Shown here: positions 1 to 14,535 of the stretch, one piece after another
Position numbering within the stretch: position 1 is the first letter of the stretch
Layout of the letters: each line of letters starts with the position of its first letter
Virus record (IMG/VR): IMGVR_UViG_2713897161_000003
DNA from: a virus
Lineage: Duplodnaviria > Heunggongvirae > Uroviricota > Caudoviricetes
Reading direction: 5' to 3' (one strand)
Length of the DNA: 14,535 bases
Position numbers and translations under genes: made by a program
The notes under the pieces: generated by a model
Databases searched by the model: none
What the model was told of the DNA's origin: nothing
What the model saw: only the letters and a program-made list of their open reading frames with translations

Positions 1-135
1 TCGCTCTGACTTTCCAGAACCATACGGACTGCCCGTTGACGGACTTCGGGGGAAAAACGAGTATTTTTAGTCATCCTGTTTACCTCTTTCTCAGGAAGTT
101 TAGTCTCCAGGATTCCCGGGGCGGTTCATAGCGTC

Positions 136-558
136 ATGGCCGAAATAGCCTGCCGAGCCCTTTCCCCCGCAGTGAACGATCCTGGAACCGCCATTGATGT
201 CATTGGCAGAGGTGTACGTATACTTTCCGCTTACGCGCAGAATAAATCTGATGAAATAGAAGTGAAATATCCTTCTGTACATGTTGCACCACTTCAGAAT
301 AACGATCTACTTGAAGACTTTTTCTCACCTGTTGCGCGCGATGGTGCCAGTATGAGGGAAATTCAGATAAGGGTACTTAAAGGACTGTCGATGCTGAGTA
401 AGGGTTGGCCTGGAATTTTTGCTGAAGCCGCACAAACCCTAGCATTTGAAACATTAGAGCATGCTACTCGTGCTGACCATATAGATTCTGACAGATATCT
501 AATAAAATCAATTTATTATAATTTATTTAGTGGCGAAGATTCTAATAAAAAACCATAG
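136..558 (+). CDS. Hypothetical protein, 140 aa; possibly the 3' part of a disrupted or frameshifted longer gene
   Basis: ATG-initiated ORF with no convincing Shine-Dalgarno. In-frame stops lie upstream at 7-9 and 37-39, while a different frame is open from the window edge to 131. Product not recognised. Confidence 0.35.
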   Translation: MAEIACRALSPAVNDPGTAIDVIGRGVRILSAYAQNKSDEIEVKYPSVHVAPLQNNDLLEDFFSPVARDGASMREIQIRVLKGLSMLSKGWPGIFAEAAQTLAFETLEHATRADHIDSDRYLIKSIYYNLFSGEDSNKKP

Positions 559-688
559 TTGCGGAGCAAGCGATACGGTTGTTGGCAAGTCAAGGGCAAA
601 GCATTCGCGTGAGAGTGGGCGTCTGCTTTGTGCCAGAAGCGGACATACGTAACTTATGATACGCATCGCCAATCATCCGTTTCAAACA

Positions 689-1570
689 TCAACGCGGAAA
701 CGTTTTAAGAATGTAATCCCGAACATAGGCGGTTCGGCTGTTATTAGCCGTCCTTTTGTTCCAGACCAGATAAAGATGATTAGTCGGAGCGAGGTCTGCA
801 GGTGTCACTGAAATCAGGCGACCACTTTTCAGGTCATTGTCACAGTGATAATCCGGCAGCACTGTCCACCCGTGGCCGTCACAGACCAAGTCGCGGATAA
901 TACGTAAATCCGGAATGGTGAATGTAGCCTGCATCTCAGGGGCTCTCTGAAACATGGAGGCCCAGAGCGCTCTAATCAGTGGCAACTCTTCGTCATAAGC
1001 AATCAGCGGTAATGAGGCAAGCGTTTCAGCACCAGGTTCTGATCCGATGATCTCTGACATGGCGGGAGCATGAACAAGGAGCATGCGTTCAGTCAGTAGA
1101 TGTGCATAGCCGTACAGACGGTCATCAGGCATAGATGTGGTAACAGCGAGATCGGCGCTCCCGTCATGCAAAAGGGAATAAATACGTTGCTTATTGCCGG
1201 TATGAAAGCGTAGGCGATACCCCTCCTTCATTAGTGGAGCCATTACTGTCCCAAGCCGGGAATGAATAAAATCTGGCGGTCCTGCCAGATTAATTGTTCC
1301 CCCGCGTACAGAGCCTGACCGGAAAGAGGACAGCTTTTCTTCCAGACCATCAATGAAGGGTGAAACTGAGCGGGCAAGCTCATCCGCAGCTTCGGTTGCC
1401 GTCACGCCTCTGGCCTGCCTGATAAACAGACGCTTACCAACCAGAGTCTCAAGAGACTGGATATGCTGTGACGCCGCGGGCTGAGTGATGCCCAGTAGTT
1501 CTGCCGCCTTTGAAAAGGAGCCAGAGCGATAGGCCTCAAGAAACGTTCGCAGATGGCTCAGATGGCTCAT
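689..1570 (-). CDS. LysR-family transcriptional regulator, 293 aa
   Basis: N-terminal helix-turn-helix typical of LysR regulators (FSKAAELLGITQPAASQHIQSLE), followed by a substrate-binding-domain-length C-terminus. Start overlaps the stop of the upstream ChaC-like gene by 4 nt (ATGA). Confidence 0.9.
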   Translation of the reverse strand: MSHLSHLRTFLEAYRSGSFSKAAELLGITQPAASQHIQSLETLVGKRLFIRQARGVTATEAADELARSVSPFIDGLEEKLSSFRSGSVRGGTINLAGPPDFIHSRLGTVMAPLMKEGYRLRFHTGNKQRIYSLLHDGSADLAVTTSMPDDRLYGYAHLLTERMLLVHAPAMSEIIGSEPGAETLASLPLIAYDEELPLIRALWASMFQRAPEMQATFTIPDLRIIRDLVCDGHGWTVLPDYHCDNDLKSGRLISVTPADLAPTNHLYLVWNKRTANNSRTAYVRDYILKTFPR

Positions 1571-2259
1571 AGTGAAGCGCCTCGCTGATGAAGTTTATCG
1601 TTACAGGGAGCCTCATGCAGAGCAAGGGCCAGTTCACTCACGTAATCATCCCGTATTCCCAACGCACCCAGAGTGGCCTGCAGTTTCCATACATAATCTG
1701 CATTCGTGCCAATGTCTCCACGGGCAGATGCGATGCTCAACGCTACGGTCGCTGTAAGATTGTCCTGTTCATAATGCGGATGCAGTCTGTCTGATACGAA
1801 AGCCAGCGCCTGAATTTCCTCACCGTTTCCTAGCGAAACGTCTGCCCAGACCGGACGGTAAAGACCGGTTATCATCTCGCGCGTCCAGACAATTTCCAGC
1901 TCATTAATAAGAGTCGATTCCGGCAGTCTGAACGCAATACCTTCGGTAATTCCACCTTCGTCGAGCGATAACATCCTGCCGGGGACATCAGGAGTCGCTC
2001 GTCCGGATATCAAACGAATGCAGAAACTGCGCTGCCATCCTTTCAGACGGGCCCGTTGCATTTCTTCAATCGCCAGCACGGGATTCCACATCAATGACCC
2101 GTAGGCAAATATCCAGACAGGAGCACCCGTCGGGCGCTCCTCCAGAGTAGAGTTCATTGATGCGCGTATTTTTTCAGCGTCCCAGAGCATATTCGCCGGG
2201 AGCAGCGCTTCATGCACCCTGACAAATGTGCCATTAAGCATATTTTCACGGGTAAGCAT
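1567..2259 (-). CDS. ChaC-like gamma-glutamylcyclotransferase family protein, 230 aa
   Basis: Contains the YGSLMWNP motif and overall resemblance to E. coli ChaC as recalled (VWIFAYGSLMWNP...GRMLSL.EGG...G.AFRLPE). Lies 11 nt downstream of the MFS stop and overlaps the LysR start. Confidence 0.85.
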   Translation of the reverse strand: MLTRENMLNGTFVRVHEALLPANMLWDAEKIRASMNSTLEERPTGAPVWIFAYGSLMWNPVLAIEEMQRARLKGWQRSFCIRLISGRATPDVPGRMLSLDEGGITEGIAFRLPESTLINELEIVWTREMITGLYRPVWADVSLGNGEEIQALAFVSDRLHPHYEQDNLTATVALSIASARGDIGTNADYVWKLQATLGALGIRDDYVSELALALHEAPCNDKLHQRGASL

Positions 2260-2270
2260 ATAACCTCCCT

Positions 2271-4067
2271 TTACTGGCCTACGATTTTAACCTGTTGAAA
2301 TTTACGACTGTGGCTGCGACGGATTTGTGCAAGCAGCAACAGCAGGCCGAGCAGAGAAACAATCGCACCGCTGATACCGGTATACACGATACCGGCGTGG
2401 CTTATAGTAATGCTGCCCAGTACTGATCCCAGCGCTATACCTGAGTTGAAGCCCGCAATATTCAGGCCGGCAGCAACACCATGCGCATGAGGAGCATGTT
2501 GCTCAGCGACACCAATCAGACGGGCCTGCAGTGCCGGCACTGCGGCAAATGTCACCATACCCAGCAGCGCAACCACAATGCCCATGCTCACCGGTGAGGA
2601 TGACAGCAGCCACATACCAAGCACGACAACAACAATGCCGCTAATGATGAGTATATTGGCACGATTAACCCCCATGCTGTCGGTAAGTTTCCCACCAAGA
2701 ATATTACCTACCGCAGCTGTAATACCGTAAACCAGCATAAACAGACTCACCGTTGCTCCGGTAACCCCTGTCACCTGCGTCAGAATAGGTGCGATAAAGG
2801 TGTAAGCCGTAAACGAGCCTGCATACGCCAGCACCGTAACCAGCGCGCCGGCCAGCAACTTACGGTTAAACAGCATGCCGATATTCTGCATTGCTGAGTC
2901 ACTATGTTCACCGGGCACGCTGCGTACGGGATCTTTCATACCGAACAACAGTCCAAGGAATCCGAACGCGCCAAAAGCGGCAATAGCGCCGAGAACTGGA
3001 CGCCATGAGACGACCCCCCNNNNNNNNNNNNNNNNNNNNNNNNNNNNNNNNNNNNNNNNNNNNNNNNNNNNNNNNNNNNNNNNNNNNNNNNNNNNNNNNN
3101 NNNNNNNNNNNNNNNNNNNNNNNNNNNNNNNNNNNNNNNNNNNNNNNNNNNNNNNNNNNNNNNNNNNNNNNNNNNNNNNNNNNNNNNNNNNNNNNNNNNN
3201 NNNNNNNNNNNNNNNNNNNNNNNNNNNNNNNNNNNNNNNNNNNNNNNNNNNNNNNNNNNNNNNNNNNNNNNNNNNNNNNNNNNNNNNNNNNNNNNNNNNN
3301 NNNNNNNNNNNNNNNNNNNNNNNNNNNNNNNNNNNNNNNNNNNNNNNNNNNNNNNNNNNNNNNNNNNNNNNNNNNNNNNNNNNNNNNNNNNNNNNNNNNN
3401 NNNNNNNNNNNNNNNNNNNNNNNNNNNNNNNNNNNNNNNNNNNNNNNNNNNNNNNNNNNNNNNNNNNNNNNNNNNNNNNNNNNNNNNNNNNNNNNNNNNN
3501 NNNNNNNNNNNNNNNNNNNNNNNNNNNNNNNNNNNNNNNNNNNNNNNNNNNNNNNNNNNNNNNNNNNNNNNNNNNNNNNNNNNNNNNNNNNNNNNNNNNN
3601 NNNNNNNNNNNNNNNNNNNNNNNNNNNNNNNNNNNNNNNNNNNNNNNNNNNNNNNNNNNNNNNNNNNNNNNNNNNNNNNNNNNCGCTCTGCCTGCTTTAC
3701 CCGGTCCAGCAAGACGAGCTGCGGTACTGGATGCCGCAGCCAGAAACAGGCCGTGTCCCAGACCAGCAATGAACCGCGCTAACAGGAGCTGAGGTAATGT
3801 GGCTGCAAACGCGGCCGCCAGACTACCGGCAGTAAACACAACGGCAGTTGTAAGCATTACATTTTTCCGGCTCCAGCTTGCTGTCAGCGCAGACAGTACG
3901 GGTGCCGCGAACGTTGCCCCCAGTGCATAGGTTGTAACCGCTGCCCCGGTCTGCTCCACACCCACACACAACCCCTGAGCCATAACGTCTGTCAGCCCAA
4001 TGGGGACAAATTCCGCGAGTCCGAGCGCAAAGGCACTGATAGTAAACACATAAATAACAAATGGCAT
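2271..4067 (-). CDS. MFS-family transporter, interrupted by an assembly gap; true length unknown
   Basis: Hydrophobic multi-helix translation on both sides of the N-run: 128 aa N-terminal part and 249 aa C-terminal part, consistent with a roughly 400-aa 12-TM MFS permease. The X-run in the ORF track is the gap artefact. Confidence 0.8.
   Translation of the reverse strand: MPFVIYVFTISAFALGLAEFVPIGLTDVMAQGLCVGVEQTGAAVTTYALGATFAAPVLSALTASWSRKNVMLTTAVVFTAGSLAAAFAATLPQLLLARFIAGLGHGLFLAAASSTAARLAGPGKAGRAXXXXXXXXXXXXXXXXXXXXXXXXXXXXXXXXXXXXXXXXXXXXXXXXXXXXXXXXXXXXXXXXXXXXXXXXXXXXXXXXXXXXXXXXXXXXXXXXXXXXXXXXXXXXXXXXXXXXXXXXXXXXXXXXXXXXXXXXXXXXXXXXXXXXXXXXXXXXXXXXXXXXXXXXXXXXXXXXXXXXXXXXXXXXXXXXXXXXXXXXXXXXXXXXXXXXXXXXXXXXXXGVVSWRPVLGAIAAFGAFGFLGLLFGMKDPVRSVPGEHSDSAMQNIGMLFNRKLLAGALVTVLAYAGSFTAYTFIAPILTQVTGVTGATVSLFMLVYGITAAVGNILGGKLTDSMGVNRANILIISGIVVVVLGMWLLSSSPVSMGIVVALLGMVTFAAVPALQARLIGVAEQHAPHAHGVAAGLNIAGFNSGIALGSVLGSITISHAGIVYTGISGAIVSLLGLLLLLAQIRRSHSRKFQQVKIVGQ
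3020..3683. other. Assembly gap, run of 664 N
   Basis: Uninterrupted N characters. Length may be an arbitrary scaffold placeholder. Confidence 0.99.
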
Positions 4068-4787
4068 GACTGGCTCCTGATTTAAGTAAGGAGTGCAGTC
4101 TGATTTAGAAAAACAGATAAATAAAATAATGTAAACTTCAGGCGGGATAAAATTATTTATATCTAAGGCAAAGATTCAATATTCCCACAGCACACAGAAG
4201 TTTTCTGTCTTCAGGGAGAGGAGCTTCGAAAGTTCAGACGAAAAATTCCTGCGGCCCCTTTAAGAGTCAGTTGGCCGGGTTTGGTCCGCTCCTCGCTCAA
4301 AGCGGACTAGAAGGTTAGCTTGCGTCGGACTTGGCGTATTTAAAGAAGTGCTGGTGGTGACTGGTTGTTGTGTTCCATTTCTACAGAACAAAATCACAGA
4401 AACTATACCCAATAGTTATATTGAATCAATGATGAGACAGCCTCATATTTATCAGAACTGGTGTACGTCCAATACAGGAGGTTGTCGTGCTGGTTCTCAA
4501 ATGTGCGCTAGCTATTGCGGCTGTAATGGCAATTTATTGTCTTGCTGTTGTTCTTATGGATCGCCTTTCTGATTGATTTTATATTGGCGAGGTGACGGGA
4601 GTTAAGTAGAATTGCTGCGGGTGCTTGAGGCTATCTGCCTCAGGCATGAACACCAAAGGCAGATAGAGAAAAGCCCCAGTTAACATTACGCGTCCTGCAA
4701 GACGCTTAACATTAATCTGAGGCTCAATCTATGAACGGCAAATCTAGGTTAGCCTCTTACGTGCCGAAAGGCAAGGAGAAGCAGGCT

Positions 4788-4943
4788 ATGAAGCAGCAAA
4801 AGGCGATGTTAATCGCCCTGATCGTCATCTGTTTAACCGTTATAGTGACGGTACTGGTAACGAGGAAAGACCTCTGCGAGGTACGAATCCGAACCGACCA
4901 GACGGAGGTCGCTGTCTTCACAGCTTACGAACTTGGGGAGTAA
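4788..4943 (+). CDS. hok: Hok/Gef-family type I toxin, 51 aa; an in-frame upstream ATG at 4731 gives a 70-codon mok-like reading frame
   Basis: Translation MKQQKAMLIALIVICLTVIVTVLVTRKDLCEVRIRTDQTEVAVFTAYELGE closely resembles HokD/HokC as recalled. Shine-Dalgarno AAGGAGAA lies 8 nt upstream of the ATG at 4788. Confidence 0.85.
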   Translation: MKQQKAMLIALIVICLTVIVTVLVTRKDLCEVRIRTDQTEVAVFTAYELGE

Positions 4944-5406
4944 GAGGACCAGCGGGGAGAAATCCCCGCAACCTCTGATGTATTATGCATCCTCAACGCA
5001 GCCACAGTTAACCTGATTGGCGGGTTTACTTCATCTGTAAATATTTTTATAAAAATAATGCCCACGCACAGCATAAAACAAAAAGTATTACAGATAAAAA
5101 AGGAACGTAATGTGCAGATTTGTTGTTTTCCATATTTACTCACCTTAATATGATTAACCCTGATAGGGTTGTTATTTCAGCGGTTTTCAAATGAGATATT
5201 ATGGTGATCTGACAAATTTGCATAACATTAAAATTTAATTTGTTTAACCGCTTTTAATAATAAGCGTTGTTTGTATCCCAGCAATCTGTTGTTTGGTTTT
5301 TATTCCATTAAGGTGGGGGCTTTACACTGGAACCAGTTTATTTATACTTTATACGTCAGCCTGAACAACTGGCATCTGCTGCACTGCGCCATCGAGAGAT
5401 TGAGAA

Positions 5407-6006
5407 ATGGCGCATATACAACTGGTCAAACAAACTTCTTCTGGTTTACTTCTCCCGGCGACGCCGGAGAGTTGCGATTTTCTGCATCAAATCAAAATAG
5501 GTGAGTGGATACACGTAGACTTTAAGCGTGTGCGTAACTACGCATTCCACAAGCGTTTTTTCAAACTCCTGCAACTGGGATTCGATTACTGGACTCCGGT
5601 CGGTGGGGCGATCACGCCTCGCGAACGAGAACTGCTGTCTGGTTTCGTTGATTACCTGTGCGAATCAGTTGGTCGGGAACACACGCCAGCCCTGAGTGAT
5701 GCCGCAGAGCAATACCTTAACACCGTTGCGACTCGTAGAACCCGGGATACGGCGTTGCTAAAGTCGTTTGAGGCTTTCCGCGAGTGGGTAACCATTCAGG
5801 CCGGATTTTACACCGAGCATATTTATCCGGACGGTAGCCGTGGGCGTCGGGCAAAATCCATCGCTTTTGCGAATATGGACGAAGTCGAGTTTCAGCAGGT
5901 TTATAAATCTGTACTGAATGTGCTGTGGAACTGGATTCTGTTCCGTAAATTCTCCTCTCAGGAGGAAGTTGAAAATGTGGCCGCACAACTACTGGAGTTT
6001 GCGTAA
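5407..6006 (+). CDS. Phage nin-region protein, 199 aa (DUF1367-like, assigned from memory)
   Basis: Long ORF in the early-right orientation immediately upstream of the ybcO-like gene. Its stop overlaps the next start (TAATG), indicating translational coupling. Confidence 0.7.
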   Translation: MAHIQLVKQTSSGLLLPATPESCDFLHQIKIGEWIHVDFKRVRNYAFHKRFFKLLQLGFDYWTPVGGAITPRERELLSGFVDYLCESVGREHTPALSDAAEQYLNTVATRRTRDTALLKSFEAFREWVTIQAGFYTEHIYPDGSRGRRAKSIAFANMDEVEFQQVYKSVLNVLWNWILFRKFSSQEEVENVAAQLLEFA

Positions 6007-6473
6007 TGGTGAATTTACGTAAAGCGGCTAAAGGCCAGATGTGCCAGATCAGAATCCCTGGCTACTGCAATCACAATCCCGAAACCTCTGTGCTGGCGCA
6101 TTACAGGCTGGCGGGGACGTGCGGAACAGCGACAAAACCACACGATATGCAGGCGGCGATAGCCTGTAGCTCATGCCACGATCTAATCGACGGGCGGGTA
6201 AAAACCAGCGATTACACCAAAGAAGAATTGCGCCTGATGCATGCTGAAGGGGTTTTCGCACACAAGAAATCTGGAGAAAGAAAGGTCATTTATGATTTAC
6301 CCAACGAATACAGGAAAAAGCGGAGAACACCTTCGCCTCACCACGCTGGAAAGTGTCTGGATTCAGGGAAAACTACGTATGTGGGGGCGCTGGTCGTATA
6401 TTGGCGGTGGCAGGTCAGGGAATATGTTCAATCAGTTGTTGGCATCCAAAAAACTGACGAAAACAGCCATTAA
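6006..6473 (+). CDS. YbcO-like phage protein (DUF1364, putative nuclease) with an atypical ~60-aa C-terminal extension
   Basis: The first ~90 aa (LRKAAKGQMCQIRIPGYCNHNPETSVLAH...ACSSCHD) match the Cys-rich prophage YbcO family as recalled, which is ~96 aa. This ORF runs to 155 aa and overlaps the Q gene in another frame. Confidence 0.65.
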   Translation: MVNLRKAAKGQMCQIRIPGYCNHNPETSVLAHYRLAGTCGTATKPHDMQAAIACSSCHDLIDGRVKTSDYTKEELRLMHAEGVFAHKKSGERKVIYDLPNEYRKKRRTPSPHHAGKCLDSGKTTYVGALVVYWRWQVREYVQSVVGIQKTDENSH

Positions 6474-6834
6474 TGAAGCCCTGCGCAGAATGAAAAAAGC
6501 GGGAATAGAGAAAGCTGAGCTGGAAGCGTTTTTGCGAGAGATGATCAACGGCAAGCAAAAGAGCTGGCTGGCGCATTGTACTGATGCAGAGGCGTTATGT
6601 ATTGATCGAGTCATAAGTGAGGTGCTGGCAGAGCATCCAGGATTGATTTGCATTCTCCGGCAACGCTATGAAGGGCGGGGGATGACTAAGCGCAAAATGG
6701 CTGAATTGCTAAATGATGCACACCCAGAGTGGTGTTTTAGCACATGCGAAAAACGGATTGCTAATTGGTTAGCTGTTGCTGAGTATGCCCTATATATTCC
6801 CATGCGTGAATCATTTGCTGAGAAAATGGCTTGA
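6292..6834 (+). CDS. Late-gene antiterminator Q (21/82-type family), 180 aa from the ATG at 6292; the ORF track offers an alternative start at 6241
   Basis: N-terminal LESVWIQGKLRMWGRWSY motif resembles the Q-antiterminator family. Positioned immediately upstream of a short terminated leader and the lysis genes. GGAGAAAGAAAGG lies upstream of the ATG at 6292. Confidence 0.75.
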   Translation: MIYPTNTGKSGEHLRLTTLESVWIQGKLRMWGRWSYIGGGRSGNMFNQLLASKKLTKTAINEALRRMKKAGIEKAELEAFLREMINGKQKSWLAHCTDAEALCIDRVISEVLAEHPGLICILRQRYEGRGMTKRKMAELLNDAHPEWCFSTCEKRIANWLAVAEYALYIPMRESFAEKMA

Positions 6835-6914
6835 TTTCTTACGTATAAACTGCTTCAATTTTGCTATGCTTCGTAAAGCTGTATCGCGAGGCGGATTGCA
6901 GACATGGACATCGT

Positions 6915-6941
6915 AAAAAAACCGCTTAATGCGGTTTTTTT
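6915..6941 (+). terminator. Intrinsic terminator, tR'-like, ~80 nt downstream of Q
   Basis: AAAAAACCGC / TTAAT loop / GCGGTTTTTT hairpin followed by a T-run. A possible extended -10 (TGcTATGCT, 6862-6870) lies upstream, giving the short-leader arrangement expected of a Q-modified late promoter. Confidence 0.6.
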
Positions 6942-7878
6942 ACGTCAGGAAAGCAGGGGAGAATGCTGCTAGTTGGGCAACTGGTCTTTCTGCTCCAAAT
7001 TATAACAGAGACCAGTTATAGTTTCGGTGCTGTGTTTTTTTTACAATATTGTGATAACACATTGCTGGCGGGAGTTTTGATATTTCTTGGCAGGGGCTGA
7101 TGATGCGTTATCCTGATGTCGTCAACTCATATAAAATGAGATGAGAGATCATTGCAGGGTGGTTTGTAATTCGCTGTTTAGCGGGACAATATGTTGTCTG
7201 ATACAAGACACCCGACGCCTCAGATTACTATAATAAAGATGAAGCATCCTTTGTATTGACCAACCACCTGTTTAGGCGGTTCTTTTTGGGCTGGTTTATT
7301 GTATGCAAAATGATTATTAAAAAGGTTGTGTTAATAACAAAATCCGAAATAATATGCCTGCATATTTTTATCTTGCTTATATTCTGCATATTGTGCATAG
7401 CAGGCTCATCCCTGCAATCAAAACTGTATGATGAGTATTTTTTGTTTTCCTTTTTTCCAGTCATCTGATGATGACCTGCTTCTTTTTAATCCGGATCGAC
7501 ATCAGTTTTTTAAGATAATTCCTGCGAGTTATATGCATAAATGCCACAAACTCCGCATTTTATGTGGTTGGGAGTTGCCGGGCGCGCAGTGAGTTTGCTA
7601 AGAAAACTCCTGCATGGTGAATCCCCCTGTGCGGTGGGGTGATACCATTAACCTTTTCTGTCGCCGACAGGTATCACGAACATTTTGTTCACCGGGAGGC
7701 ACCCGGCACCATGCACTTCAATAGATTCTCTCCACATTATGGATATTCTTTCAGAATATCCCACGCAGACTTTGTGTAAATGTTAACAAATGTGCGTTTT
7801 ATTTGATCTGATTCGCTGTTTGAGCGTCCAAAACAACGGTATATATAATCCTTTACTATATGACATATGTGAGGAAAA

Positions 7879-8307
7879 ATGGGTTTTCGTAGCGCATCAA
7901 TTCCTACGTTGATTATTAGTGGGATTATTATCGGGTGCACTGATGCTGTATCGACAAATTATCATGACCGTACATCATATTACTCCGATAAAGCAATAGA
8001 GACACAGTATGTGAGTTCATCTGAACGTACTTCTGATGTTAGTGAGGATATCCGTCTGTATGCCCATCAAATCAAGAGCGCCATCGAAAAACAGTTCGGG
8101 GATGCGAGTAAGTATTCAGGAAAAGAGTGTACACTGAGAATGCATATGGCCCCGAATGGCCTTCTACTGGAGGTTAAAAGAGAAAGTGGAGACCTCGATT
8201 TATGTCGTGAAGCGATGAATGCGATAAAGAATGCTGATATACCTGCCCCCCCTTCGCCGGAAGTATATAAAGTATTTCAAAATGGGGTGCTGGATTTTAA
8301 ACCCTGA
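7879..8307 (+). CDS. Lipoprotein with TolA C-terminal (domain III)-like domain, 142 aa
   Basis: Signal peptide with lipobox IIGC and Thr at +2. The C-terminal ~85 aa (YAHQIKSAIEKQFGDASKYSGKECTLRMHMAPNGLLLEVKRESGDLDLCREAMNAIKNADIPAPPSPEVYKVFQNGVLDFKP) closely parallel the C-terminus of E. coli TolA as recalled, including two Cys spaced 25 residues apart. Shine-Dalgarno GAGG precedes the ATG. Confidence 0.8.
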   Translation: MGFRSASIPTLIISGIIIGCTDAVSTNYHDRTSYYSDKAIETQYVSSSERTSDVSEDIRLYAHQIKSAIEKQFGDASKYSGKECTLRMHMAPNGLLLEVKRESGDLDLCREAMNAIKNADIPAPPSPEVYKVFQNGVLDFKP

Positions 8308-8457
8308 TATTTATTGTTTTGTAATAAACGGTTTCGGCTTAGGTTTGTTCTGACACAGCTACGGCACTGAGCTAAATTTAGCGGATAGTCAGCTCTGAGC
8401 CAGTGGCGGACGTAACAACTACTATTGCTGAGATTTTAATGGATTGAGGAGCAAGAA

Positions 8458-8853
8458 GTGGGATTAAAGAAAATCGTTATGTTGACTTTTTGGGTCGGTT
8501 TTGTTGCGGGATGCACACCTTTACACCCTTCAGATTGCCACAAAACTACTGCTACAGGTAGTTGCAGTTCAGGACGCTGGGATGATCAGGATGAATGGGG
8601 GGCGCAAGCGCGGGGAATCAGAGCTGCAATTAATGCCAAACTTGATGAGCCGCATAACTGGAAAGGGAAAAAATGCAGGTTGCATATGGAATTCTCTCAG
8701 GATGGCACGGCGTTAAAAATATCTACCAGTAACGGTGATAAAGCCTATTGCGAAGCGATAAAGTCCGCAGCTCATAAAGCCAAATTTCCGGCCTTCAACA
8801 ATCCGGAAGTCTACAGAGATTTTCAGAAATCTGGCTTTGACATGCGAGGTTAG
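8458..8853 (+). CDS. Diverged paralog of the TolA-domain-III-like lipoprotein, 131 aa, GTG start
   Basis: Lipobox FVAGC with Thr at +2. C-terminal KKCRLHMEFSQDGTALKISTSNGDKAYCEAIKSAAHKAKFPAFNNPEVYRDFQKSGFDMRG keeps the Cys-25-Cys spacing and the EVY..FQ motif of the upstream copy. Shine-Dalgarno GAGGAG lies 6 nt before the GTG. Confidence 0.75.
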   Translation: MGLKKIVMLTFWVGFVAGCTPLHPSDCHKTTATGSCSSGRWDDQDEWGAQARGIRAAINAKLDEPHNWKGKKCRLHMEFSQDGTALKISTSNGDKAYCEAIKSAAHKAKFPAFNNPEVYRDFQKSGFDMRG

Positions 8854-8978
8854 CTCTTCAATTACTATATCTCATTCATAGCAAACTGACAGATTTGATG
8901 ATGTTCTATATACGAAACCTGTGATGTCAAGTCTGAGCTAATACAAATAAACATAATATCAGAGAAATACATTTTATT

Positions 8979-9002
8979 AGCTCGCTACGGCGAGCTTTTT
9001 AT
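8979..9002 (+). terminator. Intrinsic terminator downstream of the lipoprotein pair
   Basis: AGCTCGC / TACG tetraloop / GCGAGCT hairpin followed immediately by TTTTTAT. Confidence 0.65.
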
Positions 9003-9104
9003 ATTGCATCGTCTCCAGCATATATATCAATTAAGGCTCTGATTGATGTGTCTGAAAGCCTACACATAATAACTATGCCATCCGTTCCGTGCGGAGGTGA
9101 GGCT

Positions 9105-9320
9105 ATGAAATCCATGGACAAAATTTCAACAGGCATTGCCTACGGCACCTCCGCAGGCAGTGCTGGCTACTGGTTTTTACAGTTGCTCGATAGAGTAACT
9201 CCGTCACAGTGGGCTGCAATCGGTGTGCTGGGTAGTCTGGTATTTGGCCTGCTGACGTACCTGACAAACCTTTATTTCAAGATTAAAGAAGATAAGCGCA
9301 AGGCTGCGAGAGGTGAATAA
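9105..9320 (+). CDS. Class II holin of the phage 21 S (pinholin) family, 71 aa, with dual-start motif
   Basis: [71 protein letters not shown] resembles S21/EssD as recalled. The Met1-Lys-Ser-Met4 arrangement fits the antiholin/holin dual start. GGAGGTGAGG precedes the ATG at 9105. Confidence 0.9.
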
Positions 9321-9817
9321 TGCCTCCATCATTACGAAAAGTCGTTGCTGCTGCTATTGGTGGCGGAGCAATTGCTATAGCATCAGTGTTAATCACTGGC
9401 CCAAGTGGTAACGATGGTCTGGAAGGTGTCAGCTACATACCATACAAAGATATTGTTGGTGTATGGACTGTATGTCACGGGCATACAGGAAAAGACATCA
9501 TGCTCGGTAAAACGTATACCAAAGCAGAATGCAAAACACTCTTGAATAAAGACCTTGCCACGGTCGCCAGACAAATTAACCCGTACATCAAAGTCGATAT
9601 ACCGGAAACAACGCGCGGCGCTCTTTACTCATTCGTTTACAACGTGGGTGCTGGCAATTTCAGAACATCGACGCTTCTTCGCAAAATAAACCAGGGCGAT
9701 ATCAAAGGCGCATGTGATCAGCTACGTCGCTGGACATATGCTGGCGGTAAGCAATGGAAAGGTCTCATGACTCGTCGTGAGATTGAGCGTGAAATCTGTT
9801 TGTGGGGTCAGCAATGA
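9320..9817 (+). CDS. SAR endolysin (lysozyme, R21/RrrD-like), 165 aa
   Basis: N-terminal Gly/Ala-rich signal-anchor-release segment ([21 protein letters not shown]) followed by a lysozyme-like domain. Start overlaps the holin stop (TAATG). Confidence 0.92.
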
Positions 9818-10278
9818 ACAGAGTAACCGCGATTATCTCCGCTCTGGTTATCTGCATCGTCGTCTGCCTGTCATGGGGTGTTAATCATTACCGTGATAAC
9901 GCCATCGCCTACAAAGAACAGCGCGACAAAAATGCCAGAGAACTGAAGCTGGCGAACGCGGCAATTACTGACATGCAGATGCGTCAGCGTGATGTTGCTG
10001 CGCTCGATGCAAAATACACGAAGGAGTTAGCTGATGCGAAAGCTGAAAATGATGTTCTGCGTGATGATGTTGCCGCTGGTCGTCGTCGGTTGCACATCAA
10101 AGCAGTCTGTCAGTCAGTGCGTGAAGCCACCACCGCCTCCGGCGTGGATAATGCAGCCTCCCCCCGACTGGCAGACACCGCTGAACGGGATTATTTCACC
10201 CTCCGGGAACGACTGGTAATGATGCAGGCCCAACTTGAAGGTGCTCAGCAATACATAACCGAGCAGTGTTTAAAGTAA
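9814..10278 (+). CDS. Rz-type i-spanin, 154 aa from the ATG at 9814; the ORF track gives a GTG alternative at 9802
   Basis: N-terminal transmembrane helix then a coiled-coil-like periplasmic domain. The ATG overlaps the endolysin stop (ATGA). Resembles RzpD as recalled. Confidence 0.88.
10034..10219 (+). CDS. Rz1-type o-spanin lipoprotein, 61 aa, embedded in the +1 frame of Rz
   Basis: Lipobox LVVVGC and a proline-rich mature region ([15 protein letters not shown]), entirely nested within Rz. Shine-Dalgarno AAGGAG lies 7 nt upstream. Confidence 0.88.
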
Positions 10279-10415
10279 AATCTTAACTACAATATGATTC
10301 ATTTTGATGATTGTTTCATAAGGAACAGTGAAGTAAGATCTAAGAGGAGTTAAATTTTATACAGTATAATCATAATATTGCAGCAAGGTGGTTATAATTG
10401 AAAGAATATTTAGAT

Positions 10416-11873
10416 ATGAATACATCTCATGTAAGAGTTGTTACTCATATGTGTGGGTTCCTGGTTTGGCTCTATAGTCTTTCAATGTTGCCACCAATGG
10501 TTGTAGCATTGTTTTATAAAGAAAAAAGCCTGTTCGTTTTCTTTATAACTTTCGTTATATTTTTTTGCATTGGTGGCGGAGCGTGGTATACAACTAAGAA
10601 ATCTGGCATTCAATTACGTACCCGTGATGGGTTTATTATAATTGTAATGTTTTGGATTTTGTTTTCTGTTATTAGTGCATTCCCTTTATGGATTGACTCA
10701 GAACTTAATTTAACGTTCATTGATGCTCTGTTTGAAGGGGTTTCTGGAATAACAACAACAGGAGCAACTGTAATTGATGATGTTAGTTCATTACCTCGGG
10801 CATATTTGTACTATCGGTCACAGTTAAATTTTATAGGTGGTTTAGGAGTTATTGTTCTGGCGGTTGCTGTATTGCCATTATTGGGTATTGGTGGTGCAAA
10901 GCTTTATCAGTCAGAAATGCCGGGGCCATTTAAGGATGACAAACTCACTCCCCGCCTGGCCGATACGTCACGGACACTGTGGATAACTTATTCTTTATTA
11001 GGTATTGCTTGTATTGTCTGTTATAGACTTGCAGGAATGCCTTTGTTTGATGCTATTTGTCACGGGATTTCCACAGTTTCGCTTGGTGGTTTCTCAACTC
11101 ATAGCGAGAGTATCGGATATTTTAATAACTATTTGGTTGAGCTGGTGGCTGGTTCTTTTTCCCTGCTATCGGCTTTCAACTTCACTCTTTGGTATATTGT
11201 TATTAGCAGGAAAACGATAAAACTTTTAATCAGAGATATTGAACTTCGTTTCTTTCTGTTAATAGCCTTAGGGGTGATCATTGTTACCTCTTTCCAGGTC
11301 TGGCATATAGGTATGTATGACTTGCATGGAAGTTTTATTCATTCGTTTTTTCTTGCCAGCTCCATGCTCACTGATAATGGTTTAGCTACGCAGGATTATG
11401 CAAGTTGGCCCACGCACACGATAGTGTTTTTGCTGTTGTCAAGTTTCTTTGGGGGATGTATAGGTTCAACTTGTGGTGGAATTAAGTCACTTCGATTTCT
11501 TATACTTTTCAAACAAAGCAAACACGAGATAAATCAGCTTTCTCATCCCAGAGCGTTGTTGAGTGTAAATGTAGGAGGGAAGATAGTTACAGATCGTGTA
11601 ATGAGGTCTGTATGGAGTTTCTTTTTTCTTTATACTCTCTTCACGGTGTTTTTTATACTGGTGTTAAATGGTATGGGATATGATTTTCTTACATCATTTG
11701 CAACAGTGGCTGCATGTATTAATAATATGGGATTAGGTTTTGGGGCTACTGCATCGTCATTCGGAGTGCTTAATGACATTGCAAAATGTTTAATGTGCAT
11801 AGCTATGATTCTTGGTCGCCTTGAAATTTATCCTGTTATTATATTGTTTTCAGGTTTTTTTTGGCGCTCCTAA
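10416..11873 (+). CDS. trkG: TrkG/TrkH-family potassium uptake protein, 485 aa from the ATG at 10416
   Basis: Polytopic membrane protein recognised as the Rac-prophage TrkG (MNTSHVRVVTHMCGFLVWLYSLSMLPPMVVALFYKEKS...). The gene is markedly AT-rich relative to its neighbours. The ORF-track start at 10398 is TTG. Confidence 0.92.
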   Translation: MNTSHVRVVTHMCGFLVWLYSLSMLPPMVVALFYKEKSLFVFFITFVIFFCIGGGAWYTTKKSGIQLRTRDGFIIIVMFWILFSVISAFPLWIDSELNLTFIDALFEGVSGITTTGATVIDDVSSLPRAYLYYRSQLNFIGGLGVIVLAVAVLPLLGIGGAKLYQSEMPGPFKDDKLTPRLADTSRTLWITYSLLGIACIVCYRLAGMPLFDAICHGISTVSLGGFSTHSESIGYFNNYLVELVAGSFSLLSAFNFTLWYIVISRKTIKLLIRDIELRFFLLIALGVIIVTSFQVWHIGMYDLHGSFIHSFFLASSMLTDNGLATQDYASWPTHTIVFLLLSSFFGGCIGSTCGGIKSLRFLILFKQSKHEINQLSHPRALLSVNVGGKIVTDRVMRSVWSFFFLYTLFTVFFILVLNGMGYDFLTSFATVAACINNMGLGFGATASSFGVLNDIAKCLMCIAMILGRLEIYPVIILFSGFFWRS

Positions 11874-12035
11874 TATATGGCTGATTTATAATTGTGAGTT
11901 TAATATTATGTTGACTCACTCATTGATCCAATACCTAACTTTACCAGCAACCCCTCCGTCCCCAGTAGCACTGGCTGCTGGGGTGCGTTTTATTCATAAA
12001 GCAAGGCTGTATGAGCGAGAAATTAAAGATAGTCT

Positions 12036-12542
12036 ATGCGTGGCTGGATGATTAAGGGCAAGCCCGCCAGTGATCGAGCCGTATTGTCTCAGGAACAGGA
12101 CGGCATTAAATCACACACCCACAGCGCCAGCGTATCCAGTACGGATTTGGGGACGAAAACCACATCGTCGTTTGATTACGGCACTAAATCCACGAATAAC
12201 ACTGGTGCGCATACCCATAGTGTTAGCGGTACGGCTGCTTCAGCCGGTGCACATACCCATTCGATGACATTTGTTTCAGGTGGTTCCAGTGGTGCTCCGG
12301 GAAGTGGAGCATCTGATTATTCTAAATACAGTGTTAACACTTCTTCTGCAGGCGCTCATACGCACTCTGTATCGGGTACTGCTGCAAGCGCAGGTGCACA
12401 CGCACATACTGTGGGTATTGGTGCTCATACGCACTCGGTTGCGATTGGCTCACATGGACACACCATCACCGTTAACGCTGCTGGTAACGCGGAAAACACC
12501 GTCAAAAACATCGCATTTAACTATATTGTGAGGCTTGCATAA
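12036..12542 (+). CDS. Side-tail-fibre C-terminal tip fragment (Stf-like), 168 aa, His-rich repeats
   Basis: Multiple stops lie in-frame just upstream, so the ORF is not fused to any fibre shaft. Seven HxH motifs (mostly GAHTHS) sit in Gly/Ser/Thr-rich sequence. Stop overlaps the tfa start (TAATG). Confidence 0.7.
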
Positions 12543-13117
12543 TGGTATTCAGAATGAGTGAACAACCACGGACCATAACAATTTATAATCTGCTGGCCGG
12601 AACTAATGAATTTATTGGTGAAGGTGATGCATATATTCCGCCTCATACAGGTCTGCCAGCAAACAGTACCGATATTGCACCGCCAGATATTCCGGCAGGC
12701 TTCGTGGCTGTTTTCAACAGTGATGAGGCATCGTGGCATCTCGTTGAAGATCATCGGGGTAAAACGGTTTATGACGTGGCTTCCGGCGACGCGTTATTTA
12801 TTTCTGAACTCGGTCCGTTACCGGAAAATGTTACCTGGTTATCGCCGGAAGGGGAGTTTCAGAAGTGGAACGGCACAGCCTGGGTGAAGGATACGGAAGC
12901 AGAAAAACTGTTCCGGATCCGGGAGGCGGAAGAAACAAAAAACAACCTGATGCAGGTAGCCAGTGAGCATATTGCGCCGCTTCAGGATGCTGCAGATCTG
13001 GAAATTGCAACGGAGGAAGAAATCTCGTTGCTGGAAGCATGGAAAAAGTATCGGGTATTGCTGAACCGTGTTGATACGTCAACTTCACAGGATATTGAAT
13101 GGCCAGCACTGCCGTAG
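12542..13117 (+). CDS. tfa: Tail fibre assembly protein, 191 aa
   Basis: Resembles TfaR/TfaQ of E. coli cryptic prophages as recalled ([73 protein letters not shown]). Translationally coupled to the fibre-tip ORF. Confidence 0.9.
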
Positions 13118-13214
13118 GGTAAAACATATAAATTCTATAATTAGATGTATCTTTCCATTTACGGCAAGGAAGGGGGCTTGGAAGACGTAAAGCATCTCAC
13201 ACCGAGATTATTTT

Positions 13215-13805
13215 TTATATGTCAGGTGTCTGAAGTTTTGCTTTGGCTCTTAAAATGGTTTGCCGCGAGGTTTTGAATTCCCGGGCAATGGCACTTATAC
13301 TTACACCTGACTTAATTCGTTCGAATACCACCTGTTTCTGTTCTTCATTTAACACAGGTGGTCGACCAAAACGTTTCCCTGCGCCGCGGGCTCTTACTAT
13401 CCCGGAATGAGTGCGTTCAAGTAAAAGGTCTCGTTCAAATTCAGCGACTGCTGAAATTACTTGCATCATCATTTTTCCTGTTGGACTGGTCAGGTCAATG
13501 CCCCCCAATGCTAAGCAATGCACTCTGATACCTGTTTCGGTCAGTTGTTCCACTGTTTTCCTGATATCCATTGCATTACAACCAAGGCGATCCAGTTTTG
13601 TCACAATCAATTGATCACCACATTTCAGGCGAGCAAGCAACCGGTTAAAACCAGGACGCTCACTGGTTGCTGCTGAGCCACTAATGTGTTCTTCGATTAT
13701 TTGCTGAGGTTTGATTTTAAAACCTGCACTTTCGATTTCCCGGCGTTGATTTTCGGTGGTCTGATCCAGCGTTGATATCCGACAGTAAGCAAAAATTTGA
13801 GACAT
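13215..13805 (-). CDS. pin: Serine-recombinase DNA invertase of the Pin/Gin/Hin family, 196 aa
   Basis: N-terminal catalytic motif [10 protein letters not shown] (active-site Ser), resolvase-type domain and C-terminal helix-turn-helix. Convergent with tfa. Confidence 0.95.
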
Positions 13806-14121
13806 AGTGAGACTCTATACGAAATTGGTGTTCATATCATAATGCATCTCAGAAAATAATTATGATTATTTTTGTGCATATTTGTATGTACACGTTCGAA
13901 AATAAACGAATGCGTATGCAACCCCGTAATTTTGGTGAGACCCAAAATCGATTTTGTGAAAAATGGCTTTAACTCGGTTTGTTTTTCGAGTTCCGGGCGG
14001 ACTCAAGGAAGAAGAATAGTGTTGCGTGTTATTTTAACCAGATTTCAAGTTGTTTGGTCGTGGAAAAATGGAGCAAAATGTTGTTAAAGTGGAAAAATGA
14101 TAAAAAAGTAAGTTTATTATA

Positions 14122-14355
14122 TTACATTTTACCATTTAAATTTTGGTTGTCTTTAAGAACTGATATCGCTGTTTGTAATAATTCTTTGTTATCCAGCCAT
14201 GATTTTTTCTTTATGTTTCCTTCAATGTAATCAAGCAATGTTCTGGTATTGATAGGTCTTCCCTGTTTTGCTACTTCCACTACAGCATCCCCTAGGATAA
14301 TTCTTACTTCAGGAAGCTGCGCAGGGAACCACTTTAGGGTGTCTTTTGATTTCAT
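14122..14355 (-). CDS. YdfK/YnaE-family prophage protein (cold-shock-associated), 77 aa from the internal Met
   Basis: MKSKDTLKWFPAQLPEVRIILGDAVVEVAKQGRPINTRTLLDYIEGNIKK.SWLDNKELLQTAISVLKDNQNLNGKM matches the 77-aa YdfK/YnaE paralogs as recalled. AAGGAA lies 7 nt upstream of this ATG. The ORF-track start at 14433 is a likely over-extension. Confidence 0.75.
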   Translation of the reverse strand: MKSKDTLKWFPAQLPEVRIILGDAVVEVAKQGRPINTRTLLDYIEGNIKKKSWLDNKELLQTAISVLKDNQNLNGKM

Positions 14356-14406
14356 GAAGATATTCCTTAAAATATTATTGATTTTCATTGCGATATTGTA
14401 TGTCTG

Positions 14407-14535
14407 TGGATTTGCCCCTATATTTCCAGACACCTGTTATCACTTAACCCATTACTGGCCTGCTGCCGCAGATATTCCCGTGGCGAGCGATAACCCAGTG
14501 CACTATGCGGATGCCATTCGTTATAATGCTCGAAC
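14407..14535 (-). mobile_element. IS2 element end (terminal inverted repeat plus C-terminal codons of transposase InsD); element continues beyond the window
   Basis: TGGATTTGCCCCTATATTTCCAGACACCTGTTATCACTTAACC matches the IS2 right inverted repeat as recalled. The minus-strand translation of 14418-14534 ([38 protein letters not shown]) matches the InsD C-terminus, with stop at 14418-14420. Confidence 0.85.

What the first reader, a model, noticed from the sequence alone, without database searches (positions are those of the whole stretch)
4560..5010. hok-type type I toxin locus at the left edge of the prophage remnant, with leader hairpin and possible 5'-3' pairing
Besides the Hok ORF and its in-frame 70-codon mok-like extension, the leader carries a perfect 10-bp inverted repeat (CTATCTGCCT 4631-4640 / AGGCAGATAG 4657-4666). 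The segment GCTGCG...TTGAGG (4614-4630) is partly complementary to CCTCAACGCAGC (4991-5002) beyond the hok stop. That arrangement recalls the long-range pairing that keeps full-length hok mRNA translationally silent. An antisense Sok-like RNA would be expected on the minus strand over the mok start at about 4690-4760; a candidate minus-strand promoter reads TTGCCT-17 nt-TAACCT there. A functional toxin locus would help explain why this remnant persists.
Basis: partly seen in the sequence, partly recalled or inferred. Interest (0 to 1): 0.5.

Follow-up and report, generated by a model that had tools for sequence, protein, structure and literature searches.

The report
Intact hok/sok toxin locus in prophage

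Summary
Window 4584-5003 is a complete hok/mok/sok type I toxin-antitoxin cassette of the hokD/hokW subfamily. The window is E. coli chromosome, and PGAP already annotates the ORF as HokD. The exact 51-aa protein is on 691 public contigs. Rfam's 'sok' model hits 4619-4793 at 111.7 bits, and Hok matches PF01848 at 75.8 bits.

The Sok -10 (TAACCT) is identical to the hexamer mutated experimentally in sokW.

The 5'-3' pairing is real and covaries across six genera, but its register is 4619-4630 with 4991-5003. It exists only because of a lineage-specific C-to-G change at 5001, which also weakens the canonical lock by about 4 kcal/mol.

The locus is not at a true prophage edge. It sits at a fixed position before the DUF1367/DUF1364/Q genes, next to a variable cargo slot. 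Expression and toxicity were not testable here.

Verdict: already known; low interest.

The parts
4584..4612 (+). hok promoter: -35 TTGGCG (4584-4589), 17-nt spacer, -10 TAGAAT (4607-4612). It predicts a transcription start at about G4619.
   Evidence: Promoter scan, 9 of 12 matches. The -10 and the spacing to GGGTGCTTGAGG are conserved in hokW, Rac-442/2, Tritos, M8 and AST215. The start site itself is inferred.
4619..5003 (+). Predicted full-length hok mRNA body, from the 5' end to the end of fbi. The true 3' end is unknown.
   Evidence: The MFE fold is -153.6 kcal/mol, z = -6.9, with the 5' and 3' ends paired. The Rfam RF01794 hit begins exactly at 4619.
4619..4630 (+). tac (translational activator) box GGGTGCTTGAGG. 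It pairs alternately with fbi, with ucb, or with the adjacent metastable partner.
   Evidence: It is nearly invariant in 31 homologues, and the changes it does show are compensated in fbi.
4621..4647 (+). Metastable 5' hairpin of the nascent transcript (4621-4631 pairs with 4637-4647, 11 bp).
   Evidence: Fold of the first 42 nt gives -19.8 kcal/mol. The helix is 96.2% paired with three pairs changed on both sides; 0 of 500 shuffles reach this.
4631..4666 (+).
4671..4677 (+). ucb (upstream complementary box / anti-SD) AAGCCCC. It pairs with tac in the open form (4619-4621/4675-4677 and 4623-4626/4671-4674).
   Evidence: Fold of the first 82 nt. The helix is 99.5% paired but invariant, so conservation supports it and covariation cannot.
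4669..4739 (-). Predicted Sok antisense RNA, 71 nt: a 14-nt single-stranded 5' tail, a long hairpin and a UUUU end. It overlaps the mok SD and start codon.
   Evidence: The position corresponds to the annotated SokW RNA of VT2-Sakai. The fold is -30 to -33 kcal/mol, z = -6.4. Sok differs from SokW at 7 of 71 positions, 6 of them in the 5' tail.
4746..4774 (-). Sok promoter: -35 TTGCCT (4774-4769), 17-nt spacer, -10 TAACCT (4751-4746).
   Evidence: Both hexamers are identical to sokW. Primers YO-421/422 of PMC8621323 make the sokW 'pro-less' mutant by changing exactly this TAGGTTA. The generic promoter scan misses it, because TAACCT matches only 3 of 6 consensus positions.
4719..4756 (+). mok Shine-Dalgarno GAGG (4719-4722), with the SD/dcb stem (4719-4724 / 4751-4756) enclosing the Sok-target hairpin (4726-4731 / 4745-4750).
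   Evidence: The GAGGC/GCCUC core is invariant in 31 sequences. The Rfam consensus structure matches it.
4731..4943 (+). mok ORF: 70 codons, in frame with hok, so Mok is an N-terminally extended Hok.
   Evidence: The arrangement is the same as in mokW.
4788..4943 (+). hok ORF, 51 aa: MKQQKAMLIALIVICLTVIVTVLVTRKDLCEVRIRTDQTEVAVFTAYELGE.
   Evidence: PF01848 at 75.8 bits and phrog_251 at 106 bits. It shares 47 of 51 residues with K-12-type HokD and 44 of 51 with HokW. The exact sequence is named HokD on 691 contigs.
4926..4931 (+). TACGAA (Tyr47-Glu48): a TadA-type A-to-I recoding motif (Tyr to Cys).
   Evidence: The hexamer is invariant in all 31 homologues although its flanks vary. Editing of hokC, hokD and hokE at this Tyr is reported in PMC12214031 and in 10.1101/2025.08.07.668861. 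Editing at this locus is inferred, not shown.
4952..4969 (+). G+C-rich 3' hairpin (GCGGGGA / TCCCCGC), the likely stop point for 3' trimming that protects the truncated mRNA.
   Evidence: 96.8% paired, two compensatory pairs. The role is assigned by analogy to R1 (PMC9841398).
4991..5003 (+). fbi (fold-back inhibitory) box CCTCAA-C-GCAGCC. G5001 replaces the C found in all 30 other aligned homologues and creates a G.G mismatch with G4621.
5010..5033 (+). Weakened remnant of the intrinsic terminator that follows fbi in Tritos and Rac-442/2 (CCCGCTTCGGCGGGTTTTTT there).
   Evidence: -8.2 kcal/mol with a broken U-tract, against -14.1 in Tritos. hokW lacks this terminator altogether, so it is not essential.

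Best explanation
The region is a complete hok/mok/sok type I toxin-antitoxin cassette of the hokD/hokW (lambdoid-prophage) subfamily. It most likely works as the R1 and hokW systems do.

Proposed mechanism:
1. A constitutive promoter (-10 at 4607-4612) makes a roughly 385-nt or longer hok mRNA starting near G4619.
2. During transcription, the 5' tac box is held in a metastable hairpin (4621-4647).
3. In the finished RNA, tac pairs with the 3' fbi box (4991-5003). This closes the molecule, so mok and hok are not translated and Sok cannot bind.
4. Slow 3' trimming back to the hairpin at 4952-4969 removes fbi.
5. tac then pairs with ucb (4671-4677). That frees the mok Shine-Dalgarno (4719-4722) and exposes the Sok target around the mok start.
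6. The unstable 71-nt Sok RNA (4739 to 4669, minus strand, from TTGCCT-17-TAACCT) binds there through its 14-nt 5' tail, and the duplex is cut by RNase III.
7. If Sok falls, mok is translated and hok translation is coupled to it. The 51-aa Hok inserts into the inner membrane and kills or arrests the cell.
8. A-to-I editing of the invariant TACG (Tyr47 to Cys) may further tune toxicity.

Shown here: the identity of every sequence element, their conservation and covariation, and the thermodynamic preference for the closed state.

Inferred from homology and literature: transcription, processing, Sok action, toxicity and editing.
For: Identity:
- Rfam RF01794 covers 4619-4793 at 111.7 bits, E = 3e-25, over the full model.
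- PF01848 scores 75.8 bits and phrog_251 'MokW-like host killing' 106 bits.
- PGAP annotates hokD at this place in 100%-identical genomes.
- The exact protein is named HokD on 691 contigs.

Closest characterised relative: hokW-sokW of Sp5, 91.4% DNA identity, with mokW, hokW and sokW annotated at homologous coordinates. PMC8621323 shows that HokW is toxic and that sokW, expressed from its own promoter, neutralises it in an RNase III- and Hfq-dependent way. The mutated sokW -10 is identical here.

Structure:
- The full-length fold closes the 5' end on the 3' end, z = -6.9.
- The distal tac/fbi helix is 98.9% paired with a U-A to C-G swap in 11 sequences; 0 of 500 shuffles reach this.
- The proximal half covaries too: GAGA/UCUC in Kluyvera, GAAG/CUUC in Citrobacter, and G.U variants elsewhere.
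- The metastable hairpin is 96% paired with 3 compensatory pairs.
- The tac-stem, 10-bp hairpin, SD/dcb stem and 3' hairpin are all conserved.
- The closed state is favoured over the tac/ucb open state by about 6.7 kcal/mol in the full-length RNA.

No inactivating lesion was found. Both promoters, both ORFs and all boxes are intact, in contrast to the broken loci seen among relatives: L005/L020 (leader replaced), L014 (IS insertion), L036 (frameshift).
Against: - No expression, processing or toxicity data exist for this allele.
- G5001 puts a G.G mismatch into tac/fbi. The duplex is the weakest of the 31 compared (-15.3 against -19.4 kcal/mol in close relatives), and the closed full-length fold loses 4.1 kcal/mol.
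- The terminator downstream of fbi is degraded in this sub-lineage.
- Chromosomal hok loci tested earlier (hokA, hokB, hokC) did not give post-segregational killing, according to the literature summarised in 10.1101/2025.08.07.668861.
- The genome-encoded Tyr47 form may be weakly toxic unless edited, and K-12 hokD mRNA is only 6% edited (PMC12214031).
- MFE folds did not reproduce the textbook ucb/mok-SD pairing in the full-length form. They paired ucb with 4934-4938 instead.
Confidence: 0.85

Rival explanations
1. The cassette is a recently silenced or eroding relic. It keeps the family's sequence signature but no longer behaves as a regulated toxin-antitoxin pair: it is either leaky and attenuated, or simply not toxic.
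For: - The fbi carries a lineage-specific mismatch and gives the weakest tac/fbi duplex of 31.
- The terminator after fbi has decayed.
- Many chromosomal hok loci are inactivated, with examples, in K-12 hokD (PMC6379469) and in the literature summary.
- Tyr47 needs editing to supply the second periplasmic cysteine.
Against: - Both promoters, the mok and hok ORFs and every complementary box are intact.
- The closed state is still favoured by about 6.7 kcal/mol.
- The functional hokW has no terminator at that position either.
- The Tyr codon is the majority state in the family and is invariant in all 31 homologues.
Confidence: 0.2
2. The fold-back pairing uses the first reader's register: GCTGCG 4614-4619 with CGCAGC 4997-5002, looping out GGTGC. 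This would require a transcript that starts at or before 4614.
For: The six pairs are perfect in this allele. If the RNA did start at 4614, this register (-152.4 kcal/mol) would be energetically equivalent to the canonical one (-152.7).
Against: - Position 4614 is only 2 nt after the -10 hexamer.
- The register is 57% paired across 31 homologues, equal to the shuffle mean, with no covariation.
- It exists only because of the private C-to-G change at 5001.
- The Rfam model and the homologues all begin at GGG (4619).
Confidence: 0.03
3. The biological role is addiction: the toxin locus stabilises the defective prophage and explains why the remnant persists. The alternatives are a role in lysis timing on induction, as for hokW, or in phage exclusion.
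For: - Hok genes are about four times enriched in prophages (10.1101/2025.08.07.668861).
- The module is carried by 1,711 of 5,426 E. coli genomes for the upstream block, and by 384 for the full 801-nt query.
Against: - Strain Z1322HEC0009 keeps the upstream block but has lost hok (L052).
- K-12 has only five hok loci, hokA to hokE. Its hokD lies in the Qin prophage, so K-12 Rac appears to lack the cassette.
- The DNA immediately to the left is swapped freely between strains.
- The only tested prophage homologue, hokW, promoted lysis and phage release after induction; deleting it did not affect growth under normal conditions, and effects on prophage retention were not reported.
Confidence: 0.15

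Closest known systems
hokW-sokW of Stx2 prophage Sp5 / VT2-Sakai (AP000422.1; Takada et al. 2021, PMC8621323)
   Same: - 91.4% DNA identity over window 4599-5003.
- Same layout: the same tac, leader hairpin, ucb, SD/dcb and fbi boxes, and an in-frame 70-codon mok.
- A 71-nt Sok at the homologous position, with identical -35 and -10 hexamers and an identical terminator hairpin.
- Both sit in lambdoid prophages.
   Different: - 7 of 51 Hok residues differ.
- 6 of the first 10 nt of the Sok 5' tail differ, and with them the first mok codons, so cross-neutralisation is doubtful (inference).
- The window has G5001 in fbi where hokW has C.
- hokW lies at a different place in its phage genome and has no terminator after fbi.
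hok/sok of plasmid R1, the textbook system (regulation reviewed in PMC9841398)
   Same: - The same logic and the same named elements: tac/fbi closure, metastable hairpin, tac/ucb open form, mok SD/dcb, translational coupling of hok to mok, Sok antisense over the mok start, and a 3' protective hairpin.
- The Sok promoter sits at the equivalent position, in the dcb-to-hok-SD interval.
   Different: - The protein is only distantly similar: HokW is 44% identical to R1 Hok.
- The locus is chromosomal and prophage-borne, not plasmid-borne.
- tac/fbi has a bulged C and, in this allele, one mismatch.
- The second periplasmic cysteine is replaced by an editable Tyr codon.
E. coli K-12 hokD (relF) in the Qin prophage
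   Same: 47 of 51 residues are identical to the K-12-type HokD sequence. The 3' hairpin, fbi box and terminator belong to the same type (L005). PGAP gives both the same name.
   Different: K-12-type hokD has lost its promoter, tac, mok start and sok to the relBE insertion (the leader is replaced in L005; PMC6379469). The window has the complete ancestral arrangement.
mok/hok of 'Escherichia phage Rac' from E. coli 442/2 (MN652886.1)
   Same: - The same prophage family and the same slot: hok lies between the replication/nin genes and DUF1367 (irsA), DUF1364 (ybcO) and Q.
- 91% DNA identity.
   Different: - In 442/2, mok is out of frame with hok because of a 1-nt insertion, rem follows hok, and small phage ORFs lie to the left.
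- The window has no rem, and metabolic cargo (MFS, GGCT, LysR and others) lies to the left.

Membership tests
[quoted passage not shown] | Small Hok/Gef-family membrane toxin (PF01848) with the conserved residues | tested here: met
   PF01848 scores 75.8 bits against a cutoff of 22, matching profile positions 1-42 of 42. C15, T17, L29, C30, E31 and E40 are present, corresponding to the conserved positions listed in 10.1101/2025.08.07.668861.
[quoted passage not shown] | hok-type mRNA leader (covariance model) | tested here: met
   RF01794 scores 111.7 bits against a gathering score of 59, over model positions 1-157 of 157 at 4619-4793. The model, although named 'sok', matches the hok-sense strand, so it tests the leader and not the antisense gene.
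[quoted passage not shown] | Overlapping mok reading frame with its own SD upstream of hok | tested here: met
   The 70-codon ORF is 4731-4943, with GAGG 8 nt upstream of its start. The SD is invariant in 31 homologues.
[quoted passage not shown] | 5' tac / 3' fbi long-range pairing that closes the full-length mRNA | tested here: met
   Present in the MFE fold. The distal helix is 98.9% paired with compensatory changes. Cognate duplexes range from -15 to -23 kcal/mol in all 31 sequences. This allele has one G.G mismatch and the weakest duplex.
[quoted passage not shown] | Alternative tac pairings: the metastable 5' hairpin and the tac/ucb stem of the open form | tested here: met
   Folds of the nascent 42-nt and 82-nt RNAs show both. 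The metastable hairpin is 96.2% paired with 3 compensatory pairs. The tac/ucb stem is 99.5% paired but invariant.
[quoted passage not shown] | mok SD sequestered by ucb in the closed form, and paired with dcb in the open form | tested here: inconclusive
   The SD/dcb core GAGGC/GCCUC is present and invariant. The ucb/SD pairing (AGCC 4672-4675 with GGCT 4721-4724) appeared only in the fold of the truncated RNA, not in the full-length MFE. Neither pairing varies, so covariation cannot decide.
[quoted passage not shown] | cis-encoded antisense Sok gene over the mok start, with its own promoter and terminator | tested here: met
   The promoter hexamers and the hairpin plus U-run are identical to the annotated and mutationally tested sokW. 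The fold is -30 to -33 kcal/mol, z = -6.4. Only the sequence features were tested; transcription was not.
[quoted passage not shown] | 3' exonucleolytic processing to a truncated, translatable mRNA, and RNase III cleavage of the Sok-hok duplex | not testable with these tools
   The 3' protective hairpin 4952-4969 is present and conserved. The processing itself needs Northern blots or RACE.
[quoted passage not shown] | Hok kills or arrests the cell, and Sok neutralises it | not testable with these tools
   Shown for hokW-sokW (PMC8621323), not for this allele.
hokD/hokW prophage subfamily | Close sequence relationship to HokD/HokW, and location in the early-right region of a lambdoid prophage | tested here: met
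   47 of 51 residues match K-12-type HokD and 44 of 51 match HokW. In the Rac variants and mEp460, the locus sits immediately upstream of rem and/or the DUF1367/DUF1364/Q genes.

The most novel reading that the evidence does not exclude
The hok/sok cassette may not travel alone. It is fused to a conserved, unannotated block of about 300 nt (4284-4583), found in 1,711 of 5,426 E. coli genomes. That block encodes a 29-codon hydrophobic peptide (4487-4576) behind a strong Shine-Dalgarno. The combined module forms the fixed right-hand border of a slot in Rac-like prophages where cargo is exchanged: metabolic genes here, and a NACHT-domain protein, an integrase block or a DUF4209 protein elsewhere. 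The most novel reading not excluded is that the small peptide is a functional partner of Hok, or a second membrane-active product, and that the module helps retain or police whatever cargo is inserted next to it.
Probability: 0.1. Interest if true: 0.45.

Novelty: already known. Interest (0 to 1): 0.12.

Why it matters
It matters little for discovery. The gene is already named in RefSeq, the family is the textbook type I toxin-antitoxin system, and a 91%-identical prophage homologue has been characterised experimentally.

Three modest points are useful:
1. This allele is an intact, ancestral-type version of the hokD that is truncated in K-12. It would therefore be a better model than K-12 hokD for studying a chromosomal, prophage-borne hok/sok.
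2. A natural single-base variant in fbi (G5001), shared by a sub-lineage, offers a ready-made test of how much fold-back stability the system needs.
3. The Rfam family called 'sok' actually models the hok-sense leader. Annotators should keep this in mind when assigning strand.

Tried and rejected
Counted on 31 homologues and rejected: 57% paired, equal to the shuffle mean.
- **Weak terminator after fbi as a sign of decay.** Rejected as an argument, because the functional hokW has no terminator there.
- **Generic sigma-70 scan for the Sok promoter.** It does not find it, since TAACCT matches only 3 of 6 positions. I relied on identity to the mutated sokW promoter instead.
- **A second type I pair upstream.** The idea was that the 29-codon ORF is opposed by an antisense RNA from the promoter-like site TTAACT-18-TAAAAT (4605-4576). 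That -10 is not conserved (ATTTTA becomes ATTTCA in L049, L050 and L053), and the region's fold is unremarkable (z = -1.4), so I dropped it.
- **The search for homologous proteins on the 29-aa peptide.** Pfam, NCBIfam and PHROGs gave nothing, and a literature search for the peptide string gave nothing.
- **One structure string one character short.** It produced an error; I regenerated it by script.
- **Column-based pair counting for the proximal tac/fbi half.** Unreliable, because Photorhabdus lacks the bulge and sits one column out of register in A2. I used per-sequence duplex folding instead.
- **Textbook ucb/mok-SD pairing in the full-length form.** MFE folding did not reproduce it, so it is left as inconclusive.
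Full report
**What the window is.** The 801 bases around the finding are 100% identical to several complete E. coli chromosomes, and the ORF there is annotated 'type I toxin-antitoxin system toxin HokD'. In strain ET881 the neighbourhood is a Rac-like lambdoid prophage. The gene order is ydaS, ydaT, DUF977; then a block of BCCT transporter, DUF2254, LysR, gamma-glutamylcyclotransferase and MFS transporter genes; then hokD; then DUF1367, DUF1364, DUF1133 (Q-like), TolA-like, essD, rrrD, rzoD, trkG, tail-fibre genes, tfaR and pinR. The 'left edge of the prophage remnant' therefore reflects where the window begins. Phage genes continue beyond the cargo block.

**Checking the observation.**
- The Hok ORF (4788-4943, 51 aa) and the in-frame 70-codon ORF (4731-4943) are present.
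- The perfect 10-bp inverted repeat 4631-4640 / 4657-4666 is present. A 10-bp perfect repeat with a 3-40 nt loop occurs in 1% of 1000 dinucleotide-preserving shuffles of 4560-5010.
- The quoted strings at 4614-4630 and 4991-5002 are exact.
- The minus-strand TTGCCT-17-TAACCT is at 4774-4746.

**Family assignment.**
- Rfam RF01794 ('sok') matches 4619-4793 on the plus strand at 111.7 bits (gathering score 59), over the whole model. The model starts at the hok mRNA 5' end (GGGUGCUUGAGG) and runs to the hok start codon. It therefore models the hok-sense leader and not the antisense RNA.
- Hok matches PF01848 end to end at 75.8 bits and phrog_251 'MokW-like host killing'.
- The exact protein is catalogued as HokD on 691 contigs.

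**Closest characterised relative.** The locus is 91.4% identical over 4599-5003 to hokW-sokW of Stx2 phage VT2-Sakai/Sp5. That record annotates mokW (in frame with hokW), hokW and a 71-nt SokW RNA. Transferred through the gap-free alignment, SokW corresponds to window 4739 to 4669 on the minus strand.

Takada et al. (PMC8621323) showed the following:
- HokW is toxic.
- sokW, expressed from its own promoter, neutralises it, and this depends partly on RNase III and Hfq.
- The locus speeds lysis and doubles phage release after mitomycin C.

Their 'pro-less' mutant primers change TAGGTTA, which is the minus-strand -10 TAACCT. That hexamer and the -35 TTGCCT are identical in the window. The generic scan misses it because TAACCT matches only 3 of 6 consensus positions.

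The predicted Sok has a 14-nt single-stranded 5' tail, a long hairpin (-30 kcal/mol; z = -6.4 for a slightly longer stretch) and a U-run. It differs from SokW at 7 positions, 6 of them within the first 10 nt of the tail. The corresponding stretch, just after the mok start codon, is also the most variable part of the leader across homologues. I infer that this sets the specificity of each Sok for its own mRNA.

**The hok mRNA and its alternative folds.** A promoter (TTGGCG-17-TAGAAT, 4584-4612) places the start near G4619, which is where the Rfam model and all homologues begin. Folding gives the following:
- The first 42 nt form the metastable hairpin 4621-4631 / 4637-4647.
- The first 82 nt form the tac-stem, in which 4619-4621 and 4623-4626 pair with 4671-4677 below the 10-bp hairpin.
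- The whole RNA, 4619-5005, folds to -153.6 kcal/mol (z = -6.9). In that fold the 5' end is closed on the 3' end: 4619-4620 with 5002-5003, 4622-4624 with 4998-5000, and 4625-4629 with 4992-4996.

These are the named states of the R1 model: tac/fbi, metastable hairpin, tac/ucb and mok-SD/dcb (PMC9841398).

**Comparative test.** I aligned the window with 30 non-identical hok loci from Escherichia, Kluyvera, Citrobacter, Pseudocitrobacter, Pantoea and Photorhabdus, together with hokW and a Rac phage record (alignment A2).

| Helix | Window coordinates | Paired | Covariation |
|---|---|---|---|
| Distal tac/fbi | 4619-4624 / 4998-5003 | 98.9% | U-A to C-G in 11 sequences; 0 of 500 shuffles as high |
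| Metastable hairpin | 4621-4631 / 4637-4647 | 96.2% | 3 pairs changed on both sides |
| tac/ucb stem | 4619-4626 / 4671-4677 | 99.5% | invariant |
| 10-bp hairpin | 4631-4640 / 4657-4666 | 93.2% | 3 compensatory pairs |
| 3' hairpin | 4952-4958 / 4963-4969 | 96.8% | 2 compensatory pairs |

- The SD/dcb core (GAGGC/GCCUC) is invariant.
- The proximal half of tac/fbi also covaries: GAGA/UCUC in Kluyvera, GAAG/CUUC in Citrobacter, and G.U variants elsewhere. Every cognate tac/fbi pair forms a duplex of -15 to -23 kcal/mol.

**A private variant in fbi.** All 30 other aligned sequences read GC(A/G)CCC at the end of fbi, and the window reads GCAGCC.
- G5001 opposes G4621, so the duplex is the weakest of the 31: -15.3 against -19.4 kcal/mol in close relatives.
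- The closed full-length fold loses 4.1 kcal/mol.
- The closed state is still favoured over the open tac/ucb state by about 6.7 kcal/mol, compared with about 10 kcal/mol when C is restored.
- The variant is shared with strain AST215 but not with M8, Tritos, Rac-442/2 or hokW.
- The sub-lineage also has a weakened terminator after fbi (-8.2 against -14.1 kcal/mol, with a broken U-tract). hokW has no terminator there at all, so I do not count this as decay.

**Other layers.** TACGAA (Tyr47-Glu48, 4926-4931) is invariant at the nucleotide level in all 31 sequences. This is the TadA-type Tyr-to-Cys recoding site reported for hokC, hokD and hokE. K-12 hokD is only 6% edited, and the cysteine at this position is important for toxicity in HokB. 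K-12's own hokD lost its leader, mok start and sok when relBE was inserted (L005). The window therefore carries the intact ancestral arrangement.

**Context and the persistence idea.** In a Rac phage record and in several E. coli strains, hok sits directly before rem and/or the DUF1367-DUF1364-Q genes. The DNA to its left differs from strain to strain:
- metabolic cargo here;
- a NACHT-domain protein in M8;
- an integrase block in AST215;
- a DUF4209 protein in 118UI;
- an IS1 insertion in Combat11I9.

One strain (Z1322HEC0009) keeps the conserved upstream block but has lost hok. These facts do not support a strong addiction role. The only tested prophage homologue acts on lysis timing.

**Verdict.** This is a canonical, already annotated hok/mok/sok cassette with all sequence-level defining features met. 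Expression, processing and toxicity remain untested for this allele. I put about 0.85 on 'canonical mechanism, as described', and about 0.65 on the locus being fully functional today. Novelty: already known. Interest: low.

Noticed in passing
window 4487-4576 (+): A 29-codon hydrophobic ORF (MLVLKCALAIAAVMAIYCLAVVLMDRLSD) with a GTG start 6 nt after AGGAGG, ending 8 nt before the hok -35. It stays open with the same start, stop and length in nine copies down to 86% DNA identity, and its amino-acid changes are conservative. In phage HannyBb it has diverged about 8%, against about 28% for the 47 nt upstream. It has no Pfam, NCBIfam or PHROG match. It is deposited once as a 'hypothetical protein' (GCZ25347.1; 146 contigs) and is not annotated in RefSeq genomes.
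   Followed up: partly
window 4284-4583: A conserved block of about 300 nt immediately upstream of the hok promoter travels with hok in Rac variants and in phages Tritos, Evi, mEp460_ev081 and HannyBb. It is present in 1,711 of 5,426 complete E. coli genomes and never carries an annotated feature there.
   Followed up: partly
window 1-4283, compared with L045, L046, L048 and L053: The DNA left of the hok module is a variable cargo slot inside Rac-like prophages. It holds DUF2254, LysR, gamma-glutamylcyclotransferase and MFS genes here (BCCT lies further left in ET881 and Combat11I9), a 2.2-kb NACHT-domain gene in strain M8, a hypothetical-plus-integrase block in AST215, a DUF4209 protein in 118UI, and an IS1 at about 4348-4357 in Combat11I9.
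   Followed up: partly
L052 (E. coli Z1322HEC0009), corresponding to window ~4440-4583: This strain keeps the upstream block, including the small ORF, but homology stops right where the hok promoter would begin. A DUF1971 gene follows, so hok/sok has been deleted.
   Followed up: partly
window 4726-4745 and A2 columns ~113-136: The stretch just after the mok start codon, which is complementary to the Sok 5' tail, is the most variable part of the otherwise highly conserved leader. Sok and SokW differ at 6 of their first 10 nt. This is consistent with diversification that limits cross-talk between co-resident hok/sok copies, but I did not test that.
   Followed up: partly
window 4619-4793: The Rfam family RF01794, named 'sok antitoxin', matches the hok-sense strand from the hok mRNA 5' end to the hok start codon. 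A hit therefore marks the hok leader. The real Sok gene lies on the opposite strand, inside the hit.
   Followed up: yes
window 2271-4067 (-), compared with L001: The MFS transporter ORF is intact here (598 aa). In the otherwise near-identical strain ET881 it is about 600 bp shorter and annotated as two overlapping fragments.
   Followed up: no
window 7582-7768 (+): An Rfam hit to the sRNA family STnc100 (86.6 bits against a gathering score of 47), downstream of the Q-like gene.
   Followed up: no
window 12885-13083 (+): A full-length Rfam hit to IS009 (220.9 bits), lying inside the tail-fibre assembly gene tfaR (12542-13117).
   Followed up: no
L016 (Acinetobacter idrijaensis, 275-bp contig) and L017 (Xanthomonas pisi, 431-bp contig): Very short contigs in non-enterobacterial assemblies encode Hok at 93-95% identity to the E. 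coli protein. This is most simply explained as contamination of those assemblies.
   Followed up: no
L002, L008 and L009, upstream of hok: In the E. albertii, E. coli and Shigella copies, homology to the window begins only about 20 nt before the small ORF's stop codon (…ATGGATCACCTTTCTGATTGA). The last codons of that ORF therefore always travel with the hok promoter even when the rest is replaced.
   Followed up: no

Follow-up and report, generated by a model that had tools for sequence, protein, structure and literature searches.

What does a prophage fragment made up of toxin, regulatory, lysis and host-beneficial genes say about the forces that shaped it? A 14,535-nt viral record (IMGVR_UViG_2713897161_000003; here called the window) raises this question, because the original prediction read it as a prophage that begins at position 4068 against chromosomal genes and has been pared down by selection. 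All of the genes listed in that prediction (hok, nin genes, Q, TolA-like lipoproteins, lysis genes, trkG, a fibre tip with tfa, pin and a ydfK-like gene) are present and correctly named. Judged by sequence comparison, however, the window very probably covers interior and right-hand parts of a lambdoid cryptic prophage of the Rac family, one that sits in the 5' end of the Escherichia coli ttcA gene. The integration site of Rac and of Rac-like prophages is ttcA, and K-12 carries a defective, fossil copy (PMC4632033); a survey of 638 strains detected Rac in 69% of them (PMC6379469). The locus is this well-known defective prophage, an ordinary finding that was already known.

K-12 Rac (ttcA to ttcC, 23 kb) is 99.7% identical to window positions 9834-12037 (the 3' part of rzpR, trkG and the start of ynaK) and 98.7% identical to positions 12339-14406 (the end of stf, tfaR, pinR and ynaE). 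This high-identity synteny of trkG, tfaR, pinR and ynaE places the window in the Rac family and bears out its identification as a degraded Rac-type lambdoid prophage. From intR to a ydaG-like gene, K-12 Rac is 99.7 to 99.9% identical to the genomes that are co-linear with the window, and it has the same att core and chromosomal neighbours, although its immunity and replication alleles differ. It lacks window 1-9833 (a cargo island, hok/sok, nin, Q, the TolA C-terminal-domain genes, S, R and most of Rz), at whose place it has a ydaW-to-rzpR deletion, and it keeps 6.5 kb that are deleted here (ynaK, ydaY, ynaA, lomR::IS5 and stfR).

Near-complete Rac types (ON470595 vB_EcoS-683R6; phage Rac-SA53, KU052037; and CP-933R/Sp10 of O157:H7, for which, and for whose transmissibility, we rely on PMC4632033) have the same module order at ttcA and share with the window the succession of nin genes, Q, S, R, Rz, trkG and ParB. 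ON470595 is 99.0% identical to the window over 9090-12037 and 92.5% identical over 5045-6893. Downstream of ParB these prophages have genes for terminase, portal, coat, tail tube, tape measure and tail tip that the window lacks; they also differ from it in having other cargo between replication and nin, and tRNA genes instead of TolA C-terminal-domain genes between Q and S. Qin of K-12 shares the tfa-pin-ydfK right-end module (99.0% identity over 12351-14406), a hokD gene (91.8%) and an IS2 copy, IS2E, that is 96% identical to the right end of the window; it differs in its chromosomal site, its opposite orientation, its lack of trkG, and its Q, lysis and cargo genes (csp genes, relBE).

We assigned gene identities from Pfam, PHROG and Rfam matches, and NCBIfam was also searched. 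The genes from hok to trkG all lie on the plus strand. A hok/sok type I toxin-antitoxin locus (4619-4943) combines a sok/hok-leader RNA (4619-4793; sok match RF01794, 111.7 bits against an Rfam cut-off of 59) with a Hok-family coding sequence (4788-4943; PF01848, 1.9e-21, 75.8 bits). Upstream on the same strand lies an unannotated hydrophobic ORF of 29 codons (4487-4576; MLVLKCALAIAAVMAIYCLAVVLMDRLSD), with a GTG start and AGGAGG 5 nt upstream, for which PHROG and NCBIfam gave no match. The nin region holds a NinB/Orf-like recombination mediator gene (DUF1367, 5407-6006; PF07105, 1.5e-97; phrog_319) and the putative nuclease gene ybcO (DUF1364, 6006-6295; PF07102). Aligned with the intact gene of relative L002, ybcO has lost 1 nt from a T5 tract close to the 3' end; this -1 frameshift extends the shifted ORF to 6473, and the copy in genome H1 is annotated as frameshifted. 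A Q-like late-gene antiterminator follows (DUF1133, 6292-6834; PF06576, 3.5e-107; phrog_753, 2e-79; its Phage_antitermQ match lies exactly at the cut-off).

Between Q and S there is an STnc100 sRNA family match (7582-7768; RF02076, 86.6 bits against a cut-off of 47), followed by two tandem paralogues with a TolA C-terminal domain, the first a moron between Q and S (7879-8307; PF06519, 2.4e-23; lipobox-like IIGC) and the second at 8479-8853 (Pfam and PHROG matches; lipobox VAGC). The first is full length, covering positions 3-128 of 128 of phrog_5772, although PGAP calls it partial. These putative lipoproteins (phrog_5772) might serve in the periplasm as decoys against phages or colicins that depend on TolA.

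The lysis cassette (9105-10278) comprises an S21-type holin (9105-9320; PF04971), a lysozyme (9320-9817; PF00959), Rz (9814-10278; PF03245) and, embedded in it, Rz1 (10034-10219; PF06085); every gene is open, with no internal stops. A Q-like antiterminator upstream of S, R and Rz/Rz1, in that order on one strand, corresponds to a predicted lambdoid late module. The next gene, trkG (10416-11873; PF02386, 1e-144), encodes a paralogue of the Trk K+ transporter and is 99.7% identical to that of K-12 Rac. Because trkG occupies the same position between lysis and packaging genes in the near-complete Rac ON470595, its placement indicates that it is an ancestral Rac moron and not a gene left over after trimming.

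We then consider the genes to the left of 4068, which the original prediction took for chromosome. These are the 3' part of a DUF2254 membrane-protein gene (129-558, plus strand; PF10011, profile positions 279-366 of 368), cut by an insertion sequence (IS), and, on the minus strand, genes for a LysR-family regulator (689-1570; profile matches and annotation in relatives), a ChaC-like gamma-glutamylcyclotransferase (1567-2259; PF04752, 3e-35) and an MFS transporter (2271-4067; MFS_1 on both halves). Genomes H1 and H10 have an intact DUF2254 gene, preceded by a BCCT transporter gene; the window starts within the DUF2254 gene of this 6.3-kb island. In every co-linear genome the genes left of 4068 lie between the Rac replication genes and hok, which marks them, on synteny, as a cargo island inside the prophage. 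Position 4068 is not a prophage/chromosome boundary, and no att site is recognizable there because the adjoining genes are prophage cargo.

Two separate prophage remnants flanking a native chromosomal island from BCCT to MFS would offer another account of this arrangement. The G+C content of the island (0.47-0.54) is above that of much of the late region, and BCCT-DUF2254 is also found elsewhere in the chromosome, at about 94% identity, in about 1,560 genomes, as well as on plasmids. We nevertheless find this account scarcely credible: a single pair of att cores brackets everything, the phage modules on either side of the island recur in K-12 Rac and ON470595, which lack it, and the island is present in only 297 of 5,426 genomes. 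Moreover, the same slot in ON470595 holds an unrelated set of genes, annotated as LygF, a kinase, an FtsH-like protein and an S8 peptidase. About 5% of E. coli carry the 6.3-kb island there, and in Rac-family prophages this slot, which separates the replication genes (DUF977/ydaW) from the nin region, may be a hotspot of cargo exchange. The joint reading, in which the slot is such a hotspot and the TolA C-terminal-domain lipoproteins serve as periplasmic decoys, seems to us rather doubtful.

Genomes closely related to the window account for the early genes. H1 is 100% identical to the window over about 126-14406, and the near-identical genomes (99.9-100%) carry intR, xisR, recET, kilR, sieB, and immunity and replication genes directly to the left. 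In H1, H9, H10 and H21 this early region adjoins the window content, with intR about 12 kb away; in MB19 and ET881, both among the top near-identical genomes, intR lies 12.1-12.5 kb left of the window match, and MB19 covers the junction query completely. In four complete genomes ttcA-intR...DUF977-BCCT precedes the window content and ynaM-uspF-ompN follows it, and 80% or more of the 25 kb from recT to ydfK lies in one place in 236 complete genomes, out of the 297 that have the island.

The att sites agree with these limits. A 26-bp att core, TTGTTCAGGTTGTATTGTTCTTTCTT, identical to that at the ends of K-12 Rac, occurs at positions 1527 and 29367 of L001 (H1) and flanks the whole 27.9-kb element; the window equivalent (L001 14998-28683) lies wholly inside. 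The right-hand core is 684 bases past the equivalent of window position 14406, or about 555 bases beyond the window end, and 14406 itself is the insertion point of an IS2-type element and not attR. The early genes probably seem missing because of where the window ends, and the source genome would carry them beyond the IS. The original statement that integrase, repressor, replication and morphogenesis genes are missing therefore divides in two: none lies within the window and the structural loss is real, but the early modules are contiguous with this locus in relatives (H1, H9, H10 and H21; 236 genomes). The original prediction had named such contiguity beyond the window as its own refutation, and for these modules the relatives show it.

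Taken from co-linear genomes, the full order of the element would start with attL in ttcA, intR, xisR, rcbA, ralR, recT, recE, racC, ydaE, kilR and sieB, followed by immunity genes with YdaT, a replisome organiser and DUF977, and then by the BCCT-DUF2254-LysR-ChaC-like-MFS island. Hok/sok, the NinB-like gene, ybcO, Q, the STnc100 region, the two TolA C-terminal-domain lipoproteins, S, R, Rz/Rz1 and trkG would come next, and after them the scar ynaK'/'stf, tfaR, pinR and ydfK; the window would end just past ydfK, with ynaM and attR beyond.

Both ends of the window lie in IS elements. Positions 1-128 are the left-end part of an IS3-family element (minus strand; the translated transposase ORF starts MTKNTRFSPEVRQRAVRMVLESQS) that interrupts the DUF2254 gene and matches an annotated IS3 family transposase at 100%, found in 3,589 genomes at a median of 3 copies. 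Positions 14407-14535 encode the transposase C-terminus of an IS2-type (IS3-family) element, on the minus strand and inserted upstream of ydfK, which is 100% identical to an IS in L004. The same IS2 junction occurs in L018 and L019, two contigs that also stop within the IS. Each end of the window thus consists of about one k-mer length of multicopy repeat. Since 128 and 129 nt of multicopy IS sequence stand there, both ends are probably contig breaks; these lengths would fit an assembler k-mer of 127, and the window is very probably a short-read contig.

In the source strain, DNA left of position 128 may nonetheless have been deleted or inverted by an IS. Had the IS elements at the two ends caused such a change, be it deletion or rearrangement, this segment would truly lack the early region or be unlinked to it. 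IS copies do stand at both ends, and some relatives have losses on the left: in L010 a recE'-to-MFS' deletion has removed kil through the island, and L011 has an IS1-bounded truncation. In addition, the IS/DUF2254 junction of the left end was not found in the genome-contig or metagenome-contig collections. We consider this explanation clearly unlikely, given that L018 and L019, the closest relatives with the IS2 junction, continue leftward through intact DUF2254, BCCT, DUF977 and replisome organiser genes, that IS ends of 128-129 nt are the expected look of a contig break at a simple insertion, and that most complete genomes with the island (236 of 297) keep the stretch contiguous.

Nor does the assembly gap appear to hide a phage module. 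The run of 664 N (3020-3683) falls within the MFS gene, to the left of positions 4068-14406 to which the original prediction referred, and in 10 of 10 relatives 68 nt separate its flanking sequences. It sits on a poly-C tract that is C8 in the intact MFS gene of L002 and C10 in the frameshifted gene of L001. Since the gap exceeds the corresponding stretch in relatives by about 600 bases, it may contain a small insertion.

The loss of structural genes, which the original prediction had noted, is by contrast marked by a deletion junction. Three-way alignment identifies the first 9 codons of ynaK (ParB-like; 12011-12037, plus strand), of which codon 9 is fused at 12035-12037, via a 3-nt TAT microhomology, to the C-terminal 168 codons of the side tail fibre gene stf (12036-12542, plus strand; Phage_fiber repeat; phrog_295, positions 639-794 of 794). 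Co-linearity with every comparator ends at 12037. The near-complete Rac at ttcA, ON470595, reads S-R-Rz-trkG-ParB-terS-terL-portal-coat...tail, and more than 20 kb of this is absent from the window; the comparison indicates that packaging, head and tail genes are truly lost. At least 715 genomes still have the Rac head module, and the ynaK/stf junction is shared by only 5 of 5,426 complete genomes. The last step of structural-gene loss would have been an illegitimate-recombination deletion through the microhomology, confined to a small clade. To the right of the scar lie tfaR, a tail-fibre assembly gene (12542-13117, plus strand; Pfam match, with an Rfam IS009 match at 12885-13083), and, on the minus strand, the serine DNA invertase gene pinR (Pin; 13215-13805; Resolvase and HTH_7) and ynaE/ydfK (14122-14355; annotation, PF27475 YnaE, phrog_2718). 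No inverted repeats marking an invertible segment were found near pinR (0 in 11800-13900).

These results bear on whether a remnant with its left end at 4068 lost its early and structural genes while selection kept toxin, regulatory, lytic and host-beneficial genes. The window contains no early or structural genes; its nin, Q and lysis ORFs are open, with dN/dS of 0.05-0.2 against the ON470595 homologues; trkG occurs in 1,539 genomes compared with at least 715 for the Rac head module; and PMC7744054, and Bobay 2014 as cited in PMC6379469, support domestication of defective prophages generally. We still judge this explanation very improbable. Its left boundary is contradicted by the gene order of every co-linear genome, and the att core flanks the whole element, not a segment from 4068. 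The low dN/dS values reflect divergence between mosaic phage alleles; the Rac-specific genes trkG, pinR, ydfK and tfaR differ from K-12 by only 1-6 substitutions, and in tfaR 5 are nonsynonymous and 1 is synonymous. Any intR match is found in 2,919 genomes, compared with only 1,551 for trkG.

The classes said to be retained are also damaged. In the window ybcO is frameshifted and the MFS gene, frameshifted in relatives, is interrupted by the N run. Among relatives, H10 and H21 have IS elements in rrrD (endolysin), L017 and L011 lack trkG, L015 has IS1 and IS66 in LysR, and L010 lacks the island; some relatives with the same ybcO allele lack trkG, the island or the immunity region. Selective retention over random decay is not demonstrated, because deletions, IS insertions and frameshifts strike cargo, lysis and regulatory genes alike, and the apparent bias arises from the window edges and one rare deletion. 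In the Rac-family reading, the decay of the element would proceed separately in each lineage, through deletions, IS insertions and homopolymer frameshifts in cargo, lysis, regulatory and structural genes alike.

Domesticated or "grounded" defective prophages are likewise vertically inherited and lambdoid, have lost packaging and structural genes, and keep tail-fibre, recombinase and cargo genes. This framework is treated by Bobay et al. 2014, Khan et al. 2020 (PMC7744054) and Ramisetty and Sudhakari 2019 (PMC6379469), and structural loss with retention of fibre, recombinase and cargo genes was described across 1,384 prophages (PMC7744054). Selective retention as a general idea is thus already published. 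Within the grounded-prophage framework, and adding nothing beyond it, the data from the Rac locus point to continuing, unbiased-looking decay.

The window is E. coli chromosomal DNA; positions 129-14406 are 100% identical to the complete genome of strain SW071610 (H1), and dozens of further genomes match at 98.8% identity or more. Gene identities were assigned by Pfam, PHROG, NCBIfam, and Rfam scans, which confirmed every gene named in the original prediction. On the plus strand, the window encodes hok (4788-4943, with a sok/hok-leader RNA match at 4619-4793), a DUF1367, NinB/Orf-like gene (5407-6006), ybcO (6006-6295), a DUF1133, Q-like antiterminator (6292-6834), two TolA C-terminal-domain (TolA-C) proteins with lipobox-like N termini (IIGC and VAGC; 7879-8307 and 8479-8853), a lysis cassette of S21-type holin, lysozyme, and Rz with embedded Rz1 (9105-10278), trkG (10416-11873), a 168-codon tail-fibre C terminus (12036-12542), and tfaR (12542-13117), inside which lies a match to Rfam family IS009 (12885-13083). 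The minus strand carries pinR (13215-13805) and ynaE/ydfK (14122-14355). Going by what is established for lambdoid phages, the hok/sok locus would act as a type I toxin-antitoxin pair, trkG would encode a K+ uptake subunit, and Pin would act as a serine invertase. Screening the surroundings of pinR for the inverted repeats that would flank an invertible segment found none nearby. The inventory was also correct in what it reported as missing: no integrase, repressor, replication, or head and tail genes lie within the window. PADLOC returned zero defense-system matches among the cargo, TolA-C, nin, pin, and ydfK proteins.

The TolA-C genes lie in tandem between Q and the holin gene. Because the first protein, like the second, matches phrog_5772 (function unknown) over its full length, it is probably not the partial tolA pseudogene annotated by PGAP. 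Homologs of the TolA-C proteins with 87 to 88% identity occur on plasmids. Searching the literature on superinfection exclusion turned up no paper on prophage lipoproteins with a TolA domain. An Rfam match to the STnc100 sRNA (7582-7768, plus strand, 86.6 bits) lies some 750 bases past the end of the Q-like gene; in position and in its size of about 190 nucleotides, it may resemble the short leader RNA made from the late promoter of lambdoid phages. Drawing on established knowledge of these phages, we infer for this copy that Q would antiterminate late transcription across the Q-to-S interval, which holds the STnc100 match and both genes for TolA-C lipoproteins, and onward to S, R, and Rz/Rz1. 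A tRNA scan of the window found none, whereas ON470595 (vB_EcoS-683R6), a near-complete Rac-type prophage or phage record at ttcA, has tRNA-Thr and tRNA-Gly genes between Q and S in place of the TolA-C genes.

The original prediction set the left edge of the prophage at position 4068, because the genes to the left of it (encoding an MFS transporter, a ChaC-like gamma-glutamylcyclotransferase, a LysR regulator, and a DUF2254 protein) look chromosomal. This edge is refuted by four annotated complete genomes (H1, H9, H10, and H21), in which all four genes sit inside the prophage, as part of a 6.3-kb island that also includes a BCCT transporter gene on their left. Left of the island, each of these genomes carries DUF977, a replisome-organizer gene, YdaT- and YdaS-like genes, a divergent repressor-like gene, ydaF, sieB, and kilR, followed by ydaE, racC, recE, recT, ralR, rcbA, xisR, and intR, and then ttcA; to the right, ydfK is followed by ynaM, uspF, and ompN. 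Chromosomal position and gene order both match the cryptic Rac prophage of K-12. In H1, a 26-bp att core (TTGTTCAGGTTGTATTGTTCTTTCTT), identical to that at the ends of K-12 Rac, brackets the element at positions 1527 and 29367 of the extracted locus (L001). The window maps to L001 14998-28683 and is thus contained entirely within a 27.9-kb prophage, which explains why no attachment site is recognizable at 4068. An alternative arrangement, in which a chromosomal island is flanked by two prophage remnants, is rejected given the single att pair and the absence of the island from 95% of genomes (all five genes are present in 297 of 5,426 complete genomes).

The early genes (integrase, repressor, and replication) had been counted as lost, with the proviso that they might be contiguous beyond the window. 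Indeed, they lie directly to the left in H1, H9, H10, and H21, and their apparent loss is very probably an artifact of the window edges. In MB19 and ET881, among the top near-identical matches, intR lies 12.1 to 12.5 kb left of the window match, and at least 80% of the 25-kb recT-to-ydfK stretch is present as a single place in 236 genomes; the early region is therefore contiguous with the window content as a rule. The assembly gap had been named as another possible hiding place for the missing modules. This 664-N run (3020-3683) falls on a poly-C tract within the MFS gene, and in 10 of 10 relatives its flanks belong to that one gene in one orientation and are 68 bases apart. The gap thus probably stands for about 68 bases of the MFS gene, and hidden phage modules are rejected. 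The tract is C8 in L002, a relative with an intact gene, and C10 in H1, where the gene is frameshifted; it is a likely cause of both the assembly break and the phase-like frameshifting of this gene.

The island accounts for window positions 1-4067, reaches further left (L001 12092-18344), and occupies a slot in Rac that separates the replication region from the nin region. In ON470595 this slot is filled by unrelated cargo annotated as LygF, a kinase, an FtsH-like protein, and an S8 peptidase. The BCCT-DUF2254 pair also occurs alone, at about 94% identity beside IS elements near the fec genes of ST131-type chromosomes and at 99.9% identity on a resistance plasmid, where it adjoins relB and a relE fragment. 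Elsewhere in the window, sharp mosaic module boundaries delimit 4589-5045 and 6893-9090; strain PKF8, which shares window 3684-4588, has a DUF1971 gene where the window has the hok/sok cassette. Between the MFS gene and hok lies an unannotated 29-codon hydrophobic ORF (4487-4576, plus strand; MLVLKCALAIAAVMAIYCLAVVLMDRLSD) with a strong AGGAGG Shine-Dalgarno sequence 5' of its GTG; it could be a small membrane protein, a toxin, or a chance ORF. The tfa-pin-ydfK module (12351-14406) is 99.0% identical to that of K-12 Qin, an unrelated prophage, and about as close to K-12 Rac (98.7%), which points to exchange, or gene conversion, among resident prophages.

Both ends of the window lie in insertion sequences. 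Positions 1-128 (minus strand) are the left end, in inverted orientation, of an IS3-family element, with a transposase ORF beginning MTKNTRFSPEV, that cuts the DUF2254 gene; this element is found in 3,589 genomes, at a median of three copies. Positions 14407-14535 (minus strand) are the right-hand terminus of an IS2-type element, with 96% identity to IS2E of K-12 Qin and 100% identity to the IS interrupting rrrD in PKF8. Terminal segments of this length (128 and 129 bases) inside multicopy repeats would fit a short-read contig that broke at repeats with k = 127. Two public assemblies, GCA_030003075.1 and an ENA metagenome scaffold, share this IS2 junction, directly following the counterpart of window base 14406. 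Their contigs likewise end within the IS2-type element; on the other side they extend, by way of an uninterrupted DUF2254 gene and BCCT, across DUF977 and the replisome organizer. The window's own IS/DUF2254 junction had zero matches in the public genome and metagenome contigs searched. An IS-mediated rearrangement in the window's own strain seems to us improbable, and we favor a contig break at repeats.

The absence of morphogenesis genes, by contrast with that of the early genes, is borne out as a real loss. Colinearity with the window ends exactly at 12037 in every comparator (K-12, H9, H10, H21, and ON470595), and a three-way alignment places the junction at 12035-12037, where codon 9 of ynaK is fused to the C-terminal part of the side tail fibre via TAT microhomology. 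Downstream of trkG, ON470595 encodes ParB/YnaK, the small and large terminase, portal, a minor head protein, coat, and connectors and, further on, tail tube, ydaY, tape measure, and tail-tip genes, so more than 20 kb is absent from the window. An element with this deletion would be unable to produce particles. The exact junction occurs in only 5 of 5,426 complete genomes; in MB19, the deletion-junction query was fully covered. Other strains retain different parts of the structural region: ynaK, ydaY, ynaA, lomR::IS5, and stfR in K-12 Rac, which lacks window 1-9833 entirely through its own ydaW-to-rzpR deletion; ParB, a coat fragment, connector genes, tail terminator, tail tube, and ydaY in H9; and coat and a full tail fibre in H21. 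At least 80% of the 5.9-kb terminase-portal-coat block is kept in at least 715 genomes. These differing remnants, the persistence of the block, and the rarity of the junction argue for structural loss by nested lineage-specific deletions, the latest of them recent.

The original prediction read the segment at 4068-14406 as selectively retained. Selective retention is not new as a concept: defective prophages are described as preferentially losing replication, packaging, and release genes while keeping tail-fibre, integrase, and host-beneficial genes under purifying selection (PMC7744054), and PMC6379469 cites Bobay et al. 2014 for the same idea. Here, the available tests do not support it, and lesions strike the classes supposedly spared. 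The window's ybcO has a -1 frameshift within a T5 run, both H1 and H9 have a frameshifted MFS gene, the endolysin gene is broken by IS3-family elements in H10 and H21, and H10 has a split repressor-like gene. We traced the frameshifted YbcO allele to 726 blocks in public assemblies and read ten places. One of these, L010 (GCA_052418515.1, locus 7048-8062), shows a large deletion of this prophage that arose independently: recE' runs directly into the 5' part of the MFS gene, and kilR, sieB, most of the island, and the genes for immunity and replication are gone, while int, xis, and recT are kept. Three others with this allele have lost Rz, trkG, and the stf scar (L017), are IS1 bounded and lack trkG through the right end (L011), or carry IS1 and IS66 within the LysR gene (L015).

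As for trkG, it also lies between Rz and ParB in ON470595; its place in a near-complete Rac makes it an ancestral moron rather than a residue of trimming. It is commoner than the head genes, yet far from universal (1,539 complete genomes versus 715 for the head module); intR has any match in 2,919 complete genomes and at least 80% coverage in 1,832, all these counts being uncontrolled for mosaicism or phylogeny. Against ON470595, dN/dS is low (0.05 to 0.2) for the NinB-like, Q, holin, and lysozyme genes, at dS values of 0.06 to 0.6, a divergence that separates phage alleles. Against K-12, trkG, pinR, ydfK, and tfaR differ by just 1 to 6 substitutions each (5 nonsynonymous and 1 synonymous in tfaR), so dN/dS is underpowered for these Rac-specific genes. 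The data thus speak neither for nor against selection on the remnant, and the pattern resembles ongoing decay.

This locus represents a variant of one of the best-studied cryptic prophages, Rac, which PMC4632033 portrays as an ancient fossil that is integrated in ttcA and plays physiological roles, and which was found in 69% of 638 strains (PMC6379469). A contig ending at insertion sequences, with cargo mistaken for chromosome, can mimic a prophage trimmed to useful genes. Together, the comparisons give a clean picture of decay, with nested lineage-specific deletions, IS hits, and homopolymer frameshifts across all gene classes, in states that span from near-complete prophages (head module in at least 715 complete genomes) to the heavily deleted form in the window (junction in 5 genomes).

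What the first reader, a model, noticed from the sequence alone, without database searches (positions are those of the whole stretch)
6943..7878. About 0.9 kb of AT-rich, ORF-poor DNA with several hairpins between the Q-leader terminator and the first lipoprotein gene
No convincing ORF occupies this stretch; the two overlapping 70-78 codon ORFs on opposite strands have no ribosome-binding sites. It contains perfect inverted repeats: AACTGGTCT/AGACCAGTT (6980-6988 and 7010-7018), GGTGATACC/GGTATCAC (about 7640-7680), CCGGG-AGGCA-CCCGG (about 7694-7708) and CCCC-N8-GGGG (about 7624-7640). It is too long for a simple promoter. It could hold the promoter and regulatory leader for the lipoprotein pair, a small RNA, or an H-NS-silenced regulatory region acquired with the insert.
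Basis: seen in the sequence. Interest (0 to 1): 0.45.

Follow-up and report, generated by a model that had tools for sequence, protein, structure and literature searches.

The report
Prophage small-RNA genes, not empty spacer
The gene-free stretch after the prophage's late-gene switch holds one copy of a known prophage small RNA (STnc100/PasD family), a decayed second copy and a possible third small-RNA unit, so it is an ordinary example of a known arrangement.

Summary
In detail: 6943-7878 has no credible ORF and all four inverted repeats exist (coordinates off by 1-2 nt). It is only mildly AT-rich (GC 0.40 vs 0.43 for the window).

Three of the four hairpins lie in an Rfam STnc100 match (RF02076) at 7582-7768 (+), 86.6 bits against a gathering score of 47. 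This is the STnc100/EcOnc27/PasD family of Hfq-associated prophage sRNAs, known to sit between Q/PR' and the lysis genes. In 15 copies the core helices are 96.8% paired, with 13 compensated pairs. The window copy lacks the family's GC-rich terminator, so its 3' end and activity are uncertain.

The fourth hairpin (6979-7017) is not conserved.

The left part is not a random spacer:
- 6995-7297 is a decayed relic of a divergent STnc100-like unit.
- 7365-7487 is a conserved promoter-to-terminator unit, a candidate sRNA with no Rfam family, partly decayed here.
- 7820-7875 holds a promoter-like site and Shine-Dalgarno sequence for the TolA-domain lipoprotein gene.

No coding or tRNA remnants were found. 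The window is a Rac-like lambdoid prophage. The small-RNA reading is supported, the leader reading is not excluded, and H-NS silencing was not testable. Verdict: a known kind, low interest.

The parts
6912..6944 (+). Late-leader terminator (tR'-like): hairpin CGTAAAAAAACCGC-TTAAT-GCGGTTTTTTTACG. It is the left border of the finding.
   Evidence: A 14-bp perfect inverted repeat. Folding gives -19.7 kcal/mol, z = -6.0. It lies 78 nt after the stop codon of the DUF1133/Q-like gene at 6241-6834.
6979..7017 (.). Inverted repeat AACTGGTCT / AGACCAGTT (9 bp, 21-nt loop). It is not conserved and is probably fortuitous, lying at a mosaic junction.
   Evidence: Present. Only the right arm lies in the block shared with L002/L003/L004; the left arm lies in window-specific sequence 6943-6994. 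The minimum-energy fold of 6943-7110 does not use this pairing and has z = -1.3.
6995..7297 (+). Unit X: decayed relic of a divergent STnc100-like unit. Closing-helix remnant TGAGATG (7137-7143) with CGCCTCA (7216-7222). The P1 hairpin is lost. The left arm of P4 is removed by an 18-nt deletion. The terminator remnant is AACCACC-TGTTTA-GGCGGTT-CTTTTT (7262-7287) with one A.C mismatch.
   Evidence: 6995-7165 is 79% identical to L004 and 7206-7501 is 83% identical to L002. The L004 homologue (3116-3310) matches Rfam STnc100 end to end at 27.3 bits, E = 0.001. The L099 homologue scores 30.4 bits. Alignments A1, A3 and A5 show what is kept elsewhere and lost here. The window copy has no Rfam match at E <= 1.
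7365..7487 (+). Unit Y: conserved promoter-to-terminator unit and candidate sRNA of about 90 nt with no known family. It has a -35-like TTTTTA (7365-7370; consensus TTGTTA), a 16-nt spacer, and a -10-like CATATT (7387-7392; consensus TAT(A/C/G)TT). It also has an invariant TGTATGATGA (7425-7434), a U-rich stretch, a stem CCAGTCATC/GATGACCTG (7457-7478) and CTTCTTTTT (7479-7487). The window copy is weaker than the consensus in the -35, the -10 and the stem.
   Evidence: Eleven sequence variants aligned in A4. The promoter hexamers, the 10-mer and the T-run are conserved, and one stem pair changes T-A to C-G in 4 variants. The terminator scan flags 7460-7475. The window hairpin folds at only -7.8 kcal/mol. 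No Rfam match. The overlapping ORF is not coding: T-run length varies between near-identical copies and frames and lengths differ between variants.
7575..7604 (+). Inferred promoter of the STnc100 copy: -35 TTGCCG (7575-7580), an 18-nt spacer including TG, then the -10 TAAGAA (7599-7604).
   Evidence: Inference by homology. PasD1 has TTGACT-18-TAAAAA, and its 5' end, set from RNA-seq coverage and Northern band size, is the first G of GCAUGGUG (PMC8550237 Table S6; sequence). The same -35 TTG(T/C)CT and TGnTAAAA motifs precede other copies. Not tested for this copy.
7582..7768 (+). STnc100-family sRNA gene (Rfam RF02076). The RNA probably starts near G7612. Closing helix 7612-7619 with 7707-7714. 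P1 7623-7639. Variable arm 7639-7677. P3 7678-7690. P4 7692-7706. Single-stranded C/U-rich tail 7715-7740 (UUCUCUCC at 7726-7733, a candidate seed).
   Evidence: Rfam 86.6 bits against a gathering score of 47, E = 1.4e-54? no: E = 8.4e-18, model positions 1-206. The minimum-energy fold reproduces the family structure, z = -3.7. In 15 copies 96.8% of cells are paired, against 42-46% when partners are slid, with 13 pairs compensated and 0 of 500 shuffles as high. The variable arm keeps pairing in L008 through C-G to T-A (GTGATATC/GATATCAC).
7741..7804 (+). 3' end region of the STnc100 copy. An AT-rich hairpin GGATATTCT-TTC-AGAATATCC (7741-7761) has no U-tract. It is followed by a weak hairpin at 7763-7797 and then UUUAUUU (7798-7804). 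These replace the family's GC-rich terminator GCCCCTCTCCGGAGGGGC-T6.
   Evidence: Rfam alignment and copy comparison. Folding gives -9.5 kcal/mol (z = -4.9) for the first hairpin and -9.3 kcal/mol (z = -1.3) for the second. The terminator scan finds no site here.
7820..7878 (+). Promoter-like site TTGAGC-18-TATAAT (7820-7849) and Shine-Dalgarno GAGGA (7871-7875) for the first TolA-C-domain lipoprotein gene (ATG at 7879).
   Evidence: Promoter scan, 10 of 12 matches. Sequence. Downstream gene: Pfam TolA C-terminal domain, E = 2.4e-23, with lipobox IIIGC.

Best explanation
The region is the non-coding accessory ('moron') segment that lies between the late promoter/terminator (PR'-tR', just after the Q-like gene) and the lysis genes of a Rac-like lambdoid prophage. 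It consists of small-RNA transcription units, all on the strand of the late operon.

(Z) 7582-7768 is a copy of the STnc100/EcOnc27/PasD family. Its RNA most likely starts at about G7612 from its own sigma-70 promoter. It folds into a four-way core: a closing helix, two sequence-invariant hairpins and a hypervariable arm. A single-stranded C/U-rich 3' tail would base-pair with target mRNAs with the help of Hfq, as shown for relatives.

(X) 6995-7297 is a mutationally decayed relic of an older, divergent unit of the same family.

(Y) 7365-7487 is a separate short promoter-to-terminator unit. It is a candidate sRNA that is conserved in several prophage lineages but weakened in this one.

The last 60 nt carry the promoter and ribosome-binding site of the lipoprotein gene.

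In a lysogen each unit would be transcribed, or not, from its own promoter. After induction, Q-modified RNA polymerase would read through all of these terminators into the lysis genes.

Shown here: family membership, structure conservation, context, absence of coding or tRNA remnants, and decay of X. Inferred: transcription start, seed, Hfq dependence, expression in this prophage, and that Y is an RNA gene.
For: Family membership: Rfam STnc100 at 86.6 bits against a gathering score of 47.

Structure: covariation in 15 copies, with 13 compensated pairs and 0 of 500 shuffles as high. The window copy folds into the family structure, z = -3.7.

Context: Q-like gene, then this region, then two TolA-domain genes, then essD/rrrD/rzpD and trkG. 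In 12 related loci all 22 STnc100 matches lie between the antiterminator gene (with or without a tRNA array) and the lysis cassette, on the same strand.

Literature: convergent Hfq-binding sRNA genes sit downstream of PR' in at least eight Sakai prophages (PMC4104026; PMC7873438). STnc100 and PasD share an origin and lie near Q and the holin/lysozyme genes (bioRxiv 10.64898/2026.05.13.724894). One STnc100 copy was confirmed by Northern blot in EDL933 (PMC5331693). PasD1/2 show Hfq-dependent stability, and their 5' end was assigned at the closing helix from RNA-seq coverage and Northern size (PMC8550237).

Unit X: its homologues match STnc100 over the full model at 27-30 bits, and alignments show the losses in the window.

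Unit Y: 11 variants keep the promoter hexamers, an invariant 10-mer, the stem and the T-run.

No coding or tRNA content.
Against: The window's STnc100 copy lacks the GC-rich stem and U-tract terminator present in 8 of the 15 aligned copies. In Hfq-dependent sRNAs that element is usually needed for termination and Hfq binding. The copy may therefore be inactive, processed, or part of a longer transcript.

The inferred -10 (TAAGAA) and -35 (TTGCCG) are weak matches, and the promoter scan did not call them.

No transcript data exist for this prophage type. About 530 E. coli genomes carry the element at 99% identity or more, so conservation within the type says nothing about selection.

Unit Y rests on one compensatory pair, probably a single event, and on few lineages. 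Its promoter and terminator are degraded in the window.

What STnc100 does is not established even for the studied copies: for sRNA103, only overexpression effects on fimZ and espA are reported (PMC7873438).
Confidence: 0.8

Rival explanations
1. The structured element at 7612-7714 is a cis-acting 5' leader of the lipoprotein operon. Transcription would start at the STnc100 promoter, fail to terminate, and run into 7879-8853, so that the structure controls stability or translation of that mRNA.
For: The window copy has no canonical terminator; it has only an AT-rich hairpin without a U-tract and a weak second hairpin. The same 3' tail is joined to the TolA-domain gene in four lineages that have two different variable arms (window, L002, L005, L006). 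It is on the same strand, 110 nt upstream of the start codon.
Against: A separate promoter-like site (10 of 12 matches) lies between the element and the gene. Other family members have their own terminators and precede unrelated genes or nothing: esterase, a DUF1737 fragment, the convergent AgvB, or further STnc100 units. In L005 and L006 the tail is kept although the TolA gene is truncated.
Confidence: 0.15
2. The whole stretch is functionless decaying prophage DNA, possibly H-NS-bound AT-rich spacer, in which the STnc100 copy is a pseudogene like unit X.
For: Units X and Y are visibly degraded in this lineage. The STnc100 copy has the lowest Rfam score class among the copies examined: 86.6 bits here, against 77-172 bits for the others, and it has lost the terminator. 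GC is 0.39 left of 7582 and 0.32 right of 7768. A terminator-less PasA variant has been suggested to be a pseudogene (bioRxiv 10.64898/2026.05.13.724894).
Against: All four core helices and both invariant hairpins of the copy are intact. The terminator-less type is shared by diverged lineages (87-94% identity: L002, L005, L006), which argues for persistence. H-NS binding was not tested.
Confidence: 0.25
3. The region hides degraded protein-coding genes or small-protein genes. Candidates are the 14-codon ORF at 7100-7144, the 54-codon ORF at 7428-7592, and the 22-codon ORF from ATG 7711, which lies behind the GGAGG of hairpin P4.
For: Codon-like third-position changes appear in M(R/H)YPDVV across four lineages. 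GGAGG lies 11 nt before an AUG in 12 of 15 copies. Ribosome footprints were reported on some STnc100 copies in EDL933 (PMC5331693).
Against: The 7100 ORF varies from 7 to more than 23 codons with non-conservative changes, and it aligns to the 5' part of the STnc100 model. The 7428 ORF is frameshifted by T-run length changes between near-identical copies and lacks a consistent Shine-Dalgarno sequence. The 7711 AUG is lost in 3 copies through compensated changes of the closing helix, and the downstream frames differ. No family matches.
Confidence: 0.03

Closest known systems
STnc100 (Rfam RF02076), also called EcOnc27 or sRNA103 in EHEC
   Same: The covariance-model match is above the gathering score. 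It has the same closing helix, the same invariant hairpins (CCCCC..GGGG and CCGGGAGGCACCCGG) and a variable arm. It occupies the same place, a lambdoid prophage between Q/PR' and the lysis genes, on the same strand as the late operon (PMC4104026; PMC12370729).
   Different: It has no GC-rich terminator with a U-tract and no convergent AgvB/AsxR-type partner. It is followed by a TolA-domain lipoprotein gene rather than an esterase or stx context. The prophage is a Rac-like element of commensal and animal E. coli, not an Stx phage.
PasD1/PasD2 of EPEC E2348/69 (EcOnc13 homologues)
   Same: Same core architecture and position. PasD gives the assigned 5' end (first G of GCAUGGUG) and shows that the seed lies in the single-stranded tail before the terminator.
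   Different: PasD scores only 37.7 bits against the STnc100 model. Its P1, variable arm and tail (seed UGUGAG) differ from the window copy (tail UUCUCUCC). PasD has a strong terminator.
AgvB/AsxR anti-sRNAs and the sRNA 'dyads' of EHEC prophages
   Same: Same genomic slot and the same logic: small regulatory RNA genes carried as accessory cargo downstream of PR' (PMC4104026; PMC7873438). AgvB was found convergent to an STnc100 copy in L009.
   Different: No AgvB or AsxR match in the window. Unit Y is co-oriented with the late operon and shares only the terminator arm and U-tract with PasA/PasC.
Lambda 6S RNA / StxS (the short PR'-tR' transcript)
   Same: The hairpin at 6912-6944 directly left of the finding is the equivalent terminator of the late leader (PMC7547250).
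   Different: It lies outside the finding. There is no sequence similarity to StxS, only a weak isrK-like score of 20 bits against a gathering score of 50.

Membership tests
STnc100 (Rfam RF02076) | Covariance-model score at or above the curated gathering score (47 bits), covering the full model | tested here: met
   86.6 bits, model positions 1-206, at 7582-7768 on the + strand.
STnc100 (Rfam RF02076) | Closing helix enclosing the invariant hairpins P1 (CCCCC..GGGG) and P4 (CCGGG-AGGCA-CCCGG), plus a variable arm | tested here: met
   All are present in the window copy and in its minimum-energy fold. The helices covary in 15 copies.
STnc100 (Rfam RF02076) | Rho-independent terminator at the 3' end (GC-rich stem followed by a U-tract) | tested here: not met
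   The window has an AT-rich hairpin at 7741-7761 without a U-tract. The weak alternative at 7763-7804 is not called by the scan. Four other aligned copies (L002a, L003a, L003 3547, L002 4331) also lack it, plus L005, which shares the window's tail.
STnc100 (Rfam RF02076) | Location in a lambdoid prophage between the antiterminator gene and the lysis genes | tested here: met
   Q-like DUF1133 gene at 6241-6834 and holin/lysozyme/Rz genes at 9048-10278.
STnc100 (Rfam RF02076) | Expressed as a discrete, Hfq-associated RNA | not testable with these tools
   Shown only for relatives (PMC4104026, PMC5331693, PMC8550237).
sRNA dyad of EHEC prophages (STnc100-type plus a convergent AgvB/AsxR-type sRNA) | Convergent short sRNA gene immediately 3' of the STnc100-type gene | tested here: not met
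   No AgvB or AsxR match in the window at gathering score or at E <= 1. It is present in L009.
Protein-coding gene or pseudogene | An ORF longer than chance, or similarity to a known protein family | tested here: not met
   Longest ORF of 78 aa equals the shuffle mean. No Pfam, PHROGs or tblastn matches.
Prophage tRNA array (present at this position in related prophages) | tRNA genes between tR' and the accessory genes | tested here: not met
   ARAGORN finds 0 tRNA genes in the window. No tRNA fragments by short-word blastn. L002-L007 carry 1-4 tRNAs there.
H-NS-silenced horizontally acquired DNA | Marked AT-richness relative to the host, and H-NS occupancy | tested here: inconclusive
   GC is 0.40, only 3 points below the window's 0.43, and lowest (0.36) at 7200-7499. 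Occupancy is not testable.

The most novel reading that the evidence does not exclude
The STnc100 core may be more than a scaffold for a base-pairing sRNA. It could be a cis-acting module of the late transcript, for example a binding site for RNA polymerase, the ribosome or a phage or host protein that affects read-through, processing or insulation.

Three observations leave this open. Its two hairpins are invariant in both stem and loop, while the neighbouring helices covary freely. All 22 copies examined are co-oriented with the late operon. It also occurs as head-to-tail arrays of up to four units between Q and the lysis genes.

A smaller novel reading is that unit Y (7365-7487) is an undescribed sRNA family of non-EHEC lambdoid prophages.
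Probability: 0.07. Interest if true: 0.65.

Novelty: new member of a known kind. Interest (0 to 1): 0.2.

Why it matters
It matters little. The main element is a copy of a curated RNA family in its usual place, and standard annotation with Infernal/Rfam would label it.

Some modest points remain:
- The accessory slot of a Rac-type prophage, common in commensal and animal E. coli (about 530 of 5426 complete genomes carry this copy at 99% identity or more), carries the same kind of sRNA cargo described for Stx and EPEC prophages.
- This copy is a terminator-less variant fused to a TolA-domain lipoprotein gene.
- The 'spacer' beside it records the decay of an older unit and contains a conserved promoter-terminator unit that no database names.
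- The first ~30 positions of the Rfam model appear to be promoter DNA, judging from the PasD1 5' end (first G of the closing helix, assigned from RNA-seq coverage and Northern size).

Tried and rejected
1. Conserved micro-ORF M(R/H)YPDVV at 7100-7144. It looked coding in 4 sequences. With 17 variants its length runs from 7 to more than 23 codons with non-conservative changes, and it aligns to the 5' part of the STnc100 model. Rejected.

2. Degraded genes. Pfam and PHROGs searches on all ORFs of 40 aa or more, and tblastn with TerB, DUF3927, PsiE, IraM and DUF1737 proteins from the same slot of other prophages, gave nothing. The only 'hit' was a PGAP pseudo-CDS lying antisense over STnc100.

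3. tRNA remnants: none.

4. TATAAT at 7229-7234 as a promoter of a 50-nt RNA. It lies inside the tail of relic unit X and is better explained that way.

5. Unit Y as a PasA/PasC homologue. Only the terminator arm and U-tract are similar, and the window copy scores no better than shuffles.

6. Unit Y in Rfam. Only insignificant VqmR/Qrr-like scores were found.

7. Search for unit Y beyond E. coli. The single genome-contig scan used too loose a pattern and returned only chance matches. A stricter viral-contig scan found no new lineages.

8. Peptide behind the GGAGG of P4: not conserved.

9. I did not build my own covariance model. The Rfam model and direct alignments were sufficient.

Full report
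CONTEXT

The window is a Rac-like lambdoid prophage of E. coli. A near-identical chromosome (L001) is annotated, in order, as:
- ydaU and ydaV;
- DUF1367, DUF1364 and DUF1133 genes;
- about 1 kb without annotation;
- two TolA-C-terminal-domain genes;
- essD, rrrD and rzpD;
- trkG.

The DUF1133 protein (6241-6834) also matches Phage_antitermQ at the Pfam threshold. The finding therefore lies where lambdoid phages carry accessory 'moron' DNA, downstream of the Q-dependent late promoter and its terminator. That general point is stated in PMC4104026. The 14-bp hairpin at 6912-6944 (-19.7 kcal/mol, z = -6.0) is that terminator.

THE OBSERVATION

- The region has no credible ORF. The longest is 78 aa, and shuffles of the region give 78.5 +/- 18.7 aa.
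- None of the five ORFs of 45-78 aa matches Pfam or PHROGs.
- AT-richness is modest: GC 0.403 against 0.432 for the window.
- All four inverted repeats are present within 1-2 nt of the stated positions. There is a fifth at 7741-7761.
- Perfect repeats of at least 8 nt are commoner than in shuffles: 3 against 0.53 expected.

WHAT THE HAIRPINS ARE

Rfam places STnc100 (RF02076) at 7582-7768 on the + strand with 86.6 bits, against a gathering score of 47. Its parts are:
- closing helix, 7612-7619 with 7707-7714;
- P1, CCCCC..GGGG, 7623-7639;
- variable arm, GTGATACC..GGTATCAC, 7639-7677;
- P3, 7678-7690;
- P4, CCGGG-AGGCA-CCCGG, 7692-7706.

The window copy folds into this structure on its own, z = -3.7. 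I aligned it with 14 copies from related E. coli prophages.
- 96.8% of cells are paired, against 42-46% when partners are slid.
- 13 of 27 pairs carry compensatory changes.
- None of 500 shuffles reaches the observed values.
- The closing helix and P3 covary, whereas P1 and P4 are invariant in both stem and loop.
- The variable arm keeps pairing in one L008 copy through a C-G to T-A change.

The fourth hairpin (6979-7017) is different. Only its right arm lies in sequence shared with other prophages. The local fold is unremarkable, z = -1.3. I regard it as fortuitous.

WHAT IS KNOWN ABOUT THE FAMILY

- Tree et al. found Hfq-crosslinked sRNA genes downstream of PR' in at least eight Sakai prophages. 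They include EcOnc27, which lies convergent to AsxR after stx2B (PMC4104026; PMC7873438).
- EcOnc27 overlaps the STnc100 prediction (PMC12711010).
- One of eleven EDL933 copies was confirmed by Northern blot (PMC5331693).
- PasD1 and PasD2 of EPEC are abundant, depend on Hfq for stability, and interact with many mRNAs in RIL-seq (PMC8550237).
- A 2026 preprint concludes that PasD and STnc100 share an ancestor and lie near Q and the holin/lysozyme genes (10.64898/2026.05.13.724894).
- Function is not settled for any copy.

I fetched PasD1. It scores 37.7 bits against the STnc100 model. Its published 5' end (Table S6, from RNA-seq coverage and Northern size) is the first G of GCAUGGUG, the closing helix. 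Its seed, UGUGAG, lies in the single-stranded tail just before the terminator.

By homology, the window RNA should start near G7612. The inferred promoter is TTGCCG (7575-7580), an 18-nt spacer, then TGC-TAAGAA (7596-7604). A candidate seed lies in the tail at 7715-7740 (UUCUCUCC). These points are inferences.

HOW THE WINDOW COPY DEPARTS FROM THE FAMILY

Eight of the 15 aligned copies end in GCCCCTCTCCGGAGGGGC followed by T6, or a close variant. The window copy instead has an AT-rich 9-bp hairpin without a U-tract (7741-7761). This is followed by a weak hairpin and UUUAUUU (7763-7804).

The same tail is joined to the TolA-domain gene in L002, L005 and L006, and L005/L006 have a different variable arm. 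So the type persists and has recombined within the conserved core. No AgvB/AsxR partner is present.

Three readings remain open: the copy ends at a poor terminator, it is read through into the lipoprotein gene, or it is inactive. A separate promoter-like site (TTGAGC-18-TATAAT, 7820-7849) and a Shine-Dalgarno sequence (7871-7875) precede the lipoprotein gene.

THE REST OF THE 'SPACER'

The segment 6943-7580 has no match in the phage collection. It occurs almost unchanged in about 450 E. coli chromosomes. Diverged homologues show that it is a mosaic. Related prophages carry 1-4 tRNA genes between tR' and this DNA. The window has none and no fragments of any.

Block 6995-7297 (unit X) is a divergent STnc100-like unit.
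- The L004 homologue matches the Rfam model end to end at 27.3 bits, E = 0.001 in a 1.15-kb search.
- The L099 homologue scores 30.4 bits.
- Those copies keep a compensated closing helix (TGAGGTG/CACCTCA), P1 (CCCCATGTGCGGGGG), P4 (TCGGGAGGCACCCGA) and a terminator (ACCGCC..GGCGGT followed by T8).
- The window copy has lost P1, has an 18-nt deletion across the left arm of P4, and has a mismatch in the terminator stem.
- It gives no Rfam match at E <= 1. It is a relic.
- The small ORF I first noticed at 7100-7144 is the 5' part of this unit and is not coding.

Block 7365-7487 (unit Y) has 11 sequence variants in five lineages. They share:
- TTGTTA, a 17-nt spacer, then TAT(A/C/G)TT;
- a small hairpin;
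- the invariant TGTATGATGA;
- a U-rich stretch;
- a stem and T-run with one T-A to C-G exchange.

This looks like a short sRNA gene. It has no Rfam family. It is not PasA or PasC. It was not found outside these prophages.

In the window its -35, its -10 and its stem are all weaker than the consensus. The evidence that it is an RNA gene is moderate. The evidence that it is active here is weak.

VERDICT

The finding is real and is explained by known biology: sRNA cargo in the accessory slot of a lambdoid prophage. The small-RNA reading is supported. The leader reading survives only as a minority rival because the terminator is missing. H-NS silencing could not be tested.

The main element is a new member of a known family with an atypical 3' end. 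The neighbouring relic and the unnamed unit Y are minor additions.

Noticed in passing
L008 2202-3181 (plus 230-442); L003 3310-4425; L007 3043-4158; L002 3436-3609 and 4331-4793: STnc100 units occur as head-to-tail arrays of up to four copies with a period of about 260 nt. Most have their own promoter-like motif and terminator. All 22 Rfam matches in 12 loci are co-oriented with the antiterminator and lysis genes. I did not find tandem arrays mentioned in the papers I read.
   Followed up: partly
window 7582-7611; L104 1431-1460: The published 5' end of PasD1 (NC_011601 position 1060260, from RNA-seq coverage and Northern size) is the first G of the closing helix. So roughly the first 30 positions of Rfam model RF02076 appear to be promoter DNA (-35 TTGxCT, extended -10 TGnTAAAA) rather than RNA.
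   Followed up: partly
window 7692-7713 and the same positions of the other copies (alignment A2): Hairpin P4 contains GGAGG and is followed 11 nt later by AUG in 12 of 15 copies. Three copies lose the AUG through compensated changes of the closing helix, and the downstream frames differ, so no peptide is conserved. A Ribo-seq study reported ribosome footprints on several STnc100 copies (PMC5331693).
   Followed up: partly
L005 3052-3192, L006 3011-3151, L104 1501-1899, L099 1379-1660, L225 298-539: RefSeq/PGAP annotates 'hypothetical protein' CDSs or pseudogenes on the opposite strand over STnc100/PasD or unit Y. These are probably false gene calls over RNA genes.
   Followed up: no
window 7879-8307 and 8458-8853: Two paralogous small lipoproteins (lipoboxes IIIGC and FVAGC) with a TolA C-terminal domain (Pfam E = 2.4e-23 and 1.3e-14; both in phrog_5772, function unknown). 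They sit as accessory genes just before the holin gene. Mimicry of the TolA domain used by colicins and filamentous phages is an obvious idea, not tested.
   Followed up: no
window 6835-6944: The short leader between the Q-like gene and the strong hairpin at 6912-6944 is the counterpart of lambda 6S RNA / StxS, a regulatory sRNA in Stx phages (PMC7547250). It has only a weak isrK-like score (20 bits against a gathering score of 50).
   Followed up: no
window 4619-4793 and 12885-13083: Two further Rfam matches at gathering score lie elsewhere in the window: the sok antitoxin RNA (111.7 bits) and IS009 (220.9 bits).
   Followed up: no
L002 2385-2694, L004 2608-2917, L003 2530-2684, L006 2043-2295, L009 1969-2221: Related prophages carry arrays of 2-4 tRNA genes (Ile, Arg or Lys, Thr, Gly) between tR' and the unit X block. 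The window lineage has none, so the array was either lost here or gained elsewhere.
   Followed up: partly
L009 3184-3245 (-): An AgvB anti-sRNA gene (96.5 bits) lies convergent to, and directly abutting, an STnc100 copy. This matches the published 'dyad' arrangement.
   Followed up: no

What the first reader, a model, noticed from the sequence alone, without database searches (positions are those of the whole stretch)
7879..8853. Two tandem, diverged lipoproteins mimicking TolA domain III, inserted between Q and the holin
Both ORFs pair a lipoprotein signal peptide (Cys followed by Thr, predicting outer-membrane sorting under the +2 rule) with a C-terminal domain that reads like TolA domain III, including the two Cys at identical 25-residue spacing that form the TolA-III disulfide. 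TolA-III is the periplasmic hub bound by TolB/Pal and is parasitised by Tol-dependent colicins and by filamentous-phage g3p. The pair has its own terminator (8979-9002) and sits in the late-region slot where lambdoid phages carry cargo such as stx. A free, OM-tethered TolA-III copy could act as a decoy giving superinfection exclusion against Tol-dependent phages or colicins, or could retune Tol-Pal envelope function. Two diverged copies suggest diversification against different ligands. I am not aware of a characterised system of this kind.
Basis: partly seen in the sequence, partly recalled or inferred. Interest (0 to 1): 0.85.

Follow-up and report, generated by a model that had tools for sequence, protein, structure and literature searches.

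The report
Prophage lipoproteins copying TolA's C-terminal domain
Two neighbouring prophage genes encode outer-membrane lipoproteins carrying a free copy of the TolA domain that colicins and filamentous phages use to enter E. coli; they most likely act as decoys, but nobody has tested this.

Summary
ORF1 (7879-8307, 142 aa) and ORF2 (8458-8853, 131 aa) each have a lipoprotein signal peptide (lipobox Cys20/Cys19, +2 Thr), a linker and a TolA C-terminal domain. Support: Pfam PF06519 at 2e-23 and 1e-14; 60% and 34% identity to E. coli TolA-III; predicted folds superpose on TolA-III at 0.6-1.1 A; the Cys-x24-Cys pair is kept. They lie between a Q-like antiterminator and a P21-type holin, and a hairpin terminator follows.

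- They are not diverged duplicates. ORF1 groups with true enterobacterial TolA-III and keeps the TolB/g3p/ColN-binding strand LDFKP exactly. ORF2 belongs to a separate, deep lineage.
- ORF2's lineage is under strong purifying selection (dN/dS 0.04-0.12). It also occurs alone in chromosomes of many Enterobacterales and on about 600 E. coli/Shigella plasmids.
- The genes are already annotated as TolA-domain proteins and are common (771 of 5426 complete E. coli genomes). No functional study was found.

Other TolA-III lipoprotein lineages recur in the Q-holin slot. On about 370 small, mostly Klebsiella plasmids (the one examined encodes a bacteriocin), one forms an operon with an exported TonB C-terminal domain. 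The best reading is an outer-membrane-tethered competitor or decoy for Tol-dependent colicins and filamentous phages (confidence about 0.45). This is inferred, not shown.

The parts
6241..6834 (+). Q-like late antiterminator (context, upstream boundary of the cargo slot)
   Evidence: Pfam DUF1133 E 3.5e-107 plus Phage_antitermQ E 9e-6
6912..6944 (+). Strong hairpin with flanking A and T runs just after Q; probably the late-leader terminator (tR'-like)
   Evidence: RNA fold -19.7 kcal/mol, z = -5.3. The role is inferred.
7582..7768 (+). Match to Rfam STnc100 sRNA, about 110 nt upstream of ORF1
   Evidence: 86.6 bits against a gathering score of 47. The same element precedes the pair in phage mEp460_ev081.
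7820..7849 (+). Sigma-70 promoter-like site TTGAGC-18-TATAAT, 30 nt before the ORF1 start
   Evidence: 10 of 12 consensus matches. Pattern only, not shown to be active.
7879..8307 (+). ORF1: lipoprotein precursor. Signal peptide and lipobox Cys20 (7879-7938), low-confidence linker (7939-8040), TolA-III domain residues 55-142 (8041-8304).
8350..8378 (+). Promoter-like site CTGACA-17-TAAATT in the ORF1-ORF2 spacer
   Evidence: 9 of 12 matches. A related CTGACA segment also lies upstream of the plasmid copies. Pattern only.
8458..8853 (+). ORF2: lipoprotein precursor. Signal peptide and lipobox Cys19 (8458-8514), highly conserved Cys-x8-Cys linker (8515-8601), TolA-III domain residues 49-131 (8602-8850).
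8979..9002 (+). Intrinsic terminator-like hairpin and T-run after the pair
   Evidence: Analogous hairpins follow TolA-III lipoprotein genes in two other prophage contexts.
9105..9320 (+). P21-type holin S (context, downstream boundary), followed by lysozyme and Rz/Rz1
   Evidence: Pfam Phage_holin_2_1 E 2e-35; RefSeq annotation of the same region in SE11

Best explanation
ORF1 and ORF2 are exported, lipid-modified at Cys20/Cys19 and sorted by Lol to the inner leaflet of the outer membrane. Each then displays a stand-alone TolA domain III on a linker of about 30 residues, in the space between the outer membrane and the peptidoglycan.

They have no TolA domain I or II, so they cannot couple to TolQR. 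Anything that binds them is therefore held in a dead-end complex. They would compete with host TolA for ligands that dock on TolA-III by beta-strand addition:
- translocation domains of group A colicins and klebicins;
- the colicin-primed TolB N-terminus;
- the g3p N1 domain of filamentous phages.

The expected result is tolerance of the lysogen, or of a plasmid host, to Tol-dependent bacteriocins and inoviruses.

Shown here: the domain identity, the fold, the lipobox and its conservation, exact retention of the beta3 strand in ORF1, carriage on mobile elements, and purifying selection.

Inferred: lipoprotein processing and localisation, ligand binding, timing of expression, and the protective phenotype.
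For: - Fold and sequence are TolA-III.
- ORF1 keeps TolA L417-P421 'LDFKP' exactly. This is the beta3 strand where TolB, ColN and g3p bind; D418P or K420P abolish binding (PMC4339652; mapping).
- ORF2 has 'FDMRG'. It keeps the Asp and beta-forming residues, which that paper says is what matters.
- The ColA site LLDIKP is LLEVKR in ORF1 (PMC3365938).
- The lipobox is conserved and +2 is never Asp, which predicts outer-membrane sorting.
- Neither protein has domain I or II; the NCBIfam TolA models match only their last ~80-100 positions.
- The genes recur as self-contained cargo of mobile elements:
  - ORF1 lineage in two different Q-holin backbones;
  - a third lineage (P0327) between another Q type and another holin type;
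  - ORF2 type directly after the nikB-type relaxase on an IncK2/Z conjugative plasmid, and on pO157. From my own knowledge, the I-type pili of such plasmids are receptors for TolA-dependent filamentous phages.
- On about 370 small mobilizable plasmids, mostly Klebsiella, a TolA-III lipoprotein gene overlaps by 4 bp a gene for a signal-peptide-bearing TonB C-terminal domain. In the one plasmid examined this operon lies beside a klebicin-immunity-lysis operon. Exporting the free hub domains of both bacteriocin import pathways together is hard to explain except as import blockade.
- In Serratia the ORF2-type gene lies next to GmrSD and HEPN genes; my own knowledge classes those as defence genes.
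- From my own knowledge: engineered periplasmic TolA-III makes E. coli colicin-tolerant (Levengood-Freyermuth et al. 1993, J Bacteriol), and periplasmic g3p does likewise (Boeke et al. 1982).
Against: - There is no experimental or expression evidence.
- A convincing own promoter is seen only upstream of ORF1 in this window, not in the other prophage contexts. The gene may therefore be mainly a late gene, made in cells about to lyse, where tolerance has little value.
- ORF2 is only 34% identical to TolA-III. It lacks the ColA cation-pi lysines (K368/K379/K396 become E/S/H).
- ORF2 is very strongly conserved across genera and sits in ordinary chromosomal neighbourhoods. That fits a conserved cellular partner better than an arms race.
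- A TolA-III that retains LDFKP should also trap the TolB N-terminus and cause a costly tol phenotype if expressed in lysogens.
- PADLOC has no model matching these proteins.
Confidence: 0.45

Rival explanations
1. Tol-Pal saboteur acting for the phage. The tethered TolA-III titrates the TolB N-terminus and so blocks the TolA-TolB-Pal cycle. Produced from the Q-dependent late transcript, it would loosen the outer membrane, raise vesiculation or leakiness, and help lysis or release. It would not protect the lysogen.
For: - The position is inside the late operon, between Q and the holin, in at least three independent lineages.
- Terminators after the gene would be read through by Q-modified polymerase.
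- ORF1 keeps the TolB-binding strand exactly.
- Periplasmic production of Tol-interacting domains raises vesiculation (PMC8488215).
- Blocking TolA-TolB gives a full tol phenotype (PMC4339652).
Against: - The same kinds of gene are carried by plasmids and by chromosomes that have no lysis cassette.
- The plasmid partner is a TonB C-terminal domain, which has no obvious role in outer-membrane loosening.
- The prophage already has a complete holin-endolysin-spanin set.
- A promoter-like site and a terminator bracket the cassette, as in lysogenic-conversion morons.
Confidence: 0.2
2. ORF2-type proteins have a conserved envelope function of their own, with an unidentified partner bound by the diverged TolA-III fold and/or the conserved Cys-x8-Cys N-terminal segment. 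The prophage and plasmid copies are passengers or give some unrelated fitness benefit.
For: - dN/dS is 0.04-0.12 across Escherichia, Enterobacter, Citrobacter and Serratia, and 0.01-0.08 in the linker.
- The genes are solo, in non-phage chromosomal neighbourhoods.
- 25 species-representative genomes across Enterobacterales hold one.
- The clade is deep, with its own C-terminal motif [FLW]-[DN]-M-x-G.
Against: - Neighbours differ in every genus and the distribution is patchy, as for a mobile accessory gene rather than a core gene.
- About 600 plasmids carry it.
- The fold still superposes on TolA-III at 1.1 A.
- No other partner can be named.
Confidence: 0.2
3. Non-functional debris: fragments of tolA picked up by illegitimate recombination and mis-called as genes.
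For: - RefSeq names ORF1 simply 'TolA'.
- Many truncated or IS-disrupted copies exist.
Against: - Both have intact Shine-Dalgarno sequences, signal peptides and lipoboxes that are conserved family-wide.
- Purifying selection is strong.
- 771 genomes carry the module at 99% identity or more.
- The domain models are confident.
Confidence: 0.03

Closest known systems
E. coli TolA domain III (PDB 1TOL, 1S62, 2X9A, 3QDP/3QDR)
   Same: Same Pfam family, same fold (rmsd 0.6-1.1 A) and same disulfide pair. ORF1 also has the same C-terminal beta3 strand, LDFKP.
   Different: There is no TM domain I or helical domain II, and the genes are not in the tol-pal operon. The N-terminus is a lipoprotein signal peptide, so the domain hangs from the outer membrane rather than from the energised inner-membrane TolQR motor. 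Identity is 60% and 34%.
Engineered periplasmic TolA-III fragments, and periplasmic g3p or colicin T-domains (Levengood-Freyermuth 1993; Boeke 1982; Henry 2004; from my own knowledge, with PMC8488215 for the vesiculation effect)
   Same: A free Tol-interacting domain in the periplasm competes with the native Tol network. It gives colicin and Ff tolerance together with leakiness and vesicles. This is the mechanism proposed here.
   Different: Those are laboratory constructs. These are natural, lipid-anchored, under selection and carried by prophages and plasmids. Their phenotype is untested.
Phage and plasmid outer-membrane exclusion lipoproteins: Cor (phi80/N15/mEp phages), Llp (T5), TraT (F). 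Named from my own knowledge.
   Same: They are small outer-membrane lipoproteins encoded by mobile elements that block entry of competitors.
   Different: Those act on outer-membrane receptors (FhuA, OmpA) and are not reported to be built on a TolA-III fold. The search tools returned no named exclusion family for ORF1 or ORF2. The proteins here mimic a periplasmic import hub instead of masking a surface receptor.
Cargo ('moron') genes in the Q-to-lysis interval of lambdoid phages, such as stx
   Same: Same slot. An ORF1 variant sits after Q and tRNA genes and before a gene with the NanS-p-type domain set, DUF1378, DUF826 and the holin. GC content is lower than in the neighbours. A terminator follows.
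   Different: The product is an envelope lipoprotein, not a toxin.
Periplasmic TonB C-terminal domain as a dominant-negative inhibitor of TonB-dependent uptake (Howard et al. 2001; from my own knowledge)
   Same: Same logic for the other import pathway. A natural exported TonB_C protein is co-operonic with a TolA-III lipoprotein on small plasmids, mostly from Klebsiella.
   Different: It is not present in this window. It is evidence by association only.

Membership tests
TolA C-terminal domain family (Pfam PF06519) | Profile match above the gathering score | tested here: met
   82.6 and 54.6 bits against a cut-off of 25
TolA C-terminal domain family (Pfam PF06519) | TolA-III alpha/beta fold | tested here: met
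   AF2 domains have pLDDT of 90 or more. Foldseek top hits are all TolA-III, with TM 0.89-0.94 and rmsd 0.6-1.1 A.
TolA C-terminal domain family (Pfam PF06519) | Conserved Cys pair (TolA C363/C388) | tested here: met
   C84/C109 and C73/C98 have the same spacing and are invariant in the alignments. Disulfide formation itself was not testable.
TolA C-terminal domain family (Pfam PF06519) | C-terminal beta3 strand used for beta-strand addition (L417, D418, K420) | tested here: met
   ORF1 has LDFKP, identical to TolA. ORF2 has FDMRG, which keeps the Asp and beta-formers, so it meets this only partly.
Full-length TolA (Tol-Pal component; NCBIfam equivalogs PRK09510 / TIGR02794) | N-terminal TM anchor (domain I) and long helical domain II | tested here: not met
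   The proteins are 142 and 131 aa. Only model positions 293-386 of 387 (ORF1) and 304-382 of 387 (ORF2) are matched. PRK09510 scores of 107.8 and 53.7 are below the cut-off of 213.
Full-length TolA (Tol-Pal component; NCBIfam equivalogs PRK09510 / TIGR02794) | Located in the tolQRA-tolB-pal operon | tested here: not met
   The genes lie between phage Q and the holin. RefSeq's name 'cell envelope integrity protein TolA' for ORF1 is an over-annotation; ORF1's TIGR02794 score of 75.6 is above that model's cut-off of 59.45.
Bacterial outer-membrane lipoproteins (signal peptidase II / Lol pathway) | Positively charged n-region, uncharged h-region, lipobox [LVI][ASTVI][GAS]C | tested here: met
   IIGC with Cys20 and VAGC with Cys19. 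A lipobox was found in 120 of 120 ORF2-family and 34 of 46 ORF1-family proteins; of the 12 without, 11 are truncated or disrupted and one has LTNGC.
Bacterial outer-membrane lipoproteins (signal peptidase II / Lol pathway) | No Asp at +2 (no inner-membrane retention signal) | tested here: met
   +2 is Thr in both, and A/S/T/G/V across the families.
Bacterial outer-membrane lipoproteins (signal peptidase II / Lol pathway) | Actual lipidation, cleavage and outer-membrane location | not testable with these tools
   Needs globomycin or palmitate labelling and membrane fractionation.
Lambdoid 'moron' / lysogenic-conversion cassette | Own promoter | tested here: inconclusive
   There are consensus-like sites at 7820-7849 (10/12) and 8350-8378 (9/12), but promoter-like sites are barely above the shuffled expectation for the region. 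None is convincing in two other prophage contexts.
Lambdoid 'moron' / lysogenic-conversion cassette | Own terminator, insertion between conserved phage modules, atypical composition | tested here: met
   Hairpin at 8979-8996. The same pair occurs behind at least two different Q and lysozyme backbones. GC is 42.7% and 46.0%, with spacers at 37-41%.
Known superinfection-exclusion or defence proteins (Cor, Llp, TraT; PADLOC models) | Sequence homology to a described exclusion or defence family | tested here: not met
   There is no PADLOC hit. PHROG 5772 is 'unknown function'.
Known superinfection-exclusion or defence proteins (Cor, Llp, TraT; PADLOC models) | Confers exclusion or tolerance | not testable with these tools
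   Needs plaque and colicin assays.

The most novel reading that the evidence does not exclude
Temperate phages, conjugative plasmids and bacteriocin plasmids of Enterobacterales carry a previously unrecognised class of protection genes: exported, uncoupled copies of the C-terminal 'hub' domains of the two energy-transducing import systems. These are TolA-III as an outer-membrane lipoprotein and TonB-CTD as a soluble periplasmic protein. They would act as decoys and give immunity-protein-independent, broad tolerance to Tol- or Ton-dependent bacteriocins and to filamentous phages. ORF1 and ORF2 would be two independently recruited members with different ligand ranges.
Probability: 0.35. Interest if true: 0.8.

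Novelty: new variant of a known kind. Interest (0 to 1): 0.65.

Why it matters
If these proteins are decoys, about one in seven sequenced E. coli strains and over a thousand plasmids carry a cheap, general shield against group A colicins/klebicins and inoviruses. That shield would work without cognate immunity proteins or receptor loss.

This would bear on several questions:
- how colicin-mediated competition in the gut should be interpreted;
- why lysogens and plasmid hosts differ in bacteriocin sensitivity;
- how robust bacteriocin- or phage-based therapeutics are;
- how the M13 susceptibility of wild strains is read.

It would also show mobile elements copying a host periplasmic hub rather than masking a surface receptor. 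If they are instead Tol-Pal saboteurs, they would be a new accessory to phage lysis or vesicle production.

Either outcome can be tested directly with simple plating assays. The current RefSeq name for ORF1, 'TolA', is misleading.

Tried and rejected
- **Ciprofloxacin induction claim.** PMC11125564 says a 'TolA'-type CP-933O gene (EDL933_2012) is induced 32-fold by ciprofloxacin. Its own table calls that gene a tail fibre protein, so I did not use it as expression evidence.
- **Isolated phages.** Only 1 of 50,697 phage records has the genes, mEp460_ev081. The evidence base is therefore prophages and IMG/VR contigs.
- **Viral scans with alignments.** Two alignment-based scans aimed at diverse relatives returned almost only the same E. 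coli module, plus six loci with solo ORF1 variants.
- **ORF1 homologue search.** It did not retrieve full-length TolA because of the word index. I used a TolA-III query instead.
- **PADLOC.** No hit.
- **TolB-box idea.** I considered whether ORF2's conserved linker (…GSCSSGRWDDQDEWG…) mimics the colicin TolB box (DGSGW…W, recalled from memory). The match is limited to the Trp residues, so I dropped it as unsupported. The linker's conservation remains unexplained.
- **Tandem duplication.** Rejected on identity and the tree.
- **Literature.** Ten searches found only passing mentions of 'tolA' on small plasmids (PMC6807383, PMC10269471). Subscription-only literature was not searchable.
Full report
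**What is in the sequence**

The window is an E. coli lambdoid prophage region. It contains, in order: DUF1367, DUF1364, a Q-like DUF1133 antiterminator, the two ORFs, a P21-type holin, lysozyme, Rz/Rz1, trkG, tail-fibre genes and an invertase.

ORF1 (7879-8307) and ORF2 (8458-8853) are intact and preceded by good Shine-Dalgarno sequences. ORF2 starts at a GTG. That start and about 100 bp of leader are conserved in copies from plasmids, Enterobacter, Citrobacter and Serratia.

Both N-termini meet the lipoprotein rule: basic n-region, uncharged h-region, and lipobox IIGC or VAGC with Thr at +2. A lipobox is present in 120 of 120 listed ORF2 relatives and in 34 of 46 ORF1 relatives. Of the other 12, 11 are truncated, partial or disrupted, and one full-length protein has LTNGC, which my pattern missed. 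The +2 residue is never Asp.

**The TolA-III claim is correct**

| Test | ORF1 | ORF2 |
|---|---|---|
| Pfam PF06519 E-value | 2.4e-23 | 1.3e-14 |
| phmmer vs solved E. coli TolA-III | about 1e-28 | about 5e-9 |
| Identity to TolA 336-421 | 52/86 | 26/77 |
| Cys pair (TolA C363/C388 spacing) | C84/C109 | C73/C98 |
| Best structural match | 2x9a_B, 0.6 A, TM 0.94 | 3qdp, 1.1 A, TM 0.89 |

- The AlphaFold2 domain models have pLDDT of 90 or more; the N-terminal 40-50 residues have pLDDT below 50.
- The next-best structural hits are Vibrio and Pseudomonas TolA-III, then TonB C-terminal domains.
- Neither protein has TolA domain I or II. The NCBIfam TolA equivalogs match only at their C-terminal ends. 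RefSeq's name 'TolA' for ORF1 is therefore an over-annotation.

**They are not diverged duplicates**

- ORF1 and ORF2 share 28% identity.
- In a neighbour-joining tree of the domain, the ORF1 family sits beside true enterobacterial TolA-III. Identity is 59% to E. coli, 57% to Klebsiella and 45% to Salmonella.
- ORF2 falls in a separate deep clade. Its members share a Cys-x8-Cys N-terminal segment and a distinct C-terminal motif.
- The ORF1 family is narrow: 46 clusters, and every source name given is E. coli or Shigella.
- The ORF2 family is broad: 370 clusters and 25 species-representative genomes across Enterobacterales.
- In 80 IMG/VR loci the two travel together, behind at least two different Q and lysozyme backbones.
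- ORF1 variants also occur alone. In those prophages they follow Q and tRNA genes and precede a gene with the NanS-p-type domain set (DUF1737, SASA, DUF6645), DUF1378, DUF826 and the holin. From my own knowledge of Stx phage layout, that is the slot stx occupies.
- ORF2-type genes occur alone in chromosomal neighbourhoods that differ in every genus: gpx/RidA in Enterobacter, lactonase/ars in Citrobacter, and nrdDG/GmrSD+HEPN in Serratia.
- ORF2-type genes are also on 607 plasmids. Examples are pO157, after psiB-psiA-hok, and an IncK2/Z conjugative plasmid, 68 bp after the nikB-type relaxase.

**Selection**

- ORF2's lineage is under strong purifying selection, with dN/dS of 0.04-0.12. Its 'linker' is also constrained, at 0.01-0.08.
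- ORF1 compared with a 65%-identical variant gives 0.24 in the domain and 0.52 in the signal peptide plus linker.

So ORF2 does not look like an arms-race protein. Its conserved Cys-loop segment is unexplained.

**A wider class**

- An exhaustive phmmer search of 1.84 billion representatives gave 130 hits. Most are proteins of 110-160 aa with a lipobox.
- A TolA-III query found further lipoprotein lineages at 55-70% identity to E. coli TolA-III.
- One of these (P0327) again lies between a Phage_antitermQ gene and a holin_3_1-lysozyme-Rz cassette.
- Another is on a phage- or plasmid-like contig.
- Another lies next to icd in Serratia.
- Terminator hairpins follow the gene in these other prophages too.

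**The TonB association**

The Klebsiella 10,060-bp ColRNAI plasmid examined carries a TolA-III lipoprotein gene (LLTAC|K…, ending APLDFRP). It overlaps by 4 bp a gene for a signal-peptide-bearing TonB C-terminal domain (Pfam TonB_C, E 9e-11). The operon lies beside a klebicin (tRNase)-immunity-lysis operon.

The TonB gene is on 422 plasmids. Of these, 371 cover at least 80% of the query, most are small and mobilizable, and 373 are from Klebsiella. TolA is annotated beside it in the listed rows.

**Mechanism**

TolA-III is the periplasmic hub contacted by several ligands:
- TolB's N-terminus, ColN and g3p bind by beta-strand addition on beta3. D418P or K420P abolish binding and give a full tol phenotype (PMC4339652).
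- ColA binds on the opposite edge, at L375-P380, using lysines K368, K379 and K396 (PMC3365938).

How the two ORFs compare at these sites:

| Site in TolA | ORF1 | ORF2 |
|---|---|---|
| beta3 strand LDFKP | LDFKP (identical) | FDMRG |
| ColA edge LLDIKP | LLEVKR | ALKIST |
| K368 / K379 / K396 | H / K / K | E / S / H |

A TolA-III tethered to the outer membrane and uncoupled from TolQR should capture these ligands non-productively. From my own knowledge, engineered periplasmic TolA-III and g3p produce exactly this colicin and phage tolerance, along with leakiness. Related constructs raise vesiculation (PMC8488215).

I therefore favour a competitor or decoy that confers tolerance to Tol-dependent bacteriocins and inoviruses (0.45). 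The strongest support is the co-operonic TonB domain on the plasmids, and carriage directly after the relaxase on a conjugative plasmid whose I-type pili (my own knowledge) are receptors for TolA-dependent filamentous phages.

The main rivals:
- The same binding activity is used by the phage late in infection to disable Tol-Pal (0.2). Position in the late operon and weak promoter evidence favour this.
- ORF2 has a distinct conserved envelope partner (0.2).
- The genes are debris (0.03).

The remaining probability, about 0.12, is left for explanations not considered here.

**Novelty**

The genes are already annotated as TolA-domain proteins (RefSeq; PHROG 5772 'unknown function'). They are common: 771 of 5426 complete E. 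coli genomes hold at least 80% of the module, nearly all at 99% identity or more. Two papers merely note 'tolA' on small plasmids. Ten full-text searches found no functional study. Non-open literature could not be searched.

The domain assignment is therefore known. The proposed biology is not described: natural, mobile, outer-membrane-tethered hub decoys, paired on some plasmids with a TonB counterpart. It is directly testable.

Noticed in passing
L085 1512-2245 (Klebsiella pneumoniae plasmid NZ_CP031718.1), minus strand: This is an operon of a TolA-III lipoprotein gene and, overlapping it by 4 bp, a gene for a signal-peptide-bearing TonB C-terminal domain protein (121 aa). It lies next to a klebicin(tRNase)-immunity-lysis operon on a 10,060-bp ColRNAI plasmid. 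The TonB gene is found on 422 plasmids (371 covering at least 80% of the query), mostly small mobilizable Klebsiella plasmids.
   Followed up: partly
window 8515-8601 (ORF2 residues 20-48): The 'linker' of ORF2 (TPLHPSDCHKTTATGSCSSGRWDDQDEWG) has two extra cysteines (C27, C36). It is almost invariant across genera, with dN/dS of 0.01-0.08, yet it is predicted with low confidence. It is probably a second functional element of unknown role.
   Followed up: partly
window 7582-7768 (+): Match to the Rfam sRNA family STnc100 (86.6 bits), about 110 nt upstream of ORF1. The same element precedes the pair in phage mEp460_ev081 (L002 5891-6081) but is absent upstream of the solo ORF1 variants. Whether it is a late-leader element or a regulator of ORF1 is unknown.
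   Followed up: partly
L004 321-3875 (IncK2/Z plasmid NZ_CP095273.1); L003 5995-6426 (pO157): An ORF2-type gene (88% amino-acid identity) lies 68 bp downstream of, and in the same orientation as, the nikA/nikB-type relaxase operon of a conjugative IncI-complex plasmid. On pO157 it lies after psiB-psiA-hok.
   Followed up: partly
window 6912-6944: Very stable hairpin flanked by A and T runs (-19.7 kcal/mol, z = -5.3), about 80 nt after the Q-like gene. It is probably the terminator of the short late-leader transcript. About 940 bp of AT-rich (40% GC) non-coding DNA follows before ORF1.
   Followed up: partly
window 4619-4943 (+): hok/sok-type toxin-antitoxin module: Rfam sok at 111.7 bits, and a Hok-like ORF (…KQQKAMLIALIVICLTVIVTVLVTRKDLCEVRIRTDQTEVAVFTAYE…).
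   Followed up: no
window 3020-3683: A run of 664 N (masked or unsequenced bases) lies inside an MFS-transporter-like ORF on the minus strand (2271-4067).
   Followed up: no
window 10034-10219 (+), inside Rz (9802-10278): Embedded Rz1-type o-spanin ORF with its own lipobox (LVVVGC|T) and a proline-rich mature part. The prophage therefore has a complete holin-endolysin-spanin lysis set.
   Followed up: no
window 10398-11873 (+): trkG potassium transporter gene inside the prophage, with 37.7% GC, immediately after the lysis cassette. This is another cargo gene.
   Followed up: no
window 12885-13083 (+) and 13215-13805 (-): Rfam IS009 RNA match (220.9 bits) inside the ORF at 12542-13117 (probably a tail-fibre assembly gene, not checked), next to a Pin/Hin-type invertase ORF. 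Upstream (12036-12542) is a tail-fibre fragment with repeated GAHTHS motifs.
   Followed up: no
L098 5001-7736 (Serratia marcescens): A solo ORF2-type gene sits directly beside genes for a GmrSD_N (DUF262) protein and a HEPN protein. From my own knowledge these are defence-type genes, so this may be a defence-island context.
   Followed up: no

Follow-up and report, generated by a model that had tools for sequence, protein, structure and literature searches.

Gene content of the window

The window, the whole 14,535-nucleotide stretch that was analysed (IMG/VR record IMGVR_UViG_2713897161_000003), covers the right-hand portion of an E. coli lambdoid prophage of the Rac family. Outside the lysis genes, which are listed separately below, it contains the following features.

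5' end of the window: cargo island (C-terminus of a DUF2254 protein, then, on the minus strand, LysR, gamma-glutamylcyclotransferase and MFS transporter)
4619-4943: hok/sok
5407-6006: NinB/DUF1367 gene
Between the 5407-6006 and 6292-6834 genes: DUF1364/YbcO-like gene, frameshifted at ~6252
6292-6834, plus strand: intact gene for a Q-like late-gene antiterminator (DUF1133; PF06576, E = 3.5e-107; PF06530 at its cut-off)
6912-6944, plus strand: stable hairpin with flanking A and T runs (-19.7 kcal/mol, z = -6.0; 0 of 200 shuffles as stable)
7582-7768: STnc100-family sRNA
7879-8307 and 8479-8853, plus strand: moron of two TolA-domain-III lipoprotein-like genes (PF06519, E = 2.4e-23 and 1.3e-14)
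8979-8996, plus strand: intrinsic terminator closing the moron, a 7-bp GC-rich stem followed by a T run (-13.0 kcal/mol, z = -4.2)
9043-9070, plus strand: sigma-70-like hexamers TTGATG (9043-9048) and CATAAT (9065-9070) with a 16-nt spacer, a 9/12 consensus match
9105-10278, plus strand: lysis cassette
10416-11873: trkG
12035-12037, plus strand: deletion junction joining ynaK codon 9 to internal stfR at a TAT microhomology, where the SE11 and K-12 alignments break
12036-12542, plus strand: C-terminal tail-fibre fragment of stfR, 168 aa (PHROG 295, profile positions 639-794 of 794)
12542-13117: tfaR
After tfaR, minus strand: pinR and ydfK

Judged by its gene order, the prophage is Rac. The Rac synteny runs intR...recET...kilR...Q-like, lysis genes, trkG, stf', tfaR, pinR, ydfK, with integration beside ttcA; the right half of this order lies in the window, and for the left half and the junction with ttcA the evidence is the closest complete genome, that of strain SW071610, which matches 4100-14406 with 3 mismatches (99.97% identity over 10.3 kb). 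Leftward in SW071610 the prophage continues through an immunity region, kilR, recET and xisR/intR to ttcA, the Rac attachment site. Three further strains, MB19, ET881 and 20AR0354, differ from the window by 5-6 mismatches. Decay of the prophage is visible at several places: in addition to the DUF1364 gene, frameshifted at ~6252, both recE and the MFS gene are frameshifted in SW071610.

The Q-like gene is also recovered as PHROG 753, 'anti-termination protein Q-like' (E = 2e-79), and its protein is identical to that of the Rac prophage of strain SE11. The hairpin at 6912-6944 begins ~80 nt past the Q-like stop codon and, by analogy, is a candidate tR'-type terminator of the late operon; together the gene and the hairpin resemble the pR'-tR' arrangement annotated in phage 21. 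No tRNA genes lie between Q and S, where phage 21 has them. That interval holds the moron instead, both genes of which match PHROG 5772 and which has a promoter-like site of 10/12 quality upstream of it (7820-7849). A literature search on TolA-domain prophage morons returned nothing relevant. The terminator that the initial annotation had placed upstream of the holin is real.

The lysis cassette

The cassette consists of four genes.

9105-9320, plus strand: class II pinholin, 71 aa (PF04971 'P21 holin S', E = 2e-35; 120.9 bits, cut-off 26)
9320-9817, plus strand: SAR endolysin, a GH24 lysozyme of 165 aa (PF00959, E = 2e-45, 154.8 bits)
9814-10278, plus strand: Rz, inner-membrane spanin subunit (PF03245, E = 4e-53; PHROG 13, E = 1e-77)
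10034-10219, plus strand: Rz1, outer-membrane lipoprotein spanin subunit (PF06085, E = 2e-19)

All four reading frames are open at these coordinates, and their Pfam families and overlaps bear out the earlier description of an intact module with canonical features. Stop and start codons overlap as TAATG between holin and endolysin (9318-9322) and as ATGA between endolysin and Rz (9814-9817). The dual start of the holin is ATG AAA TCC ATG at 9105-9116 (M-K-S-M), preceded by the Shine-Dalgarno sequence GGAGG at 9092-9096. As read from the sequence, initiation at Met1 (9105) would give a 71-aa antiholin form carrying the extra Lys2, and initiation at Met4 (9114) a 68-aa holin form; the first six codons specify the same residues as in phage 21, where S21-71 (antiholin) and S21-68 (holin) are annotated. 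The predicted RNA fold of 9066-9130, in which an sdi-like hairpin at the dual start was sought, was like that of shuffled sequences (z = -1.2). With 90% identity to S21, the pinholin is predicted to form small heptameric channels that depolarise the membrane.

The endolysin is identical over its full length at 163 of 165 residues (98%) to both R21 (PDB 3hde) and RrrD of DLP12 (PDB 4zpu). E35, D44 and T50, read from the sequence as the catalytic E-D-T triad, are all kept. The N-terminus is a Gly/Ala-rich signal-anchor-release segment, weakly hydrophobic and without a cleavage site; residues 9-72, which cover most of this segment, equal those of R21, so that A8V is the sole N-terminal change. 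As an R21-type enzyme it is predicted to be tethered to the membrane through Sec and freed on depolarisation. Rz begins with a 20-residue stretch that reads as a transmembrane helix. Rz1 is wholly embedded in the +1 frame of Rz and has the lipobox LVVVGC, with proline abundant in the mature part. The final ~75 nt of the Rz gene, together with the Rz1 C-terminus SGNDW, form a Rac-specific mosaic variant. The cassette thus shows all the sequence-level features that define the phage 21 / DLP12 lysis-cassette family, of which we take it to be a member, and its proteins would be expected to function.

Two endolysin residues, V8 and T73, are absent from both R21 and RrrD, and could be read as a sign that the cassette only looks intact and is already non-functional, having acquired subtle disabling residues or lost its late promoter or Q action, and is now DNA awaiting deletion. 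The frameshifts in DUF1364, recE and the MFS gene would suit such a state, as would the insertion of cargo between the early region and Q. However, the same proteins, including the V8/T73 endolysin, and the same Q-to-S interval occur in the Rac prophage of SE11 and in hundreds of genomes, and nothing is damaged in the catalytic residues, lipobox, dual start or overlaps. We judge loss of function very improbable indeed.

Sequence upstream of the holin

A sigma-70 promoter just ahead of the holin, allowing expression independent of Q, had been proposed in the initial annotation. The hexamers do occur at 9043-9070, but their match to consensus is no better than chance: 13 sites of 9/12 quality were found in 3.8 kb, against 8.7±3.3 in shuffled sequences. 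The -35 hexamer falls within Rac-specific DNA where the moron ends, has no homology to DLP12 or phage 21, and is identical in SE11 Rac. Because the upstream DNA is identical in this complete prophage, the promoter-like site was not gained after the prophage became defective. A crude in-silico search for a sigmaE-type motif (GAAC-N16-21-TCWNA) gave none in 8850-9104, and the six in the whole window are at the chance level (4.7 expected); a sigmaE-type promoter like that reported for DLP12 appears improbable. Homology of the cassette to DLP12 and phage 21 starts only at about 9066-9090, and since the upstream regulatory DNA of DLP12 is unrelated before ~9078, its RpoE/Q-like regulation is not transferable to the window.

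These observations bear on whether the cassette has become a domesticated module for autolysis or envelope maintenance, with low or stress-regulated expression from a Q-independent promoter such as that at 9043-9070. Its uses would be those proposed for DLP12, namely release of cell contents, peptidoglycan remodelling and modulation of outer-membrane vesicles (OMVs). Sigma-70-like hexamers and a good Shine-Dalgarno sequence upstream of the holin are consistent with this, as is the 90-98% protein identity to essD-rrrD-rzpD/rzoD of DLP12, whose domestication is published (PMC7918800). Against it, the promoter match is at the chance level, 8850-9104 contains no sigmaE-like motif, and the upstream DNA shows no homology to the regulatory region of DLP12 and is the same in a complete prophage. 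SAR endolysins, moreover, escape slowly and spontaneously into the periplasm even when holin is absent, and their unregulated expression is toxic, so a constitutive promoter directly upstream would be costly. With these points and those on age and disruption given below, domestication appears unlikely.

Q-independent expression is accordingly not supported, the hexamers being at the chance level and the Q-like antiterminator intact. The simplest reading is ordinary late-operon control, in which Q-modified polymerase would cross the terminator at 8979-8996. In this lineage ~8 kb of cargo, partly on the opposite strand, separates the early region from Q, which may impair Q-dependent expression on induction.

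Loss of the virion genes

No head, tail-shaft or packaging genes were found in the window or across the whole SW071610 prophage, as the initial annotation had stated for the sequence it described. The sole remnants of virion structure are tfaR and the stfR fragment at 12036-12542, annotated in SW071610 as 'phage tail protein, missing N-terminus'. The Rac prophage of SE11, by comparison, appears complete, with genes for terminase, portal, capsid, tail tube, tape measure and tip downstream of trkG. Alignment of 4955-12037 with SE11 shows 13 substitutions and a deletion of one base (99.8% identity over 7 kb), none of them at 7905-11223, which takes in the second TolA-like gene, the moron terminator, the promoter-like site, the whole lysis cassette and half of trkG. 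Identity to K-12 at 9834-12037 is 99.7%. The alignments point to removal of the packaging, head and tail genes by a single, recent illegitimate deletion at 12035-12037, in a lineage that is tiny and young.

Among 5,426 complete E. coli genomes, this junction was found in four at 100% identity and in one more at 91%. The four come from Ecuador, Cuba, China and New Zealand, and each shows 3-6 substitutions relative to the window in 10.3 kb (0.03-0.06%), with 0-1 substitutions within the cassette in the deletion lineage. At such divergence, ~0.3-0.7 substitutions are expected arithmetically in the 1,174-nt cassette. Nonsense or start-loss changes make up 5.8% of possible cassette substitutions, which gives ~0.02-0.04 disabling substitutions under neutrality; an intact cassette is therefore expected without any selection.

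The same figures limit what can be said for domestication. Values of dN/dS are low against phage 21 and DLP12 (S, 0.03-0.06; R, 0.07-0.15), as a module maintained by selection would show, and for the 5' part of Rz they are 0.4-1.5, with very few changes. As a test of selection at the host level, however, dN/dS was rejected: the divergence accrued in functional phages, and there are only 0-1 changes within the deletion lineage. The low S and R values would instead reflect long-term constraint on the family, exerted mainly in functional phages. Zero substitutions relative to the complete prophage leave no power to detect host-level selection, and a deletion lineage found in only 4-5 of 5,426 genomes is small and young for a domesticated element.

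The cassette across E. coli Rac loci

DNA like 9003-10300 is present in 5,328 of the 5,426 complete E. coli genomes (median, three copies in each) and in 548 phage records, phage 21 among them, which makes it one of the best-known sets of genes in E. coli prophages. Copies covering at least 80% of this interval occur in 2,659 genomes, and 560 records reach at least 99% identity; the E. coli copies carry the annotation essD / rrrD / rzpD / rzoD. The Rac marker trkG is found in ~1,540 genomes. In 691 genomes this type of cassette is contiguous with trkG, and in 686 the 21-kb lysis-to-tail region of SE11 is covered to at least 80%. In evenly spaced samples, some Rac prophages have another holin/endolysin pair at the same position, with Rz onward common from query position 813, a pattern that in sequence terms reads as mosaic replacement.

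The state of the cassette relative to the virion genes was surveyed in evenly spaced samples and in 12 inspected Rac loci other than the window, so that the proportions are rough: the cassette is intact in 8 of the 12 and interrupted or deleted in 4. The deletion seen in K-12, which fuses ydaW to Rz at codon ~7 and removes the holin and endolysin, occurs in ~400 genomes, the bulk of them laboratory derivatives of K-12. Two virion-less Rac remnants, XH993 and SCZE5, have another downstream junction (~12044) and an IS3 inside rrrD at 9623-9626; in HCP6S3_I1, an IS1B element separates the holin gene from that of the endolysin. The gene classes that incomplete prophages preferentially lose include those for lysis (PMC7744054).

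Inactivated orthologous loci, which the initial annotation had named as evidence against co-option, are thus found in K-12, XH993, SCZE5 and HCP6S3_I1, and their deletion or disruption argues against domestication. On the other side, the cassette has stayed intact in at least three virion-less Rac remnants that are rearranged in different ways: WP2-W18-CRE-03, ZH177 and B-JRPT-4119, the last a relative of XH993 and SCZE5. Such remnants are compatible with some benefit to the host, but are also expected if their deletions are young. Retention at the host level would appear as long persistence in the virion-less state with less disruption than neutral decay brings, and this pattern is not seen.

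Interpretation and proposed mechanism

The locus is very probably an ordinary late-operon lysis cassette of the Rac prophage, of the phage 21/DLP12 type, which is intact because the deletion is young and too little time has passed for decay, and not because the host has selected it. Host co-option, which the initial annotation had drawn from the presence of an intact module in a non-producing prophage, is unsupported, given the identity to SE11, the youth of the deletion and the broken orthologues; as far as the sequence goes, nothing calls for it.

If the late operon were switched on, late transcription, rendered terminator-resistant by the Q-like antiterminator, would pass the TolA-like moron with its terminator and reach S-R-Rz/Rz1. 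Pinholin, together with the antiholin form started at Met1, would build up in the inner membrane until, at a set time, heptameric pinholes of ~2 nm, predicted from identity with phage 21, would collapse the proton-motive force. The membrane-tethered SAR endolysin would then be freed into the periplasm, refold into its active form and cut the MurNAc-GlcNAc bonds of peptidoglycan, and the Rz/Rz1 spanin complex would disrupt the outer membrane. The pinholin/SAR mechanism, including the heptameric channels of S21-68 and the formation of small depolarising holes in place of large ones, has been described (PMC9636201). In the lysogen the cassette is most likely silent, though activation of the late operon would still make it lethal.

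Cassettes of this type are already known: the pinholin/SAR-endolysin/spanin system is a textbook one, hundreds of E. coli genomes in RefSeq have the same DNA under the annotation essD/rrrD/rzpD, and co-option of the lysis module of a defective prophage has already been published for DLP12 (PMC7918800). The intactness of a gene in a defective prophage is uninformative on selection unless the age of the defect is known, and here the defect is demonstrably young. It is very unlikely that the Rac cassette is transcribed from its own weak promoter below the moron terminator and serves the host as a device for regulated autolysis, vesiculation or peptidoglycan turnover, in a second and independent domestication parallel to that of DLP12. 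Were co-option true, E. coli would have a second, modest case of a domesticated lysis module; beyond correct annotation, the locus has little importance.

Comparison with known systems

The cassette of phage 21 (S21-R21-Rz21/Rz1-21; GenBank OL657228.1; PDB 3hde, 3hdf) has the same gene order, overlaps and M-K-S-M dual start as that of the window, and also shares the SAR N-terminus, E35/D44/T50 and an Rz1 nested in the +1 frame. Over 9066-10203 the DNA is 93.9% identical, and protein identity is 90% for S, 98% for R, 90% for Rz and 92% for Rz1. The two differ upstream, where phage 21 has pR', tR' and two tRNA genes and the window has the TolA-like moron and a terminator, and at the C-terminus of Rz1, which is SERG in phage 21 and SGNDW in the window. 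Unlike that of phage 21, the cassette of the window lies in a prophage without virion genes.

The DLP12 module of E. coli K-12 (essD, rrrD/ybcS, rzpD, rzoD; PDB 4zpu) belongs to the same cassette family and likewise lies in a defective lambdoid prophage, with protein identities of 94% for S (EssD), 98% for R, 90% for Rz and 90% for Rz1. It is reported to be expressed and to affect OMV production and biofilm, and its deletion alters OMV production (PMC7918800). The module has been tied to biofilm formation and cell-wall maintenance, with a Q-like factor, RpoE and Hha as its regulators (PMC7918800 and its refs 19, 27, 28). DLP12 is, however, a different prophage at another chromosomal locus, and it is old and widespread, whereas the virion-less state of the window is rare and recent.

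The closest counterparts are the Rac prophages of K-12 and SE11, which share with the window trkG, tfaR, pinR, ydfK and the Rz/Rz1 variant, as well as integration on the ttcA side, seen for the window in its closest genome. In K-12 Rac (the rzpR/rzoR-trkG region), unlike the window, the segment from ydaW to Rz codon ~7 is deleted, so that holin and endolysin are missing. SE11 Rac keeps all its virion genes, whereas the window has lost them and keeps the lysis genes.

The virion-gene deletion and the right end of the prophage

Features of the right end:
12035-12037, virion-gene deletion junction, ynaK codon 9 / internal stfR, with TAT microhomology
12885-13083, plus strand, full-length IS009 match (Rfam, 220.9 bits; gathering score 117)

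In a second virion-less Rac lineage (XH993, SCZE5 and B-JRPT-4119; loci L011, L013 and L014), the breakpoint lies at approximately 12044, only 7 nt further; beyond it comes a tail-fibre assembly segment in inverted orientation that adjoins pinR. Because the breakpoints at 12037 and ~12044 are so near each other, they could reflect a recombination hot spot or a Pin-mediated rearrangement. The IS009 match is located within the 3' end of tfaR.

Decay upstream of the Q-like gene and a candidate late terminator

Features of this region:
6006-6296, DUF1364/YbcO-like nuclease gene, frameshifted (single-base deletion at ~6252 relative to the complete Rac prophage of E. coli SE11)
6912-6944, very stable bidirectional hairpin, AAAAAAACCGC-TTAAT-GCGGTTTTTTT

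As a frameshifted reading frame, the DUF1364/YbcO-like gene extends to 6473, inside the Q-like antiterminator gene. The frameshift is common to all four genomes of the lineage that carries the virion-gene deletion junction, which shows that decay is already in progress elsewhere in the prophage. The hairpin, with a folding energy of -19.7 kcal/mol (z = -6.0), sits about 80 nt past the stop codon of the Q-like gene; it was not picked up by a simple terminator scan, and it may serve the late promoter as a tR'-like terminator.

Cargo genes and small RNAs

Features from the left end of the window to trkG:
Window 1-4100 plus 1716-7968 of L002 (the locus in the closest complete genome, E. coli SW071610), cargo island of ~8 kb in the Rac early-right region
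3020-3683, run of 664 N within the minus-strand MFS transporter gene
4619-4943, hok/sok type I toxin-antitoxin (Rfam sok, 111.7 bits)
4790-4943, hokD open reading frame
7582-7768, plus strand, STnc100 sRNA match (Rfam, 86.6 bits; gathering score 47)
10416-11873, trkG, potassium transporter gene

The cargo island, which separates DUF977 from hokD, encodes a BCCT transporter, a DUF2254 protein, a LysR regulator, a gamma-glutamylcyclotransferase and the MFS transporter. At the same site the SE11 Rac prophage carries other cargo (DUF262, a TPR protein and IS3), and the site is therefore a variable hot spot. In a sequence alignment, the matches flanking the N run are only 69 nt apart in L002, as against 664 N in the window; ~595 extra bases have therefore been masked or inserted. 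The MFS transporter gene is frameshifted or split according to the annotation of related genomes. Directly upstream of hokD, strain MB19 has an inserted block in which Qin-like ydfW, flxA-like, ydfV and relBE genes accompany a truncated ISEsa1 transposase gene.

Long known as a Rac cargo gene, trkG separates the lysis module from the packaging module in complete Rac prophages (L001, from SE11) as well. Its identity reaches 99% or more in 1,516 of the 1,555 records carrying it, a conservation far more uniform than that of the adjoining lysis genes. The STnc100 family of sRNAs is carried by prophages and was recently connected with PasD (bioRxiv 10.64898/2026.05.13.724894); its match here falls between the Q-like gene and the TolA-like genes.

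A TolA-like moron

Features of the moron:
7820-7849, promoter-like site
7879-8307 and 8479-8853, two paralogous small TolA-like genes (PF06519, PHROG 5772)
8979-8996, terminator

Placed between Q and the lysis genes, the gene pair forms a classic moron. Both proteins combine a lipobox-type N-terminus (IIGC and VAGC) with a TolA C-terminal (domain III) fold, and we speculate that they might serve as a decoy for Tol-dependent colicins or for filamentous-phage g3p. A literature search on TolA-domain prophage morons returned no relevant paper. For comparison, phage 21 carries a gene for a TonB C-terminal domain in its own late region.

Follow-up and report, generated by a model that had tools for sequence, protein, structure and literature searches.

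The region downstream of trkG in the analysed window (the whole 14,535-nt stretch of DNA) most probably represents a decayed end of a Rac prophage, in which a tail fibre stub was left behind by a deletion and the neighbouring pinR gene is a crippled relic of a Tn3-family resolvase, not a component of a fibre switch (probability about 0.8).

Identity and gene order of the locus

Judged by its sequence, the window belongs to a lambdoid prophage of E. coli of the Rac type, of which it forms the right end in a decayed state. The whole locus was 100% identical to that of E. coli MB19, with trkG, a tail-protein pseudogene, tfaR, pinR, ydfK and uspF, and its synteny and position (trkG ... tfaR-pinR-ydfK/ynaE-ynaM ... 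uspF-ompN) were those of Rac. The genes found here are all annotated in public genomes, the stub is already flagged as a pseudogene and the decay is of the kind ordinary for prophages. Three open reading frames listed in the initial annotation were confirmed at 12036-12542 (+, 168 aa), 12542-13117 (+, 191 aa) and 13215-13805 (-, 196 aa), and the ORF layout bore out its observations that pin is convergent with tfa and that only a single stf-tip/tfa pair is present. The stretch 11874-12035 turned out to be no fibre DNA but the trkG-ynaK spacer followed by the first 25 nt of ynaK. The ydfK/ynaE neighbour of pin was also found in K-12 Rac and Qin, and in phage 2H10 a 77-aa ORF occupies the same place. 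The features of the region were as follows:

11874-12010 (+): trkG-ynaK intergenic spacer of Rac, collinear with the spacer of strain LR-64-1, in which ynaK is kept
11924-11949: first weak crossover-like site, within the trkG-ynaK spacer, 6/20 mismatches (chance level)
12011-12055 (+): beginning of ynaK, comprising the start codon and the first 8 codons, which is joined to stfR out of frame and yields a 14-codon ORF overlapping the stub ATG
12035-12037 (+): deletion junction, with the 'TAT' microhomology common to ynaK and stfR
12036-12542 (+): stub formed by the 3' remnant of stfR, a side tail fibre gene, with 168 codons and a stop
12542-13117 (+): tfaR, full-length tail fibre assembly chaperone gene (Caudo_TAP, E 2.2e-42)
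13169-13206 (-): probable relic of the right 38-bp terminal inverted repeat, 25/38 match to GGGGTCCGCTTGGAAAACGGAAAATATCCCACGCTAAG
13215-13805 (-): pinR, small serine recombinase gene, probably of TnpR (resolvase) ancestry, with Resolvase and HTH_7 domains
13806-13930 (-): degraded res-like region upstream of pinR, aligned to the transposon tnpA-tnpR intergenic region
13893-13901, 13847-13855 and 13816-13824: surviving res half-sites
13892-13865: promoter-like -35/-10 pair within the res-like region
13968-14005 (-): weak candidate for a relic of the left terminal repeat, 24/38 match
14122-14355 (-): ydfK/ynaE cold-shock gene, a conserved pin neighbour, assigned from the annotation of the identical genome

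Relationship of PinR to Tn3-family resolvases

The initial annotation treated Pin as an invertase of the Hin/Gin/Pin type belonging to a collapsed two-cassette switch, but the kin of PinR proved to be the TnpR proteins of the Tn3 family. PinR shared 36% identity with Gin and 38% with PinE, compared with 79% between Gin and PinE, and did not cluster with the Hin/Gin/Cin/PinE invertases. Its gene was 82% identical at the nucleotide level, and the protein 84% identical, to tnpR of an intact Tn3-family transposon. The relatives of PinR with 78-84% identity were encoded divergently from a 994-aa Tn3-family transposase (NF033527, 1193 bits with a cut-off of 500) over a 159-160-bp spacer in 12 of the 14 places examined, in Escherichia, Hafnia and Shewanella. 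PinR thus shows the high identity to a TnpR beside a Tn3-family transposase by which a TnpR module is recognised. Among the NCBIfam models, it fell below every curated family cut-off.

The transposon is 3815 bp long, with the gene order tnpA - res - tnpR and perfect 38-bp end repeats (GGGGTCCGC...CTAAG), and it was found on E. coli plasmids, in Hafnia and in Shewanella. The Hafnia TnpR was about 78% identical to PinR, and the end repeats of the Hafnia copy were not recovered. No tnpA was present in the window, where ydfK lies about 315 bp upstream of pinR instead, and the element must therefore be regarded as a relic, not as a transposon.

The homology was not confined to the gene, as positions 13176-13885 of the window were 82% identical to transposon DNA including the upstream res region and the repeat. 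The search for the 38-bp terminal inverted repeats (GGGG...TAAG) of the Tn3-family transposon identified a probable relic of the right repeat, which begins 8 nt after the pinR stop codon and directly adjoins the tnpR homology. Comparison of four independent transposon copies showed that they start to diverge from one another exactly at the outer end of this repeat. The candidate for the left repeat has the expected orientation and position and is conserved in K-12 Rac, Qin and phage 2H10; since the best unrelated match in the window reached 23/38, this 24/38 match is only suggestive. The res region of the transposon contains dyads of the TGTCCGAAA type, of which the window retains the right halves only, each matching at 7/9 positions.

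The arrangement is best explained if pinR was once the tnpR gene of a compact transposon of the Tn3 family, inserted downstream of tfa in an ancestor of the phage lineage. The transposase would have been lost later, with part of res upstream of the gene and the right end repeat past its stop codon remaining. The end repeat and res suggest a transfer in the direction from the transposon to the phage. A resolvase origin would also account for pin being convergent with tfa, for the missing second fibre cassette and for the lack of gix-like sites.

Cysteine in place of a catalytic arginine

The description of pin as apparently intact held for the length of the ORF, but not for the active site, in which Cys76 replaces a catalytic Arg of serine recombinases. 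Codon 76 (13578-13580), corresponding to the R71 position of Tn3 resolvase, is TGT in the window, in K-12 pinR, in K-12 pinQ and in phage 2H10, and CGT in the transposon. Among the 120 nearest protein clusters, 112 have Arg at the corresponding position. From the catalytic set in Tn3 numbering (Y6, R8, S10, D36, R68 and R71), which is incomplete in PinR, Y7, R9, S11 and R73 were found, with E39 standing for D36 throughout the PinR/TnpR clade. R71 is one of six residues whose mutation abolishes recombination by Tn3 resolvase, and for the R71A and R71K variants no detectable recombination and an about 1000-fold lower cleavage were reported (PMC2794168).

Decay within a cryptic prophage was considered as a source of Cys76 and rejected, because the same codon occurs in the complete phage genome 2H10. 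Ten further phage records carried a Pin with 98.5-99.5% identity. Thousands of sequences carry the Cys76 allele as a full-length ORF with hardly any variation, and the dN/dS between two Cys76 lineages was 0.36, which suggests that some function is still under selection. Given Cys76 and the loss of one half-site from each res dyad, PinR would be at best a weak recombinase. Its likeliest remaining activity may be the predicted binding to the res remnant that overlaps its own promoter, resulting in autoregulation.

Possible action of PinR on the e14 P segment

The suggestion that Pin acts elsewhere in trans gained published support for PinQ, which is 99% identical to PinR, acting on the P segment of e14. 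Kirigo et al. (NAR 2025) observed that overproduced PinQ lifted the P-segment inversion from about 30% to about 88%, that this effect needed stfP, stfE and e14, that deletion of pinQ sensitised the cells to T2 and that pinQ/pinR were induced 14-fold by T2; inversions were found in e14 only (PMC12529663). PinR could accordingly be an active recombinase in trans, inverting the e14 P segment, with the resulting chimeric StfE2 blocking T2 adsorption. The experiments with PinQ speak for such a role, as do the purifying selection acting to some degree on the ORF and the content of the closest complete genome, MB19, in which an e14-like prophage includes a P-like segment alongside pinE and mcrA.

Such activity is nevertheless unlikely. 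The Arg essential to recombination by Tn3 resolvase is the residue missing from PinR, and deletion of pinE locks the P segment even though pinQ and pinR are present (PMC12529663). The inverted fraction of 88% also exceeds the roughly 50:50 equilibrium (49%) of PinE (PMC12529663), so that selection or an indirect effect would explain it no worse than direct catalysis. Moreover, the ancestral sites of PinR would be res dyads of the type described above, unlike pix (TTCTCCCAAACC...), and its helix-turn-helix region differs from that of Gin and PinE. Any effect of PinR on the e14 P segment is more likely to be indirect than catalytic; if the PinQ effect is direct after all, Cys76 would not be inactivating.

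A related reading, to which a still lower probability is given, is that PinR and PinQ are a domesticated resolvase devoid of the catalytic Arg but still controlling inversion at a site foreign to it, the e14 P segment, and by way of this T2 resistance. Such control could be exerted by partnering or biasing PinE, by DNA-binding regulation, or by a chemistry that tolerates Cys at the R71 position. If this were true, a non-canonical mechanism would underlie the 'recombinase-activated defence' described in print, and the 'Pin' that is widespread in Rac and Qin would have to be seen as a regulator derived from a resolvase, not as an invertase.

PinR as a putative multimer resolvase

PinR might also work as a resolvase for phage or prophage multimers, acting at the res region that precedes pinR. 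Rac, Qin and phage genomes have kept the gene together with the res-like region, and one plasmid context contains a homologue of 84% identity that has the same upstream region but no transposase, which indicates that the gene and the site might form a stand-alone resolution module there. The function is improbable for the gene studied here, which encodes the Cys76 variant and is preceded by dyads that have each lost one half-site. The homology additionally fades inside the outermost dyad, taken as the crossover site (site I) by analogy with the res of Tn3/gamma-delta. Lambdoid phages are not known to require a multimer resolution system of this kind.

Origin and properties of the fibre stub

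The stub was identical at 164 of its 168 positions to residues 908-1075 of an intact 1075-aa Stf, and it is labelled by PGAP as 'phage tail protein, incomplete, missing N-terminus' (pseudogene). Direct reading of the junction sequences placed the end of the ynaK homology at 12037 and the beginning of the stfR homology at 12035. In comparison with K-12 Rac, about 6.5 kb are missing, from ynaK codon 9 to approximately codon 949 of stfR. The deletion, via the 3 bp of microhomology, linked codon 9 of ynaK with a Met codon in the interior of stfR, and the part left over is the last 168 fibre codons, corresponding to a gp37-like iron-binding needle with a truncated collar. The ATG that had been credited to the tip ORF as its own is this internal stfR codon (...IPDMRGW...) laid bare by the deletion. 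Of 5426 complete E. coli genomes, 4 contained the exact ynaK/stfR junction, which, being so rare, looks like a recent accident and not like a selected form. A Pin-mediated deletion as the origin of the stub was rejected, since the junction consists of the 3-bp ynaK/stfR microhomology and bears no resemblance to a recombination site.

An in-frame TAG stop is located at 12030-12032, one codon upstream of the stub ATG, and a terminator-like hairpin was identified further upstream, at 11960-11983, with a stem of 10 pairs, of which 7 are GC, and a run of T after it. From this hairpin to the stub ATG, the + strand showed no promoter-like site, and the ATG is preceded by no recognisable ribosome-binding site. 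We infer that the stub is most likely a silent pseudogene, with translational coupling to the 14-codon ynaK ORF being conceivable. The adjoining tfaR gene is annotated as intact in the identical genome MB19, and its product was identical to K-12 TfaR at 186 of 191 positions. NCBIfam gave no matches for the stub or TfaR.

The stub contains exactly the seven HxH motifs that had been counted before (residues 27, 59, 73, 108, 122, 131 and 140), and the similarity to T4 gp37 suggested for them proved right, as all seven were column-matched to the gp37 tip crystal fragment 2XGF. The alignment with 2XGF covered the full ORF length with an E of 4.7e-54 and 110 of 170 columns identical, so a solved structure 65% identical to the stub exists. 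The fold is that of an interdigitated trimer, about which a monomer model would tell little. The least similar stretch of the gp37 alignment comprised the loops of the distal tip, at about residues 75-105 in the stub, from which a receptor specificity different from that of T4 gp37 may be expected. The needle (D11) was retained completely and the collar (D10) partially. In gp37, the D10 collar is formed by residues 811-881 and 1010-1026, and the stub begins inside it, at the equivalent of residue 858, which leaves it without about two thirds of the N-terminal collar part into which the needle is inserted. A Pfam search of the stub detected Phage_fiber only, with no Collar match. The stub thus has a needle of the gp37 type, but neither a complete collar nor an attachment to the fibre shaft.

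The initial annotation proposed that the tip may still fold as an autonomous receptor-binding module, a view weakened by these data. Expression of the 168-aa tip, folded with TfaR, as an autonomous receptor-binding or decoy module would be favoured by the preservation of the whole needle with all seven metal-site motifs next to an intact chaperone gene, and T4 gp37 fragments 785-1026 and 799-1026 do trimerise when co-expressed with chaperones. It is very unlikely, however, in the case of a deletion remnant that lacks the equivalent of gp37 collar residues 811-857, would have to be translated from an internal codon that follows a terminator-like hairpin and lacks a recognisable ribosome-binding site, is called a pseudogene by PGAP and has its junction in only those four genomes.

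Search for an inversion switch

The earlier failure to find a clean crossover site was reproduced, since a consensus scan of the whole window for gix/hix/pix sites gave 0 matches at ≤3 mismatches; in the e14 control of the same scan, both pix sites were found at 1 mismatch. The best matches in the window had 5/20 mismatches, which equals the level of shuffled sequences (best typically 5-6). The two weak sites suggested previously had 6 and 9 mismatches at the 20 specified positions and were rejected. The second of them (13155-13180) overlaps the outer end of the Tn3-family terminal-repeat relic. A half-site scan of the whole window revealed nothing above chance, and the search for inverted repeats between 9000 and 14535 yielded just short pairs of low identity, unrelated to gene boundaries. 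The Fis-dependent enhancer of the invertases, made up of two Fis sites about 48 bp apart in the 5' part of the gene, was sought with a degenerate Fis-consensus scan, a method of low specificity that finds such pairs in 10-18% of shuffles. In gin and pinE alike, it detected a pair at about nt 89/137, a position without a pair in pinR, where the only one was at 183/230.

Among complete E. coli genomes, the tfa-pin junction was intact in 2674 of 2701 records and the pin-ydfK junction in 2776 of 2802. No inversion isomers were indicated at either of them, both being fixed in about 99% of roughly 2700 genomes. The complete genomes of phages 2H10 and Kati have one stf-tfa set and a convergent pin, as in the window, so that the single cassette looks like the standing layout of the lineage and not like the result of a collapse. 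Missing crossover sites and a substituted catalytic residue, the two findings which the initial annotation had itself named as arguing against a working switch, were thus both encountered.

A collapsed switch of the Mu/P1/e14 type, in which one of two stf-tip/tfa sets and the crossover sites were lost and an orphan invertase was left, would agree with the position of pin next to stf/tfa, as in the case of gin, cin and pinE, and with Gin as the best solved-structure match of PinR (E 2.5e-29 versus 2.5e-22 for gamma-delta resolvase), but it is largely refuted and hardly credible in view of the low identity to Gin and PinE with transposon tnpR genes as the nearest relatives, the res and end-repeat relics kept in the window, the orientation of pin opposite to that in Mu and e14, the lack of crossover sites, the single-cassette phage genomes and the fixed junctions. 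Most likely, a fibre-flipping switch never existed here.

Implications

PinR and PinQ have been named and treated as invertases of the P-segment type, also in the 2025 paper that gives them an anti-phage role, whereas by sequence and context they appear to be relics of Tn3-family resolvases with Cys at the catalytic arginine. The Cys76 finding therefore bears on the claimed trans action of PinQ (PMC12529663). In the literature searched, no mention was found of the resolvase ancestry or of Cys76 of PinR/PinQ. For automated annotation, the locus is a caution that a pin gene next to a tail fibre gene does not by itself mean an inversion switch.

Comparison with known systems

In K-12 Rac (stfR-tfaR-pinR-ynaE), the genes, their order and orientation are all as in the window. 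Its PinR differs by 1 residue, and the TGT codon of Cys76, the res remnant and the end-repeat relics are alike. K-12 Rac retains the full 1120-aa stfR as well as ynaK, ydaY, ynaA and lomR::IS5, which the window does not, whereas the window, unlike K-12 Rac, has intact S-R-Rz lysis genes on the upstream side of trkG. In K-12 Qin (nohA/stfQ-tfaQ-pinQ-ydfK), a truncated stf (320 aa) also abuts unrelated DNA and is followed by tfa, a convergent pin and ydfK, with PinQ likewise carrying Cys76. The truncation lies at another point, the upstream partner is nohA in Qin and ynaK in the window, the Qin stub is longer and the fibre tips are not the same, with 136 of 185 aligned positions identical.

Residues 858-1026 of T4 gp37 were aligned to the stub over its whole length, with the HxH motifs of the iron sites in register. 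Just as gp37 has its chaperone gp38, the stub has a fibre-assembly chaperone gene directly after it; unlike gp37, the stub is a remnant within a prophage and does not form part of a fibre.

The Hin/Gin/Cin/PinE systems share with the window a small serine recombinase with Resolvase and HTH_7 domains, encoded next to tail-fibre and chaperone genes. They also possess 26-bp crossover sites and a second cassette, neither of which occurs in the window, and in Mu G and e14 P the 5' end of the invertase gene faces the invertible segment, whereas pinR shows its 3' end to tfa. With the Tn3-family transposon, in turn, the window shares homologous counterparts of the res region and the right end repeat, placed at the same distances from the gene.

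Gene content of the region

By comparison with K-12, the region was assigned to the right end of prophage Rac. The ORF listing and Pfam searches confirmed the three ORFs of the initial annotation, lying between trkG and a cold-shock gene.

Features of the region (window coordinates; strand where recorded)
9048–9320: essD, holin, lysis cassette
9320–9817: rrrD, lysozyme, lysis cassette
9802–10278: Rz, lysis cassette
10034–10219: embedded Rz1-like lipoprotein ORF, lysis cassette
10398–11873: trkG, upstream of the three-gene set
12036–12542 (+): 168-aa ORF with Pfam Phage_fiber repeat, 3' end of stfR
12542–13117 (+): tfaR, tail-fibre assembly protein, 191 aa (Caudo_TAP, E 2e-42)
13215–13805 (-): pinR, convergent serine recombinase, 196 aa (Pfam Resolvase and HTH_7)
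14122–14355 (-): ydfK/ynaE cold-shock gene, downstream of the three-gene set

The region is a case of ordinary prophage decay, combining a rare stfR deletion stub, an intact tfaR and a Tn3-family transposon relic. The single tip and tfa set convergent with a recombinase gene was a real observation, whereas most of its interpretation as an orphan Pin-type fibre switch found no support. The 2.5 kb around the set were 100% identical in four complete E. coli genomes; in MB19, the closest one, the annotated order was essD, rrrD, Rz, trkG, 'phage tail protein (incomplete, missing N-terminus)', tfaR, pinR, ydfK, ynaM, uspF and ompN. The window diverged from the otherwise identical MB19 exactly at 14406/14407, which places an insertion sequence about 50 bp upstream of ydfK/ynaE in this strain. 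The remaining 14407–14535 segment was the end of a multicopy IS3-family element, matching 19132 places in 4357 genomes annotated as 'IS3 family transposase'. The lysis cassette upstream of trkG (9048–10278) appeared intact, whereas the K-12 Rac lysis region has kept only the rzpR pseudogene and rzoR.

Probable origin of PinR from a Tn3-family transposon

The e14 invertase PinE was 79% identical to Gin, but PinR showed only 38% identity to PinE and 36% to Gin. Judged by these alignments, PinR is not a Pin-type invertase, contrary to the initial premise, and its nearest kin outside the Rac/Qin group were transposon tnpR products. The genomic context was checked for these closest non-Rac/Qin protein clusters (77–84% identical to PinR), and at 12 of 14 places examined the PinR relative was divergent from a gene for a 994-aa Tn3-family transposase (NCBIfam NF033527, 1193 bits, cut-off 500), with a 159–160-bp spacer. 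The hosts of these tnpA-linked relatives were Escherichia plasmids, Hafnia and Shewanella. The transposon was 3815 bp long with perfect 38-bp terminal repeats (GGGGTCCGCTTGGAAAACGGAAAATATCCCACGCTAAG) and multicopy within single Shewanella genomes; the retrieved copies (L009, 2823–6637, and L022–L024) carried tnpA, res and tnpR only. Identical 38-bp end repeats occurred on virulence or colicin plasmids of E. coli and, at several copies per genome, in Shewanella baltica, implying recent mobility across orders.

Window positions 13176–13885 showed 82% nucleotide identity to the transposon. The match opens about 80 bp 5' of the start codon, takes in the entire gene (84% amino acid identity to TnpR) and continues past the stop as far as the end repeat. 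Four independent transposon copies parted from each other exactly at the outer end of this repeat, and the window homology reached the same point. The right end-repeat relic (13169–13206, 25/38 matching) begins 8 nt after the stop codon in window and transposon alike; it overlaps one of the two weak crossover-site resemblances noted initially (13155–13180). A candidate left-end relic at 13968–14005 (24/38 versus noise of 23/38) was only suggestive. The gene long annotated as pinR is the tnpR of a Tn3-family transposon relic, and the transfer presumably proceeded from transposon to phage.

Upstream of tnpR, the transposon contained TGTCCGAAA-type half-site dyads at -115/-98 and -75/-52 and one single half-site match at -21. 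The res remnant of the window retained right-hand half-sites only (7/9 each), and by this measure the res region is degraded. A promoter-like site overlapped the remnant, which agrees with the position of the tnpR promoter inside res in Tn3-type elements. PinR may bind there and regulate its own expression.

The region shows no inversion switch

A gix/pix consensus was built from the crossover sites read in Mu (G segment) and e14 (P segment). It recovered both e14 pix sites with one mismatch and gave no match in the window at up to three mismatches, in line with the initial failure to find a clean site. The best matches in the window had 5/20 mismatches, the same as in shuffled sequence, and the other weak resemblance (11924–11949) had six and lay inside the trkG–ynaK spacer. 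An inverted-repeat search gave nothing meaningful. Records of complete E. coli genomes were collinear across the tfa|pin junction in 2674 cases out of 2701 and across pin|ydfK in 2776 out of 2802, with no inversion isomers. Eleven phage records encoded a Pin 98.5–99.5% identical to that of the window; the two inspected, 2H10 and Kati, had J-lom-stf-tfa followed by convergent pin and no second fibre cassette. With the fixed junctions, this layout indicates that a single cassette is the standing arrangement of the lineage and not, as had been proposed, a switch collapsed to one orientation.

Activity of PinR and action in trans

The alignment of PinR to Gin and to the gamma-delta and Tn3 resolvases showed conservation of Y7, R9, S11, R50, D72 and R73. 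The KLDRLGR motif reads KLDRLGC in PinR, which puts Cys76 at the position of Tn3/gamma-delta R71. For Tn3 resolvase R71A and R71K, recombination was undetectable and cleavage about 1000-fold reduced (PMC2794168). Codon 76 was TGT in the window, K-12 pinR and pinQ, phage 2H10 and one more divergent E. coli allele, and CGT in the transposon and one prophage copy, the latter apparently a product of conversion by the transposon gene. Among the 120 nearest clusters the position was Arg in 112 and Cys in 5. PinR and the transposon TnpR had a dN/dS of 0.16, and the comparison of two Cys76 alleles gave 0.36; selection on PinR looks relaxed yet not absent. Catalysis by PinR is probably lost or weak. 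A prophage pin at the ynaE-pin-tfa position in E. coli GCA_910593615 (locus L015, 5001–5591) was near-identical to the transposon tnpR (dS 0.04) and encoded Arg76. Its upstream region was a prophage/transposon hybrid, and the locus looks as if a transposon copy and the prophage relic had undergone gene conversion.

Action in trans has experimental backing: overproduced PinQ, the Qin counterpart 99% identical to PinR, is reported to drive e14 P-segment inversion, leading to StfE2 and blocked T2 adsorption (Kirigo et al. NAR 2025, PMC12529663). A serious alternative to direct catalysis is that the PinQ effect is indirect or PinE-dependent. Deletion of pinE locks the P segment with pinQ and pinR intact, and the inverted fraction was 88% with PinQ overproduction versus 49% with PinE (PMC12529663); joined with Cys76 and the resolvase ancestry, these results make the alternative a serious one, and an indirect or selective effect explains them no worse than direct catalysis by a protein carrying Cys76. 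The BLAST survey in the same paper found inversions in e14 only and none in Rac or Qin, and the paper mentions neither Tn3 nor catalytic residues (PMC12529663). A literature search on PinR together with Tn3 or tnpR returned nothing relevant. MB19 carries a full-length e14-like prophage at icd (L017, 14900–19000; chromosome 4334.9–4339 kb) with pinE, mcrA and a P-like segment, so the trans model is testable in this lineage. The fibre and chaperone genes of this segment were annotated as frameshifted fragments, which may be assembly errors or real decay.

The fibre stub is a deletion remnant

In LR-64-1, trkG and the same spacer as in the window are followed by ynaK (ATGAGCGAGAAATTAAAGATAGTCTATCGCCC...). 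The intact fibre gene reads ...ATCCCTGATATGCGTGGCTGGACG... at the corresponding site, and the window reads ...AAAGATAGTCTATGCGTGGCTGG... across the junction. The ynaK homology stops at 12037 and the stfR homology starts at 12035, with only 'TAT' common to both; the stub is the product of an illegitimate deletion mediated by this microhomology, which removed about 6.5 kb compared with K-12. This junction makes the ATG at 12036, initially taken as the start of a free-standing tip ORF, an internal Met of stfR (...IPDMRGW...), with an in-frame TAG one codon upstream (12030–12032). A 14-codon ORF overlapping this ATG now begins with the ynaK start codon (12011). A terminator-like hairpin just 3' of trkG (11960–11983; 10 pairs, 7 GC, T run), probably the trkG terminator, sets the stub apart from upstream transcription, and no promoter-like site was found between the hairpin and the stub region. 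The stub is presumably silent.

The stub corresponded to residues 908–1075 of a 1075-aa fibre (164/168 identical) and aligned full-length to the crystallised T4 gp37 tip (2XGF, E 4.7e-54), with 110 of 170 columns identical. The likeness to gp37 noted initially was correct, as all seven HxH motifs each fell on one of gp37's seven. In gp37 these motifs serve as ligands of seven iron atoms along the needle (PMC6957217); an explanation for the repeats already exists. The gp37 tip comprises the D10 collar (811–881 and 1010–1026) and, inserted into it, the D11 needle (882–1009) (PMC6957217). The stub starts at the equivalent of residue 858, so the whole needle is kept and the N-terminal collar segment has lost roughly two thirds of its length, consistent with the lack of a Pfam Collar match in the stub. 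The needle of the suggested autonomous tip module is complete, but with this collar loss autonomous folding would be less likely than supposed.

The exact ynaK/stfR junction occurred in 4 of 5426 complete genomes, and other strains carried different truncations. The Qin prophage of K-12, with its 320-aa stfQ stub, has the same arrangement.
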